A DNA stretch of 64,000 bases. Source: Perna viridis. Lineage: Eukaryota. The translations under genes were made by a program, and so were the position numbers. This document shows positions 1 to 64,000 of the stretch, in pieces. The stretch covers positions 26,408,750-26,472,749 of the forward strand of contig CM074524.1 of the NCBI GenBank assembly GCA_037379345.1. Direction: 5' to 3'. Numbering within the stretch: position 1 is the stretch's first letter; each line of letters begins with the position of its first letter. The notes under the pieces were generated by a model. That model saw nothing but the letters and a program-made list of their open reading frames with translations, was not told the origin of the DNA and made no database searches.

Positions 1-629
1 CGAGACTTGAAACTGCAGTTCAGATTTACAATGTCCTGCACATTTTGAATAATCATCTAGTTTTCAAAAAGAATTAAATACAATTTTGATCATGTGAGGC
101 TAAACAGAGGGATTATAGAATTTGTGGGATTTGCATTGAATTGAATTTTCATCATACGATAGAGTAAACATTCACAATGGCATTAGGTATTCAAGGGTTA
201 CAAAACTAAAGTACATGGATATGTTCTACTCTAAAGCAAAATAAAATCAACTTCAACATGCGAGACAGTAACAAATCTGAGACGAAAGTATACATATAAT
301 AAAATATATAAACGTATTTCTAATTTTCACAGATTTTGAAAAGTGAACACATTCCATGCATATGGTGGGATATATAGTGTTAAAATCAGTTTCGCGGGTC
401 CTACTATTTTTGCTATTCTGTCCACCGCAATATGTTTACAATAACCAAATCAAGACACCCCCCTTCTGTTCTTGTTTCCCTTATCTTTAACTTTTATGTG
501 TAATATATTTATTCGGTTCATGTATGTAGATTGTCTCTGTTTCATGTGTTCACGTTTTGGCTCTGTTTAAGGCTTTTAATACATGTATATTTTAATCCTC
601 CCACTAGTGACACAAATATTTGCTATACA

Positions 630-874
630 AGAGTAATAAACGGAACACAGATTTGAGCAGAAATCCAAATAATATATTCCAAGGACAAAAGCTAGACAGA
701 GAAAACAAACACAACAGAACAACACAACAACGAACAAGAGATAACCAAAATAACAAGAACAAACTAAAGTAGAAGAGAAATCCAGACTCCATTAAAAAAC
801 TGGGACCATGAATCAGGTGCATCGGTAGGGTAAGCATCCTCTGCTTTTCTAGAAACATCGAGTTGTTCATAAAA
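630..874 (-). mobile_element. Family A PLE 3' UTR copy
   Basis: Diverged match to 1588-1830 (tttctagaaaagcagagga.gcttaccctaccg...attactctt). Confidence 0.8.
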
Positions 875-1587
875 TGTTACGTCTGGATAGACATAAGAGA
901 AACGCAAAACTATGACTACACCTTAACGATCGACATGTCAATGGTGGCCACAACAAAACATGGCAGTGGTTACATTTACGTGCATGTGCAAATCACTAGT
1001 CTCAATTAAACATTTGATAACAGATAACGCAGGCATGTAAAAGCTTAACGACAAACTTTATTGCACTCAGATAATAGTCCTTGTTATTGTTTGCTCTTTG
1101 GTTTGCTAAGTAAAGATTCATGCACAAACTAAAAAAAGGAACAAATGTTATCACAGACAATTTGAAACCTGTTCTCATTCTCCAAAATAGTGCATTTATG
1201 TATTAATCAAAGTACTCATGTACTGAATCAATTTATATCGATCGTTTGAATTTTTAAGCCTACAATATCGCGGGTGTGTTAAGGTAAAATGTCATAAAAA
1301 TGTCATATTTTCATCAACGAAAACGAGCTATTTTTAAACTCATCTTAATACGTGAAATTTCGTCGATGTTCATATTTTAAGTATATAAGTTTGCAGAATA
1401 AAACTTCCCATACACAAAAAGATCAATAAAATGTCAAAACATGCAATAAAAATGGATCACGTGATCGATTACTCAAGACTTGGTCGGACGACATAAAAGT
1501 GCAGTGGGGAGATGACAAAATTGTAAATCCATCCCTGGTTAGATAGTGTTTGTTTAAAAGGAGTACTTTACAAGCGATTAAATCTAT

Positions 1588-2400
1588 TCAAAGAGTAATC
1601 AAGGGAGCCAAGGTTATAGCGGTAATCAAAATAATGTAATCCAGGGACGAAGACTTGACATGGAAAACAGACAAACACAACAAAGAACATACAATAACTA
1701 AAATCATACATACAAAGTAACAAAAGCAAATGAGCAACTCGGACTCCACTAAAAACTGGGAGCATGGACCAGGTGCACCGGTAGGGTAAGCGTCCTCTGC
1801 TTTTCTAGAAACACCCGCCGAGTTGCTCATAAAAAGTCAAGTCCGGGGTAGACAAACGAGGAAAGGAAACACTATGACCCGTTGAACAAATCAGTTTTCA
1901 TGGTGTAGATAGATACACCATAACGATCCACGAGTTCATGATAGAACTTCTGTAGTGATGACTTCAACCTTGTAGCAACATGACCCTGTTCCAGAAGCCT
2001 ATTTGTTAGAGTTCTAGTGCGATACAAAAAGTCTGCGTAGTTTCGGCAAGCTCTGGCATAACGTGTACGTTGTGATATGAACACTCTATACGCAGGTGCT
2101 GAAGGGGTGTTGCCACAGATGAAAGGAAAGTTGACAACTCTGAATGAAAAGTCATCTCGTAAAGTTTGGTCAATAGTTTTCCTTTACCATCGATTTCTAA
2201 GTGTAGGTCAAGATAAGAGGCTGACTTCACAGTGTCTGTAGTATCCTTTATCTCAAGTTCTTTTTGGTAGATGCGAAGTATCAAATCCCCGAAATTAGGA
2301 TTGTTTAAAGATAATACGTCATCTATAGCGGAAACTGAGTTTGAAGGATCTAGCCAAACGATATTCTTCCTTTCTGATCAGATCAGTTATAAAGTCTATT
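1588..2400 (-). mobile_element. 5'-truncated Penelope-like element, Naiad-type (family A): RT C-terminal half plus 3' UTR
   Basis: Frameshifted RT: ...SFRY(I)DDVLSLNN...SASYLDLHLEID...DDFSFRVVNFPFICGNTPSAPAY...RYARAC...RLKSSLQKFY...NGS*. No GIY-YIG follows the RT, as in permuted-domain (Naiad) PLEs; ~280-nt 3' UTR ends CCCTTGATTACTCTTT. Confidence 0.85.
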
Positions 2401-2861
2401 TATGGTTATAAATGGTTGTACTCTTTGTTTTATTTTTTTTTTCAATTCACCATTCTGATTACGAAGGATATAAACAAAATCTGTGATGTATCGTAGCAGT
2501 GCGCCAGCTACGTAATATTCAGGTTCGATATTGGTTTATATGGAATACCTAGATGAATGAACATAAAACTCTCCGACATTCTGCATCATTAAGCTACAAA
2601 GTACTACATGTAGTTGGTCTTTCCCAATGTTGAAGTCAAAACACAATTTAAAGATCTCCAGGTCGAAGCTCTCTGTCAAATCATTCAAACTTAAGTCACA
2701 ATCATTGAAATAATGTATATCTGTAGATACAAGTCCCTCTCAATTAGCTACATTTCGAAGTTGATAAGCTATATAGTTTACGTCCTACAAGTAATCGCAG
2801 AGACACCTATGTGTCACGTACATGGGCTTAGTTTCTGGGCACCTAGTTCCAGAGACTCGTA

Positions 2862-2995
2862 CATTATCATAAACGCCAAAGTCTTTGAATAAAAGTTCAA
2901 CAATTATGTCTGCTGGAAACACTCGCCATTATCATAAACGCCAAAATCTTTGAATAAAAGTTCAACAATTATGTCTGCTGGAAACACTCGCCATT
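2862..2995. repeat. 65-bp tandem duplication
   Basis: Two nearly identical units starting at 2862 and 2927. Confidence 0.95.
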
Positions 2996-2999
2996 CACT

Positions 3000-4015
3000 T
3001 TTAGTACCCTGAAGCACCTACAGCTCTCGTTATAGCACATGGCCAAATAGCCAAATAGAATTATTGTTACAAAAAGGACCAGACCACAGACTGCCAACAT
3101 TCACAAAATTATTCAACCAATACAAGGAACTGACTCTCAAATCCAGATGCACTTGTAAAGGATTAATACGAAAGGATACAGTTATCTCTCACCATTTATT
3201 TTACGGTAATACATGAAACAAAAAAGCTCGATACACACCCAATAAGTTATCTTAATAATTGATCAGGCTTATTGGTAAGGGATATAGTTATGATATTGTT
3301 GTCAAATCGTTAAGGGTATCATTTTGGTAACTATTTACATTGATTCGGTCATATGTCTTTATATATAAATCAAAACACTATATTCAAAAGCAGTTATGGC
3401 AGGGTATGGGTTGTGTCCTTATTGTATGACTTATGATGTACCGTGATTCTCCATGCACCCCGCATGGGAAGAACTGGGATTTATTATACATACGATGTGC
3501 ACGATGTATATAACGTTTTGTAGGTTTAAACTGGTCTTTAGCTGGTATGTCACTTACATAACTGCTAGTAGTCCTTAGTTTTTACATTTGTTTAATTCAT
3601 ATTTAGTTTCTTTATTTCCGTTGTAACAAGGGATCTAGATCTTTTTGAACTGATTTTAGGTGTTTTCAATTGTGTAATATTCTTTTATACAGTGACGGGG
3701 AAGGGGGGTTGTAGTCACGCCAGAGTACGTTAACCCCGACGCGTTTGTATGCGCCTGTCCCAAGTCAGGAATTTCTGGCCTCTGTATGTCTTGTTTCGTT
3801 TTCACCTTTATTTTATTTTTATGTAATTTGAGTATGTAGGGGAAACTCTTCCGCTTTGCCTGTGTATAGTATTGTTTGGGGCCCTCTGCAGCCTGCACTG
3901 TTGTATGAGGATTTCTTTGTCGTTCATTGAAGACCAATTCGTGGCCTTGGCCCGACATTTTCATACCGTTGGTGTTGTTCTCTTTTTGGCATATACACCA
4001 TACATATTCTCGTTA
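3000..4015 (+). mobile_element. Decayed Penelope-like element, Naiad-type (family B): RT C-terminus plus 3' UTR
   Basis: Broken frames read LLLQKG..HRL..TFTKLFNQYKELTLK..CKGLI..SHHLFYGN..LIRLIGKGYSYDIVVKSL, resembling the C-terminus of PLE RTs that lack a C-terminal endonuclease; the downstream UTR contains a twister-like motif. Confidence 0.6.
3697..3770 (+). ncRNA. Twister ribozyme-like motif, circularly permuted (type-P5-like), degenerate
   Basis: GGGG-AA-GGGG ... T-AA-CCCC-GA-CGCG(loop)TGCG-CCTG-TCCCAAGT-CAGG reproduces twister P2, P3, P4, the UCCCAAG loop and pseudoknot T1; P1 is weak and T2 mismatched. Confidence 0.6.
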
Positions 4016-6879
4016 TGCACATGTATAAACAAATCTGTTATTCAGTTGTTTTTTATCGGTGTATATGATGAAACGTATAGTTATTTATTCTAATCTGTCT
4101 GGTCTTGAGAGATAGGTAACATAAAAAAAATTAATAGTTTCTGTGGTATTACTATGTCATTTGTAGTAAACACATCAGTTGTTATGACGCCTAAGATTAA
4201 GGATGATATGAGAAGCCACGTTTAAATTTCTGTTTATTACAGTGTTTTTAACAAAACATCAAAAATTAAAATATCAAAGCTTTCCATGTATCACATTTTG
4301 CATGATTCTTAGCTGTAGTGCTACTTGAGGTTTAAGTACTGGAGATGGAAGACGTCAATAGAATAAGATCCTCTGTACAAGTCGTTGCATGCTAATCCAA
4401 GAAATTGTTCAAATACAATGAAAGACATGAATGAACCTTTGACAGCGTCTGGTACGTATAGAATGGACAAGAAGTGTCTTAAAAGAAATTATATTCTACA
4501 TATTATTTTAAAAATGCATTAAATACCGAAAGGCGTAATTAGTGTAAACAGTATTTTATTAAAGAAAACATATGTTAACATAATAATAAACATGTTGGGG
4601 ATTGGAAACAAATGACGCAGCACTTTTCCTTTCCCGTAATGAGGAGACTTATGAAGTTAAAGTTGCACTTAACCATATATTTTGACTTAAGAAGCAGTGC
4701 ATCCACGCATACCACGTGATTTAAGAAGAGATTAAAAGGTCGTGAAATCAAGTTGAAAACAAAACAATTACGGTTTTACTTCCGTTCTGAAAACCTTTCA
4801 TATCTTTCATTAGCCAAATATCATGAAATAAAAGTACACATATAAACTACAGCGCCAATATTAACCCTTTATTCCGGGTGACACAATCTTAATATCTGTT
4901 TTTGTGACTAGAACTATGTATTAGATTTTATACAGGAAATATACTACAGATTCATTTCATCAATTATTCATTTGGTGTGTGTATATATCTACCAGAAACA
5001 AATAAGAACTCTAAATTTGAATAAACGAAGTTATGTTGATGAAGTAGAATTGTCGAATCTACTGTGCCGTCAGTCTGACGCCCTTTATCACACCCCTGTA
5101 AATATCGGAGCACTTCTCGGAATTTTCTATAATTTTCTTTGCGGGGTTGCTAAGAAATTGTGTTTGAATTAACCAAACTTGATATGACCTAAACACAATT
5201 TCATCAACCACCACTCCCTCGCTTAGCTACGTTAACAAGTAACACGCAGCAAAACTAAAACATATGGACATATTTCCAAATATACATGCACGACATAACG
5301 TAAATGAGATAACTTCAAACCAGGTCAAGGGTTATTGGACCTTCGGTGACGAATTTCCACGGAAGTTGAAGAAAATAGGTTAACCCTGCATACGAATTAC
5401 TGAAATTCAACTTCCAGAGGTTTCGTAGTCTGTTACACATGTCTAGTCAAAAACCATCGGAAACTCTTTGAGGCTTAAGTTGAAGTAGACGATATATGCT
5501 TATAAATATAGTTCTTAATGAGTAAGATTTATAGACTGATCTTTCAATTTATCAGTGAAAAGTTTCTTTTTATGCCAATGACATTGAGACAGAAGCGAGG
5601 ACCATTATTACTGAACAGTTCAATTAAATGTTTATTTACTGAATGACTGCAGTTGATGAATGTTATCTGACATTCATGATCTCGTTCTGAGTAGACACAT
5701 TTATATATAACTTAACCGAATTAAATCGATTAGGAAACTAGAGGTGAAGAAAAATGTCAGTTCTAAGCAATTGTTGACCAGGAGGGAATTCATACTTATA
5801 TGGACTAGTATTGGGCGGGACTTATAAAATTACAGAATTCGGTCTTGTAGATGTCGAGAAAAAAAAATTGCTTAATTCCTGTCACGAAATATATTTTCTC
5901 TAGAACATTATATAAGAACACTGTTTACCAGAATCATTCCGCTTGTTTAGTTAAAGTTGTATACAGGAACACACAGTCAACTAGTATGAAAAACAAATAT
6001 GTGACAATAGTCACATTTAATAAATAAAAATAAACTGAATAAAATACAAATGAAACTTAAGAAAAGACAGACACGCATTCAACGAATACTTGCATAGCAG
6101 TACATACATATAGTCCCCAGACGGCCGAGTAATGCGAGGATGCTGATCTTTCTGGGTCATCTTTAGTTAACTTCAAAACCCCCAAGTCCACATATACAGG
6201 TATTCTGAAGTGCACTTAAACTAACATCTAATATTAACTGCACTGGATCTTATTCAAACGGGGGATGGGGGTTACTCCATTATTTAATGATAGGTGCGCA
6301 TTTTTTAAAAGAATCTTTAACCGAATCTATGTAAGCCCAAGTCTGGATATCCATACCCAAATCTAGGGATGATGCAAGTCAATGTCATTATCTATGAGGC
6401 GTGGATTCATATATAGGATAATGCTATGATACCAAATGACCTCTGTGTAAGATCCATGCTTAAAAGTACAATTACACATATAACATTAAATACATGTATA
6501 TGTTATACAAGGGAGAAAAAATACCCAAAATCTACGCAAAACTAAATTGAAAAAGGGAGCTTCGGATTATGCAAACCCCCGCGTATTCTAGTACAGTTAT
6601 TTAGGGACTAATCCCCCACCGGAGTATACGCACCCTCCGCTTTTCCAGAAACAGCCCCTGAGTTACATGTTGTACTCATGAAATGTCAAGTCCGGGGAGG
6701 ATGATAGAGGAAACTATGCCAAGGTGAACAAATCGGTTCTCATGGTGCAGAAAGAACACCATTACAATTACACTTTTGTATATTAATGACAATATACAAA
6801 AGTGTAATCGTAATGGTGTTTGGATTTTTAAGAGCATAGGTGCAGAAGCCTCCAAAGGTACAGTGATCAATATTGATAG

Positions 6880-7073
6880 AAGTGGCGGATTCAGAGTTTT
6901 AGGTAAGCCCCCCCCCCACCCCCCACAAAAAAAAAGTAAAATAAAATAATAATAATAATAATAATAAAATAAAATTAAACAAATGCCTTGACAGGATCAC
7001 GAAGTGAGTGTGTTTCGTGATTTGGCACATATAATTTTTGTAAGGGGGGACTCTCCTTCGGGATCCGCCAGTG
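6880..7073. mobile_element. Small TIR element
   Basis: agtggcggattc ... ggatccgccagtg inverted termini. Confidence 0.5.
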
Positions 7074-8070
7074 ATAGATCGAAAAAAAAATAAAGAACTA
7101 TAGTTGGGTAAGAAGGGAAAAGTAAAAAGTGTCAATTCTGCTGCTTAGTGATGTAGCTATTTATAAAAAAGACACCAACTCGTTCATTAGACAAAATCAC
7201 ACAGTTTAACCTTGATCGATCCTGAATGCAGGTAAAGATTAAATGTAAACAGTCACAAAATATAGCTGAATTAGATTTTCTAGATACACGCACGCAATGA
7301 ATGGGAGGAACGAGGCTGAAAAAGGAAATCGAATAACAGGAAAGACTTAGTATATTTATAAGGTTCATTCAATTTCACTGTGCACTGTCCTTGATATATG
7401 GTTTGAATATGTATCAAGCTGGTTCGGTATGAATAGTATGGAGGCCGAAAACAGATCATTGACTTTAAGTTACTAATCTGCATATATATACTTTAGCCAG
7501 AAAGTATGAATGGGGAAACGATAGGCGGAATGAATGAATCGATGGACGGATGCATCCACTGCATTGAATGAAAACAATGAAAATGAACACTTGTGGTAAG
7601 GGATAAATGAAAAATAATGGTCGAGAATTGCGATTCGCAAATTATTTTATAGAATTGTGGAGAAAAATAAAAAAAATCATGTAATTATAAAGAAATATAT
7701 CGTTTTTAGGGAGAAGCCTTCAAAAATTAGCACCTGAGAAACGAAAGGATGTCAATGAATATAAAGAACAAATCAAGCAAGTATAATGGATTACTATATA
7801 AAACAACACTATTGCACGAAACAGACAATTAAAGAACTTATTTTTTTTTAAACCAGAGGAAAATAATAAAATTAAATAAAATAATACTGATATTATTTTT
7901 TTCCATTTTAATGTATCAGCTGTGACAGTTAAAAAATACTTTTCCTCTTCAGGACGTTGACTGCATGTATTTGGAATGAAAATGTGTTTGTTTTCCGGAT
8001 GTTGCGTTTAAGGAAATGGCTGAAAACTCTATTGTAACTCTGTAGATCATTCATTAGACTGGAGTCACCC

Positions 8071-8575
8071 TTCTTAGCTCACCTGCATGGCCGTAGGCCA
8101 TGTGAGCTATTGTCATCACTTGGCGTCCGTCGTTGTCGTATATAGTCGTCGTCGTCGTTTATAATTTCATCAAACATGTTCTCCTCTGAAACTACTGAAT
8201 GGAATTTGTATGAAACTGAAGAAGATTGTTCCTTTGAATATCCTGCTCAAAAATGACCGTTTGGATTTTTGATCGATGAAAAGACATGGCTGCCTTTACT
8301 AAAAATAGAACATAGGGGTCAAACAGCAGATTTTTGCATATCTTCAAAACCGTTAGGTTTAACCAAGTTCTGACATTGAGTGAAAGTATTCAGCATGATG
8401 AGATCTATCTGTGGTCAAATTTTGGTGAAAATATGCTAACCCTTGTTGGAGTTATTGCCCTTTCTTGGACTTTTTTTTTGCTGGTAACAAAGCCTGATAA
8501 AATAATTTACTTACTTAGTTACATGTAATAAGGAATGGTTTGTCAGGTGAGCGATTCGGGTTCTTCGAGAGCGTA
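8071..8575 (+). mobile_element. Non-autonomous Helentron-type element
   Basis: ttagctcacctg...gtgagct at the left end, (cgt)n microsatellite, satellite-like core, caggtgagcga subterminal inverted repeat at the right end. Confidence 0.7.
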
Positions 8576-9329
8576 TTGTTTTACAAATGTTATCCAATTT
8601 ATTCACAAACGACAATGGTGTTGTCTTGGTTATTGAATGACAGCTTATTCCTAACGCATTATTCGCTAAATGTTTCTTTTGTATGTCGATAATCTCTATT
8701 TTTTTCTTATAATTAATCAATTATTAGGAGTGGGATATTGTTATGTCGTGTGTATGTATCCCGGTTGTGTATACGTGTACTTCTCTTTTTCTTTTTTTTA
8801 AATTTCCTAAATATGCTCTTACGCATTTACATTAGATTACGGTTTTTTTTTCTTTGAAAAAGAGGGCGTACGCCCAATATGGCTGCACCTGGACCCGCCA
8901 CATGGAGATTAACATTGTTTCAAACAGCCATCGCAGATCCGCCATTGTTAAATGTTTTGAGATATCACATTGTCCAAGGAATATACATGTATATAGCTTA
9001 ACTCCTTGCATTGCCTGAGTTGTAAACACGTGTTTTAGGCTGTTATTTTAACCCATTTCCATGCAGTGCCATACCTCTGCCTTTTTGTCAGATAATTTAA
9101 GTAAAATGAGCATACGATGTTAGTCACGCTCATCTCGCTAATCATAATCCTCAATCGGAAAATCAATTTCGTTTACTCAGAATTGCCGTTACTTGAACTG
9201 GGGACATTTTACAAATATTTAGTATTGATCACAAGACGCTGATCATTAAAGGGAAACATAGAAACGTATAACTTACAAAGCTATTTTGAAATAATATTTG
9301 TTTAAAATGGAAAACCAATTATGCGCTGA

Positions 9330-9581
9330 ATTTCGTAACAGTCACGTAAATTACGAATGCTTTTATTGTCGAAACAGACTATAGTACGTCCTTCGTCGAT
9401 CTGTTTTGTTTTTCGGTGATTGGTTAATCCCGTTTGTATTGAAGTTCAAGGTTGATCGTCGAGGCAGTACACAAACCGATTTTGATAACACTATAAGTTG
9501 AGTAATTCTTTTGTGAATGGAAGTATTTTCGATGTCTTTGTATACCACCGACCCGGGTTAGAATTTTATGGGAATTACAAA
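9330..9581 (+). promoter_or_regulatory. Putative promoter / 5' UTR of the secreted-protein gene
   Basis: CpG-retaining segment directly upstream of the first ATG; CpG drops abruptly once intron 1 begins. Confidence 0.45.
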
Positions 9582-9705
9582 ATGAAAAATGTGGAAGTTG
9601 TTTTTAAGATGAATTGGATGAATAAGTTTTTGGTGTTTTATTTATCGGTGATATTTATTTTTTTGTGCAAACTTTCGGAAGCGATTACGGAGCAAAGGTT
9701 TCCAG
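9582..9705 (+). CDS. Exon 1 of uncharacterised secreted protein (signal peptide)
   Basis: MKNVEVVFKMNWMNKFLVFYLSVIFIFLCKLSEAITEQRFP: hydrophobic core then an SEA|I cleavage-like site; strong donor CAG|GTGAG (phase 1); follows a CpG-containing 5' region. Alternative ATGs at 9609 and 9618. Confidence 0.8.
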
Positions 9706-12213
9706 GTGAGAAAATCATTATTAATCGTTTTATTACACCTGACAACACTGTCTCATAATTGTGTATTTAAAAAATGAAATACACAATAATGATCTATGGA
9801 TTATTAACATTTTTTCGGCAATACACAGAAAAATAATATCAACCATATTAAAGTAGAGAGGAATTTGAGTTTAATGATTGTTTTGTTTTAATTTGTTAAT
9901 TGGTAATCACTGTGTTATGTACATATTTTTGTACATTAAATTGACTAGAAATGACAACTTTTTTTCAATATGTGAAAATGGATTTGTACATTATTTATAT
10001 AATATTTTTTGTGAAAAGATATTTTCAAAATACACATGTACTTCAATTACTAAATGATGAGTACAATTAAAAAAATATGTATAAATATTTATATCAGATT
10101 AAAATCAGGCAAATTAAAACTATATGTGCATTTTCATGCATGTACATAGTGTAGATCCATCATACATGTATTTTGTATGTATAATGACAATGTACACATT
10201 TGCATTTCATCACTGACAATAATCTTAAGGGTGTTACTTTCATACATGCACTTGGGTGTACAAATGTACATGTACATGCATATTGCATAGTCATGTGTCC
10301 ATGTTTAATTTTTAATTACCTTATGTATAGGATATAATGTGGATGGGTTGGGCGTCTGACAACCTCTTATTTAAACCTATATTAATATCATATATATACA
10401 TGTATTAAGGCATTGCTCTGCGAGTATTAACACATTATGTACACAATAGATTGCTTTCATCATTAGATCAACCTATTTAATCACATTTTATGTCAGTAAT
10501 CATAAAAATGTCATGAACCAAATTACTTTTATTGACCAGCTTTTCGGCATGTTCTTTCTGTTGATTGTATTTTTTTTATGATGTACAATTTGTATAAAAA
10601 AAATGAAAATTTTTCAACCTACAATGTAAAAATAGCATTATCATGTCTCTTTTTATTCTGTAGGAAAATCAATGAAATGGATACTGCAATTGACCTGTTC
10701 ATTGAATTAAAATATCCTCTAAACATGATACATGATAAAATTCAGTAAAATGTGTTTAATTTGCAGCAGCAAAATGTACATTTGGTAGAACTGAAAATCT
10801 TCTAAAAATGACTGGGTGACTTCTATATGTTTATCTGTTGGTTAACATGGTAAACTGTAATTATCGAAGAACTACATGTACATTTGTGTTTCACTCTTAT
10901 TATCCCTTAATGTGAACCATATTATGGTCTTTGTATGTGTTTTTGATTAGCATGTGAAATCAATCATGAAAAAAAAAAACATGCGTGTACAGCATGTACT
11001 GAATTACAAAAATGTACTTCTGCTAATTTGCATTGATTTGTAAACACTAATCCGTTTCATAATCAAGTCAAATCAAAAATAAATCTGTCAGAGGTTGTCA
11101 GAGGCACCAGCCCTTTCAGATTATTATATCCTATATTTTAAGATAGGTTTTTAAACCGCTGTACCGCTGTATACTGAACTTCTTGTAGCCACGGCCATGT
11201 TGTTTCATAATTTTTTTTTATGAATTTTGAACCTCCACATGGGAGAGCAAGGCAATTCTAGTAAATGACGAAATGCTGAAAAAGTCAGGTTACCGGAAAC
11301 ACATAATTTTTTTTAGGCCCTACATGTAACTTTATTCTCCACAAGTGTTTTTACCACAATTTACTTCCATGAAATCCCTTTCTTTTTTGTAACTTTGTGA
11401 CTCCCAAAAAGCGCACATCTTAATGCTCTGAACTTTCCCCCTCTGTTTGCCAGCAAACTTACAAATGTACATGGATAATGGTGTCATAAAATCATTGGAC
11501 CATTCTGACCAATGCACTTTTCGTTTTTTCCAGGAGGATGAATTAAATATACATGTATATATTTAATTAGTACTTAAATCAAAGTTACTTACCTATATTT
11601 AAATTTCCTTTATCATCATCTCAATCCCCAAAAAATCTAATTAAGAAATACAGAACATTAACAAAAATGTCTTTGTATACATGTACATGTAGTGCTTATA
11701 TAACAAATTGAAAGACAATTTTCAGTGTCAAAGACATTTTGATACTGACTAAACATACATACATATTGTACATGTACATGTACATTTTGTACATATCAAG
11801 CATATTGAATGAAAATTCATTGCTATTTCTATTGAATTTATGCAATATAAAATTCATTGTGCTGAAATGTCTGTTTTTAAGTTTCAAAGCATCAGGGAGT
11901 ACATGTATCTATCCGAACTTCTCAACATTTCCAGGTGATCAAATTCACATGTCAGAGTATTTGTTACACATATGTTAAGGGTCTGTGTAGTGTTAATAAA
12001 GAAACAATCATGTGCGCTTATTATATTCACCAACCTAAGCAGAAAAACTACAATTTATAACCGGTCTCAAACAGAAAAAAATAAGTGATGTAATTTGATT
12101 CATAAATGGTACAATAACTGAAGTTCAGGTGAAATTCCATACAACCATCATAACATAATTATTTTTGACTTCTAAATGCTGAAATATTTAGAGGTTTATA
12201 TGCAGAAATAGCA

Positions 12214-12332
12214 TACATTTTCTACAGTATCTGCTCCCTCAAGTCAAATACATGTACATTTTCTACAGTATCTGCTCCCTCAAGTCAAATACATGTACAT
12301 TTTCTACAGTATCTGCTCCCTTAAGTGAAATA
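12214..12332. repeat. 41-bp minisatellite, about 3 units
   Basis: tacattttctacagtatctgctccctcaagtcaaatacatg at 12214, 12255 and 12296. Confidence 0.95.
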
Positions 12333-12781
12333 TATTAGGTTCATTGTCACAAAGTTTATCAACATCTCACCATTGAACATATTAGTTTATAGTGTACATT
12401 GTAACAATTCTTCCCATTAGTAATTGTACATTGTACAATTAATGGTCATTTGCCAAAGAAGTGAACGACCTCTGTTTCACCAAGACCAACCTTAAATTAG
12501 AAAAATGTTAGATTGCCAGGTCTGATAAGTTTCTTGGAGGGAAATGAACATGAAAGTAAACTATTTTTCATCTTCACTACATGTGTCATACACCAGGTGC
12601 AATGTGTATATATTTCAACTGTAATACCCAGAGGAAACCTTTACAGTGACATTATGTAATGAAATTACTTGAATTTGTATCTACAAAGTTAAAGCATGCT
12701 AGGGTGCTTAAAGGAAAATGTGTTCAAGTCAATCTTTTTTTTTTTGGCTGAGTTGTGGCCCTTGAACTTGTATATTTTTAT

Positions 12782-12936
12782 CAGGGATTTCAAAAACTTT
12801 TATTTCAACAGAATAACGTAAGATTCAGATTTTTTTTCTGTTGGAGTGCTATTACAAAATTTATATTTTGATAGTTGATTTTAATTGAAGTGAAGCGTTG
12901 AAATTCACTAGGTGCCTCCTGTTATTGAAAACCCTG
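12782..12936. mobile_element. MITE (CAGGG...CCCTG TIRs); second copy at about 15006-15173
   Basis: cagggatttcaaaaac / gttattgaaaaccctg; internal sequence shared with 15006-15173. Confidence 0.65.
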
Positions 12937-12989
12937 TAAACTGTGAAGGATGTTGATTCAAACAAGTTAATTTGATTATTTGGAATGTA

Positions 12990-13683
12990 CAGTTAAACCT
13001 GTCTATAGTGACCTTTCAAGGGCCATTGATAAAAAGGTTACCAACAACAACCACATATTAAATTATCTCTTTGTCATAAAAATGTCTATTGATTCTGTTG
13101 AAATGCTTTAACTGTTAAAAAGTATTTTTGTTTTAAAACAATTTATCCAGAGGAATTGTTTTTAGGGTCGTTTAACACCTTAAGTTTTCCTTTTCGTAAA
13201 TTCTGAATCTGTGGTTTCCCAATACCAAATAATTCTTTAGGTTTCTATGCAGGCTTGCCGTTATCTAAAATCAAATAATATCTTCCACTTTTTGTTTTAA
13301 AGGTCCAATGTTTTTCTCTTTGGAGAAGCCATTTTTCTAAGGAGATTTTCCTTAACAAACAGCATTCACCTCATGAATGAAGATTATTTTTAACTTAGTT
13401 TTCCAATTGGTTAATCTGAATCTCGTTCTTGAAGAATTTTAGGATTATTTCATGGACTGTCATAAATCATTTTGAAAGAGATTGGAAAATGTCAACTTCA
13501 AGTTTTGTCCTAGCAATGAGAAAGTCTACCTACATGTACACAGAGATTTGCATTGGGGGATCAGTTTTCGGTGGTTGTTAGTTGCCTTTTAAAAGTTGCC
13601 ATTATATAGAGGTACATGTACATGTAAAATGCATAAGGCAGGAGGTCGTTTTAGGGAGGGGGTTGCTAGTACAAATTTTACTG
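12990..13683. mobile_element. Tc1/mariner-type MITE remnant
   Basis: TA|cagttaaacctgt ... acaaattttactg|TA; imperfect TIRs with TA flanks. Confidence 0.5.
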
Positions 13684-13850
13684 TACATTTTTGTACATAT
13701 GGCTACTGGTATGTACATGTAGATGGACTTCAGTTTGTTCCATTTGAATGATTTGTGGCTATTGAACATGACCCTTGAACTTTAACCTGATAAAAAATGA
13801 AACAAAATTGGAATGTTCATTTGGCATGTCTAATGTAATGGATACCTAAT

Positions 13851-13972
13851 TGCATATGGACCGTGTGGGCAGCCTGTAGTTATAATGACAGTGCATATGG
13901 ACCGTGTAGGCAGCCTGTAGTTATAATGACAGTGCATATTGACTATGTGGGCAGCATGTAGTTATAATGACA
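13851..13972. repeat. 41-bp minisatellite, 3 units
   Basis: tgcatatggaccgtgtgggcagcctgtagttataatgacag at 13851, 13892 and 13933. Confidence 0.95.
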
Positions 13973-16900
13973 ATAATCATGTACATGTGTACAGTGTACA
14001 TTACATGTATTTATAGATACAAGACAAGACATCTTGATCATGTTGATCAGTGGTCATGATTACATGTACATGTAGTTAATACCAGATCAGACAGCCTGAG
14101 TCTGTGATGGTGCTGTTTACAGCTACAAGATTGGACAGCTTAGCCAATACATCTTCATTAAATCTGTAATGCATCATTTGTAAGAATTCACATAAAACTT
14201 CCCACTGTGTACTTTGCTCTTTTGTAGCACTTGATTTATCACTAAGGGCACAGTAGGTTGTGTAATAAAACAGTCAATGTTTTCTTGTGTGTAATTACAT
14301 ATCAATGATGAACATCATATTGATTAATGTAACCTTGAATACTGAAATAACACTTGTATCAGCATGTACATGTACATGTACAGGTACATGTAGATGACTG
14401 AATAAATTACTTGTAATTTGATTTTACAAATGATATGGATGTTTTATCCCCATATTGAGGTAGAATAGATTTATTTAAAAAAAAACTTACAGTCATGCAA
14501 ATTGCTCAAATGTTACATGTAATACATAATACCTTTGTACATCTGCTTGTGTACCACTACAATTTGAATTTGAAGATGCATATGGACAGTATGAGTACAT
14601 GGACATGCTCATATGGTACTTGTATTTGGACAACACAACACAAGTCCAAGCTGACAGTAATATTTTCACATTTGTTTCCACATTTTGCACAAAATGAACA
14701 AACTTCTCTGACAAAATTGATGTGGGAGTTGTGGCTTTCCCCCTCTGAATCCATGCATCTGACTGTGTTTTGTACATTTACATGTAGTAATAGTTTAATC
14801 ATCTAGTATGTGACTTTATTATAAGGTAACTGTAATAATGTCTTATACATGTGTACATGTACTTGAGCTACATTTGTGGACCAACACAGATACATTGTAT
14901 GTTGGACTTAATTGTATAGAATTACATGAACCTTAAATATTTTTTTATTCTTTAAATCCTTGTTGTCCATGTGTGGCCCGTGAATGCCAGTATATAAGTT
15001 ACAGACGGGGATTTCAATAACTTTTATTTCAACAGGAGAAATAAAGATTTGAACAGGTTGAAATCATATTTTTTTTTCTGTTTAAGTTCGATAACAAATT
15101 TCAAATTTTAACAGAGATTTCATTGATGTAAAGTGGTGAAATTTGCCTGGTACTTCCTCCTGTTGAAACCCTTTCATAAGTACATTGTGATGCAATTTGT
15201 AAATATAAATTTATTGCCCCACAGTGTTCCAATTTCAAAGTGAGAATTGTACTGTTGAATTTTGCTGAAAAAAAATTCAGTTCATGCACCTGTCAGTTTC
15301 CACATAAATGACAGATATTTTCCTTGATCAGCTCTCTAACTGCCCCTCCCACCTGAAGCACAGGGTCTCCCAATACATTAACTTTTCAGTCTGAAACCTC
15401 TGTCTTCTCATTTCAACCAATATATTAATAAAAAGTAAAGTACATTGACCTTTTTCATGTCAATAACCCTTAGTTTTAACTAGAACATACATTTAATCAG
15501 TCTGACCTTTCTAAAAGGACACAGTTTTTAACTACCATTATGACCAGTATTATCTTTAAAAAGATAAAATCAGTCAATCAGATTGATTTGATTTTTGTAG
15601 ATGTCACCGAATTAGGGACCTGCTTATCACGTACATGTATGAAAATAACAATGAATTGTAGAGAAAAATACATGTACATTTATATAACTGAGATAATCAA
15701 TTGGTTATGGTTAAGAACTATAAAATAAGGGTAACAAAAACATTACTGAACACTAATCCAATCCATAATCAAAGTCAAAATAAATCTGGCAAAATAGATA
15801 CATGTATTACACCACCAAAAGCAGGTAGTACCACAATGGTCCCGACTTAGTACAGGTATTTCAAATGATTCTTTCATTGCAGTAGTGATTAAACAGCATT
15901 TGCATGCTATTGCATCATGATTAGTAAATCGGCAGTCAATAAAATATAGTTACTTATGACAGAAAGTTTGGATATGTACATTTTTTTGTACATGACATGT
16001 ACATTTGTAGATGTACAATTAAATAGTTCATGGAATTTAATTTGTGCATGGAACAAGTTCATGCTGCTAGTAAATCTTGGTGTTATTCAATGCTTGGTGA
16101 TCATTATGGTCACGTAAGTAATGACCAGTAAGCTCAAGCTTCTTATGTCAATAATCACTCAAGGTTAATGTACTGCATTGCCTATTTGTGTAGTAAGAAA
16201 GGGAATAACAATGCTGAGTTATAGAGTTAATCTTATCAGGAGTTCACAGCATGGTGAAAGTCCTCTTTGAACTTTGTTTCTTAAAAGATTAAGTTAATGG
16301 TAGGGTTCCCATTGCACAGTTCAATTAGGGGTACATAATCCGTCTTACACATTTAATAAAGCAGAAATTTAAACTTTGAATTCAAAGAAACCTTGCAAGC
16401 CTTGAGACTATAAAAATAATTATGATGTTTCTTGACACTGATACTTGTAAATATACCTTTTCAGGGAGGATGGTTCACAAACATGCATTTTTCCTGACTT
16501 TGTTTCTGGTCTATTCTGAGAAAATTTAATATGCTTCACCGATTAGAACAATATCACCTGCTAAATCCCTTTATTTTTGCACACACATATCCTTTTTTTG
16601 TACTTGGTATTTTTATGTATTTATTTTAGTACCCAGGGTACTTTCAAGGAAGCCCAGAAAATCAGGAGTACTACATGTACACGTACCTGCATGCGCATAT
16701 ACAATGTGTATGTAAAGACTGCAGTTGATTTAGGTTACAATTACTATATGTAATTTTTTTACCCCTACATCCAAGCATGTTAGGTTACAATTACATGTAA
16801 TATACAAATGTATGTGTAGTTCTTTTACTCCTATGTCCAAGCATACTGCATGTATATGTACATGTACACTTTACACTTATGTGTCCCTTTCTACATATGG

Positions 16901-17077
16901 AAGGACTCACATTTTGTGTAGGTCAGATTGAGATCCTTGATGTGTCTGGGATATTTTAATTGAAACATGGTGAAACTGAAAGGAGACACAATTATTCCAC
17001 AATGGATGTCTGTATTGTATCTTGTATCTCAACATGTTCTTCTACATTGTATTAAAGTAATTATCGTCTTGTTTCAG

Positions 17078-17183
17078 ACAAACCATTTCCAAGCCATAAC
17101 TTAATTTATGATAGGAATGTAACATGTGGTAAAAGTTTGCGAGGGAGTTTTCCTAGCCAGACATGGACCTGTGCTGATATCAG
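17078..17183 (+). CDS. Exon 2 of uncharacterised secreted protein
   Basis: Acceptor cttgtttcag|, donor AG|gtaaaa; open in the phase exon 1 requires: DKPFPSHNLIYDRNVTCGKSLRGSFPSQTWTCADI(R); ends phase 2. Confidence 0.8.
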
Positions 17184-18668
17184 GTAAAAATTGCAAGATT
17201 TTACAAAATGTAATACATTCAAGAAAAACAGTGATCTTCAGAAAGAGCTTTTAAGTAGAAGTCATTTAGTATTCAGCCATAATTGGAGCTATTAAGTTGC
17301 AGCCTTTACTCTTTTTTAAAAAAAAAAGAAAAAAACTTTGTATGCACTAGGCAGAATCATTAATTCCATTAATTTTATTTATAGATACTATGACTAGTTA
17401 ATTTTTTTAGTCTTTAGGCCAAATTAAAACAACTGTATGTTTCCTATAGTTATTACCTTACCTTCTGTATCCTATTTCTTCAATTAAACACATAGTGTAC
17501 CCTTAGGTTGTTTCTTCTTTTTTGGGAGTTTTTGATCCTTCAGGATCAAAATACTGTAACTTATGTCACCGGTCCATCACTGGAAATTCCCTACTATTTC
17601 TGAACACTACACAAAAATATAGTTCAAATGTAGTTCCTTTCAAATCATTTAATACCTCATATTATAACAAGTAAATATGTTTCTTGCAGTTTATCAGCTC
17701 AATAATATTATATTATGTATGCAAATAAAATTAATATCTAGTCTTCATATCAACTCAAAATCTGAGGAAGTCCTTTTTGGCCTTTAAAGGTATTTAGTAA
17801 TAAATTTCACAGTTAGGGAATTTATTTCTTGCAGTAATATGTCTGCAAGGATAAATTGTGTTCAATATTTTTCATTTTAACACATTTATAAGTCAAATTA
17901 GCCATCCTGTCATTAATATTGTACCATTTATAAACAAGTAAATTTGGTGGGAAAATTCAAATTGTAAAATGTCTAGATTTTGAAAATCCTGTGTTATGGA
18001 AATTATTTTCTTAAGCTGATATTGGTTTTATATAAGTAAAGTTGTTATGTAGGATAAATACTCTGTTAATAAAGGTTTTGAACGCAAATGCACATTAACT
18101 TTTTGATAGATTTAAAATTGGGGAAAGAGGTGAAATGGAACAAAATATGTAAATGTGTGTGAAGTTGGATCAGTAGTATAGAATGCCTTTCAGTTTATAG
18201 ATAAAAAAAATGACAGTTCTTTATAGTATTTAAAATGCATTTTGTGATCACAATTTCATTTAACATGATACAATCTTTGAAATTTTATTCATGCTACAAT
18301 TTTCACAAGAATGAAAAACTGCCAATGCTATCAGCACTTAGATTTTCGTTTTACAATAAGCACTATTAATCTCCGATATATATAGACTCAATGTAAAACA
18401 TTAGTAAACAGGAAAAAAATCACTACCACCCACCTTATATTTTTTTTCAAAGGTGTAATACATTAAGGAAACACGTTTTTTTGTTTGTTTTTTTTTTTTC
18501 AGGAGGGGATGCTTACTCTTTTCTCAGTTCGAGCATAGTTTGTTGAAATTCATGTGAAAATTATTGTTTTAAAATATATACAGGCCAAGTTACATAAAGA
18601 ATTAAAGTGAAAACTTCCAAGATATACAATGTACATTATTTACATTTAAAGGAGTAATCTTACATTAT

Positions 18669-19707
18669 CAGTGATTGGGATTACCGTGCGCCATAGTCAC
18701 ATTTCCTCTTAGAATGGCACATTGAGTAACTAATGTTGGTCATGTGCACGCATTAAGTTTCCATCAGTGATGGTGGATTGTTGTCCACTGCTTGTGACAG
18801 TAAAAAAGACCATCAGATGCCATAGTCACATTTCCTCTTAGAATGGCTCATTGAGTAACTAATGTGTCCACTGCTTGTGACAGTAAAAAGGGCATGAGCA
18901 TGTCTTTTAACAATGTTTTTATTAGCTGAGGCGATTGTTTTGATCACCACGTTTTTGAGGGGATTTGAAGACCGGGGAATGAAACGATACTTTCTCGATT
19001 TTTAAGATTACCGGTACATATTCTTGATAATAAATATCAGAAAAGCGTGGACTGGCGGTCCCATTTGAAATTGAAAATGCCACCTAAGACATTTTTAAGC
19101 TAGACCCAAAACAGAAGAAATTATCTTTTTCAATGCCTAAATAAATATTAATGATGGTAATTACCAGAATCAAACTGCAGGTGTTGTAGAAACTAACTTG
19201 GTAGCTGGACACGATTACGAACCCCCTATTGAAAATATTGATAATGGTGGAGACATATTATCTGGTCCTGAAGCACCCTAAAAGAATCCATATCTGATTT
19301 CAGCCAAACAAAAGAAATAAACTCTTTCCTATCATTTGTGATGAACTACTTTAATAGCCAAGTTAGGGTCTAACTGATGGGAAATCTGTGGACTATGATA
19401 AAGGACTAGACAATATATTAGTATAAAACTCAAACAACAGAAAAGAGAAATGATTTGATGTGACAATTAATTGACATGTTAATTGTTAACTCTTAATAAA
19501 CATTTGATCTGTAGTGTAAATCAAAGTTTGTTTATGCTACAAATGTACATTTGGTCTTCAATATCTATGTCTAGCTGGCCTTAGCTGTTATTCCAAATTT
19601 TGTCCCATATTTTTTTTAGATTGGCCCATTGAAATTGAAAATTTCCTATTGAATTGAAGGGTAAGGGGGCCGTAGTCCCATTGGCAAAATTTTAATCCCA
19701 ATAACTG
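18669..19707. mobile_element. Non-autonomous DNA transposon with 15-bp TIRs and 6-bp TSD
   Basis: cagtgattgggatta / taatcccaataactg, flanked by cattat on both sides; retains more CpG than the surrounding intron. Confidence 0.75.
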
Positions 19708-20564
19708 CATTATTCATATGTCCTTGACATAAGAATAAAGTATACATTCAAATGTGAGTAAATATAACCCTTATTTAAGTAAATTTCATTTTGTTTGAAT
19801 ACAAAACATGAAAAATAATAGAATAAAGACTTCAAGATACATGTATGAAAAAATCTTTCATGGACAATTTGACAGTTGTTAATGCCGGCCCTATGGCAAT
19901 GTCTGACTTTTACTTGAAAATAAGGTTAAATCATGCCTAATAAAGAATATTCTGATGGTTAAGGGCATATCTTTGTAAAAATTACAAACGTTACATAAGC
20001 ATGACGAAGATTTAATGGTTTGCCCTGTTTGATACAAGTATATGTCTGTATTTTATCTTATGAAAAACCACAAGTTCTACAGCTAATTTTATCTTGGGCT
20101 ATATACTTTTTTGTTGTTGAAAACAGCCTTTTAAATAATGTACATGTATATACCTTGATATTTGTATATATACGGTTCAACCCTATCCGAAGTTGAATAC
20201 ATGTGGTTGTTTAGATAGTTAGGTTTGATTATAAGGCAAGCACTGAAGCAGTCCATGAAGGTTGATTTTATGATTTTGTTGTGGATCAAGACATATGTAA
20301 AGGAATTAGGTAAGAAATATAATTTGGACACCACAAGACTCTTGGTGAGAAGATCTTGGAAAAGTAAAACATAAAAAAATCAGGACAGATTAATACCCCG
20401 CTCCAAAAACAAGAAAGAAAAAAAACCAAACTGGAAATCATTGAGATGGAATCCATATCTGGGGTCCCCGTTGTGGCAATTAAGCCTTTTATTTTAGAAG
20501 AAACAAGGTACATGTATTTAACATTGAGGTCTAAGTTCAAGGACATATAGGCCGCTATCTATTG

Positions 20565-21020
20565 TATGCATTTCATTGTCTTTGGGTGATCTACCCACAT
20601 GTCAAATATCAAATCCCAGACAGACAAAAGAAGTTACAGCCAAGACTCAAGTTTATCACCAATAAAACAGGAATTTGACCTAGAGGTCAAAATTCAAGGT
20701 TGTACATTGTAGGTTACTATCCATGGTTTGTGACACATCATTGTTTGGTGATCTACCCATATGCCAAATATCAAAAGCCTACATCAAGAGACAAAAAAAC
20801 ATGAGCCCAGACATGAGTTTGTCACTGAAAACAGGGATTTTAGGTCATAGGTGACTGAATGATACATGACCACATTGTCTTTAGGTGATCTAAATTATTC
20901 GCACATGCAAAATAGCAAAAGTCTGCATCAAAAGACATATAAAGTTATAGCCCAGACACAAGTTTGATGTAACAGACAGACAGACAGACTAATCATTTTT
21001 ATTGGCAGGTCCTAATAAAA
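20565..21020 (-). mobile_element. Helentron-type element remnant with three ~140-160 bp internal repeats
   Basis: gtgatcta...ca.atg..aaata.caaa recurs at about 20586, 20748 and 20885, followed by (acag)n. Confidence 0.55.
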
Positions 21021-21846
21021 CAAACTAAAATCTAAATTGTTAGAGCACTTATCAAACTAGTAAACAAATCTAATAGTTTGTTGCTTTCTATGATACATGC
21101 ATCTTGTTTTATATTCAGTTAACCACAACTTTTTTTTCTTTTCATGGACACAACATATCCATTAGAGGAGGAACCTAAAACTTGAATTTTAATTGCCTTA
21201 CATGTACGTGTATTTCCTAATGACATTATTTTATGACAGGGTTTTTGTTAAATTTAATATTAGGGCTGATAGATCTGATGGTATAAAGTCATTTACAGCA
21301 TGTGTTAGAAGTCCTATAATTACCTTAATGCAGGCTACAATGTATGTGGTAGTATCGTCTTGATTTTGATCATTATTAAAACAGTATCTGTTTTGTTGTA
21401 GGGGTTTTCCCTGTACATTTTTCTGTTAAGTACTTGTACTTGGGGACCTCGTGGTTTGTTAAGATGACAAGGACAGTATGATATAAATGGTTGTATACCA
21501 AAAATGATCACTTCTACAAATCAGTCTGCATACAATGTAGTTTATACAAATTTCAACCATAAATTAAACTCTACATACAACAATAGTCATTATATTATAA
21601 AATTTTACATAGTATATATGTTTAAAATGACAAAATTCTAGAGTTAATTGGAACAAGTTCAGCCAAAAGTTTGGATTGTCACATAGTATTAACATGCAGT
21701 GAACAGTTCTGTTTAATATACCAGAGCAAGGATCTGACAAATCTGCATAATTTTTTACCTTTCAAATTATTGTTACATTGAATAACTTAAATTTCTAGCA
21801 CTCCCAATAGTGGCTGTATCAAGTATAAATGAAAGTCTTTTTTCTA

Positions 21847-22055
21847 GTGTGGAAGTATTATGGTTCATGGGGTACCAATATTCGTTGTTTTGTTGGTTCG
21901 GTTAACCACGAAATTTGATTTCCAACAAAAAAATATTTCCAATTCATTTATACGATAAAAAAGTTGTCAAATCCGAACATTCAAAAATCTACATACTGAT
22001 AATTATTCCTTAAACCATGAAAAATGGTACCCACGAATTAAAAGTACTTTCCCAT
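21847..22055. mobile_element. MITE; second copy at about 39110-39346
   Basis: Shared gaaaa(a/t)tggta(c/t)ccac.aat(t)aaaagtactttc end and imperfect inverted termini. Confidence 0.55.
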
Positions 22056-22161
22056 ATTTTTTTTTCTATTGTTACTTTTTTTCGGGCTTATTAATGGAAT
22101 ATCACAGTTCTAATAAGATGAAACCAATCACCATCTTTTCAGGCATATTCATATACATGTA

Positions 22162-22395
22162 TAAGGCATAAAAAAAATTCTGTGTTTCTGGTAATGCTGT
22201 AGCATTTTAATTAATCTGATGTAGAAAGTACTTGCAAGTTGTACATGAAAATGCACATTATAGTGGTGTCTTAATAGAGGCAGCAAAACTGGTACTCTGG
22301 TTTCGATGTCCTGCAAATGTATAAATTAAAAAAAAATCATAACTGCTAACCCTAATTCGAAGATGTTACCAGTAACACAGAATTTTTTTATTCCG
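22162..22395. mobile_element. MITE with long TIRs
   Basis: ataaaaaaaaattctgtgtttctggtaa / ttaccagtaacacagaattttttta. Confidence 0.6.
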
Positions 22396-23259
22396 GTGGA
22401 AGACTGGTCAGAGGAACATTTGTTTTACTAATTTGTTATTTATTTATACAATATAGTCAATGTAATTTGATATCAAGTTAATCACTAAAGACTACCACAT
22501 GTTACTGTAGACTGAAACCAGATATTCCAGTAATACCATACAACTAAACAATTTATATGTTTTAGATGAAGTAATTACTGGTAATGTATTTATGGTTCAG
22601 TCATAGAAACTTGTATTTGTTGCCAAGATTTTATAAATTCTTTGCTTTGAAATTGAAGATTTTCCAGAACAGATGGTTCAGATACTAATTCTGAGTTCAT
22701 CATCATTACAAAGCATTTTCCAAGACAGAAATGATTAAAAGAAATGTATTTATAGATGAACTGTTAGTTGGCAGTAGATATTGTGTGATGGTTTAGTTGG
22801 AAGTATATGGAATATGGAAGTGTGAAAAAATCCCCAATGTCTGACTAAATTTTGGACCAGATATTTAATCGTGAGTTACAAATGTATCCCCCCTTGTTTA
22901 TTAGCTTCTGGACCTGGTGCTGTACTGGTACTGTATTATATATCAACTGTGCAAATTAAGGCTCTATTACCTAATCTTACTTTCTATTTCCATGTTTAAT
23001 GGGGGCTGGCCTGTAGCAGTTTTAAAGATTAAAAAAGCTTTCAAAATTTATTTTCAAGAAGACATGATACATTGAACAAACTGCTAAATTTTAATGGTGT
23101 TGTAATGCAATATTATAGAGTGGCAGGTGGGAATCTACCATCTACTGTCCCTTTATGGTAACTATACTTGTCAAAATTAGGTGTTTTTCCTGTTTCTATA
23201 TTTATTTGTGAGTTTATTGTCTCAATAAATGGTGGTTAATGATGATATAAGACATTGCC

Positions 23260-23320
23260 AGTGTTATGAACGTCATACAAGTGTTATGAACATCATACAA
23301 GTGTTATGAACATCATACAA
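23260..23320. repeat. 20-bp tandem repeat x3
   Basis: agtgttatgaacatcataca units. Confidence 0.95.
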
Positions 23321-24767
23321 TTTCATGTAGCTATTGTGATTTAATTTAGTAATAATGGAAATGTAAACTTTTTTGGTGATGAGCTGAGAAGATAATATGA
23401 TACTCAGTGGGAAGATTTCTGCCTACATCTTCTTAGTCACACCATGCATTGTTATGACTTCAGATTGAAAATGAATTGTATAAAGAGAGATAAATTATTT
23501 TTATGCAATATCAATTTATGTTTTATTGTATTTTAGTCTGTTTGTTTAGCAGATGATAAAATTTAACTACTTTTTTTGTCATGCACTAAAGGATTAAACT
23601 GTATGTTGTGTACAGAAAAAAAAATTCTTAAATTCTGAATTCTTGTTCATCAAATAAATATGATTTAACATGAACAATTTGTTTAAATGCTGGCTGAATT
23701 TCTGCTAAAAGATTTTTTTTTTGTTATGCCTCTTATTATCAAAGCAGTAAACTGTAGTGTTGCTTTTATGGACATATATGTAGATACAATTTTATGGCTG
23801 AACAATCAAGAATTGTGCGTGTGTATGAATATTTTATAATCTTCTATACTAGTACATTTCACCATCCTACAAAATTGGTTCATATCTAACTGCAATGTAG
23901 TAGTTTTCCCAGAAGCTGTTACAATGTACATGTACATTGTACTTTTTTAGTTATATACATTCTTCTGTGAATGCATCAATGCATGCAGGGGTGAATCCAG
24001 GAGATGAGTGTGTTGGGGGGTATGCATAGAATTAAAGGCTCAATGAAGCAAGGGGGGATTTGTGAATGATCATGGTGTCATGCAAAAATGAAAATTCTAA
24101 ATTTTAGGGAGGTGTGCACACCAGTCCAGTGGTAGCCATTTTTTGAGATGCTCTGTTGATGACAAAAAAGTCAGTAGATTATTGAAACTTAATTTACTTA
24201 TCAAATTACAATGTACAAATAAAAAAAAAATGGTAAAGAAATTCAATTTTTATAAAATTTGTACAACCATAAAACTTTAAACATATAACTTTGTAGGCCA
24301 ACTGGCGCAATGATATGTGCATTAATGTAAACATGTTTCTGGTTTAGAAAACTGTAATAGATCTAGAAGCACAGCATGAATTGTCTGATACATATTTTGT
24401 TATAACAAAGATGCTCTAAAATTTATATTTCTTGTGTAATCTGATGAATAATTAGCCCAATTCAATTCATAATTAGTCAAATTTGATGAATAATATTAGC
24501 CCAATTTGTATTAACTACTCAGAATCTCTGTTTAATAGACATCATAGGTGTGCTATCTTAAATGAACATCATTTATTCCTGTCTAATGCAGCTGTACACC
24601 AGCTGTGCCTGTGGGGGAAAGGGGAGGGAACATTAGATGCTCTTCATGGGCTGTTATTCAGTGAAAAATGTACATCACATACAAATGTAGATACATTTAC
24701 ATGAACTTCCAATATTTAATTGTTCGTCAAAGGTAAGCTTACATGAGGATGATAGTTACTAAAATGA

Positions 24768-24952
24768 GACTTACCCTACCGTTGCTCCCAGTTTTTAGTA
24801 GGGCCTGAGTTTTTCATTTAATTTCATTACTTTGTATGTATTATTTTAGTTACTTTATGTTCTTTATTGTATTTTTTTTCCATGTCTGGTCTTTGTCCTT
24901 GGATTACATTCTTTTGTTTCAGCTAGAATCTTGGTGCCCTTGATTACCCTTC
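24768..24952 (+). mobile_element. Family A PLE 3' UTR copy (partial)
   Basis: cttaccctacc...gctcccagtttttagt...ttggtgcccttgattaccctt matches the family 3' end. Confidence 0.7.
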
Positions 24953-25689
24953 GTCCATCTAGTTGAAATACTGTACATGTAGTCTATAAACCATAGACCA
25001 TCAGCTTAAGTCCTTTGTTCAATACCTTTTGTGGACTATTGTACATTTCCAAAAAAAAAAAAATCGTAAGTGTGAATTTAGTCATAAGTTACGACTTAAT
25101 AATAGATCAAAATAGTGAACTTACCACTAACTTTACACTTACAATTTTTTTGTGAAATCAACCACAGATGATTATATCTGTCTGATAAAGATAAAGAAAT
25201 GTAAACATTGTACATATTATAAGTTATTACCTCCAAGGTGACCCTCTGTGGTTATTTAGACAGTCAGTAGATTTTGTGAGGTATTAGCTGAATCCCTCCA
25301 ACACTTTTGACTATCTAAATAAACATTGACGGTTACAGGAGCTTATAACTTTTTTGTACAATTTTGCTTATCTACATTAGGGGAAATAAATTTTCTTTGA
25401 AGTTTTTTTGGAAATCATTCTGTGGTTACTAGATAAAATCTAGTTTTATCTTGGCATTCAGGTCAATTGTAAACATTGGTAGGTAGCGTGATCAGTGAAC
25501 TGTCTGGGTCAAATTGTTTAAAAGTGCACACTTAGCATGTGTAGTTTTATTGACAGAGACATCATTCTGCAACTGTTCTTACCATTGGTGGATGCATTTT
25601 CCTTATATGTGGTCAACACAATGCAGAATTATACAAATATATATACTTCCTCTCATTGTATGGTTAGTGTACAATATATCTTGGAATCG

Positions 25690-26155
25690 CCTAATGTCTG
25701 TCTGTCCGTCATTCCGTCTGTCTGAATTTAGTTGCATCTTGGCTCACAACAGAATATGATTGGTTTCAAATGTTGTGTTTTGTGTTAATGTATACATGAC
25801 ATGCATTTTAAGTGGTTTAAACTTGTTTGATAGTTTATCCATCATTTTATCCATTTCTCAAAATTTAGTCCCAATTATTCTGGCTCCCATTTGATTGATA
25901 AATTTCAAATTTGGTGTGTGGCTTAACATAGATTAGGCATTCATTGTATGAGGGTGCTGCCCTATATCAACTATCTGTTTTGTGGGACTTTGTCATTTTT
26001 CATTGTCATTGTCACACAAAAAAAATCTTGGCTCCCAGTGGATGATTTGGTTACAAACTTGGTGTGTTCCTTTATATAGCTAGTGCATATGTTTAAAGCA
26101 ATTTTAGTTGCTTTCCAATATCAACTTCCTGTACAAGTAGGGGTATACCTAGCAC
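25690..26155 (+). mobile_element. Degenerate Helentron-type element
   Basis: (gtct/gtcc)n microsatellite followed by diverged repeats containing aaa(t/c)ttggtgtgt. Confidence 0.4.
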
Positions 26156-29100
26156 ATCTTTGTGTGCAACTTCATGATAATTATAATCAACAATTTGAAG
26201 GTTTCTTTTTCCCTAAGACATCATGTATGAAATTATATCATATAAATCAACCGCTCTCTTTGTAAAAGCCTTTGATGATAGAACCACAAGGGCAAAAACG
26301 TAAAATGCATGTATGTATAATATGTATTTATGTTATTACAGGCAAGTCACTGATACATCATTGTATGTTTTGGGCATCTAGATTACCTAATTAATATTAT
26401 TTAGCATTTTAATGACTTATTTAATTAACATTTGCAATTATACAATATATATATATTCTCAAAATGAACTTTGTACAGAAATATTTGATTTATTCTCTTA
26501 CTTAAAGATGCATGTAGAATAATTATAAACATTTGGAGACATAAAAGTTATATATTTGATTAACCAAATGTCAGACGATTTTGTCACATTAGTGACGTCA
26601 AAACTTTTCAAACCATATCCTTGATATTGATCAATTGATCTTTGGTGGCAAACTTAATTTTAGTTCCACAATTATCTCTTGGCAACAAACCAAAAGGAAG
26701 GAAGTTAGAACTTCCTTAGAACTGAATGGACTTCACAAATGCAAGTGTGACAAATACTTACAGTGACCATGTACAGTGTACATTTACTCAAATAATTATG
26801 TATTGTTAACATTGAAATAGAAATTTTATTGATATTTTTCAATCATTATCTATGATTTATCAATAGATATATGTTTTGTCTCTATGAAGCTTTAGTACAT
26901 GTGCATGGCCATGTGTATTTAGTTCATAAAAAAAGGTATATGCATGTATCTAAGTACCATACTACCTATATTGTATGTTTATGAGACTGCGTGTTGAAAT
27001 TTTGATTTTTTTTCCAAGAACCCTTCTAAAACAACACTTGCACCAATACAAAGTGTTTGATTTTTAAATTGTTAACCTTCTTTGAAATATTTGAAATTTA
27101 ACCTAAGATTTGTATTACAAATTACATAATATAGATTGCCATTCTACAATGACTCTACATGTATATCTTGATTATATAATGAAACATAACAGAATGACTA
27201 GGTACATGTATTATGATAAGGAGAATAGAAAGTTACACTTAATTAAGTAACACAGGTGATCTTATACATTTACATGTGATAGTAGTTACAGACACTTTTC
27301 ATGTTGTTTTCTTTCCGTGTTTCAAAAGATTGATAACTTATTTTGTTTAAGAAGGAGTTCATATCATTCTGACCAATGACATGAAACCATCTGTCTTTAT
27401 TATGTGAGCCTGAAAAATTTGTATTTGAACATAAAATGTACACTTTTTTGTAATATTTCAACCATAAGGGAAAATGCAGCTTTTTTAACTTTACAGGCAG
27501 GCACTGTCTGGTAGTATAGAAACACCACAAAAAAATGAGCAGAATGATTATGAAAATAGAACAGATGTTTTCCTCACTTTTTTTTTCTATATAACTTAAA
27601 TGCCACTAATATATATCTGTCATTCCTCAATATCACTCTCATATACTTGATCGAGTATTTCATATCCTTTTCTCAATTTTTAGGTTGTAAATTGATTATA
27701 GTTATGCATTTCTTTTATGTTTAGGTTCCTTTATCCCAAGAGTTAAAAAATTTCTTTAATTTTTTGTTAAAACAGTATTTTCTGGACATTCGAAAATCTT
27801 TCAAGAGGAATAATTGTTGTATCTTAAAAAAAGTTATGAAATTGGCTAAAAAATTCAATTCAATTCTTTGAAATAAAAAATTCCCTATCTGTTTGTTTCT
27901 GTTACTTTTTATGGCCCTTACATAACTAAATTGGCATATACTGAAGTATGCTATTACATTAAGACAGTTGGCAAAAACTATGGACTTAAACCACCTGCTG
28001 TGTTGCCATGAGTATGCATTAACTTGTGCTGAATGCAATATGTGGACAGTTTTTATAAATGTGTTATATTTTTTACCAATCTCTGCCTGGTGTTTTGTAA
28101 ATTATACAATAGATGTAGTCATAGGAATGTACAATACAAGATAAAAGTGTCAGTTGTCATTACCTGAGGGGTGTTGGCTTAGGCCAACTTTCTGTACTAT
28201 GAATTGTAAACCTATTTGTACTACAAGTTTTATGTGATGCCAAATTGAATTGGTTGTGTTAATTGAATTGAAACACACATACAATGTATGTATATATTTT
28301 TTTAAAATATCACAACAAGATTTCTATTAATTTAATTATAAACCCCTACATTGTACCTTATAATAATCATGTAAACTTAACTCAATTTCTTATCCTGCTT
28401 ATTTGTGATGTTATTAAACTTGGAATTCAGAGCATTTGATCTCACAGAAATTAGGTTTGAAAATATCTTTGAAGAATGACTCCAAGTTTTATTTTAATTG
28501 AAGTTTAAACTTGTACCTCACAAATATTTCTTTTTTCCCTCAAACTGTTTCTGTTGCTACTTAGGCCCTACTTGTTGTTCTTCCTTCTTTTTGTTGACAA
28601 GACTAATGTTTAACTTCAGACAGCCCCTGTATTAAATGTCCACAAGTGTAGAAATGGAGCATATGTAATCCAAATTACAAGTTCATAAATTACATACTTG
28701 TACATGTAGTTGTAAAAGGAAAGTTGGGAAAATGCCCATATTGAAACAACTTTACCCTCACGGTAAATACATGAACAAAAAGCATAATGCTATATATATG
28801 TAATTGACAACTTGAACTTAGAACTTGTTGTAAAATGAATAGGTTACAAATAGAGTTTAAGATTACTTCAAAGGCATGGCAATAATTCTACATTTTCAAA
28901 TTTGTACTAATGCTGTCTGTATTATTTGGCCTTCAGTGGAAAAATAGGTCAACCACCAGAGCATATAATATAATGTTTTATGTACTCAAGCCCCACAATG
29001 AACTAAAGGGAAATTGACACCATTGTAGTCACAACACTAGATTTTTGTAAATAGAAATGTTAAAATTCTCTTGACAATGACACATATCAGCTTTCTATTT

Positions 29101-29934
29101 ATAGATGTTGGTATTTTGTTTGTTTATTGACCTTCTTTCAATTCTAGTATGTATAATGCCATAAGTAATTTTATCTGTGTAGTGGTGATAACTTTAAAAC
29201 CTTTTTATGAGGTGCAGGTCTGTTAATGTGTATATTTAACATATTCTGCTAATGGAAGGCTCATCAAACATAATAAAACTACATGTTTTAATCCATTTTT
29301 AACAATGTGTGTGTATTGTATGGCTTAATAGATTCACTGGTAGGGGAATTGATAAGTGGTTTTTGTTTGTTTAAGGTGATATTTACACATGTATGTCAAT
29401 ATTTTTTTTATATATCAACCATACTGAAAACATGGTTGATCATGAAAATAGTTATTGCATGTACATGTAGAAAGCAATGTGGCTGTTAGCACTTTGTTTA
29501 ATTGTTCTTGGTTTAACCCCCTGCTTGAAAAACTAGATGCATATTTTTTGGAGGTGCTATCTCCTCTGAACTTAGATTTTATAAAATTTTGATGATTAGA
29601 GGTCTGCATACAAGCATATGCAAGTTAAGTTTTGTATATTGAATCTTTCTGAAACTGACAGATTTGATTTTTGTGCACCCAATTAAAAAAAAACATGATT
29701 TATTCTGTTAGAACCTGAAATACATTGTATGACAACAGTATACAGAAAGAGAAATGATTTGAACATCATGAAGTGTTGTACAGTAGATGGGGAGATTTTT
29801 CACTCTTACACAATCATTTCTGAGGTATTTGTGTTGTTTTTTTTTAATATGGGTGCACAAAAATGAAAGTTGTCAATTGTCTCTATTGTTTAGACAAATA
29901 AACCAACAATATAGGCTTTGAGTCTTGGTGTATA

Positions 29935-30210
29935 ATTTTCCTTTCCTCTTTTGTTTACCATGGACTTGACTTTCTATGAGCAACTGGGCAGGTGTTTCTA
30001 GAAAACACAGAGGATGCTTACCCTACCAATGCACATGGTCCATGCCCCCCAGTTTTTAGTTGTTCATTTACTTTTGTTCATTTGTATAAATTATTTTGGT
30101 TAGTTTATGTTTTTTCGTTGTTGTGTGTGTCATGTTTTCCCTGTCTGCTTTTTGTCCCTGGATTACACTCAATGATTTCCACCAGAATATTGGTTCCCTT
30201 GGTATAACTC
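29935..30210 (+). mobile_element. Family A PLE 3' UTR copy
   Basis: Matches the entire 3' UTR of 1588-1870 in the opposite orientation. Confidence 0.8.
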
Positions 30211-30651
30211 ATTGATTGAGTGAACAATACAGATTTCAGACATGTTTTCAGGATTATTGTCCTAAGAACTTCACATCTCTAGGTGACCATTAGACATTAG
30301 CAGATTCTACAAACTATTTGGTGTATCAAATATTCCTTCATCAACTCACTTCATGTTTGTAGTTTTCATTTAATGACACAGGATCAATATGTGATTGCAT
30401 GGATGTTATTTGAGATTATGTTTATGGTAGCAAATATAATTGAAGGATTTGTCAATCATGGTTCATTTAGATCTTGTATGGTTTTATGGTTGTTTACATC
30501 AATTTTATTACTTTGACTACCATAAACAGCATGTTGTATTCATTTTATGTCACTAGATGTTGTTATGCATTTATGGGAGATCCTTGCTTTAAGGGATCTA
30601 CCATTAAATTCTATGAGGGAGACTAGAATCATAGATTTAATTTGTTTCCTT

Positions 30652-30880
30652 TTAGGCCAAAACAAAAAAAAACCTTGTTTCCTGCTACCAACAAGAATAA
30701 ATAGGGTAGGTTGGTAGGGAAATTATTTTTTTGTTTTAAATGTTTTACATTAAGTTAACTGGGTAACAGTCTAGAATTCAACAGTGCTTAAGGCAAAATG
30801 GCTTTAAGGTTTAGGGTAAGCACAAAAAAATATCATAGATAGGGTAGCAGGAAACAGACATTTTATTTTTATGGCTTTAC
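30652..30880. mobile_element. MITE (ttaggccaaaa family, possibly PIF/Harbinger-type)
   Basis: tgtttcctgctacc / ggtagcaggaaaca inverted pair with taggcca...tggcttta ends. Confidence 0.55.
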
Positions 30881-33800
30881 CTTCAGTAATTCTGTCCTCA
30901 CATTTATTTTCCATCTTTAGCTAGGGGCATAGTTTATTTGTTGCTTTCAAAACTTGTCTTGAAATCGAAATATTCATGGATGTTTCTGAAAGTGTAATAC
31001 TATTATACCAGTATATCATTCAGTATTGTAAAGAAGGATTATAATTATAACAACTGTTTCTGTACTTTTTTACAAGTACATGTAATATGATAAAAAGATT
31101 TGTTTTGACCAGAGACCATTGTAAACAGGCCCAAACTTTGACCTTTAAATAACAACATATACATGTATATAAATATAAGTGTATTCTCACTGTAGTGTTA
31201 GATTGTACTATACTAATTGATATTTTGTTGAAAATATTTTGCTATGATTGATGATATTCCCTTTCTCATAGCTTGAGTTAGTTGACAGTTTTTGGTTTTA
31301 GTATGTGGCGATTATTCTAATTATATGATAGCATTATCATTATAAACATGTTGTCTACCTAGAACTCCTTAATTTGTATTTTTGATAACAAAAATATGTT
31401 TGAAAGATATTTTGAAAGATTCAACCCTCCCGAAACTGATCTGTTCTACAACTTGACCAATCAATGGTTGCTGATTGATTGATTATCAGTGACTAGTAAC
31501 CAGTAAGATTATAGTTTTGTTATGTAAAATAAAAGGTGATCCATTTATGTAAACTTAAGAATTCTGATAAGAACAAAATCAGATATACATATAATGCATA
31601 TTTTACATTTACATTTAGAAATTTTACATACAATCATGTTTTGAATCTCATTTAAAAATAATTTTGAAAAAAAAGAAAATTAGATAAGATATATATCCAA
31701 TCATATATATTAATTTGTGTAAAATAGATAAATTTAAACTTAACAATTGTATAGTATACATGTACATGTATGAAAGTATAAATATGAATCAATAAGTGGT
31801 ATCCTAATATAAAACAGCCACCTTCTGTAACTGATCACCTTTTTTAAAGATTGGTAGGAGGTTTCAATGACTAATTATTACATTATTTGTACAAAAAAAG
31901 CTTGAATAGTTCTTATCTGAAAAAAAAATATGTATTTATTAAATCAAAGAGTTGTTGCACCAAAATTTGCATTTGTACTTTGCTGTAAAGGTGGAATGTG
32001 ATCAGCATGCACTTGCTATGTAAAACCTTGCTTTTTAAACTTATTCTAAAATTTTGGTATGGTGACTTGCTACAACTGTTGTTGTAAGAATCATTGTTGT
32101 TACTTGATACAAACATTTATCTTATACAATGTAGTTTTAAGACAGAACCATATTTTTTTTCTTGGCCTCATGTAAATGTTTATCAAACCAAGTTATGAAA
32201 TCTTGCTCTCATCGCATCAGAATACAAGTAATAAAAATCATACCTATTCTGTTTCCCTAAACAAGGACATTGTGTTAACAAGACTAATTGGTACAAACCT
32301 AAAAAGAAGTCAACTTGTATTGACTTGAATAATGAATAATACATTATCATAGTTGAGAACATCAGGTGCTTCTAATCTGTATTACTACAACCTTGCCAAA
32401 TCTACCATGCACTTTTGGTAATTCAAGTCGCTTTGTATGAATTACTATGAATAATTGAAATGTATAAATCTACAATGCTAACTCCTTACAATCCACACAA
32501 TGTATGTGTAAAACGAGTGATAGAGAATAATTAATTATAATATACTCCAGAAAGACTAAATTGTAGTGAGTGTATATTTTTTTGTGTCACATTATTGCTT
32601 CTTGTGGCACTGATTCAAGTGGGCCCCAGCTTTAATTATCCCCCTCCTTAAAATGTGAAGTATTGGATTTGTCTCCGGTCACATATAAAAAAATGTAGTA
32701 CTAGTACATGGCAGTCATTTTAAAATGAGGACAGGCCGTAATGTTATGATTATAACAACCACTGCACAGTGCTTTATCATATATATACATGACGAATGCA
32801 TACATATTGAAAATCTACCCTAAATCTGGACAGATTGAAGTACATAAAAGACACGAAAGATTAGTGGGAGGTAGTAATTGCAATTTTAAGTAGTTGTGTC
32901 TAAGGAAAAAATAAATGTTGGCATTTTCATTATGATTAAAAAATTGAAGAGAAAAATAGAAACGAAGTGAATGAAATGGCAGCAGAAGATGTACCTACCT
33001 GTCAATGCATTGGACTCAAACTGTTTTTATTTCAACCATGTTTTATGCATGCAAATCAATTATTTTTCCTAGGAAACATGAGCTAAGATAAATAATGGAA
33101 TCTGCCTGCTTTATTGAACTGCAATTTTTCTACTGCAGTAGATTACTTCCTGACAGTATTTGTATGGCATTATTTCAAAAGTCAATTAACAGTTTTGTTT
33201 ACCTAATCTTTGCCACTTCTTTCAATACCTATTATTACATAGAAATTTCACTCAGAGAAAATTTTAATGCTTATATTATAAATTACAGGCTAATGTCCAA
33301 TTTTGCGAATTGTGTTTAGATTTGTTTGTGAATTTCAATCATTTTATACCCCACCAGTGATGCCCTCTGAAAAGTTGTACTTCTGTTCTTCTGTCTGTCT
33401 CCTGATCATATTCCTAGTTGATTACATGAGAACGTATCAATGAACGTGTTTGAAACTGCAGAGTTATTTAGTGTTAGGTCTTGATTTTCCTGTACTTCCT
33501 GAGTTTTTGGAATTGTAATCTATTTTAATTCATTCACTTTACGAGGAATGCAAATCGTCTTCATCTTTGTTTCCTGTTTCACATTCAGGCAATATACATT
33601 TCTTTAGAGATTGATAAATTTGAATGTCCTGATATTTGATATTTGTCCCAAAGTGCTAAACTACTCTTCAATGACTACGTCATCATCCCCACAAAAACTT
33701 AATTCCTGACAAACTACACCACTGAACATGTTACTATCATGTGTACTATATGTATGTATTGAACATGCAATTTGATTTTATCTATAAGTTTGACATAATT

Positions 33801-35366
33801 TGTCATTTAAAAGTTTTAGAATTAATGCCTAACAAGGAATTATGTCATGGTCCTTCAGTTTTGTATAACATGTTTATGATTGTTATGACGATTTAATGTC
33901 TTTATTTATTTAAGTATAATGTAATTAGTCATATGTTTTAAGGGTTTTTAAATGAAAGTCTATAAATTCAGTTTTATTAATAGTAGCCTGATCTATTGAC
34001 ATCACAGTCTAGGTAGACCTGTAGAATTTCAAAGAGGTGAAGAAAGGGAGGCTAAGCCGAGGTCCAAGTTGAAAGCTGAAAAATCACTGATTAAGATGAA
34101 TTTGAGACAATTTATATGTAACTCCTATAGTACTTTATGAAACTGATTCATCAGTTGACAGTAAACCATCATTTTCCCTCATTTGGTTTATCAATTCAAT
34201 ATCTCTACTATCTTGACTATTTATTTTCCAGACTGACACTATAATTAACCTGTGTTTCATAATGTATTGGTGCATTTTTTGCTGCAATTTATTCTTAAGA
34301 TTTTTATTGCCTACAAAAATTGTGGAAAGATTTTTTCTCACAGAAATGAGCATGTTTACGGTATTAGGATTAAGGAAGACATGTCTTTATTTTGTCAGAG
34401 ATTTTTGGTTCAAACAAATGTTAATGTACCGGTATGTATGCTGTTTAACCACCATTTCAATCAGAAATATCTGTACCATGTCATGTCCATTATTGTTGTT
34501 TCCACCAACCTTCTGTTTTGCCTTGATATTGCCTTTGCCATTTATTATGTGAGATTTCCTTCTTTTGGAATTTTCTCTTGAGTATTGCCTACATCTGACT
34601 ATTGGCAATAGTTATTCTGTTATTTGATCATGTTGTTAGTACTTAGTGTCTAGCTTGAGTCAGACTTATTGTAACAGTAGATGAGTTTAAAGATGGACTA
34701 TAAAATCCATCTATCATGTATCCTAATCCCTTTCAGAACCCTTTGTTTCTGTAAACCTCAAACTCTCTAATGTAAAATAAGTAGAGTCAATTAATCAAAA
34801 TGGACATCAGTCATGACGGCATGAAACAGATACATCTAGCCAATCCTTATAAAAGTTTTACTTAAGGTTTCAAGGAAATATCAACTTTAGAAATAATAGA
34901 TCTTGTTTTTTTTTCAAGTTGAGAATCATACTTTTATGGTGAAACTGTCAACTTATTTAAGCATATTATGTTTCATTACTCCAACATGAAAGAATGAATT
35001 GTTGGATTTCATGTGGTGAATTCAAAATTAAAAATGCATTTGTTATTGCCTTTTTATTATTAAAGCTGAAAATGCAATTTTATATATTTTTTTCAGCCAA
35101 TTTTGGCACAGTAATAATAAGTATTAACAATAAGAAAGTTATATAACAGATACATTGAAGTATGTGTATTATGTAAATTAGACATTATAATGATGGCTTA
35201 AATATGATTCACTAGAAAAAAGTTTAAAACAAATAATGCATTGCTTAATACGAAGTATGATGCAAACAGTTATCAAAATACATTTTGAAGTTTTATTTAA
35301 AAGTGAGACAATCTTTTATTTGACAAAGAAAGAAATTTTTGCATTTAAACTTTTTTATTTTGTACT

Positions 35367-35835
35367 TTATGCTAGTGCTTGCTGTAACTACATGTACACA
35401 GGCTTTTTGTACCACATAAGACATCTTTCAATAAAGCTTCTGGAACAAAGTTATTTTGCTACAAATTTGATTTTATGGTCGTCATCATGAACTCGTGTAT
35501 TGTTACAGTGTATCCATCTGCACCATGAGAACTGATTTATTCAACTTGCCATAGTTTTCCTTTCCTCTTTTGTCTTTTCTGGTCTTGACTTTATATGAAC
35601 AACTTGTTGATTGTTTCTAGAAAAGCAGAGGACACTTACCCTACTGGTGTACCTGGTCAATTCTCCCAGATTTCAGTGGAGTCTGAGTTGCTCTTATACT
35701 TTGTGGTGCTTTGTATGTAGTGTTTTGGTTGTTTTATGTTCTTTGTTGTGTGTGTCTGTTCTCCATGTCTGGTTTTTGACCTTGAATTGCATTCTTTAGA
35801 TATCTGCTAAATCATGTTCCCATTGATTACTCTTA
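35367..35835 (+). mobile_element. Family A PLE copy: RT tail plus 3' UTR
   Basis: Decayed match to the RT end (aagcttctggaacaa...catgaactcgtg...actgatttattcaac...atag) followed by the family 3' UTR. Confidence 0.8.
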
Positions 35836-35869
35836 CAGAAAACAGTTACAGGATTTCTGTTGAATGACA

Positions 35870-38215
35870 GTTTATGAGTTGTTTGACAAAATGTTTTTTT
35901 ATGGTTTAAATCTACATACCGAGCCATTTATGTATTACTGTGTACCCATTGGCCTAGAACATTTATATTCATCTTATGATGAACTCCTTCGACTATTGTA
36001 TTATATGTTGCACTCACTAGTCTCTGAATAGTGTTCCTGCTTTGATGTTTGTTTAATAGTTTAACCCAGTTGTGACAAATGGGCATTATATAATGTTCTT
36101 TGAGATAAGACAGTGAATAACAAGAATACTGTAAATTAAATTAATTTGATTTTTTGCTGATATAAAAAATGATTTACTGCATTTTTTTTTCTACCTTGTT
36201 AGAAATGTTTTATGCATCATTAATCATATGATCATAGTTATGCATCATTAAAGTTTTATTTTAGTTTATTGGTAGCAATGAATGGAGATTATATTTCTAG
36301 ATTTTTTAAAAATTTTTTTTTTGCATTGAACCTTTTATACAAGTTTACAAGTGTTTAAAGTTTTATTTGGTGACTATTTTGTGTAAAATGAGTACACATT
36401 GAAATGCTGCCAAGAATGTGTCACTCACTCACTACCTTTATCATACTATATTGATTTCAACTTTGAGGTGAAGGTTAATAACAAAATAAAGTCTAGGCAA
36501 AAGTAAATGGCAAAAGTAATAAAAGAAAGTCCATATAACAATTGACAATATCAGGGCAAAAACGTTCAAGTCGGAATTAACCACAATAGTTCTGGCATGG
36601 TACAGACATTTCTGGTTTCATAGCATTATATTACCATATTACCCAAACCTTGAATATCAATTCCATTTCCATGAATTGTTTCTGGTTTATTGCAAAACAT
36701 AAAGTTTCCACTGTGAAGTGTTAACATGTGTGGTCAAAACAGTACAGACAAATTATTTATGACAGTTTGAAAATCTATTGTTTTTTAAAAAAGTTGTCAA
36801 TTGGATATGGGTATCATTTCAAAAGTAGGCCATGTTTGAAACATTCCTTTGGAACAAGACAAGAATGTAAATAGGGTATTGCTATTTCACCACATAGACT
36901 GTTTTTGTTAATTACTGAATAATTACATGATAAATTATATGTTCCTTTATTAATCATTACTTGATTGCTATTATATAAAGCAGTTTTCTTAAATGACTGT
37001 TCTAGAGTTGTTTACCTAAATGTTTTTTTTTTTAAATTAAATCTACATATTCCATAACAAGCCATTTATATATTATTTTGTACCTACTGGCCTAGAACAT
37101 TTACATTCTTCTTATGATGCAAGGGTGGGGAATATCCACTGAAATGAACCAAATAATGATATGAAATCATATGACTTTATTGTCTAGTATGATGCACTCA
37201 CTAGTCTCTTAATAGTGCTCCTGCTTTGATGATAATTTAATAGTTTAACCAAGTTATGACAAATGTGCATTATAAATGAGAGAAAATGCAATCAGTTTTA
37301 GCTAAAGATCTGTATAAAGTACTGTAAATCTAATTATTTGGATTTTTTTACTGATATTAAAAATGATTTACTGCATTTTTCTAACGTCTTAGGAATGTTT
37401 CATACATCATTAATTGTTTGGTCAAACTTATGCATCGTTAAAGTTTTATTTTATTTTATTGGTGGTAATGAGTTTTGATTATCTTTATAAATGTTTTTTA
37501 TTGCCTTGTAGCATTCTATACAAACATTTACAAGTGTTTAAAGTTTTATTTGGTGACTAGTTTGTGTAAAAAGAAATGTTTTTTTCCTTCCTGTTTTTTT
37601 TTCTTTTGAAACTTTTTAAAGCTATTTTATTTTAATTTAAGAAAGATGAATAAGTGTACATATTTAAATGCTGTCAAGAGTGTGTCACTTACCGGTACTC
37701 ACTACCTTTTCATACTATATTGATTTCAACTTTGGTGTGAAGGTTAATATTAAGATAAAGCCTAGGCAAAAGTAAATGGCAAAAGTAATAAAAGAAAGTC
37801 CATATAACAATTGACGATATCAGGGCAAAAACCAGAAAGTCAGAAACAACCACAATGGTCCTGGCTTCGTGCAAAAATTTCTGATGGAAAGCATTGGGGA
37901 ATCCAGGTTTTATAGCATTATTAGGTAGACCTTCAATCCCAATTCAATTGCTGTTAATTGTTTCTGGTTTATTGCAAAACATAAAGTCTCCACCAGGAAG
38001 TGTTAACATGTGTAGTCAAAACAGTACAGATTTTTTGATATTTTGAAAATATGATTTTTTGTTAGTTCTCAGTTGGATATGGATATCATTTCAAAAGTAG
38101 GCCATGTTTAAAACATTCCTTGGGAACAAGAAAGGAATGTAAATATTACACCACTGAGACAGTTATTGTTAATTAGTATATAATTATATGAGAAATTATA
38201 TGTTCCAGTATTTAG
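35870..38215. repeat. Diverged ~1.15 kb tandem duplication in intron 2
   Basis: About 35870-36960 aligns colinearly with about 37005-38215 (shared blocks such as ctaggcaaaagtaaatggcaaaagtaataaaagaaagtccatataacaattgac). Confidence 0.9.
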
Positions 38216-38904
38216 CATCCTCCAAAGAGGATTTGAGAAGTAATGTTGCTTGTGGTTTTCAATGAATTATACAATAAACACCTGGGTCATAAACTTAGTC
38301 ATGTGACATGGTTATACTACAAAATTGCCCAAGGCTATTTTTTTGTCAAAAATACTGGTGTGTTCTACTTGGTTTCAATTTGGTATAAAGTGTTGGTCAT
38401 GTGCAATATGTCCTTTGGTCAAGTACACCTGATACATGATAATAAGTTTTAAGGAGTAATGGATAAATTAGGTGGTGTTCAGAGGGTGTTGATTTTGATA
38501 AATATGATTTTTAGTTTTTTGTGTTGACTCTTTGAAGTCCTGTATTTGATTTATCAACAGTTCCTCCAATGTATGTATGCTTTTGATATTTCCTCTTTTT
38601 CATAGTGTGTGTTTCCGGCATATAATATGTTAAGATTATTTCTTAAACAGGACCCTAAATTCTACCAAAGTCTATTGTATAAGTCACTAAAATAAGGATA
38701 TTCAAAATGTAGATGAGGATTTCAATGTATCTTGCATGAATACATATAATGCAGCATAGTACATACAGCAAAGGTTCCAAAAAGTGGGTGTTACCTGCAT
38801 ATTGAAAACAGGTTTAGAAGAGAGCATCGAAATTGAGGTCATTGATAGATTTACCATCAAAACAAAAGTGGTACATGAGTACACGATTTAACTGTCTATT
38901 ACAG

Positions 38905-39049
38905 AGTCAACAATTTACGGATGGCATATGGCCTCTATGATGGAATGGATGCTAAGTGCTCAGAGACCAAAGGATTTGATGAATTAGCTGAACTTTGTAG
39001 AATGATGATGAAGTCAATTGAGGTCAATAAACCTTTATGGGCAGCTATG
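38905..39049 (+). CDS. Exon 3 of uncharacterised secreted protein
   Basis: Acceptor tctattacag|, donor ATG|gtaggt; phase 2 in, phase 0 out: (R)VNNLRMAYGLYDGMDAKCSETKGFDELAELCRMMMKSIEVNKPLWAAM (overlaps ORF 38921..39250). Confidence 0.8.
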
Positions 39050-41421
39050 GTAGGTACATGTACAAAACAACCACCATTACATAAAGGAATAAAAACAGAT
39101 AAAAAAAACAACTGTGGAGGTTTAATGTTCTGGGGAAATCATTTTTTATTGATTTTGTTGGTTTGGCAAACCACAAAAATTAAATCTCAACGAAATGGAA
39201 ATTTTGTATGGTACCAATTGTATGGTAGAGTTGTCGAATCAATGAATTAAAGAATCTGAGAATTTGTATTTTTTTCCCTGAACCTCGAAAATTGGTATCC
39301 ATGAACCTCGAAAATTGGTATCCACAAATAAAAGTACTTTCAAAGTAATCTCTGTATAAAATTCAGACACTGCCAATGATAGAGGTGATACTAAGTTCAG
39401 TAATCCCACCAAACAAATCATGCCTGTTTAGTCTACATATGCCATATTCGTAGCTAACTATACTACTGTTAACACTAGTATTAATTTATCCACTTTACAA
39501 AGTGCAGATATTATGAATGGAGTCGAAAGGTCACCTCTCTCCATAGTGGAGTCACCATTTCAAAAATTATCAGTAGTTTACTACTCCTATCTTTATACCA
39601 AGGTATAGTTAATGGTTTGCCCAGATTAAGAACATTTCTCGGTTATGGACAGAAAAAAATGTTGAAAAGTGACGAAATGGAGCAATTATACCTTGTTTTT
39701 ACTTTGACAGAGTCTGAGTGGAGGGCATGAGTGACTCCACTGTGAAGAGTGGAGAAATTAAAATTTTGGTTGACAGTAGTGTAGTTTCTGTATACTGATC
39801 TGACATATATTGAAAAAAATATAATGTTGTTTGTCTCCCTCTTACAACAACCAAAGTTGTAAATTGCCAGTTTCATATACAATATAGTAAAAAATTACCC
39901 CGTAATTGAAACAAGTGACTGACAAACTAGGACTCGTCATATTATGTAAATGTTAAATGAAAGGTAATAAAGTGGGTTTTGAGATGCATGTATTACCCAG
40001 TGTCTTTCATTTATAAGGACATCTACCTAAGAAAGTTGTCAGATTAAACAGATGGATAATCTCTAACCACTGATAGACACATTTTGAGTTGCCAAATTAT
40101 TTTATGTTATTGAAGTATAATGGCATGTTTTCATTTTGAACAGACAAGTTGGGGTGAACAAGTTTACATTAACTGATTATTACATGAATGCAAATATTTT
40201 TTTTTCTTTGTCATATTTGCAATCTTTATGGTGTTACTCTCCATTAAAGTGGCTTTATAGGCATCAATGGAAAACGCTAATAGTTGACTATTATCCACTG
40301 TCATCTATTGACATTTCCATTATGTCATTCTGTAATTACAATGTAGTTTTCTGAAAACATTATCAGACCTCTGCAGGAGATCTGTTTGAGTCATATTTTA
40401 GAAAATATATGATAACAAATATGAAAAACCCTTTGAAACAATATTGAATGACTCACTGAACACCCTGGAAATTACGTAATTGATTATTCCAATCTATTAA
40501 TGCCCATTAGGTTAGATCCTGTTTGAGATTATGTGATGCTGATAGCAGTTATAGAGTGAAATACTTCAATCTTTTCTATAAATGCATCTATATATTGAAT
40601 TAGATGAAAGACATAGCTAATATTTTATCTGTTCATTGACATGAATGACAGCTTGAGTTGAATCTATGAGTATTAGTGCTACCTTATCACAAGACACTTC
40701 CATTAATGAATTGACAAATGAAATTTCTATTCATTCAGACAAGTGTCTGGTTTATTTAAAGAATCCCTAGAAACCAAAGAATTGTTTAAAGAAGCTGGGT
40801 TAACCATGAGTGACCATTCATTTCTAAATAGAATGACACCTTTTTAGATGAATGATTATTTTTTATTGTATGTAGCAACCCTGAAAGCGTTTCGGTGCTA
40901 ACAAATTAAGTAAAAGCTTTGTCACCATCTTGGAATTGTTTCTTTATTGTAACTAGACATTGGCTGGTCTGTCTACATGTTAGCACAGTTTTTTATCTGT
41001 ATTTGGCTTTATTGTGTTACAAAATGTTTTTTGTAAGATTTAATTACTATAATTCTTGTTTGTAATTGAATTGTACATGCAGCAATAGTTAAAATTGTGT
41101 TGAGGTTTATGTACCTCAACTCTATTACAATGCTTATCACGAAAATAATATTTTGCTTTTAAATTACAATTATTGAAATTATACTGACTTGCATGTATTG
41201 TTCCCTTTAATATACGGTTATCAGAATTCATCTTTGATATTTGTAAAAGCACCATTTAAAGGAAGTAAACCCAAGGATTCTGAAAAGATCATCAAGAATG
41301 GAGTATTTGTAGATAGTACATGCAGTGAATGGGTGGATCATTTGTCAAGGCCACTTTATTAGCTTGTGGATATGTCAGATAGATTTTGAAGGTCAAATGA
41401 TATTATTATTTGCTTTTGTAG

Positions 41422-41568
41422 GTTACAGATGCATCGTGTGATTACCACAAAGAAAATAGAGTTCTACTAAACAGAACTGTAGAAAACTTTGTATGGCATG
41501 ACATGCCGGCAGGATATGGCTGGATTCATACCCTCCAGTGTATGGCCATCATTCGTAACACAGGATAA
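41422..41568 (+). CDS. Terminal coding exon 4 of uncharacterised secreted protein
   Basis: Acceptor tgcttttgtag|, phase 0: VTDASCDYHKENRVLLNRTVENFVWHDMPAGYGWIHTLQCMAIIRNTG-TAA. The four exons total 522 nt, one uninterrupted 173-aa frame. Confidence 0.78.
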   Translation, partial: VTDASCDYHKENRVLLNRTVENFVWHDMPAGYGWIHTLQCMAIIRNTG

Positions 41569-44500
41569 GAATTTCTTCTCCAGTGTATGGCAGTTGGTCA
41601 TGACAAAGGATAATTGCAGTCAATCATTGCTTTTTTTCTACAAAGCATGTTCTGATAGACTGCAGGAGACTATCTAAATCCCTGTACTTTATGGTACTTA
41701 ATCAATTTTATTCATTGTTACGACGGAGCATTAGAGAAATTGTGTAATTCTGTTGAGTGTTCAGAACCATCCTTGACCATATCTTAAATTTGTTTCTAAG
41801 TAGTAAATATTCCTAATATCCTTGAAAATCAGCGAAGTTAAACTGTTTGTTAATGCAAATAAATTAAGTAACTAGCCTTTAGAAAGTGAGTATAGTACTC
41901 AAAATATCGATAGCAATTTTTCCATGATAGAGTTTATTAACTAATTTTTTGGTCTCCTTTGTTCTTCCTAGATTTTTTAAACATTGAAACATTGGAAAAA
42001 TTACTTTCAGTTAAATCTTTGATAGAAATAATGTCCAGAATTTGATCACTACAAGTGCAGAATTCGTTGAATCTTTCAAGGATGTAGGGATAATTTGCTA
42101 AAATTATGTTAGGTGTTGGAAAACTTTATGACTATGATTTTGTTAAACAATTACCATTACTTTTATGAATGTCTTAATAAAGACCAGTCTATGCACTGAA
42201 TGATTGTACATAATTTAAGCAAAAATATAACAATCTAAACTCTGTATTATTGCTTCGTTCATTATCATTATTGATTTATTCTTATGTCTTTTTTATTCAT
42301 GCTCTCTGTTTTAAGTGCTCAAATTGTGGTTTTGCCAATATAGAAATTTATTCTTAAGGTTATCTGCAGTGATGATTAACTTTCTTTTGCAGGTTCTTTA
42401 ATTAATAAGAACACTTTACACTATTTCAGTTATCTTGAAATATATTTGTGTTTAATTATCTGTGATACAGAACATTTATCAATGATCTAATGACAGTTCT
42501 ATGTTTTGTTTTGCAACTGGTATTTAATAGACAAAAAAATAACTTCAACTGTATTAGCTTTGAAACCATATCTTAATTTGAAATGGTTATTGAGCACTCC
42601 TTTTCTATTCCCATCTGATATGATACAAAGTGTTTTTATGTTACTGACAATCATTACAGTTAAAAGATATGTCTACCTTTCGATTCAGTGGCTTAATTAA
42701 TTGTTTAAGTGTATTTAGACTTGATTTTCAGTCTATTGATTTTTTCCATTTTTTTAAGTATGCATTTGGCAGTATTGAAATAAATATGAAGTTTTACGTA
42801 TTTTAGTACTCAGTTGATTAAAAAAACGTTAAGTGTAGAAGCAATCGTAAGTTTTGACGTCATAAAGGATTTTTCTTTTACGTTTATGACTATACGAAAA
42901 TGACTTATGGTTTTCTCTGTTTGTTTAACATTGTCTAGTACAGAGAAAGAAAGTTTTCAGAGAAAATAACATTTATGCTAAAGGTGGTTTGAAATGAAAT
43001 TTCAATGAAAGTCAATATGGCATTTATGGGATTTTTGAAGATTTTTATTAAAAAAATACAAATGAAATGAATATAAAGTCAACACTGTCATGAACTTTTC
43101 TTTATGAGAATGCATTTTTGATTGACACGGAAACGTATGATATTAATGTGATTACTTGTTTTTTTTTCTATATATAAGGTTCAATTATTTGACAAACTTC
43201 CAATAGTACAGTAGTCACTATTGATAACTTTATTGGATAAACTGTTAACTTTATTGGATAGAAGGGAAATAACACGTTTTAATCATATACATGTACATTA
43301 TAAAAGACTTATTGTGAGAGAAAGATCACCTTCAGGTCAGCATTAGTTATCCATCAACACAAATGTCATTTAAAGTCATGTCATTTTTACTCTTCCTGAC
43401 ATAGTTTAATAATAATATTAATAAGCTTCTGTCTCGTTTGAATTCATATATCACTGATAGGCTAAAAATCAAAACTTTATTACTTGTAAATATCTGAAAG
43501 TTATTTGCTATAGTTGCTGTTCTTTTGTTTTTGTTTTGTTTTTAGTTTTTATAAGTATTTTACCACATGGTGTGCTTTGAACTTTAAGATGCTCACAACT
43601 AATAATCAATATCATTTCATACACACCAATAACTTTTTTTATTATTTCCCTTATTTTATTAACTACATTACTGTCAACACAAATTTTAATTTCTCCACCC
43701 ATCACAGTTAAGGTATTATAAGTGGAGGTACAGTATCTCTACTCTACATAGGGGAGTCGCCAATCCAAAATATTTTTTTGTAATTTGTTACTTCTTTCTT
43801 TATACCAAGGTATGTTTAATGGTTCTAGTAATTTAATAACTTTCTCAGTTAAAGACAGAAAAAAATACCGAAAAGAAATGACACAGAGAAATCTTATCCT
43901 AGTTTTTATACTTTGGTGGAGTCACAGTAGAGGACGTAAGTGATTCCTCTGTGAAGAATGGAGAATTTAAAATTTGGTCGACGGTAGCGTGTCTTGTTTC
44001 TGGGACCAAACTAACTATGTTTTGTATTATTCATGGTGTTCATGATGATGACCAATTGATTCAGAAAGTCGATTTGTTTTCTGTTGCTGAATTTGAGGAG
44101 ACAGTTGTGCTCCAATCAAATACAAAGTGACCAAGTAATATTATTCTATGTGATCATGCTTGTTTAGTTCAACTATAGTTCTTTTATCCATGATTATAAA
44201 ATGTAAGCATTACTATCTTTGCTTTGCTCATTTATAGATTTAGTAAGATAGAAAATGTATCAAAACTCAAAGCAGTCAACATGGTTATTTAAATTTTGAA
44301 TTTCTGATTTTCCTTAAATTCAGTTAGCCCAAGCATATACTTGAAATGCAAAATATCCCCATCATTTTGACAGTTGGCTTTTGCAAGCCATTAAACTACA
44401 AAAGAAAATGATGATCCAATTTTGCGATGTTAATAAAGTGGCTTTAAATTACTGATTTAACAATTTAGTACTAGAAATGTTTGTACAATCCATTGAAATG

Positions 44501-47500
44501 TAATATATTTGTATGTATTGTACAAATTCGTTCAAAAGTTAAATCCACCTAACATAAATGTATGCAATTGATGGTATATGCATATAGTACTAGAAATGTA
44601 GAATCATCATGATAAAATGTGGTTGTGTCTCTGTTGTTGCTCTGTATACTGCTGATGAATTATAAGTATTTGCTTCGTAGATTGTTAGGCATTATGTTGA
44701 AATATACGTGCCTTCAGTGACTATGTCATGTACAAAATACATTTGATTGGTATATTTGTCAGCATTGTTTCATTGTTATGTTTTATTACGATGGTTACGG
44801 TTTGTTCATACCAGTAGCACATATATTGGCTTGTATTATTAATTTACACAAAATCAAAGGTTTGTTTTTAGACCTTGAAAATTTCTTTTTTGTTTGATTA
44901 GCAGAAGTGACTCTAATCGATTAGTTGTGGGTTATTTTCTCATTCAAATAATTCTTTTATTGGAATAGTAAGCTATACCAGTTTTCAATTCCAAGTATCA
45001 ATTTTGTTTTTACTCTTTAATCATCTAGACCTATGTTTTATTTTGAGGTAATTTATGAAAAAAAATCAATGGTTTTTCGTATCACATTTTATCAAAAGAT
45101 AATTGATCCTTTGGTAGCAGCTTCTACATGCAATCAGTAGAATAGACTATGTTTTTTTGTATTGATTGAGGCAAAAAAAAAACATTTGTTGTTGTTGTTT
45201 ATTCTTTTTTTATTTATCTAAAACCTTTAAACATAATAATATACGATTTGAAAGTAGTTGTATTTGATTTTTTTTGGCCGGAATATATATGGTTTACTAA
45301 GATTTTTAGGTAAATTAGTAGTGAAAAATTCTTTTATTTGTTTATATTTTAAGGTGCTAGAACTTCGTGAAAGGAGCATAACTCTTTGCAAATTATTGGC
45401 AAGTGTAAACCATTTTACAAAATTCTCATGTATCAAAGTAACCTAGATTGATTGTATCCTGTTTCAAATGAATGTTCTGGTGAAATTGATGAAAACATAT
45501 TGCTAATTTCAAGAGTTGTTTCTCTTAAATCAATCAAGTGATAGTATCAATAAAATATTTTACGTTGGTAATAAATTTTTTGGCAAGAATGGGTCATTAT
45601 GTACTTCTTTACTTTGCCACAAATGTGATTGTTTGTTACAGGAATATAATTTTTCACTACGGTTTATGATACCCCCACCCCCGGTGAACGGTTCATTGTT
45701 ATGGTTGTGAAATATTATGCAACTACTGGAGAAAAGCAATTATTATTTCTATCGTATGTGTGAATCTATTTTTCGAAGATAAGGATCGATTTGTGTTAAT
45801 ATATGGTATTTTTAGATTTATAATGTCTATCTTTAGTAGAAAGTGTTTTAACTATCCTCTATTTTTTGTTTTCGTTTTGAATTTTCTGTTTCCTTTTTTT
45901 ATAAACAAATGTGTTTGATTCACGTATACAACACGTTAATTGTAATTTTATTATTGTTTTAAAATCAGAATAGTGCTACATGTAGTGAAAAGTTCAATAA
46001 TATATCTTTAAATGCAAAACTCTGAAAGTTCTAAATGATATTCGACTTGTATAGCTCTTTTTGAAGCATGCAGACAGCCCTGCCAAAATGTCGAGAATTT
46101 TAACGTTTTGAAAACGATCGAATGATTTTATACTTTATCTGTCATACATTGTTAATTTTTTTTCTGTCTGTTAGTGTTGAAAAATCTTTCTGCACAACTT
46201 TGTATGCTATGGCAAACACAGTTTTCTTGTGTAAAAAAAGGGAATAATACAATTTCATTCAATCAGTACTACAGCTTTGCTTAAGTGAGTTTTCATGTAC
46301 AATGTAGATGTATTAGATCTTCAATGTGGAGGGAAAATTTCATTGTAAGAAACCCATTGTCATAATTTATTCGTATCGGTAATTTTTAATTGAATACCTA
46401 ATTATAATGTGCCTTAAATTTATCATAACTGGTCTGTCGTGTAACATTAATAATTTATTGGCAAATGATTTTATGAATTACACGTTACAACGTTATCTAT
46501 ATGTTTAACACGGAAAAAATAATATAATGACAGCAATTAAGATTTAGTTCATGGATATACATTAAGAAAATGGTATTATATATTAACAAAGGAGGATTTA
46601 TGAAATTATTTTGAATTGAAATCGATGTATACTTTTATTAATTTTCTATTTTCAGTTTCAGTATTTGATTTATAATGGATTTGTTTTATTTTGTACTTAT
46701 TATAGAATTTATGACAATGAAAACTATCTTTTAAATCAAATTTGAAAATCAAAACTTGTATCTTATATCTTTTTTTCTATCTTTTATATGGAGGGGTTTT
46801 ACCTAAAGAGTAATGTGCCTGGCTGTATTACGCTGATGTCTTTTTTATGATATCACATGAACAAAGTTGATGGCTTTCATGTTAAAGCCACCATCCAGTA
46901 GTTCATAAGTATTTTGCTCTATTATTTTTGCTCTATTAAAAGGCATATCCTATTTTTCTTGACATTTTCCAATACTTATATTTAATTATTTCATGAAAGC
47001 AATGTTTTACTTTCAAATATAAATCTGACAATTTGGAAAAACGGATATTGTACGTGCCATGCAACGGTAGTTATTTAGAATATGAACTGACAATCAAAAA
47101 CAGTCAAGAGATAGTGAGATTAGGTAAAATTGATACACTTGATTTTGTCTTGTCTCATTTCATGTGACAAATTTATGCATTACGAATGACATATATCATA
47201 TAATTGTGTTCATGATTGAAAATAACTGACCAATAAATGAATTCATGTTGTATTGTTGTTCATTACATAAGTGACAGTAAATAACAAAACACAAACAACA
47301 GTCTACAAATATCTGAATGAGGATAGTAAAATTCCTTAACTTTTGACATTTTATTACAGAACATTTGCTGCATTTTTCTTCTAGATATTGCACGAAAGTA
47401 AACATCCAAATAATGCATGAAACAACTTAAACAAAACTAACTACTGAAATCCAAGGGACACCTCAGCCAAACATTTACATCAAAATTCAAACCAGTTTTA

Positions 47501-48839
47501 AGCCAAACATCAAGTCTTGAAATAGAAAAAGAAGTTTACATAAGTTTTTTTTTATAGGTATGTCATTTCATGACATCATTGAATTAAGTTTCAGATTAAT
47601 GTGATTTGACAACGTTGTTTATATTTTGACCCTATTCTGTGGGTGGTGTGGAGTAGTAAAACCAGTACAAAGATCTATTAATTATATTATAAAAATGTTT
47701 TTTTTTTGTTGCTTGAGAAATGGTAATTGTCAAATGACTCATGACTTTAACATCTAAATGTTTTGTCTGATTTATTGAATATCTTAAAGCGCAAATATAA
47801 AAACTTTAGAAAATTAATGGTTTTGGCACTTCTGATACGTTCATTCGCTATACCAAATCCCAAAGTCCTATTGAAAATCTCGTCTTTATTCCAAAAGTAG
47901 TGAAATTTGCTCAAAATGGTGGGTTAATTTCCTACCATGTTTTACCCACTATTTTTTTTTTCTTAAAGCGACTTACATTTTAGTATTAATAACGAATTTA
48001 ATTGGTACAAGCATGCTTTTACATGTATAGAAAACAGCATCCAATGATACTTTCGACAATATGAATTATAATACAATTTTTTGCAGTTTTTTGGAAAAGG
48101 CTGAATAAAAACTGAAAATGTTCTGCACTTAACATCCACTTACATGTAACCCATTGCTCATATACATTGTAATATTCACCAACATGTTATTGATTTTGAC
48201 ATTGATGTAAATACCACCCTATAATTTACCAATGAATAAATTAAAGATCTGTGTAATATGTATTATATTTGTTTCAGAATTAATTTTTGTAGAGCTGTTT
48301 TTCATTTTATTTTGTTACCACGAATTGTCCAATTAGATATTACAAACTGTTATATAGCAGCAATACGTTTTGATTGCATACTGTAAATCCGGCATTGCCT
48401 TAACTTAATGATCACTCTTGAACTCCATTTTATTACATAGAAGACTTATAATGGTTCTGACGTATTTGGAAAGTAAAATGCATTGGCTTTGACTTGCTTG
48501 AAAAATTATTTGCTAGAAGATATTCGCCTGTGCTTTCCAGTTTTTTTGTTTTTTTTTTTTTTTTCAGAGAGGAAAGGCAGATCACAGTTAAACTATCTAA
48601 TAATATATTCCATTAAAATATTCCAGTCATAGAAATATTAATTAAAATGTCACAGAATGAAGCATGAATCATGCGTTTACTTGATTTGTTTTCTAAACCT
48701 AACTACTCCACAAGTAAATTTTCAAAATTTATACTCAAACAGTACACACTTGAACATTCTACTTACATAGTTCCGATATAACATGTAAGATGTAAGTGGA
48801 ATTATAAAAACTAAACACACACGCATACAAAAAAGTACC

Positions 48840-49070
48840 TTACTACCATACATCGTGTACTAAGTTTTAGCAATAGATTTATCGTACGACAAGTGATAAA
48901 ACGGCCAGCGTTAGCTGTATTTTATATAGCCCAGCTGTCCAAGTGGTCTAGGGCGTTGGATCTGTGCAGACGGTGTTGCCATAGATGTAACAGTGGTACA
49001 GTACGAGTTCGAGTCCCGCGGAGGGAACGACAAAAAATTTGCACCGCAAATTTGACAGTTCTAACATCGT
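48840..49070 (+). repeat. Repeat containing an internal tRNA-Leu-derived segment (copy 1)
   Basis: A-box-like TGTCCAAGTGG-TCTAGGGCG and B box GTTCGAGTCC; homologous to 62279-62505 in reverse orientation. Confidence 0.75.
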
Positions 49071-49084
49071 TGGGAATTTTTATT

Positions 49085-50402
49085 TGAGGGAGGCCTGGTT
49101 TGCATTTGTAGTCACTGCGATGACCATTCATAGCCTGTTGAAGGGTTGTTCTGTTTCGCCAACGTACTGCATACCATATCGGCACTGGAGAAGGTATATG
49201 TTATTTTGGGTTTTGCAAGTCACGTCGCAAAAAATGGCAAATTCCTTTCTAGTGCAGTAGCTTTTAAAGGTTTTGGTGTGCAGTATCTGGGTACAGGTCT
49301 TACGTCTTTTATTTCCACATGGTCGACACTGGCCCGTTGTATTATGTTTAGGCTGAGATGAAATATCTGCTCTTACTAGAGCATCTCTTAGGCTCCTAGG
49401 TCTACAGAATGCCAGGACCGGGGCCCCCGGAAAGAGCTTGGAGAGCTTAGGATGTTTTTGAATGTCTTCCCAATTTGAATACAATAGCTGCGAGAGTTTC
49501 CCAAAGGCTGGATGGTATGTAATCACAAAAGGAACTCTTTTGTTCTTTTTCTTGGGGTTGTACTCGAGGAGATCTTTACGCTTGATGTTGTTAGTACGTT
49601 CAATTCCCCGATCTATATCTATTGATTTATAGCCACGCGATAACAAATGACCACAGAGTTCATCTAGACGTTTGTTGGTGGTATCGTCAGATGAGTAAAT
49701 GCGCAGAGTTCGGAGTGCCTGGCTGTATGGTATGCTTTTAGTACAATATTTTGGATGACAACTATTGGGAGATAAGTATTGGTGACTATCAGTTAGTTTG
49801 CTGTGAAGATCCATGGACATTTCCCCGTCTTTTACAAACGTTGTTGTATCCAGAAATGTGATTTTAGTGTCACAAATTTCATGGGTGAATTTGATTGATG
49901 GATGAACGTTGTTGGCATGTGTGATAAAATTGTCTAAATTTTGTTTCAACTCAGTCCATTTCATGTCAACATCATCGATGAATCGAAACCAAGAGAGGAG
50001 TTTCGATAAAGATGTTGAAATTATTTTATTTTCTAATTTACTCATGAAGATGTTCGCATACGAAGGAGCCATTTTCGTTCCCATAGCTGTACCATTGATT
50101 TGGAGGTAGTGTTCGTCGTTGAAAGTGAAGTAGTTACACTTCAAAACTAAAGTGAGTAAATTTACTAGGCAGTCAGTAGGAGGTTCAAAATATCTCGTGA
50201 TTCCCAAGCTTCCCTGCAGGATTCTATACCGTCATCCTGTGGGATATTAGTATAGAGTGAAGTGACATCACGGGAGACCAGAAATGTTTAGGTAAAGGAT
50301 TCATTGATTCCATTTTCCTCAGATAGTCCGTGGTGTCTATTTAATACGACGGGAGCTTTTGAACAAGGGATAGGAGGTGGTAATCAACAAATTCAGAATT
50401 TT
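49085..50402 (-). mobile_element. Penelope-like element fragment with RT and C-terminal GIY-YIG endonuclease
   Basis: ORF 49128..50207: GTAMGTKMAPSYANIFM, WFRFIDD, FLDT, SCHP..IPYSQALR, Cys-rich linker, IYLLQC..YVGET (GIY-YIG). An upstream frame gives ISEFVDYHL...[10 protein letters not shown]; truncated within the endonuclease. Confidence 0.92.
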
Positions 50403-50749
50403 TTTTCTCATGTGTGACACCACAGTACATCATAAGCCTTAAAAAAATGAATGTTAAAGAAATACTGATACATACATTTGCATATCTCTACTGATTTTTA
50501 CTGGCAGTTTCCATTTTATTGCAACATCATATATTGCAAATCTTTCAAGTTATGGATATTAAAAGTTTTGAAGCATTAAATGACTCTGTATTTCTGAATA
50601 TTTTATCTTAATTGTGGGTGGATGCTTTATTTTCTGTTATGATACCTGGACAGTTGTACATATGTACCCCGCAAGTAATTAGAAATCAGAATGGAAGACA
50701 AAATAAGTAAATAAAACAAAATACAATAAACAATATTTATCACATTAGT

Positions 50750-51815
50750 ATACTTAATACGTGTGTTTTTGCCCATTTGATAATAGCCGGATGTTAAGGA
50801 AAATTATTAGACCAGGGAAACAACTCGTTTTTCGGTTATCTACTCCGGGGCTGATAACCGTTTTATAGTTCCGGTTTTTGATCTGACATGCGCATATCCG
50901 ATATAAACAGCAGACGATAGATGAACAACAACGGAAGAACTGGGTGGATAGGATTGTTTCCTTTCCCTTACAGATGAAGCGTTTGTGAATGAAATGAAAA
51001 ATAACAACACTAGAAGGAAAACTATGATCGACAGGAAGATTTTGACAGACTGGTTAGAAAAACAACAGGAATTCCGCGCAGTCGAGGACATACCGACTCA
51101 AAGAACTTTACCACATTTTAGCCAAGTCTTTTTTATANNNNNNNNNNNNNNNNNNNNNNNNNNNNNNNNNNNNNNNNNNNNNNNNNNNNNNNNNNNNNNN
51201 NNNNNNNNNNNNNNNNNNNNNNNNNNNNNNNNNNNNNNNNNNNNNNNNNNNNNNNNNNNNNNNNNNNNNNNNNNNNNNNNAATATTGTACCAAGTTAATA
51301 TGCTCCAACAAATGTTCAAAATCCTCAACCGTTCCAAATATTACAGATAATGTCGTTTATGTACATAGTTTTTACATACATTGAGTTTGCACCTGACGAG
51401 GCGATTTTGCCTTATATGGCATTGTTCTTGGTGTAGTAAGGGGCTCTTTTTATGAAACTGAAAAAAAAAATCACAATACTAATGACAAAAATGTAATATC
51501 CACTAAGGGTCTGGAGTCCAAATTCACTATTTTATCAAATATTTCATTTCGAAATGTCACAAGTATAATTTACAGCTCTGATAAGTAACTAAATAACAAA
51601 TCAGAAGTGTTATCTTTGTATTTATTAATTTATCATATTCCATTTCTATTTAAAGCCAGAAATATGTGATAAATAGGTTATGACATGTCATTTGCCATAT
51701 CGCCCTGGTATGAGCACTCGACCCATATCAGCCCTCGACAGCGTCTCGGGCTTGATATCGGAGTCTCGTGCTGGTACCAGAACGCTATGGAAAATGCCAT
51801 GTAATAACCTGTAAA
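50750..51815 (+). mobile_element. Crypton-like (tyrosine recombinase DNA transposon) fragment spanning the gap
   Basis: FVNEMKNNNTRRKTMIDRKILTDWLEKQQEFRAVEDIPTQEL resembles the N-terminal part of Crypton/DUF3504-type proteins; long terminal hairpin at 51675-51810. Confidence 0.55.
51138..51280. other. Assembly gap
   Basis: Run of N. Confidence 1.
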
Positions 51816-54800
51816 TACGAATCCAACCGTTTTCATTGTTGTAACAGCAATTACGCAATATGAAACTAGCTGCATGTATATGAAACATGTACTATATCTT
51901 ATACAAACGGCAGTTTATGGCGTTGGTTTTTCACTCGAGTTTGACTTCTGCAAATGATTTGGAAAAGCAAAATATGAAAGACCCAATATGTATTATAAAA
52001 TTATATTGGCAGAGCAACAAGTATAAACAATTCAACAACGTGCAAAAGTTTGTATCAATCTGTTACTATTCAAGTAACACTGCAAATTAAAAGATATGTT
52101 GAAAGAGCATTCGCTGACGGAAACATCAACACATTAATCCTGTTTATGTTCCAGAAATAGTATAAAACGGTTAATATAAGACTATTAAGCAATTTGAAAA
52201 GTGCTTTATAACCCTTAGGTCAAATTTGTAATCTGCATGCAATAAAATTGGATGCGAATCTAACTATTGGATTTTCTTGCAGGATATTGTTAAAACTTTC
52301 GATTTGTTTATTACTATTTTTCTTCTATTTATGTTATGATTAATAGTGCAGAAAGAGATATTACATTCTATTGAGTTTTCACGATGGCAAATCAACCTAG
52401 CAGGCATGTGTTTCAACAGATGTTAACGTAGGAAGGGGAATGTTGGATTTAAGTCCACTTTGTTCCGTGCCACCTTTCATATTTCTTACAAAAGTATTAG
52501 TGTGTTGTATTATGTTTTGTTTACAAATCAAACTTTTAATGGAGATATGTTAGTTTTATTTGACTGTGAAAATAGGCACACCGAGCTTACTTCATAAGTT
52601 AATTATGGCTCTGGAGAAATACATACATTTCTCAAGCAATATGGGAAAAGATATCAAAATGTATGGATGGGCAACAGATCCACACACAAAGCAAAGTAAA
52701 TCAGCCCAACTAATAAAACTAAACTATAACTCAAATACAGGTTTGTGTTCATCTTACCAAGATAGGGGTCTAGTACGTGTTTTAGTCCACTTCACTATGA
52801 GACACTCATCGTAGTGCAGAATTTTGTCTTGTAGTTTTCGTATTGTATCTTATCTCCACCTATATACGTTAATAACTCTGTAGAAATAATCAATGTACCA
52901 TGGAAGAGAAGGCAGTGTTAATTGGCAATGTTTAAAAAATATGAGGCTACAATATGTAAGTCATGTATTTCAACATGAAATTTCCAAATATGTAAAGAAA
53001 GTATATCTTTTTAAGATAATTACTTTCGAATTACAACTACTGTAATCTGAGAAATTGTTTGCATCGTCTATTATTTTATTTCATATTGTTTTGCAGTTTC
53101 GTTTTTGATCAATCTACTTATGTGTAGATAAAAAATTACGCTTTAGTTTATATTCAAAAAAATCATTTTATAGCTGGTATTATTGCTGCAGTGAAAATAC
53201 AACTGCTTGAAAATGCCGGTGCGACCGTTATGTCTTGCAAAAGCTGCTCATGTTCCTTTGAATTCAGAGAACATATGTAAACACTAGTTTCTTTGACTCG
53301 TTTCTGTATTGTTTGCCATAAGTTTTGTTTTCTTCCATCATGTATTTAAACATGAATAGCTTAAATATCGTTCTGTCAGAAATGACGTGCGTCATTTGGA
53401 AGTGATTTCTTAATCAAATAACGCAGACGTCGAGCGGTTGTAACGAGAATTCATCAGACTCACAAAACGAATTTGTCGATGCACCCTTGAAAAACATGCT
53501 TTATGTACACATTCCTCCATTCCACAAAAACAAAACCTAATCATGTGACATATACATGTATCTCAGCTCATGTTCTAACTTAGATAGTTGGATCATTGAT
53601 ACTTTCTAACTTCCTATGTTTCAATACTCTAAACGGCTGGTTTAAACTGCACAATACAATACAATACTTTTTTTCCATCGCAGTCGTATAGTTCCGCTTT
53701 TTATTTTTTGAACTTAAAGACGCTCTTCAATGGAAGCGTAAATCACTTGATCGAAATTCTTTTTTCCCGATTGGCCAAATGCTGATTACTTAGTGGCGTT
53801 CGAAAAAACTGTATCGGAAATTGAAAATGCGTGTAAAATACAAATGTAAAATGTAGAAATTTATAAGGAACAAGATCAAATTTTACTGCATCGGCTATCT
53901 TAATAATAATACTTTTTAAGTATTCATTGCCTCACCACTGGTTCTCTCATTTCTTGATATTTCTGATTACACATTACATTTGTATAATTCTCTCTCTTTG
54001 TATGTTTTGTTTCACTACTGTTTATTTCACTGCTGACATGCACCATTACATGGACTGCTCTACGAGTATTATTTGTTTTACTGCTGGTTCCCTTACTGCT
54101 GTTTATACCTGGTTTATACAATGTAATACTCCCTGAGAATGTGCTGGTCCCCTCACCGCTTGTTTAAATTGCATACTATCATGTTCAACTCTCTGTGTAT
54201 TTTTGTAGGTTTTTGTTACTGGTTTTCTCTCCTGCTGGTACTACACGTACCCACATCATTACCCTCTGAGTACGAGTTTTCTAACTAACTATGAGAAGAA
54301 AAATCTAAGCCCACCATTATCAATTATTCACTTCAATGTAACACGTAATCATTCAAAATATTAGCTATGCCTACCCATAAGTGTATTAGAAGTTTGCTGA
54401 ATTTATATTGATATGAAAGCAGATATTGACGAAAATTATAAGAGCATACAATTAACTTTATGTTTGATGATAATGCTGCTGTTCAGAGGTCACTCCTTGA
54501 AACACGTATACAGCATATCGAAATATGCAATACATACAACTGGTAATTTTTGTATTTAAAAAGAGGTACCCCTTCACACCTTAGTCGTGCCTTGACTGAA
54601 ACTGATTCTCCAGACCAGACCAGTGATAAACTACGAACAAGATACTTATCAATTGATATATGTGATGTTTGATGTTGTATATCAACTATTAATGGCATGA
54701 TATGGTAGTTAAGCAGTAAGAAAGATTAGTAAATTATTCCTTTGTGACATCTTGAAGATACTTAAGAGAAAAGTAATATTCGATTACTATCGATTATCGG

Positions 54801-56889
54801 TAGAGTTTACATTTCGGATTATCATTTTGTAGTAATACCATTTCCAATGAACGTATTGTTTTACACAATTGTTTTTTTTTTTTTTCTATTTTAGTATATA
54901 GATATCCGTGTGAGTAATGACCTTAGTCTTTTCAAGGTTAAGCAGCTACATGCATACTCATTTGATTACAAATTTGATTACAATCATACTTTTTGAAAAT
55001 TTAGTAGCCATTTTCTTTTGCATGTCACTTTTCCATTTTCTACGTAATCATTTTCACACACTTTTATTATTGATTCCAAAACGCTTGTGATATTTGTCTA
55101 ATACTTTTCGAACAGTCAAATGTTTTTAGTTGGTACATTTGTACATCTAATGCAAAATGACTCCTCTTGGTATTTTTGAACATGAATGAGAAGAAAAATA
55201 AATCAAAACAAAACAAAAGCAAAAGAAAAAAACAACAACAACAACACACACACAAACACAAACACACAAAACGCACAGACAAAAAATCAAAAACCGATGT
55301 CTTCTAAATCGGTAATCGTCAAATTTTCTAAATGGGACGAATGTGATATGCTCTAAGATTGATACGATTACTCTTTCGTAACTTTGATGTTCCGAATGTA
55401 TTCAATCAAAAGAACTGGCTACCAGGAACCAGCTTAAGCAATATGCCAATGGTTATATATATATAGATATTGGGGCCCAAATAATGTATGTGACCTATAT
55501 AGTAAATGGAATTGGACCCCTGTGTGTGAATCAGAAACTGAGTAATATTCATTGTTAACCAATCATATCATCTTTTGCAAGCAAACTGTACTTACCAATT
55601 AAATTTTGTGTAGTTGTTATAAATCCAAAATTGATGGAATGATGTCCTAAGATTGGCTTTTTTTAAATTAATTTCGTAAGTTTGAGCCCAACTATCAGCT
55701 GCTTTAATATGTGGTAGAGGGTTATTTTCTGTACAATCATTCCTCACTTTAATCTTAACCTTAATTAAACTTAACCTTAAATCTCTCAGCGCCAAAAGTA
55801 GCATAAGGTCTCCACGCTGACTGCCCATTCTTTCCTATTCTGTGCTGCTGTTCTTACCATGTTCCAAAATTTCCATCCTTGTTGGTTTCTTTCTTTCTCT
55901 GTTGTTCTTCTCCATGTTGTTGTTGGCCTGCCTCTAGCTTTTTTCCCTTCTGGAGCTCATTGTAGTGCTACATTACTGTCGTTATCCCTTTCACGTCTTA
56001 AAATGTATCCTATCCATGCCCATCTCCCCCTTCTTATTTCACAACTGATGTTTGTGGTTTGTGGGTTTCAACGTTTCACATACAGTAGTACAGGTCTTAC
56101 CAATGATTTATACAATTGAATTTGTGTTCTTTGTCATTTTCTTCTTGCATACCAGATGTTTCGTGGGCGGTGGAATGTCCCTCTTGCTTTCTGTATTCTA
56201 TTTTTCATGTCGCTACCTCCTCCTCCACCTTCTTCCATGACTGCTTCCAGGTAAGTGAACTTGTCCACATCGTCTACTTTCTCATTGTTTTTATTTATCA
56301 GCTCTTTGTTCTTTGTATGCTGTGATCCCAGGGTTTCACATTTTTAGGGTTGAGCTTTAATCAAATTCTTGCAGTTTCTCTTGTTAATATCTGCGTTTTC
56401 TCGTCGAAGTCACTAAATGCAGAGGAAAGAAGTGTAATGTTATCCGCAAAGTCGAGATCTTGTGTTAAAATTCCATCTTAACCCTCTAGCCTTGTCTGCA
56501 GTTGTTCTTCGCATGATCCAGTCTATGACTAGAAGGAAAAGAAAATCTGTCATTACACACCCTTGCTGCACATCTATTTTGATCTCAAACCACTCTGATG
56601 TTTCTCCTTTATCAGTGATAGTACATTTAAATTCTGTATATATTTCTTTTATGGTTCTTGCATGGTATTCCGTAGCTCTTCATGATCTTCCATAGACTTT
56701 CGCGGTGGACTGAGTTAAATGCCTTTTCAAAGTCTATAAAACGTATGCAAAGTGGTGACCTCCATTCATTTGTTTCTACTGATAAATATCTGTTCAGTTG
56801 TTCCTCTCTTTGGTCCAAAACCTGTCTGCTCATTCCTTAATCTTTTGTCGATTCCTTTCTTGACCCATTCTACAGAATACTTTACTAAG

Positions 56890-56969
56890 CTCCTCTTACA
56901 GGTCCGGGTGTCAAAAGAATAGGCTTGCAACAGCGCTAGCCTTGTCATAAAAGGCGACTAAATAGTGCT
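56890..56969 (+). ncRNA. Pseudoknotted 5' head of the SINE (HDV-like candidate lacking P4)
   Basis: CCTCTTA (56892-98) pairs with TAAAAGG (56948-54, one mismatch); AGCGCTA (56932-38) pairs with TAGTGCT (56963-69); GTC/GAC short pairing; CTAAA precedes the last strand. Confidence 0.45.
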
Positions 56970-57366
56970 CAGAAACCTAGCCGGATGCTAGGCGCTCTGT
57001 CCACAGAGCAACTGGGATGTGTGCCCCAGGTGGTGGAATGGGGTACCCCTGGCGTATTACATGCTTGGATTGTCAGGCTATAATACGGAAAACCTGACCG
57101 CGAACCGTAGTGGAGCACCGTGTTGGGAAAGATGCCACGTTCCTCGCGCGTTAAAAAAAACCCTGCTGTGGTGTTCAATAGGAGTAAGAACCTTGGTGCT
57201 CCGCCACAGGAGGTTAAATTGCAAGACCCTACCCATCCCTCCCTTTTATCTTGTAGCAATTAAAATATGTCGACCTTATTATCATTTAATCTTCCCTTTC
57301 ATGTTCATCGTCTGAATATAGCTGAAATATTGCTGCTCGGGCGTTAAACCTCAACAATCAATCAAT
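56890..57366 (+). mobile_element. SINE-like retroposon nested in the RTE, with no tRNA head
   Basis: 9-bp TSD tttactaag (56881-56889 / 57367-57375); GC-rich body; 3' end gctgaaatattgctg...ggcgttaaac...(caat)n resembling mollusc SINE tails. Confidence 0.85.
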
Positions 57367-59054
57367 TTTACTAAGGTAAACACAGGTAAAAGAGTTATTC
57401 CCCTCCAGTTGTTACAATATGTCATATCACCCTTCTTAAAAATCTTGCAAATCATTTATTTTTTAAATATGATGACCACTTTTCTTCTTTCCATCAGTTA
57501 TTAAATATATCGTCATTTTCCCTGCTATTAGGTCTATGTCAGCCTTTATTAGTTCTGGTGTTATGCTATCTATTCCCCCTGACTGGTCAGTTTGTGTCTT
57601 CTTCAAAGCTCTTTTAACCTATGCTAATGTCCACTCCCCTAAATCTATATCATCTATATCCATTTTCAGCTGCTTTTTTCTGCATTTTCAGCCATCCTAT
57701 CGTACCAGCTCCTTTTATCCTCTCGAGCATGTTCCTTAACATCTTTATTTTTCTGGTTGTATTATTCATTTAGTATTACTTTTATTCTCTCAGATCTTGC
57801 ACCTTCTATTTTGCTTTTGATTTCTTTTCTTTATTCAACCCTTTTCCATGTTTCATTTGTGATCCATGGTTTGCTGATCTTTTTCACTTCTGCCCAATAC
57901 TTGCTTAGCTGCCTCATTGTATATCTTGACTGTACTTTCATATTTCAATAATGGGTCTTCTATGTCACTCTCTTCCAGTATTTGGAATCTGTTTCTTACT
58001 CCGATGTTGTACTTTTTCCTTACATTCATACTTTTGAGCTTGTTAAGATCATTTCTTTCGCTTTTGTTTTTGTTCTTGTCACCTTTGTTTCTTAACAGTT
58101 TGATTTTGATCTTTGTTTTTACTAAGTAATGATCACTGTAAAGATCTGCTCCTCTCATTACTGTTGTGTCTAGTATTGATGTCCTCATATCCCCTCTTAC
58201 CATCACATGATCGATCTGGTTTGCAGTTTTTCCATCAGGTTTTCCAAGTTATCTTGTGTATTTCTCTGTGTGGAAATATAGAGCCCGTTATGATGAGGCC
58301 TTTCATTTGGCAGACATTGCGTAATGATTCGCCATTTTCGTTTATCGTCCCACATCCATGTTTTCCTGACACCTCTTGCATGTGACTGTTGTCGTTGCCT
58401 ATTTGTGCGTTTATGTCACCCATAACAATAAACATGTGCCATGTTTATTGGAACATGATACATCATCTTGTAGTTTCTCTTCATTTCTAGCATCATTTGT
58501 TGGTGCCTAAGCTTGTATAACTGTAAACTTCTTATACTTTGAATAGAATCTTGCTTTTATTATTCTCTTATTCAATCAGTGATTTCTTGGCTCTTTCACT
58601 CATCATTATTGCTACTTCACTGACTTGAAGATCTTCTACACGTATCACTGTGTCTCCGCTTTGAAGTTTGTTTTCACCTGACCCCTTCCATCTACTCTCA
58701 CTTATACCTAGTATGTAAATACCATAGTTTTTTTCTTTTTTTGCTACTTGTGTTGCTTTTGCTATGTCTGCCATTGTTCTAAAGTTCCAGCATCCTATGT
58801 ACATATTCCGTTTTGGCGCTACTATGGAACCTATCGGCTTTTGGGCTTCCTTTCTGCTTTCCCCAATGTGTCATATTTGATTCCTCAGCAGTACGCCTAT
58901 GTTGGGTTTCTGCAGCGTTTCTGGTTTCTGAAACAAGTTCTTTTTTACAGATCTGGCGGGTCGGGTTTTCTCTCTGGGTATTCCTTCCGGTAGATGATTT
59001 CATTACCATGCTAACGGATTGCATCTATCAGGGTTTCCGTCTGGGTTGTCTCCC

Positions 59055-59137
59055 ATAGCCTTAGGCTTTTCTAAGCCGCCCATAAAGCAGTGGGGCTATT
59101 TAACCATAGCTGAGGTTTAGTTTGCAGACACCAGGGC
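59055..59137 (-). ncRNA. Candidate HDV-like self-cleaving motif at the RTE 5' end
   Basis: Order on the minus strand: GCCC ... ATAGCC-CCACTGCTTTAT-GGGC-GG-CTT(AGAA)AAG-CCTAA-GGCTAT, i.e. P1, P2, P3/L3, P1', GG, P4, CUAA, P2'; P1 and P3 are shorter than canonical. Confidence 0.4.
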
Positions 59138-59798
59138 ATGTACACTCACTGATAAAAAAAAAACAAACAAAAACAAAAACAAATAAAACAAATAAACAAA
59201 AAATAAACAAACATAATAAACAAAAAAAAAACAAACAGAAAAAAAAAAGAAAAAAAAAGAAAACACACAACAGACACCATAGTATGTGAATACTATAGGT
59301 GGGCTTTTAGTAAAAGTATTAAAGTCTTTAATAGTGATACATCGAAAAAGAAAATCTTAATTATGGAACAAGGGGAGATATGTGCGTACACAGTGTAGTG
59401 ATGTGTTTTGCTCATGGGCATATTCGAATATTGAACTTCTAGCTGCGTAAGTTAAATATTTCTTTGACACATGGATGGCGGAATTCGTCTTGACTAATTC
59501 ATTTATTTTTACAGTTACACTCGGCGCCAAATTGAAAATAAACCGGTTTATTATTCTCATGTTATACTCCTTGAAACATATTTACAGCATATTGAAATTT
59601 TCCATATCTATATGATTGGTATGTTTCAAGTTTGGTACATAAAATCTGAAAAAATGGAAAGTTAGGCGTCGGCTCGCCATGTAAATACATATAATGCTTT
59701 AAATTGTTTCATGTTTCGATCATTTCTTTATATATATTCTATATTGCATCTGTTCTACTGTAACGGGAAAAATGCATGTAAAACATGCTTCAACATGT

Positions 59799-59927
59799 CA
59801 ACTCGGCTGGTGTTTCTAGAAAAGCAGAGGACGCTTACCCTACCGGTGCACCTGATCCATGCTCACAGTTTTTAGTGGAGTCCGAGTTGCTCATTTACTA
59901 TAAACTTGGTTCCCTTGAATACTCTTC
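59799..59927 (+). mobile_element. Family A PLE minimal copy (structured domain joined to 3' terminus)
   Basis: Near-perfect structured motif, an internal deletion, then cttggttcccttgaatactctt. Confidence 0.8.
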
Positions 59928-61871
59928 AATAAATTACAAAACATAGGGTCTTTGACAAAATTGAGTTCTGAGGAACACATAATACAAGTCATGTACACAC
60001 ATTAGATTTTATAATGTACTAACCATTATCTCATTGCTTTATTTTAGTCTTTATTTTTGTCATATACATCAGCTTTTATAATCTCCTTAACATATTTCTA
60101 AATGTTTCCTTTAATTGATTTGAAAGAAAAAAACACTTCAATGAGAGAGAATTAGTTTAATTATTCTGAACGTCTTTTTAAATGCATTAGCATTGTACAT
60201 TATACATTAATAACTACTGAAAGAGCTCTATCAAGTTGTTTGAAAAGCTCAGGGAATATATGTATGTGGATAGTAATGAGATTTTATATTGTAACATATT
60301 TTGGACGGATTATATTTGCAACATTTGTACTTTACCACTTCATTTCTGAGTAAGAGTACTTGAAACCTCAATAATAAAACAACAGAAAATGCTGAAATCA
60401 CAAATAGTTTCCAATAAATTGCAATCGAAAAATAAAACATGTCACAATTTACATAACTTCGTAAAACTAAACAGATTTCCTTTGACTAATAATTTTGAAA
60501 ACATAAATATAAGCAATGTATAAAAATTAGTTCTCTAAATTAAGGATTTGCATTTATTCTTTTGATGCAGAATTATCTATTTCAGTTTTTTCCTTGTAAT
60601 TCCTTAGACAAGGTGACGTTTCTACTCTCGTAGAAATTTAACATTAGAGCCAAAGATAATTTTAAGCAAGGCAGAAAAAGTACGACACTGGACCAATAAA
60701 AGATAATACAGCAAAAGGAATAGATATTTCCACCAAAACGTTAGAATAACGTCTTCCGTTTATATTTTTTGTGTAAGTAATCCTATTTCTCAAGGATGAC
60801 TGACAACAACGAAGAACATATGAGTTGTTTGTTTTGTATATTACGCTTTCGTCAGGTATATTCACAAGAGGTTGTGTGTGTTATTTTTGTATAAATATCC
60901 TTAAAAAAAATACATGTATTTTTCCTTTCCCTTTTTGTTTTTGTTGTGCAATTTGTTACTAAAAGTAACAACTTTTTTCTTTTTTTTATTTTGGTTCAAG
61001 CAAGTAATATATTTTCAAAGAAAACAGACTAGAAAATATGTTGTCCTAGAAAGGTTCATGAAACTACTTTCTTGCTCTCCATAAGTATGATCAAACACAT
61101 TTATTTTTCACTTTGCAATGAAGAAATTTGGCTCATGGACTAAAGCTCATAAGCATGATAATCGCGTTACTATTTTAAAATTTTGAATACTCTTCAATTT
61201 TAGAGATACTTAATCAAATGATGTCATGCAGATCATATACTGTAATTTGATGGAAACAATATGTTTCAGAGTGAAAACCGTTGTGATGAAGAGATTTTCT
61301 AAAATTTGCTGTTATTAAGAATGCAAATAAAATCTAAATCTCACTGTGACATAACTAACTACTTGCTGTTCTAATTGTAACGGATGTGCATCAGAATAGA
61401 AACTTTTCAACAATAGCTCACTTAATTAACAATATCTAATTACAAGGAAAAGCACACCAATAGCTTTTAGAAAAAAAATAAAAAATACAAACATGCGGGA
61501 ATAGTTCTACTAACGAACTAATCATTTAAGAGGAATTACTGACTTCTTTAGACTTCATTTCACTTCATTCGACAGAGTGACTTGTATAAGAAAATACAAC
61601 AAAAACACAATGTCTTTGTATCACCAACCCATTGTTTACTCGAATATCAACTGTTTTTTTCATTATGTGATTATTAATAAGTTAATAATAATAATATATA
61701 TATCAATCTATCTTGCATCGATTCATCATGAACATATGACATTCAGTTCAGAGTCTGTCATAACGATGATAATGCAGTAGTCTTAACTAACACTTAATAC
61801 AACGAACCTACAAATAGAAAAATCAGATACCTATACATTAAAATGCAAACTTCATATACATATGTATGGGT

Positions 61872-62104
61872 GCAACTCGGCGGGTGTTTCAAGAAAAGCA
61901 GAGGACGCTTACCCTACCGGTGCACCTGGTCCATGCTCCCAGTTTTTAGTGGAGTCCGAGTTGCTCATTTGATTTTGATACTTTGTATGTATGATTTAAG
62001 TTACTTTATTTTCTTTGTTGTGTATGTTTTCCATGTCTGGTCTTTGTCTCTGGATTGCATTCTTTTGATTACCGCTATAACCTTGGTTCCATTGATTACT
62101 CTTT
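61872..62104 (+). mobile_element. Family A PLE 3' UTR copy
   Basis: High similarity to 1588-1827; explains ORF 61843..62106. Confidence 0.85.
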
Positions 62105-62114
62105 GACAAAATGA

Positions 62115-62250
62115 TTGACCCATTTATACAAACAAAATTTCTGTTGTTTTGTTTCTAAACAATTTTGTCATGAATATATATATTGACCAATTTATACAAA
62201 CAAAATTTCTGTTGTTTTGTTTCTATACAATTTTGTCATGAATATATATA
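62115..62250. repeat. 68-bp tandem duplication ending in (TA)n
   Basis: Units start at 62115 and 62183. Confidence 0.9.
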
Positions 62251-62260
62251 TATATATATA

Positions 62261-62726
62261 GAAGGGGCTGAAAAATTCGATGTTAGAACTGTCAAATTTG
62301 CGAAGGAAATTTTTGTCGTTCCCTTCGCGGGACTCGAACTCGTACCGCTGTGACATCTTTGGCAACACCGCCTGCGCTAAGTCCAGCGCCCTAGACCACT
62401 CGGCCAGCTAGGCTATATAAAAATATAGCTTTCACTGGCCGGGTGATTCCTCCTCGTAGGATTAATCTAGGGCTGTAAATTAGTACACGATGTATGGTAG
62501 TACGGGACAGTTCATCTAGGTGTTATTATGTAGGATAGAGGATCAAATTAATGATGCATGTCACAACAGATCAATATTATACAACGTCTCATAATGTGAC
62601 GACTCTATTCACTACACTGCTCCATCGGATCAAATTGATACAGGGAAGTTAAAAATATAGCTTTCGCTGGCCGGGTGATTCCTCCTATAGCAGTGTAATG
62701 AATAGAGTCGTCACATTCTGAGACGT

Positions 62727-62730
<4 letters not shown>
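62261..62730 (-). mobile_element. Composite repeat with internal tRNA-Leu-derived Pol III unit (copy 2) between (TA)n tracts
   Basis: Minus strand has GCCTAGC-TGGCCGAGTGG-TCTAGGGCGCTGGACTTAG...GTTCGAGTCC (62325-62413); internal direct and inverted repeats; (TA)n at about 62243-62260 and 62731-62767. Confidence 0.7.
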
Positions 62731-62769
<39 letters not shown>

Positions 62770-64000
62770 ATATCTACATATAATACATGTATGGCACATT
62801 TTTATCATCGCACGCTACATTTCCCATAGCTTATACGCTATTCCCTGCTACATATTGGTTATTTACCACTTTTCTATTTAAAATAAAAGCAATTTCTTGC
62901 CTGCGTTTTGATAATGTTTTACCATATTTTCTTCCTCGTTTACTTTAGAATTGCCAGAAGTATGTTCTTTGTATTTTAATTAGATAATTTTTTTAAAAGG
63001 AAAGAAAATTCTCTTCATATTGCTGAACTACTACATTGATGAGGTCAGGTTTCAATAAATAAACACAAACAAACAAACAAACAAAGCAGATTTTCCGAAA
63101 ATGGGTTGAAGTAAAATCCTTTTTTTTCATTGTAAAACTAACCCAAACAAAATTTGAAGAAAGAACAAAGACGTTCTATTATCCGCGCTTACTTCAGATA
63201 TGTAGAGCTTTGGTATAAAGTACAGTCGATTTATAAATGGGTCTGTCTTTTCAATGTATAGAGACACAAAAAAGGCAGGTATGTTTAATGTGGAGGTCTC
63301 TCCGCGACAGATCACTTCAGCTGAGCTCGCTAAAATTGAAATATAACACTTGCAGGTGAGGATGCCGCAAGGCCCAATTCATGTTATATTTGCCATACAA
63401 GTATTTATTTCATATTTTTCATAATGCATGCAAATCATGATTTGATAGATGAGAAATCTAAATATACGCTACGTTTAAAAGTGCATTATGGTGCTCGCCT
63501 GTTTTCTAAATTATTCATTACTTATTGGTGTGCTTGAGCTGTCATTATTTTATCCCTGTGAAGTTGTCTTCTCTTTAACGTTTTCACCATATTACTTCTT
63601 GTTTTATTATTTACATTTTTTCATATCTATATTTTCATGCTTCTCACAAGAAATAACCGTTTGTTGAATATACAAAACAGCTATCTTCTTTTTTAAATAT
63701 TGGTATATAATGAGTACAATAATGACAACGAAGTATATAATGTCTTACAATGTACATTTTTTAGTGTCAGAGTCTTTGATAAATAGATTCATAACTATCG
63801 TGTAATATCTCTCTGATGTGATTAAGCTCGAGACATATTGAAATATATTTATAATAACAGTCTCACAACGAAAATGTATGGGACTATCGCATGACAGTTT
63901 CGGTTCTGAATACCTCCTTAATACAATTAATATTAGTCCCTAATATATATTTAGTTATAATGCTGCTTCTAAGAGTTTACTCCGTGAAACACCAGTTCAA

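What the first reader, a model, noticed from the sequence alone, without database searches (positions are those of the whole stretch)
1730..1830. Orphan multibranch RNA motif in the 3' UTR of a Naiad-type Penelope element: candidate undescribed ribozyme or processing signal
Seen: about 40 nt after the RT stop, the sense (minus) strand reads ATGAGCAACTCGG-C-GGGTG-TTTCTAGAAA-AGC(AGAGGAC)GCT-TACCC-TA-CCGG(TGCA)CCTGG-TCCATG-CTCC(11 nt)GGAG-T-CCGAGTTGCTCAT. A perfect 13-bp helix closes a junction with a GGGTG/TACCC branch (carrying two mini-hairpins) and two further hairpins. It occurs whole or in part in all 7 family copies. Established: PLE terminal repeats usually carry hammerhead ribozymes, but this UTR has no CUGANGA...GAAA core. 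Inference: the motif may replace the hammerhead functionally. The sibling family B has a twister-like motif in its 3' UTR, and I cannot map this fold onto hammerhead, HDV, twister, twister-sister, pistol or hatchet consensus.
Basis: partly seen in the sequence, partly recalled or inferred. Interest (0 to 1): 0.8.

Follow-up and report, generated by a model that had tools for sequence, protein, structure and literature searches.

The report
Conserved pseudoknotted RNA of Naiad retroelements
A folded RNA of about 100 bases sits just after the reverse-transcriptase gene of a very abundant Penelope-like (Naiad) jumping gene; compensating mutations keep it in many lineages, two stretches can pair only with a second copy of themselves, no described RNA family matches it, and it may be the cis signal that these hammerhead-less elements use.

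Summary
The sequence, its coordinates, the perfect 13-bp closing helix and the copies in the window are as described. The element is a Naiad-type Penelope-like element present in thousands of 5'-truncated copies. Copies within this genome are too alike to test a fold, so I fetched the 3' UTRs of related elements (57-92% RT identity) from other assemblies. On 31 sequences, 27 of 36 proposed pairs show compensatory changes (shuffles 14±2; slid controls 13 or fewer).

Three helices are supported:
- the outer stem,
- the 3' hairpin,

His "TTTCTAGAAA mini-hairpin" is a 10-nt palindrome that changes sequence but stays self-complementary, including its central bases, so it must pair with a second copy. 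NCCGGN' behaves the same way. GGGUG can pair with UACCC or with CACCUG; this is unresolved.

Nothing in Rfam 15 matches, and there is no hammerhead core and no SECIS. Catalysis is untested.

My best reading is a sense-strand cis element for copy-to-copy RNA pairing and RT recognition. A dimeric ribozyme is the main rival. The scan had already found this motif on other pieces of this genome.

The parts
1818..1830 (-). P1 5' arm (motif nt 1-13, AUGAGCAACUCGG)
   Evidence: It is perfectly complementary to 1730-1742. All 13 pairs show compensatory changes across lineages.
1812..1816 (-). Conserved GGGUG (nt 15-19), preceded by C14 at 1817
   Evidence: It is the same in all 31 aligned sequences, but the scan pattern fixed these letters. 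It can pair with UACCC (96.8% of cells paired) or, together with C14 and nt 20, with GCACCUG (97.2%). Which partner is used is unresolved.
1802..1811 (-). Pal1: 10-nt palindrome UUUCUAGAAA (nt 20-29)
   Evidence: Other lineages carry UUUCAUGAAA, UCUCUAGAGA, CCACUAGUGG, CCACAUGUGG, CCGUCGACGG, CCUUUAAAGG, UCCUGCAGGA, CCGCAUGCGG and UCACUAGUGA. Four of the 5 self-pairs show compensatory changes, including the central 23:26 and 24:25, which cannot pair within a hairpin.
1797..1801 (-). Conserved AGCAG (nt 30-34)
   Evidence: It is near-invariant across lineages. AGC could pair with GCU at 1789-1791, but that pairing shows no covariation.
1792..1795 (-). Pseudoknot helix E, 5' strand (GGAC, nt 36-39)
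   Evidence: It pairs with GUCC at 1766-1769. In other lineages the two strands read GAACU/AGUUC, UAGAC/GUCUA, AAGAC/GUCUU, GACAU/AUGUC, GAUCU/AGAUC, GAAAU/AUUUC and AUGAC/GUCAU. All 5 pairs are compensatory and 92.9% of cells are paired.
1784..1788 (-). Conserved UACCC (nt 43-47), candidate partner of GGGUG
   Evidence: These letters were left free in the scan pattern, yet they are conserved. Only G-C to G-U changes are seen.
1777..1782 (-). Pal2: 6-nt palindrome ACCGGU (nt 49-54)
   Evidence: The flanking pair co-varies: ACCGGU here, UCCGGA in most lineages, GCCGGC in L078 (UA 25, AU 1, GC 1). The CCGG core was fixed by the scan pattern.
1770..1776 (-). Conserved GCACCUG (nt 55-61), alternative partner of C-GGGUG-U
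   Evidence: Pair 20:56 of alignment A3 reads CG 13, UG 10, UA 5. L207 (AGGUG) fits this helix; L202 (CCAG) breaks one of its pairs.
1766..1769 (-). Pseudoknot helix E, 3' strand (GUCC, nt 62-65)
   Evidence: See the 5' strand at 1792-1795.
1743..1763 (-). P3: 3' hairpin (nt 68-88), G-CUCC / GGAG-U with an 11-nt U-rich loop
   Evidence: Four of its 5 pairs show compensatory changes (CUCC/GGAG, CCCC/GGGG, CCC/GGG, CACCUAU/AUAGGUG); 92.1% of cells are paired.
1730..1742 (-). P1 3' arm (nt 89-101)
   Evidence: See the P1 5' arm at 1818-1830.
1588..2396 (-). The 5'-truncated Naiad copy that carries the motif: an RT C-terminal remnant (stop at 1872-1874) and a 3' UTR ending in ...GATTACTCTT near 1588
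   Evidence: Thirty genomic copies share the same 3' end and have variable 5' ends. The C-terminus ...KTDLFNGS* matches longer copies.
61868..61968 (+). Second copy of the motif; its first 4-5 nt are replaced by flank (5' truncation)
   Evidence: (90.2 bits).
59795..59927 (+). A motif copy joined directly to the last ~25 nt of the element by an internal deletion of about 105 nt
   Evidence: None of 39 other scored genomic matches crosses the junction.
35595..35695 (+). Older, decayed copy
   Evidence: 55.3 bits.
773..870 (-). Old copy, about 75% identical; its outer stem has decayed
   Evidence: (45 bits).
29976..30067 (+). Decayed copy with a deletion in the 3' arm
   Evidence: (36.8 bits).
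24783..24951 (+). Copy truncated inside the motif (it starts near motif nt 67)

Best explanation
The motif is a selected structure of the sense-strand RNA of Naiad-type Penelope-like elements. It lies in the 3' UTR, which also serves as the upstream pseudo-LTR of tandem copies.

Shown:
- A long closing helix (P1), a 3' hairpin (P3) and a 4-5-bp pseudoknot helix (E) are kept by compensatory changes. Helix E joins the stretch after AGCAG to the stretch after CACCUG.
- About 30 core nucleotides (C-GGGUG, AGCAG, GCU, UACYC, CCGG, CACCUG) are kept in sequence.
- Two stretches are kept self-complementary while their sequence changes: Pal1 (10 nt) and Pal2 (NCCGGN').

Inferred:
- A sequence can pair with an identical copy of itself only if it is a palindrome. 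So Pal1 and Pal2 most likely join two copies of the motif. The two copies could be on two element RNAs (a dimer), or be the pLTR copy and the 3' UTR copy of one transcript (cyclisation).
- The conserved pseudoknot core is the part recognised by the element's telomerase-like RT.
- Holding two templates together at the RT-binding site would favour the template switch that produces the partial tandem (pLTR) and inverted insertions typical of these elements.
For: - Real and non-random.
- Host element: thousands of 5'-truncated copies with one fixed 3' end, an N-terminal GIY-YIG followed by an RT, and CxC and DKA motifs. These are the Naiad hallmarks of PMC8557442.
- Position: the motif sits 47-137 nt after the stop codon in every related lineage I fetched.
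- Covariation on 31 sequences (A3): 27 of 36 pairs have changes on both sides (shuffles 14.0±2.0, 0 of 500; slid controls 6-13), and 90.6% of cells are paired (35-50% when slid). By helix: P1 13 of 13, helix E 5 of 5, P3 4 of 5, Pal1 4 of 5.
- The central Pal1 pairs 23:26 and 24:25 form standard pairs in 29 and 25 of 31 sequences. A hairpin cannot make these pairs.
- Strand: in the co-varying helices G-U cells outnumber A-C cells 57 to 17. This points to the sense strand and to the RNA (or single-strand) level, not to duplex DNA.
- Two copies per transcript are possible: upstream pLTRs that contain the whole motif stand before full-length copies.
- Precedent: canonical PLE hammerheads carry a palindromic helix III/loop 3 and work only as dimers (PMC4209133).
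Against: - No experiment or read data shows dimers, RT binding or any other activity. Only assembled contigs were on hand.
- Most of the sampled sequences come from one other host assembly and are decayed copies, so independent lineages number about a dozen, not 31.
- The scan pattern fixed GGGTG, AGCAG, GC, CCGG and CCTG, so their invariance is partly ascertainment.
- The partner of GGGUG is unresolved.
- The motif lies about 142 nt from the 3' end, further than the RT-recognition stem-loops of stringent LINEs.
- About 30 conserved nucleotides is more than a simple protein-binding or dimerisation site needs.
Confidence: 0.5

Rival explanations
1. The motif is a new self-cleaving ribozyme that is active as a dimer or in tandem transcripts. 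It would take the place of the dimeric minimal hammerheads that other PLE clades carry in their pLTRs.
For: - It sits at the same spot (3' UTR/pLTR) as the PLE hammerheads, and Naiads lack canonical hammerheads (PMC8557442).
- Its make-up is typical of small ribozymes: a compact pseudoknotted fold with about 30 conserved nucleotides between co-varying helices.
- Its palindromes parallel the palindromic helix III/loop 3 of dimeric PLE hammerheads (PMC4209133).
- No known ribozyme model matches it, so it would be a new class.
Against: - There is no evidence of cleavage.
- Inserted copies all end at a fixed terminus about 142 nt downstream, and their 5' ends are scattered, so the motif does not set the ends of the copied RNA.
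- Conserved structured RNAs in retroelement UTRs are far more often binding sites than catalysts.
Confidence: 0.2
2. The motif is a cis signal for RT recognition or ribonucleoprotein assembly only. The palindromes would be small internal hairpins or protein contacts, and no RNA-RNA pairing between copies takes place.
For: - It is a conserved 3' UTR structure in a retroelement that copies by target-primed reverse transcription.
- PLE RTs are the closest relatives of telomerase RTs, which bind a pseudoknotted RNA (PMC8557442; the telomerase RNA point is from general knowledge).
- The outer three pairs of Pal1 could form a 3-bp hairpin with a tetraloop.
Against: - The four central bases of Pal1 are themselves palindromic in nearly every lineage (CUAG, CAUG, UCGA, UUAA, UGCA); pairs 23:26 and 24:25 co-vary. 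A tetraloop would not require that.
- The flanking pair of Pal2 also co-varies.
Confidence: 0.2
3. The motif is a translational or mRNA-level signal: a SECIS element as in clam and spider Naiads, a readthrough or frameshift stimulator, a stability or export element, or a small ORF that starts at the motif's AUG.
For: - Some Naiad families carry a SECIS 1-21 nt after the stop codon (PMC8557442).
- The window copy starts with AUGA, and an 80-aa ORF runs from that AUG to the end of the element.
- The conserved nucleotides translate to a similar peptide in several lineages.
Against: - No SECIS model matches.
- AUGA is Watson-Crick paired here and is absent in other lineages.
- Many copies have long open frames without an in-frame UGA.
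- The motif starts 41-137 nt after the stop, too far for a readthrough pseudoknot.
- The largest foreign family has an in-frame stop just upstream, no AUG, and a stop in the P3 loop.
- The variable core positions fall on codon positions 1, 1, 1, 1, 2, 3, 3 and 3, which is not a third-position pattern (my reading).
- Helix covariation is not a coding signature.
Confidence: 0.05
4. The motif is a DNA-level feature or no feature at all: a captured MITE with 13-bp terminal inverted repeats, a promoter palindrome of the pLTR, or a chance inverted repeat spread by a young family.
For: - It has 13-bp perfect terminal inverted repeats.
- All copies in this genome are 93-100% alike, so copy number alone proves nothing.
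- pLTRs of PLEs hold promoters (PMC8557442).
Against: - The motif is found at the same place in RT lineages 57-92% identical to this one. The arms have entirely different sequences there but still pair.
- G-U cells far outnumber A-C cells.
- The only stand-alone copy is a unique deletion derivative.
- A protein-binding DNA palindrome would keep its sequence, not only its symmetry.
Confidence: 0.03

Closest known systems
Minimal and type-I hammerhead ribozymes in the pLTRs of canonical Penelope-like elements (Cervera & de la Pena 2014, PMC4209133)
   Same: - Same element superfamily and same location (3' UTR/pLTR).
- Both have helices that co-vary within and between genomes.
- Both carry a palindromic segment that lets two copies pair.
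   Different: - The Naiad motif has no CUGANGA/GAAA core and no three-helix junction around one (Rfam).
- It has a pseudoknot, two palindromes and a different set of conserved nucleotides.
- No cleavage has been shown.
Dimerisation initiation sites of retroviruses and PAL sequences of Ty1 (general knowledge)
   Same: In both, short palindromes change in sequence but stay self-complementary, which lets two copies of a retroelement RNA pair.
   Different: - Those sites lie in 5' leaders of LTR elements that package two genomes.
- This motif lies in the 3' UTR of a non-LTR-type, telomerase-related element.
- It has two palindromes set in a pseudoknot, and no dimer has been observed.
3' UTR structures recognised by the RT of non-LTR retrotransposons (stringent LINE stem-loops, the R2 3' UTR) and the pseudoknot domain of telomerase RNA (general knowledge; PMC5135761 for the LINE stem-loop idea)
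   Same: All are conserved folded RNAs in cis to an RT that starts copying at the 3' end. PLE RTs are sister to TERT (PMC8557442).
   Different: - There is no sequence or model similarity.
- This motif is about 142 nt from the 3' end.
- Binding was not tested.
SECIS elements of selenoprotein-encoding Naiads (PMC8557442)
   Same: Same clade of elements; both are structured RNAs shortly after the stop codon.
   Different: - There is no AUGA...AA...GA kink-turn core.
- No Rfam SECIS model matches.
- There is no conserved in-frame UGA in this family.

Membership tests
Naiad clade of Penelope-like elements (host element) | GIY-YIG endonuclease placed N-terminal to the RT | tested here: met
   PF01541 matches at residues 155-241 of an upstream ORF piece (E 8.5e-4, just under Pfam's cut-off). 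PF00078 matches in the downstream piece (E 2.7e-6, just under the cut-off). The order is seen on L031 and L067.
Naiad clade of Penelope-like elements (host element) | CxC motif in the linker, and DKA in place of DKG (PMC8557442) | tested here: met
   'PPDCSCKT' is seen in the L067 translation and 'VPADKAQNN' in L031.
Naiad clade of Penelope-like elements (host element) | pLTR/partial tandem and inverted arrangements; 5' truncation; no canonical hammerhead | tested here: met
   - An upstream partial tail abuts the 5' end in L066-L074.
- Tandem arrays are seen.
- An inverted pair is seen in L201.
- 5' ends are variable.
- There is no CUGANGA.
Hammerhead ribozyme (including PLE min-HHR) | Conserved core CUGANGA ... 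GAAA ... UH around a three-helix junction | tested here: not met
   There is no CTGANGA on either strand of the 359-nt tail, nor in 400 nt after the stop codon of 7 other lineages. No Rfam hammerhead match at E<=10.
HDV-like, twister, twister-sister, pistol, hatchet, hairpin and VS ribozymes | A match to the family covariance model (sequence plus structure) | tested here: not met
   Rfam 15 returns no match for any of them in the window at the gathering score, in four genomic loci at E<=1, in 1 kb of L067 at E<=10, or in six foreign loci at E<=1. From the strand order (inference), the motif lacks the P3 and P4 hairpins that an HDV-like fold needs between its crossing helices.
Eukaryotic SECIS element | AUGA/GA non-Watson-Crick quartet, apical AA, and in-frame UGA codons in the ORF | tested here: not met
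   AUGA here is Watson-Crick paired to UCAU and is absent in other lineages. No SECIS model matches. Many ORF copies have no internal stop.
Self-cleaving ribozyme (any class) | Site-specific self-cleavage of the transcript | not testable with these tools
   Only assembled contigs of public runs were on hand; they cannot show RNA ends.
RNA dimerisation / copy-to-copy pairing signal | A self-complementary segment that is kept while its sequence changes | tested here: met
   Pal1 has 4 of 5 pairs with compensatory changes and at least 10 distinct palindromes. Pal2 occurs as ACCGGU, UCCGGA and GCCGGC.
RNA dimerisation / copy-to-copy pairing signal | Observed dimer or 5'-3' contact of the RNA | not testable with these tools
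   Energy-based co-folding is not informative, because any hairpin can swap strands in such a calculation.
MITE | Independent stand-alone copies bounded by the inverted repeats and by target-site duplications | tested here: not met
   Copies are always embedded in the Naiad tail. The one short copy is a unique deletion derivative.

The most novel reading that the evidence does not exclude
The motif is a new class of self-cleaving ribozyme that works only when two copies pair through its palindromes. It would be the Naiad counterpart of the dimeric hammerheads of other Penelope-like elements, and would be present in tens of thousands of copies in invertebrate genomes.
Probability: 0.18. Interest if true: 0.92.

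Novelty: new variant of a known kind. Interest (0 to 1): 0.72.

Why it matters
Naiads are among the most abundant retroelements of many invertebrates. They are also the one large EN+ PLE clade without hammerhead ribozymes; Craig et al. 2021 (PMC8557442) noted this and left open what, if anything, takes the hammerhead's place.

Three things now exist that allow direct tests:
- a covariation-supported model of the motif,
- a calibrated covariance model (R1),
- specific mutants implied by the model (helix E, Pal1, Pal2).

With these one can test whether these telomerase-related RTs recognise a pseudoknotted RNA, and whether PLE RNAs pair with each other. If they do pair, that would explain the odd tandem and inverted insertions of the whole PLE group. 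One can also test whether a new ribozyme class is hidden here.

The motif is also a practical marker for annotating Naiad tails, and for telling them apart from host 3' UTRs in mollusc-type genomes.

Tried and rejected
- **Covariation within this genome:** 53 near-full copies are 93-100% identical, so they carry no information about pairing.
- **RNAalifold on a sequence-based alignment:** it found only the invariant CGGGU/ACCUG pairs, because MAFFT does not put co-varying arms in register. I replaced it with an end-anchored alignment (A3).
- **Ungapped best-stem search with G-U allowed:** too noisy (null mean 9 of 12).
- **More genomic DNA:** I therefore could not take an unbiased sample of 5' truncation points or look at the most complete copies.
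- **Public runs:** all 23 are Logan contigs of coded organism A, and none is on record as RNA. Laying four of them shows presence only, with no RNA ends. The tool itself says the depth gradient across the motif is not to be used.
- **Co-folding two copies:** a dimer is always favoured by trivial strand swapping, so I did not use it as evidence.
- **SINE-like 'motif plus 3' end' family:** the short copy at 59795-59927 is unique.
- **Small-ORF reading and SECIS reading:** rejected.
- **Three look-ups of foreign contigs returned no DNA and one found no record**.
- **SINE central domains of molluscs (PMC4758252):** the paper's text holds no sequence to compare, so this is left open.
- **Literature searches:** they found no description of this motif, but the library covers open-access papers only.

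Full report
**1. The observation**

- The two 13-nt ends are perfectly complementary.
- The 101-nt stretch folds at -39.3 kcal/mol against -28.2±3.4 for dinucleotide shuffles (z -3.3). With flanks the z-score is only -1.4.
- The 13-mer occurs 7 times in the window against 0.5 expected.
- BLAST and a covariance model find six full or near-full copies and one partial copy.
- The RT remnant ends with a stop at 1872-1874, 41 nt before the motif.
- No CUGANGA is present on either strand of the tail.

**2. The host element**

The 359-nt tail has more than 5,000 first-look candidates in the 723-Mb assembly, and all 40 scored are 94-100% identical.
- Copies share one 3' end (...GATTACTCTT) and have variable 5' ends. 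This is the pattern of target-primed reverse transcription with 5' truncation.
- Longer copies encode an N-terminal GIY-YIG domain, then a CxC motif, a DKA motif and an RT. These are the hallmarks of the Naiad clade as defined by Craig et al. 2021 (PMC8557442).
- Full-length copies are preceded by a partial upstream tail (pLTR) that often holds the whole motif. Tandem arrays also occur.
- Craig et al. state that Naiads lack canonical hammerheads, and that some clam and spider Naiads carry a SECIS right after the stop.
- In this family many ORF copies have no internal stop, so it is not a selenoprotein family.

**3. Known RNA families**

Rfam 15 gives nothing:
- for the window at gathering scores,
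- for four genomic loci at E<=1,
- for 1 kb around a pLTR copy at E<=10,
- for six foreign loci at E<=1, apart from spurious miRNA-type hits on inverted repeats.

**4. Comparative test**

Copies in this genome are 93-100% alike and cannot test a fold. I gathered other lineages in three ways.
- I searched the RT C-terminal piece against the protein collection (4,538 relatives) and fetched the encoding contigs.
- I scanned metagenome contigs with a 20-base skeleton of the core.
- I ran a covariance model built here (R1) over the fetched loci. It gave 184 hits.

The motif stands 47-137 nt after the stop codon in every lineage.

I aligned 31 sequences anchored at both ends (A3) and counted pairs.
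- 27 of 36 pairs have changes on both sides. Shuffles give 14.0±2.0 (0 of 500 reach 27), and slid controls give 6-13.
- 90.6% of cells are paired, against 35-50% when slid.
- Outer stem P1: 13 of 13 pairs are compensatory. For example AUGAGCAACUCGG/CCGAGUUGCUCAU here becomes AUGGCCAUCAUGG/CCAUGAUGGCCAU in L078.
- 3' hairpin P3: 4 of 5 pairs.
The five bases after AGCAG pair with the five bases after CACCUG. The strand pairs seen are GGAC/GUCC, GAACU/AGUUC, UAGAC/GUCUA, AAGAC/GUCUU, GACAU/AUGUC, GAUCU/AGAUC, GAAAU/AUUUC and AUGAC/GUCAU.

Helix E crosses either candidate pairing of GGGUG, so the fold is a pseudoknot.

In the co-varying helices, G-U cells outnumber A-C cells 57 to 17. The structure therefore belongs to the sense strand and acts at the RNA level.

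**5. The palindromes**

- Its sequence differs between lineages: UUUCAUGAAA, UCUCUAGAGA, CCACUAGUGG, CCACAUGUGG, CCGUCGACGG, CCUUUAAAGG, UCCUGCAGGA, CCGCAUGCGG, UCACUAGUGA. Two copies in L201 keep pairing through G-U.
- It stays self-complementary throughout.
- Four of its five self-pairs show compensatory changes. These include 23:26 (paired in 29 of 31 sequences) and 24:25 (25 of 31), which no hairpin can form.

A second, 6-nt palindrome, Pal2, changes its flanks in step: ACCGGU, UCCGGA, GCCGGC.

Identical sequences can pair with each other only if they are palindromes. I therefore infer that Pal1 and Pal2 join two copies of the motif. The copies could be on two RNAs, or be the pLTR copy and the 3' UTR copy of one transcript. 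This step is inference; no dimer was observed.

**6. What stays open in the fold**

GGGUG can pair with UACYC (96.8% of cells, only G-C to G-U changes). Together with C14 and nt 20, it can also pair with (G/A)CACCUG (97.2%; the end pair reads CG 13, UG 10, UA 5).
- Two single lineages disagree. L207 has AGGUG, which fits the second pairing and breaks the first. L202 has CCAG, which does the opposite.
- GGGTG, AGCAG, GC, CCGG and CCTG were fixed by my scan pattern, so their invariance is partly ascertainment. UACCC and the CA of CACCUG were free and are conserved.
- His CCGG(UGCA)CCUGG hairpin has no support.

**7. Alternatives considered**

- *SECIS:* rejected (no core, no model match, no in-frame UGA).
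- *Small ORF from the motif's AUG* (80 aa here): the frame has no AUG and has in-frame stops in the largest foreign family. Variable core positions are not third-codon positions. Helix covariation is not a coding signature.
- *MITE or DNA palindrome:* rejected. The motif holds its place across RT lineages, G-U cells are in excess, and the only short copy is unique.
- *Ribozyme:* neither supported nor excluded. For it: the location, the compact pseudoknot, about 30 conserved nucleotides, and the parallel with PLE hammerheads, which have a palindromic helix III and act as dimers (PMC4209133). Against it: inserted copies end 142 nt downstream at a fixed terminus and have scattered 5' ends, so cleavage at the motif does not define the copied RNA.
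- *Public runs:* only contigs were on hand, and they cannot show RNA ends.

**8. Verdict**

This is a real, selected, undescribed RNA module of Naiad elements.

Most likely it is a cis element that pairs two copies and is recognised by the RT (0.5). Next come a dimeric ribozyme (0.2) and RT recognition without pairing (0.2).

Other agents of this scan reached the same motif from other pieces of this genome.

I built no consensus of the element and I name no copy as intact.

Noticed in passing
L067:975-1045 (same in L068, L069, L074): At the junction of the upstream pLTR and the 5' end of the full-length element (...GATTACTCTT | TCACACCACTGGGTCGATACC...), the first ~60 nt hold nested inverted repeats: ACTGGGT...ACCCAGT, GATACC...GGTATC and CCAC...GTGG. 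This could be a second structured RNA at the 5' end. Rfam gave nothing there.
   Followed up: partly
L067-L069, L074 (G000:C6:47136027-47152299): Four copies are spaced about 5.1 kb apart in tandem. In them one open frame of 628 aa runs from inside the pLTR copy of the motif, across the 5' end, into the GIY-YIG ORF. This is probably chance in a T-rich stretch, because the frame differs from that of the window copy.
   Followed up: partly
G000:C3:46044168-46061313: Six model hits stand at an exact 3,409-bp period, with another hit 10,227 bp (three periods) upstream at 46033941. This is a tandem array of whole elements.
   Followed up: no
L201:825-2934: Two copies of the RT C-terminus plus 3' UTR face each other tail to tail. 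Their Pal1 differs by single C-to-U changes that keep G-U pairing (UCGUCGAUGA and UCGUUGACGA). The inverted pair gives a spurious MIR2630 hit in Rfam.
   Followed up: partly
window 1784-1790 (minus strand): The conserved UUACCCUA holds ACCCUA, which is one unit of the C-strand of a TTAGGG telomere repeat. Another reader of this scan flagged the likeness. Other lineages read ACCCUU or ACUCUU, so the likeness is not kept.
   Followed up: partly
window 1588-1620 (minus strand); L079, L203: The last ~30 nt of the element are similar between distant lineages (...CCUUGG...ACUCUU here...CCCUUGGUAUCUUCAAACUCUUCUUAU in the foreign family). This may be the actual priming site.
   Followed up: no
window 2855-2995: A 76-bp direct duplication, 96% identical, offset by 65 bp, lies just upstream of the truncated copy.
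   Followed up: no
window 51138-51280: A run of 143 N (an assembly gap or masked stretch).
   Followed up: no

Follow-up and report, generated by a model that had tools for sequence, protein, structure and literature searches.

How can a SINE that carries no RNA polymerase III (Pol III) promoter give rise to an RNA with a defined 5' end? The question is raised by an insertion at positions 56890..57366 (forward strand) of a 64,000-nucleotide stretch of the Perna viridis genome (assembly GCA_037379345.1, contig CM074524.1), hereafter the window. LP-SINEs, which have a 70-bp head common to Nimb-17_LMi, I-3_DR and RTE-9_CPB and in one case a partial Nin-DC body (Matetovici et al. 2016, PMC4758252), do not follow the general pattern in which Pol III genes serve as SINE heads. 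Their mode of transcription was left open in 2016 in the sections of that paper covered here.

The insertion and its host element

The insertion is flanked by a 9-bp target-site duplication (TSD), TTTACTAAG, whose left and right copies occupy 56881..56889 and 57367..57375 of the forward strand. A first-pass annotation of the window had delimited the element by this duplication, and the empty site bears it out: a single copy of the 9-mer stands in L658, a paralogous copy of the LINE that hosts the SINE, relative to which the window carries 5 additional bases immediately beyond the second (right-hand) TSD. The sequence likewise joins across the element in a contig of run X18. The host is a decayed RTE-type LINE on the reverse strand (55757..59147), within which the SINE lies in the opposite orientation. 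It retains a weak RVT_1 match (E 7e-4), and its 5'-UTR block at 59096-59112 resembles an RTE block quoted in the part of PMC5786205 consulted. Host-LINE paralogs without the SINE insertion, with 79-91% identity, are located at 47.72 Mb of C2 and 4.56 Mb of C8 in genome G000.

Family membership and completeness of the 5' end

On sequence criteria, the element is an LP-SINE, composed of a LINE-derived head, a Nin-like body and a (CAAT)n tail. The head, of about 80 bases, forms the 5' terminus, and the whole is enclosed by TSDs and ends in tandem repeats, as in that class. Homology of the head to the 5' 70 bp of Nimb-17_LMi was recognized by eye through the published Chlamys block and Pan_3, from the portions of the source at hand, and not through Nimb-17 itself. 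The Chlamys "Nimb-17 homology" block holds the C run, TGCAGGT, GGGTGT, AAGAAT, CCTGC and the core in the same order as the family. The SINE-type body that had been annotated corresponds to a Nin-DC/Deu-like central domain (57086..57220, forward strand), matched by eye between family copies and Lottia_Nin in the consulted part of the PMC4758252 supplement. A LINE-type tail with a predicted 7-bp stem-loop follows on the same strand (57300..57349; AATATA hexamer at 57315-20), and then a C-rich spacer with the (CAAT)n tail, which is present as first described (57350..57366). To the extent that the cited sections describe them, the element thus resembles the LP SINEs and pectinoid MESC SINEs of molluscs in its LINE-derived head of about 70-80 nt, its TSDs and its lack of Pol III boxes; Sgl_LP in its partial Nin-DC body; and LP SINEs in the AATATA hexamer before the repeats (PMC4758252). 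It shares a central domain and a LINE-type tail with short tandem repeats with the Deu/Nin-domain SINEs of bivalves, but those surveyed in the part of PMC11481361 consulted have tRNA heads.

The window element is an old, worn copy (87% identity to a young copy) within an abundant SINE family. More than 13,000 copies are present (13,574 tails in a genome count by exact pattern), and 7,307 genome heads match the exact family start CCCCGTGCAGGTCCGGG; the genome search yielded 6,351 candidates, of which 40 were scored. A CCCCGTG-type start is found in 28 of the 29 other aligned loci (four of the 29 being one duplicated insertion), and the remaining locus is cut 8 nt in. When copies were anchored by their tails, 21 of 30 began at family positions 1-4, nine were shorter and none extended further 5' into a longer tRNA, 5S or U-RNA version, in a sample that includes two small duplicate groups. 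Since the 5' ends stack and no copy is longer, the head is complete and the element is not a truncated tRNA SINE. The reported absence of A and B boxes also holds: the first 150 nt contain nothing within 1 mismatch of an A box, and B-box-like matches with 1 mismatch are confined to element positions 250-461. The head has no match in Rfam 15 at an E value of 10 or below.

Among 50 reverse transcriptase (RT) loci, none ends in the SINE tail or begins with the SINE head, as a partner LINE would. An RNase H LINE family was considered for this role and not accepted, its tail being only weakly similar (29/2,000 shuffles). No LINE protein remains were detected by tblastn behind the metagenome heads described below. 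Where divergent heads were sought in G000, the loci examined were SINE variants or fragments, and one further search returned none. A tandem array in the same genome (C15:5.527-5.573 Mb; L586 and L587) is built from 2-3.6-kb units, each made of a head fragment, some 90 unrelated bases that we take to be LINE-ORF-like, and a SINE copy. The 5' bases in this array resemble the odd start of the window copy.

A predicted pseudoknot at the 5' terminus

The structure predicted for the head is an H-type pseudoknot at the 5' terminus, then a stem and a core hairpin. On the forward strand of the window, the pseudoknot spans 56893..56928 and comprises S1 (56893-96 with 56905-08), S2 (56898-904 with 56922-28) and loop L3 (56909-21), which has a conserved AGAAT block at its end. 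The second domain (56932..56969) would consist of stem P3 (56932-37 with 56964-69), a 4x4 internal loop and an 18-nt core hairpin (56944-56961). Upstream of the core, the motif generally opens with S1 (3-5 bp) and one U, continues with S2 (7 bp) and the partner strand of S1, and closes with a loop that ends in AGAAT before the partner strand of S2. In the window copy, bases peculiar to it replace the family start (G)CCCCGTG at 56890..56898 and break S1 and the first S2 pair. Two G-to-A changes had been proposed to weaken this copy; the one at 56947, within the core hairpin, is a true lesion, but at 56951 most heads have A (149 of 182, although the sample was enriched for G). The predicted fold is damaged in this particular copy, which is probably inactive.

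Support for the pseudoknot comes mainly from S2. Over 19 representatives of repeat families and viruses, picked after the fold had been seen, S2 pairs in 113 of 133 cells, against a permuted mean of 79.1 and a maximum of 103 in 20,000 permutations; the anchors were independent of S2, and three mis-anchored rows were retained. In the viral rows (n = 6), 98.9% of cells pair and all seven S2 pairs are changed on both sides (0/500 shuffles). In eight non-viral rows, namely the window copy and 7 of the 12 other representatives after exclusion of irregular or long-loop rows, 92.9% pair and four of the seven S2 pairs show two-sided change. Within the genome, A10G co-occurs with T36C (5/12 versus 2/163, p 1.2e-5), to which subfamily linkage may contribute. 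S1 varies little among copies, P3 covariation is weak (reached by 111 of 5,000 permutations), and the core hairpin is without covariation, its invariance arising by construction since the core served as the search word. Of the family's own copies, 59 of 78 pass a pseudoknot descriptor, as do 45 of 96 from metagenomes and all six distinct viral matches with the AGAAT anchor, over a background of 7/120 prokaryote chance matches and 50/933 shuffles. The low metagenome pass rate is due in part to decay and to long inserts in L3. A conserved pseudoknot, as in viral xrRNAs, is thus predicted from S2 covariation and the descriptor together.

The motif in metagenomes and viruses

The 18-nt core was found in at least 122 stretches of metagenome contigs and in nine viral contigs, seven of which hold the whole motif. 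A model built from eight non-viral heads recovers these seven viral contigs with 31-61 bits, and 26 further loci score 22 bits or less. Six are short RNA-virus contigs with five distinct motifs: two are near-identical and carry Peptidase A21 matches, a capsid of RNA-virus type, three carry RdRP matches, and one (L241) has no Pfam match. Each of the six carries the motif in sense, 7-102 nt downstream of the last long ORF and within 27-119 nt of the contig end, and in L241 a tandem second copy is cut by the contig end. Location after the last ORF in the viral 3' UTR and tandem copying are both features of xrRNAs. Because the motif stands in sense in RNA-virus 3' UTRs and S2 covaries, it probably acts as RNA, at least in RNA viruses.

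A full motif also lies between genes of a 212-kb DNA virus contig (L243:2955-3030), with a gene for an NAD-dependent ligase upstream of it and a long ORF about 140 nt further on. Contigs L245 and L249 have the 18-mer without the knot (24 bits) and were treated as chance. Loose-pattern matches in viral contigs (2 of 95 passing the descriptor) and prokaryote contigs (7 of 120) were likewise set aside as mostly chance, by comparison with 50/933 shuffles. Four additional viral scans returned no new virus with the motif, and the viral loci have no match in Rfam 15. The head is tandemly duplicated in a metagenome repeat (L154:1370-1521), in a SINE copy (L532) and in the viral 3' UTR of L241. Four metagenome SINE-like families (L216, L182, L172 and L159) have L3 inserts of 55-140 nt and keep both the S2 complementarity and the 5' boundary. 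Another family (L204, L186, L178 and L199) has a tRNA-like stretch behind the head and, judged by eye, resembles the scallop MESC SINEs in this respect.

The 5' junctions

A G precedes the C run in 72 of 100 full-length copies. Among 76 copies with an exact TSD, 37 have one G not supplied by the target; the G is ambiguous in 7, a single base other than G is added in 7, two to six bases are added in 16, none is added in 7, and 2 overlap. GG is carried by 2 of the 76, and a cap-derived G is indistinguishable in these counts from a templated G at +1. In 60 of the 76, the end of the TSD and the C run are no more than 1 nt apart. Three metagenome families start at A or G, at an equal distance from the loop-1 U, and the repeat families hold the 5' boundary R-CCCCGTG while L3 spans 8 to about 136 nt. 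As the boundary is constant despite the variable L3, the 5' end is set locally, a behavior that trimming to a structure, cleavage and a local initiator fit equally well.

Routes to a defined RNA end

Our tentative preference, based on a predicted structure and on comparison with viral systems, is that the head fold acts as a block to a 5'-to-3' exonuclease that trims read-through transcripts. Sense copies in introns or behind poly(A) sites would supply the RNA, in which the 80-base LINE-derived head would fold in cells into the terminal pseudoknot and stem-loop. XRN1 or XRN2 would stall about 2 nt before S1, so that host Pol II read-through RNA would be trimmed back to the first base of the element, and a LINE reverse transcriptase might then prime on the tail. 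We favor this exonuclease block because it fits both the first base of a retroelement and a viral 3' UTR with tandem copies. The S2 covariation, the viral 3'-UTR sites and the constancy of the 5' boundary despite L3 length all speak for it. On the other side, the fold is without a three-way junction, neither the heads nor the viral loci match Rfam 15, P3 covaries weakly and fewer than half of the metagenome copies pass the descriptor (45/96). Furthermore, the purine at +1 (G in 72/100 copies; A or G in the three metagenome families) is what a transcription start would predict. Nor are simple H-type pseudoknots known to stop XRN1 in general.

Like viral xrRNAs, the motif is a compact pseudoknot in the 3' UTR after the last ORF of unrelated viruses, sometimes in tandem; unlike them, it has another sequence and secondary structure, with a 5'-terminal H-type knot and a separate stem-loop (PMC8374639, in part). 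It matches no described xrRNA class in Rfam 15 and differs from the folds given in the portion of PMC8374639 consulted. The LP head, known here from its sequence and predicted fold, also differs in that it caps retroelements as well. It is quite conceivable, and in our judgment slightly more so than the exonuclease block taken by itself, that the LP head represents an undescribed class of exonuclease-resistant (or self-cleaving) RNA, mobile among LINEs of several clades, SINEs, unrelated RNA viruses and a large DNA virus, which would provide a promoterless, defined RNA from read-through transcription. The earlier suggestion of promoter-free SINE RNA from read-through transcripts is still plausible in this form, but the specific HDV-like pseudoknot tied to it is unsupported. 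If true, blocking an exonuclease would be a way of making a retroelement 5' end for which we found no description, and the head would be a new xrRNA class outside viruses.

The SINE type is already known, and the predicted fold and the virus link appear to be new, as neither was found in the open-access literature searched. The word pseudoknot has no occurrence, and viruses are not linked to the head, in the main text of PMC4758252 as far as it was available, and the head structure is not described in the parts of PMC5786205 or PMC11481361 consulted. A covariation-supported fold common to RNA-virus 3' UTRs makes LP-SINE transcription testable on an 80-nt RNA.

An internal Pol II promoter, the published proposal for LP heads, here combined with a second role for the fold, for example in stability, translation or protein binding, seems to us rather unlikely, although it is the strongest rival. 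It accommodates the purine at +1 and the single G not explained by the target in 37 of 76 TSD-bounded copies, but the A at +1 in one family is not a copy of the cap. Downstream promoter elements have fixed spacing, and the distance from the 5' end to the core, which ranges from about 44 to 180 nt, is unlike theirs. Moreover, the covariation and the occurrence in RNA viruses, where a DNA promoter is of no use, require a role as RNA. LINE 5' UTRs are indeed the source of the head, which in Saccostrea stands in place of a tRNA head, and the 77-bp end of a trypanosome LINE serves as promoter and ribozyme alike; in the sections of PMC4758252 covered here, the promoter role of the LP head is itself a proposal and a ribozyme is raised by analogy only.

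Less probable again, and unlikely on the whole, is that the head cleaves itself at its 5' edge as a ribozyme of an undescribed class. The 18-nt core is found again in animal repeats and in viruses, and its UGUCGU and ACUAA blocks are, to our eyes, reminiscent of HDV L3 and J4/2. The head stands where HDV-like ribozymes stand in R2, L1Tc and RTE (PMC6765202, in part), and the UTRs of linear RNA viruses, occasionally 3' UTRs, do hold ribozymes according to the part of PMC13725137 consulted. However, cleavage would remove the 3' terminus of the viral RNAs, all six contigs run through the site, and no Rfam ribozyme matches. The remaining probability falls to RNA roles of other kinds, for instance translation enhancement or protein binding.

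The first-pass annotation had drawn the head as an HDV-like ribozyme without P4, a reading that is now hardly credible. Its helix and joiner strings exist (AGCGCTA at 56932-38, TAGTGCT at 56963-69 and CTAAA at 56958-62), and the 5' bases do pair with 56948-54 (CCTCTTA, 6 of 7 pairs), but these bases are peculiar to the window copy and the match is not borne out as meaningful. The start CCTCTTACAGGTCCGGG occurs once in the genome, in the window copy itself, against 7,307 heads with the family start (a looser pattern adds 11 copies, one tandem array), and 23.5% of random 9-mers from the window pair equally well somewhere in the head. When eight heads are aligned, 60.7% of the proposed P1 is paired, none of its pairs covaries, and the three central ones are broken in 7, 5 and 7 of the 8 rows. 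The gap between P2 and the 3' strand of this P1 is 9 nt, which leaves no room for P3-L3-P3; a P3/L3 of HDV type is absent from the head, and an HDV-type L3 motif was not found. A descriptor of the nested double pseudoknot gave no folds in the window head or in a young copy, but found the fold in a LINE head of the same genome (L727). For a J4/2-like CNAA before the P2 3' strand, CTAA is a candidate, but its C is predicted to be paired in the core hairpin, and the core was itself the search word. A pseudoknot in place of a Pol III promoter survives as a candidate, but the pairing first proposed for it does not.

HDV-like ribozymes of R2/SIDE, L1Tc, RTE and Baggins are, like the LP head, 5'-terminal structured modules on non-LTR elements, and allow release of these elements from co-transcripts (PMC6765202, sections covered here). 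The LP head differs from them in having no nested double pseudoknot, no P3/L3 and, across the family, no conserved 7-bp P1 at the 5' end. A 5'-truncated tRNA, 5S or U-RNA SINE is as improbable as the HDV-like reading first drawn: related Nin-domain SINEs have tRNA heads (PMC4758252, in part), but no tail-anchored copy reaches beyond the shared start and in most copies the TSD ends at or next to the C run.

A young 6-kb LINE family of the same genome, 98-99% identical among copies (L727:2750-8830; also L636 and L728-L731), encodes endonuclease, RT and RNase H domains in an ORF of 1247 aa. It begins with the HDV-like nested double pseudoknot, its head has no Rfam match, and it ends in (CAAT)n with a stem-loop tail weakly like that of the SINE. 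The presence of an HDV-like fold at the same terminal position in a young LINE suggests that 5'-end-processing modules occupy this slot. A separate dispersed repeat family has copies in the window at 629-2064, 24783-24951, 29932-30215, 35550-38218 and 59799-62508.
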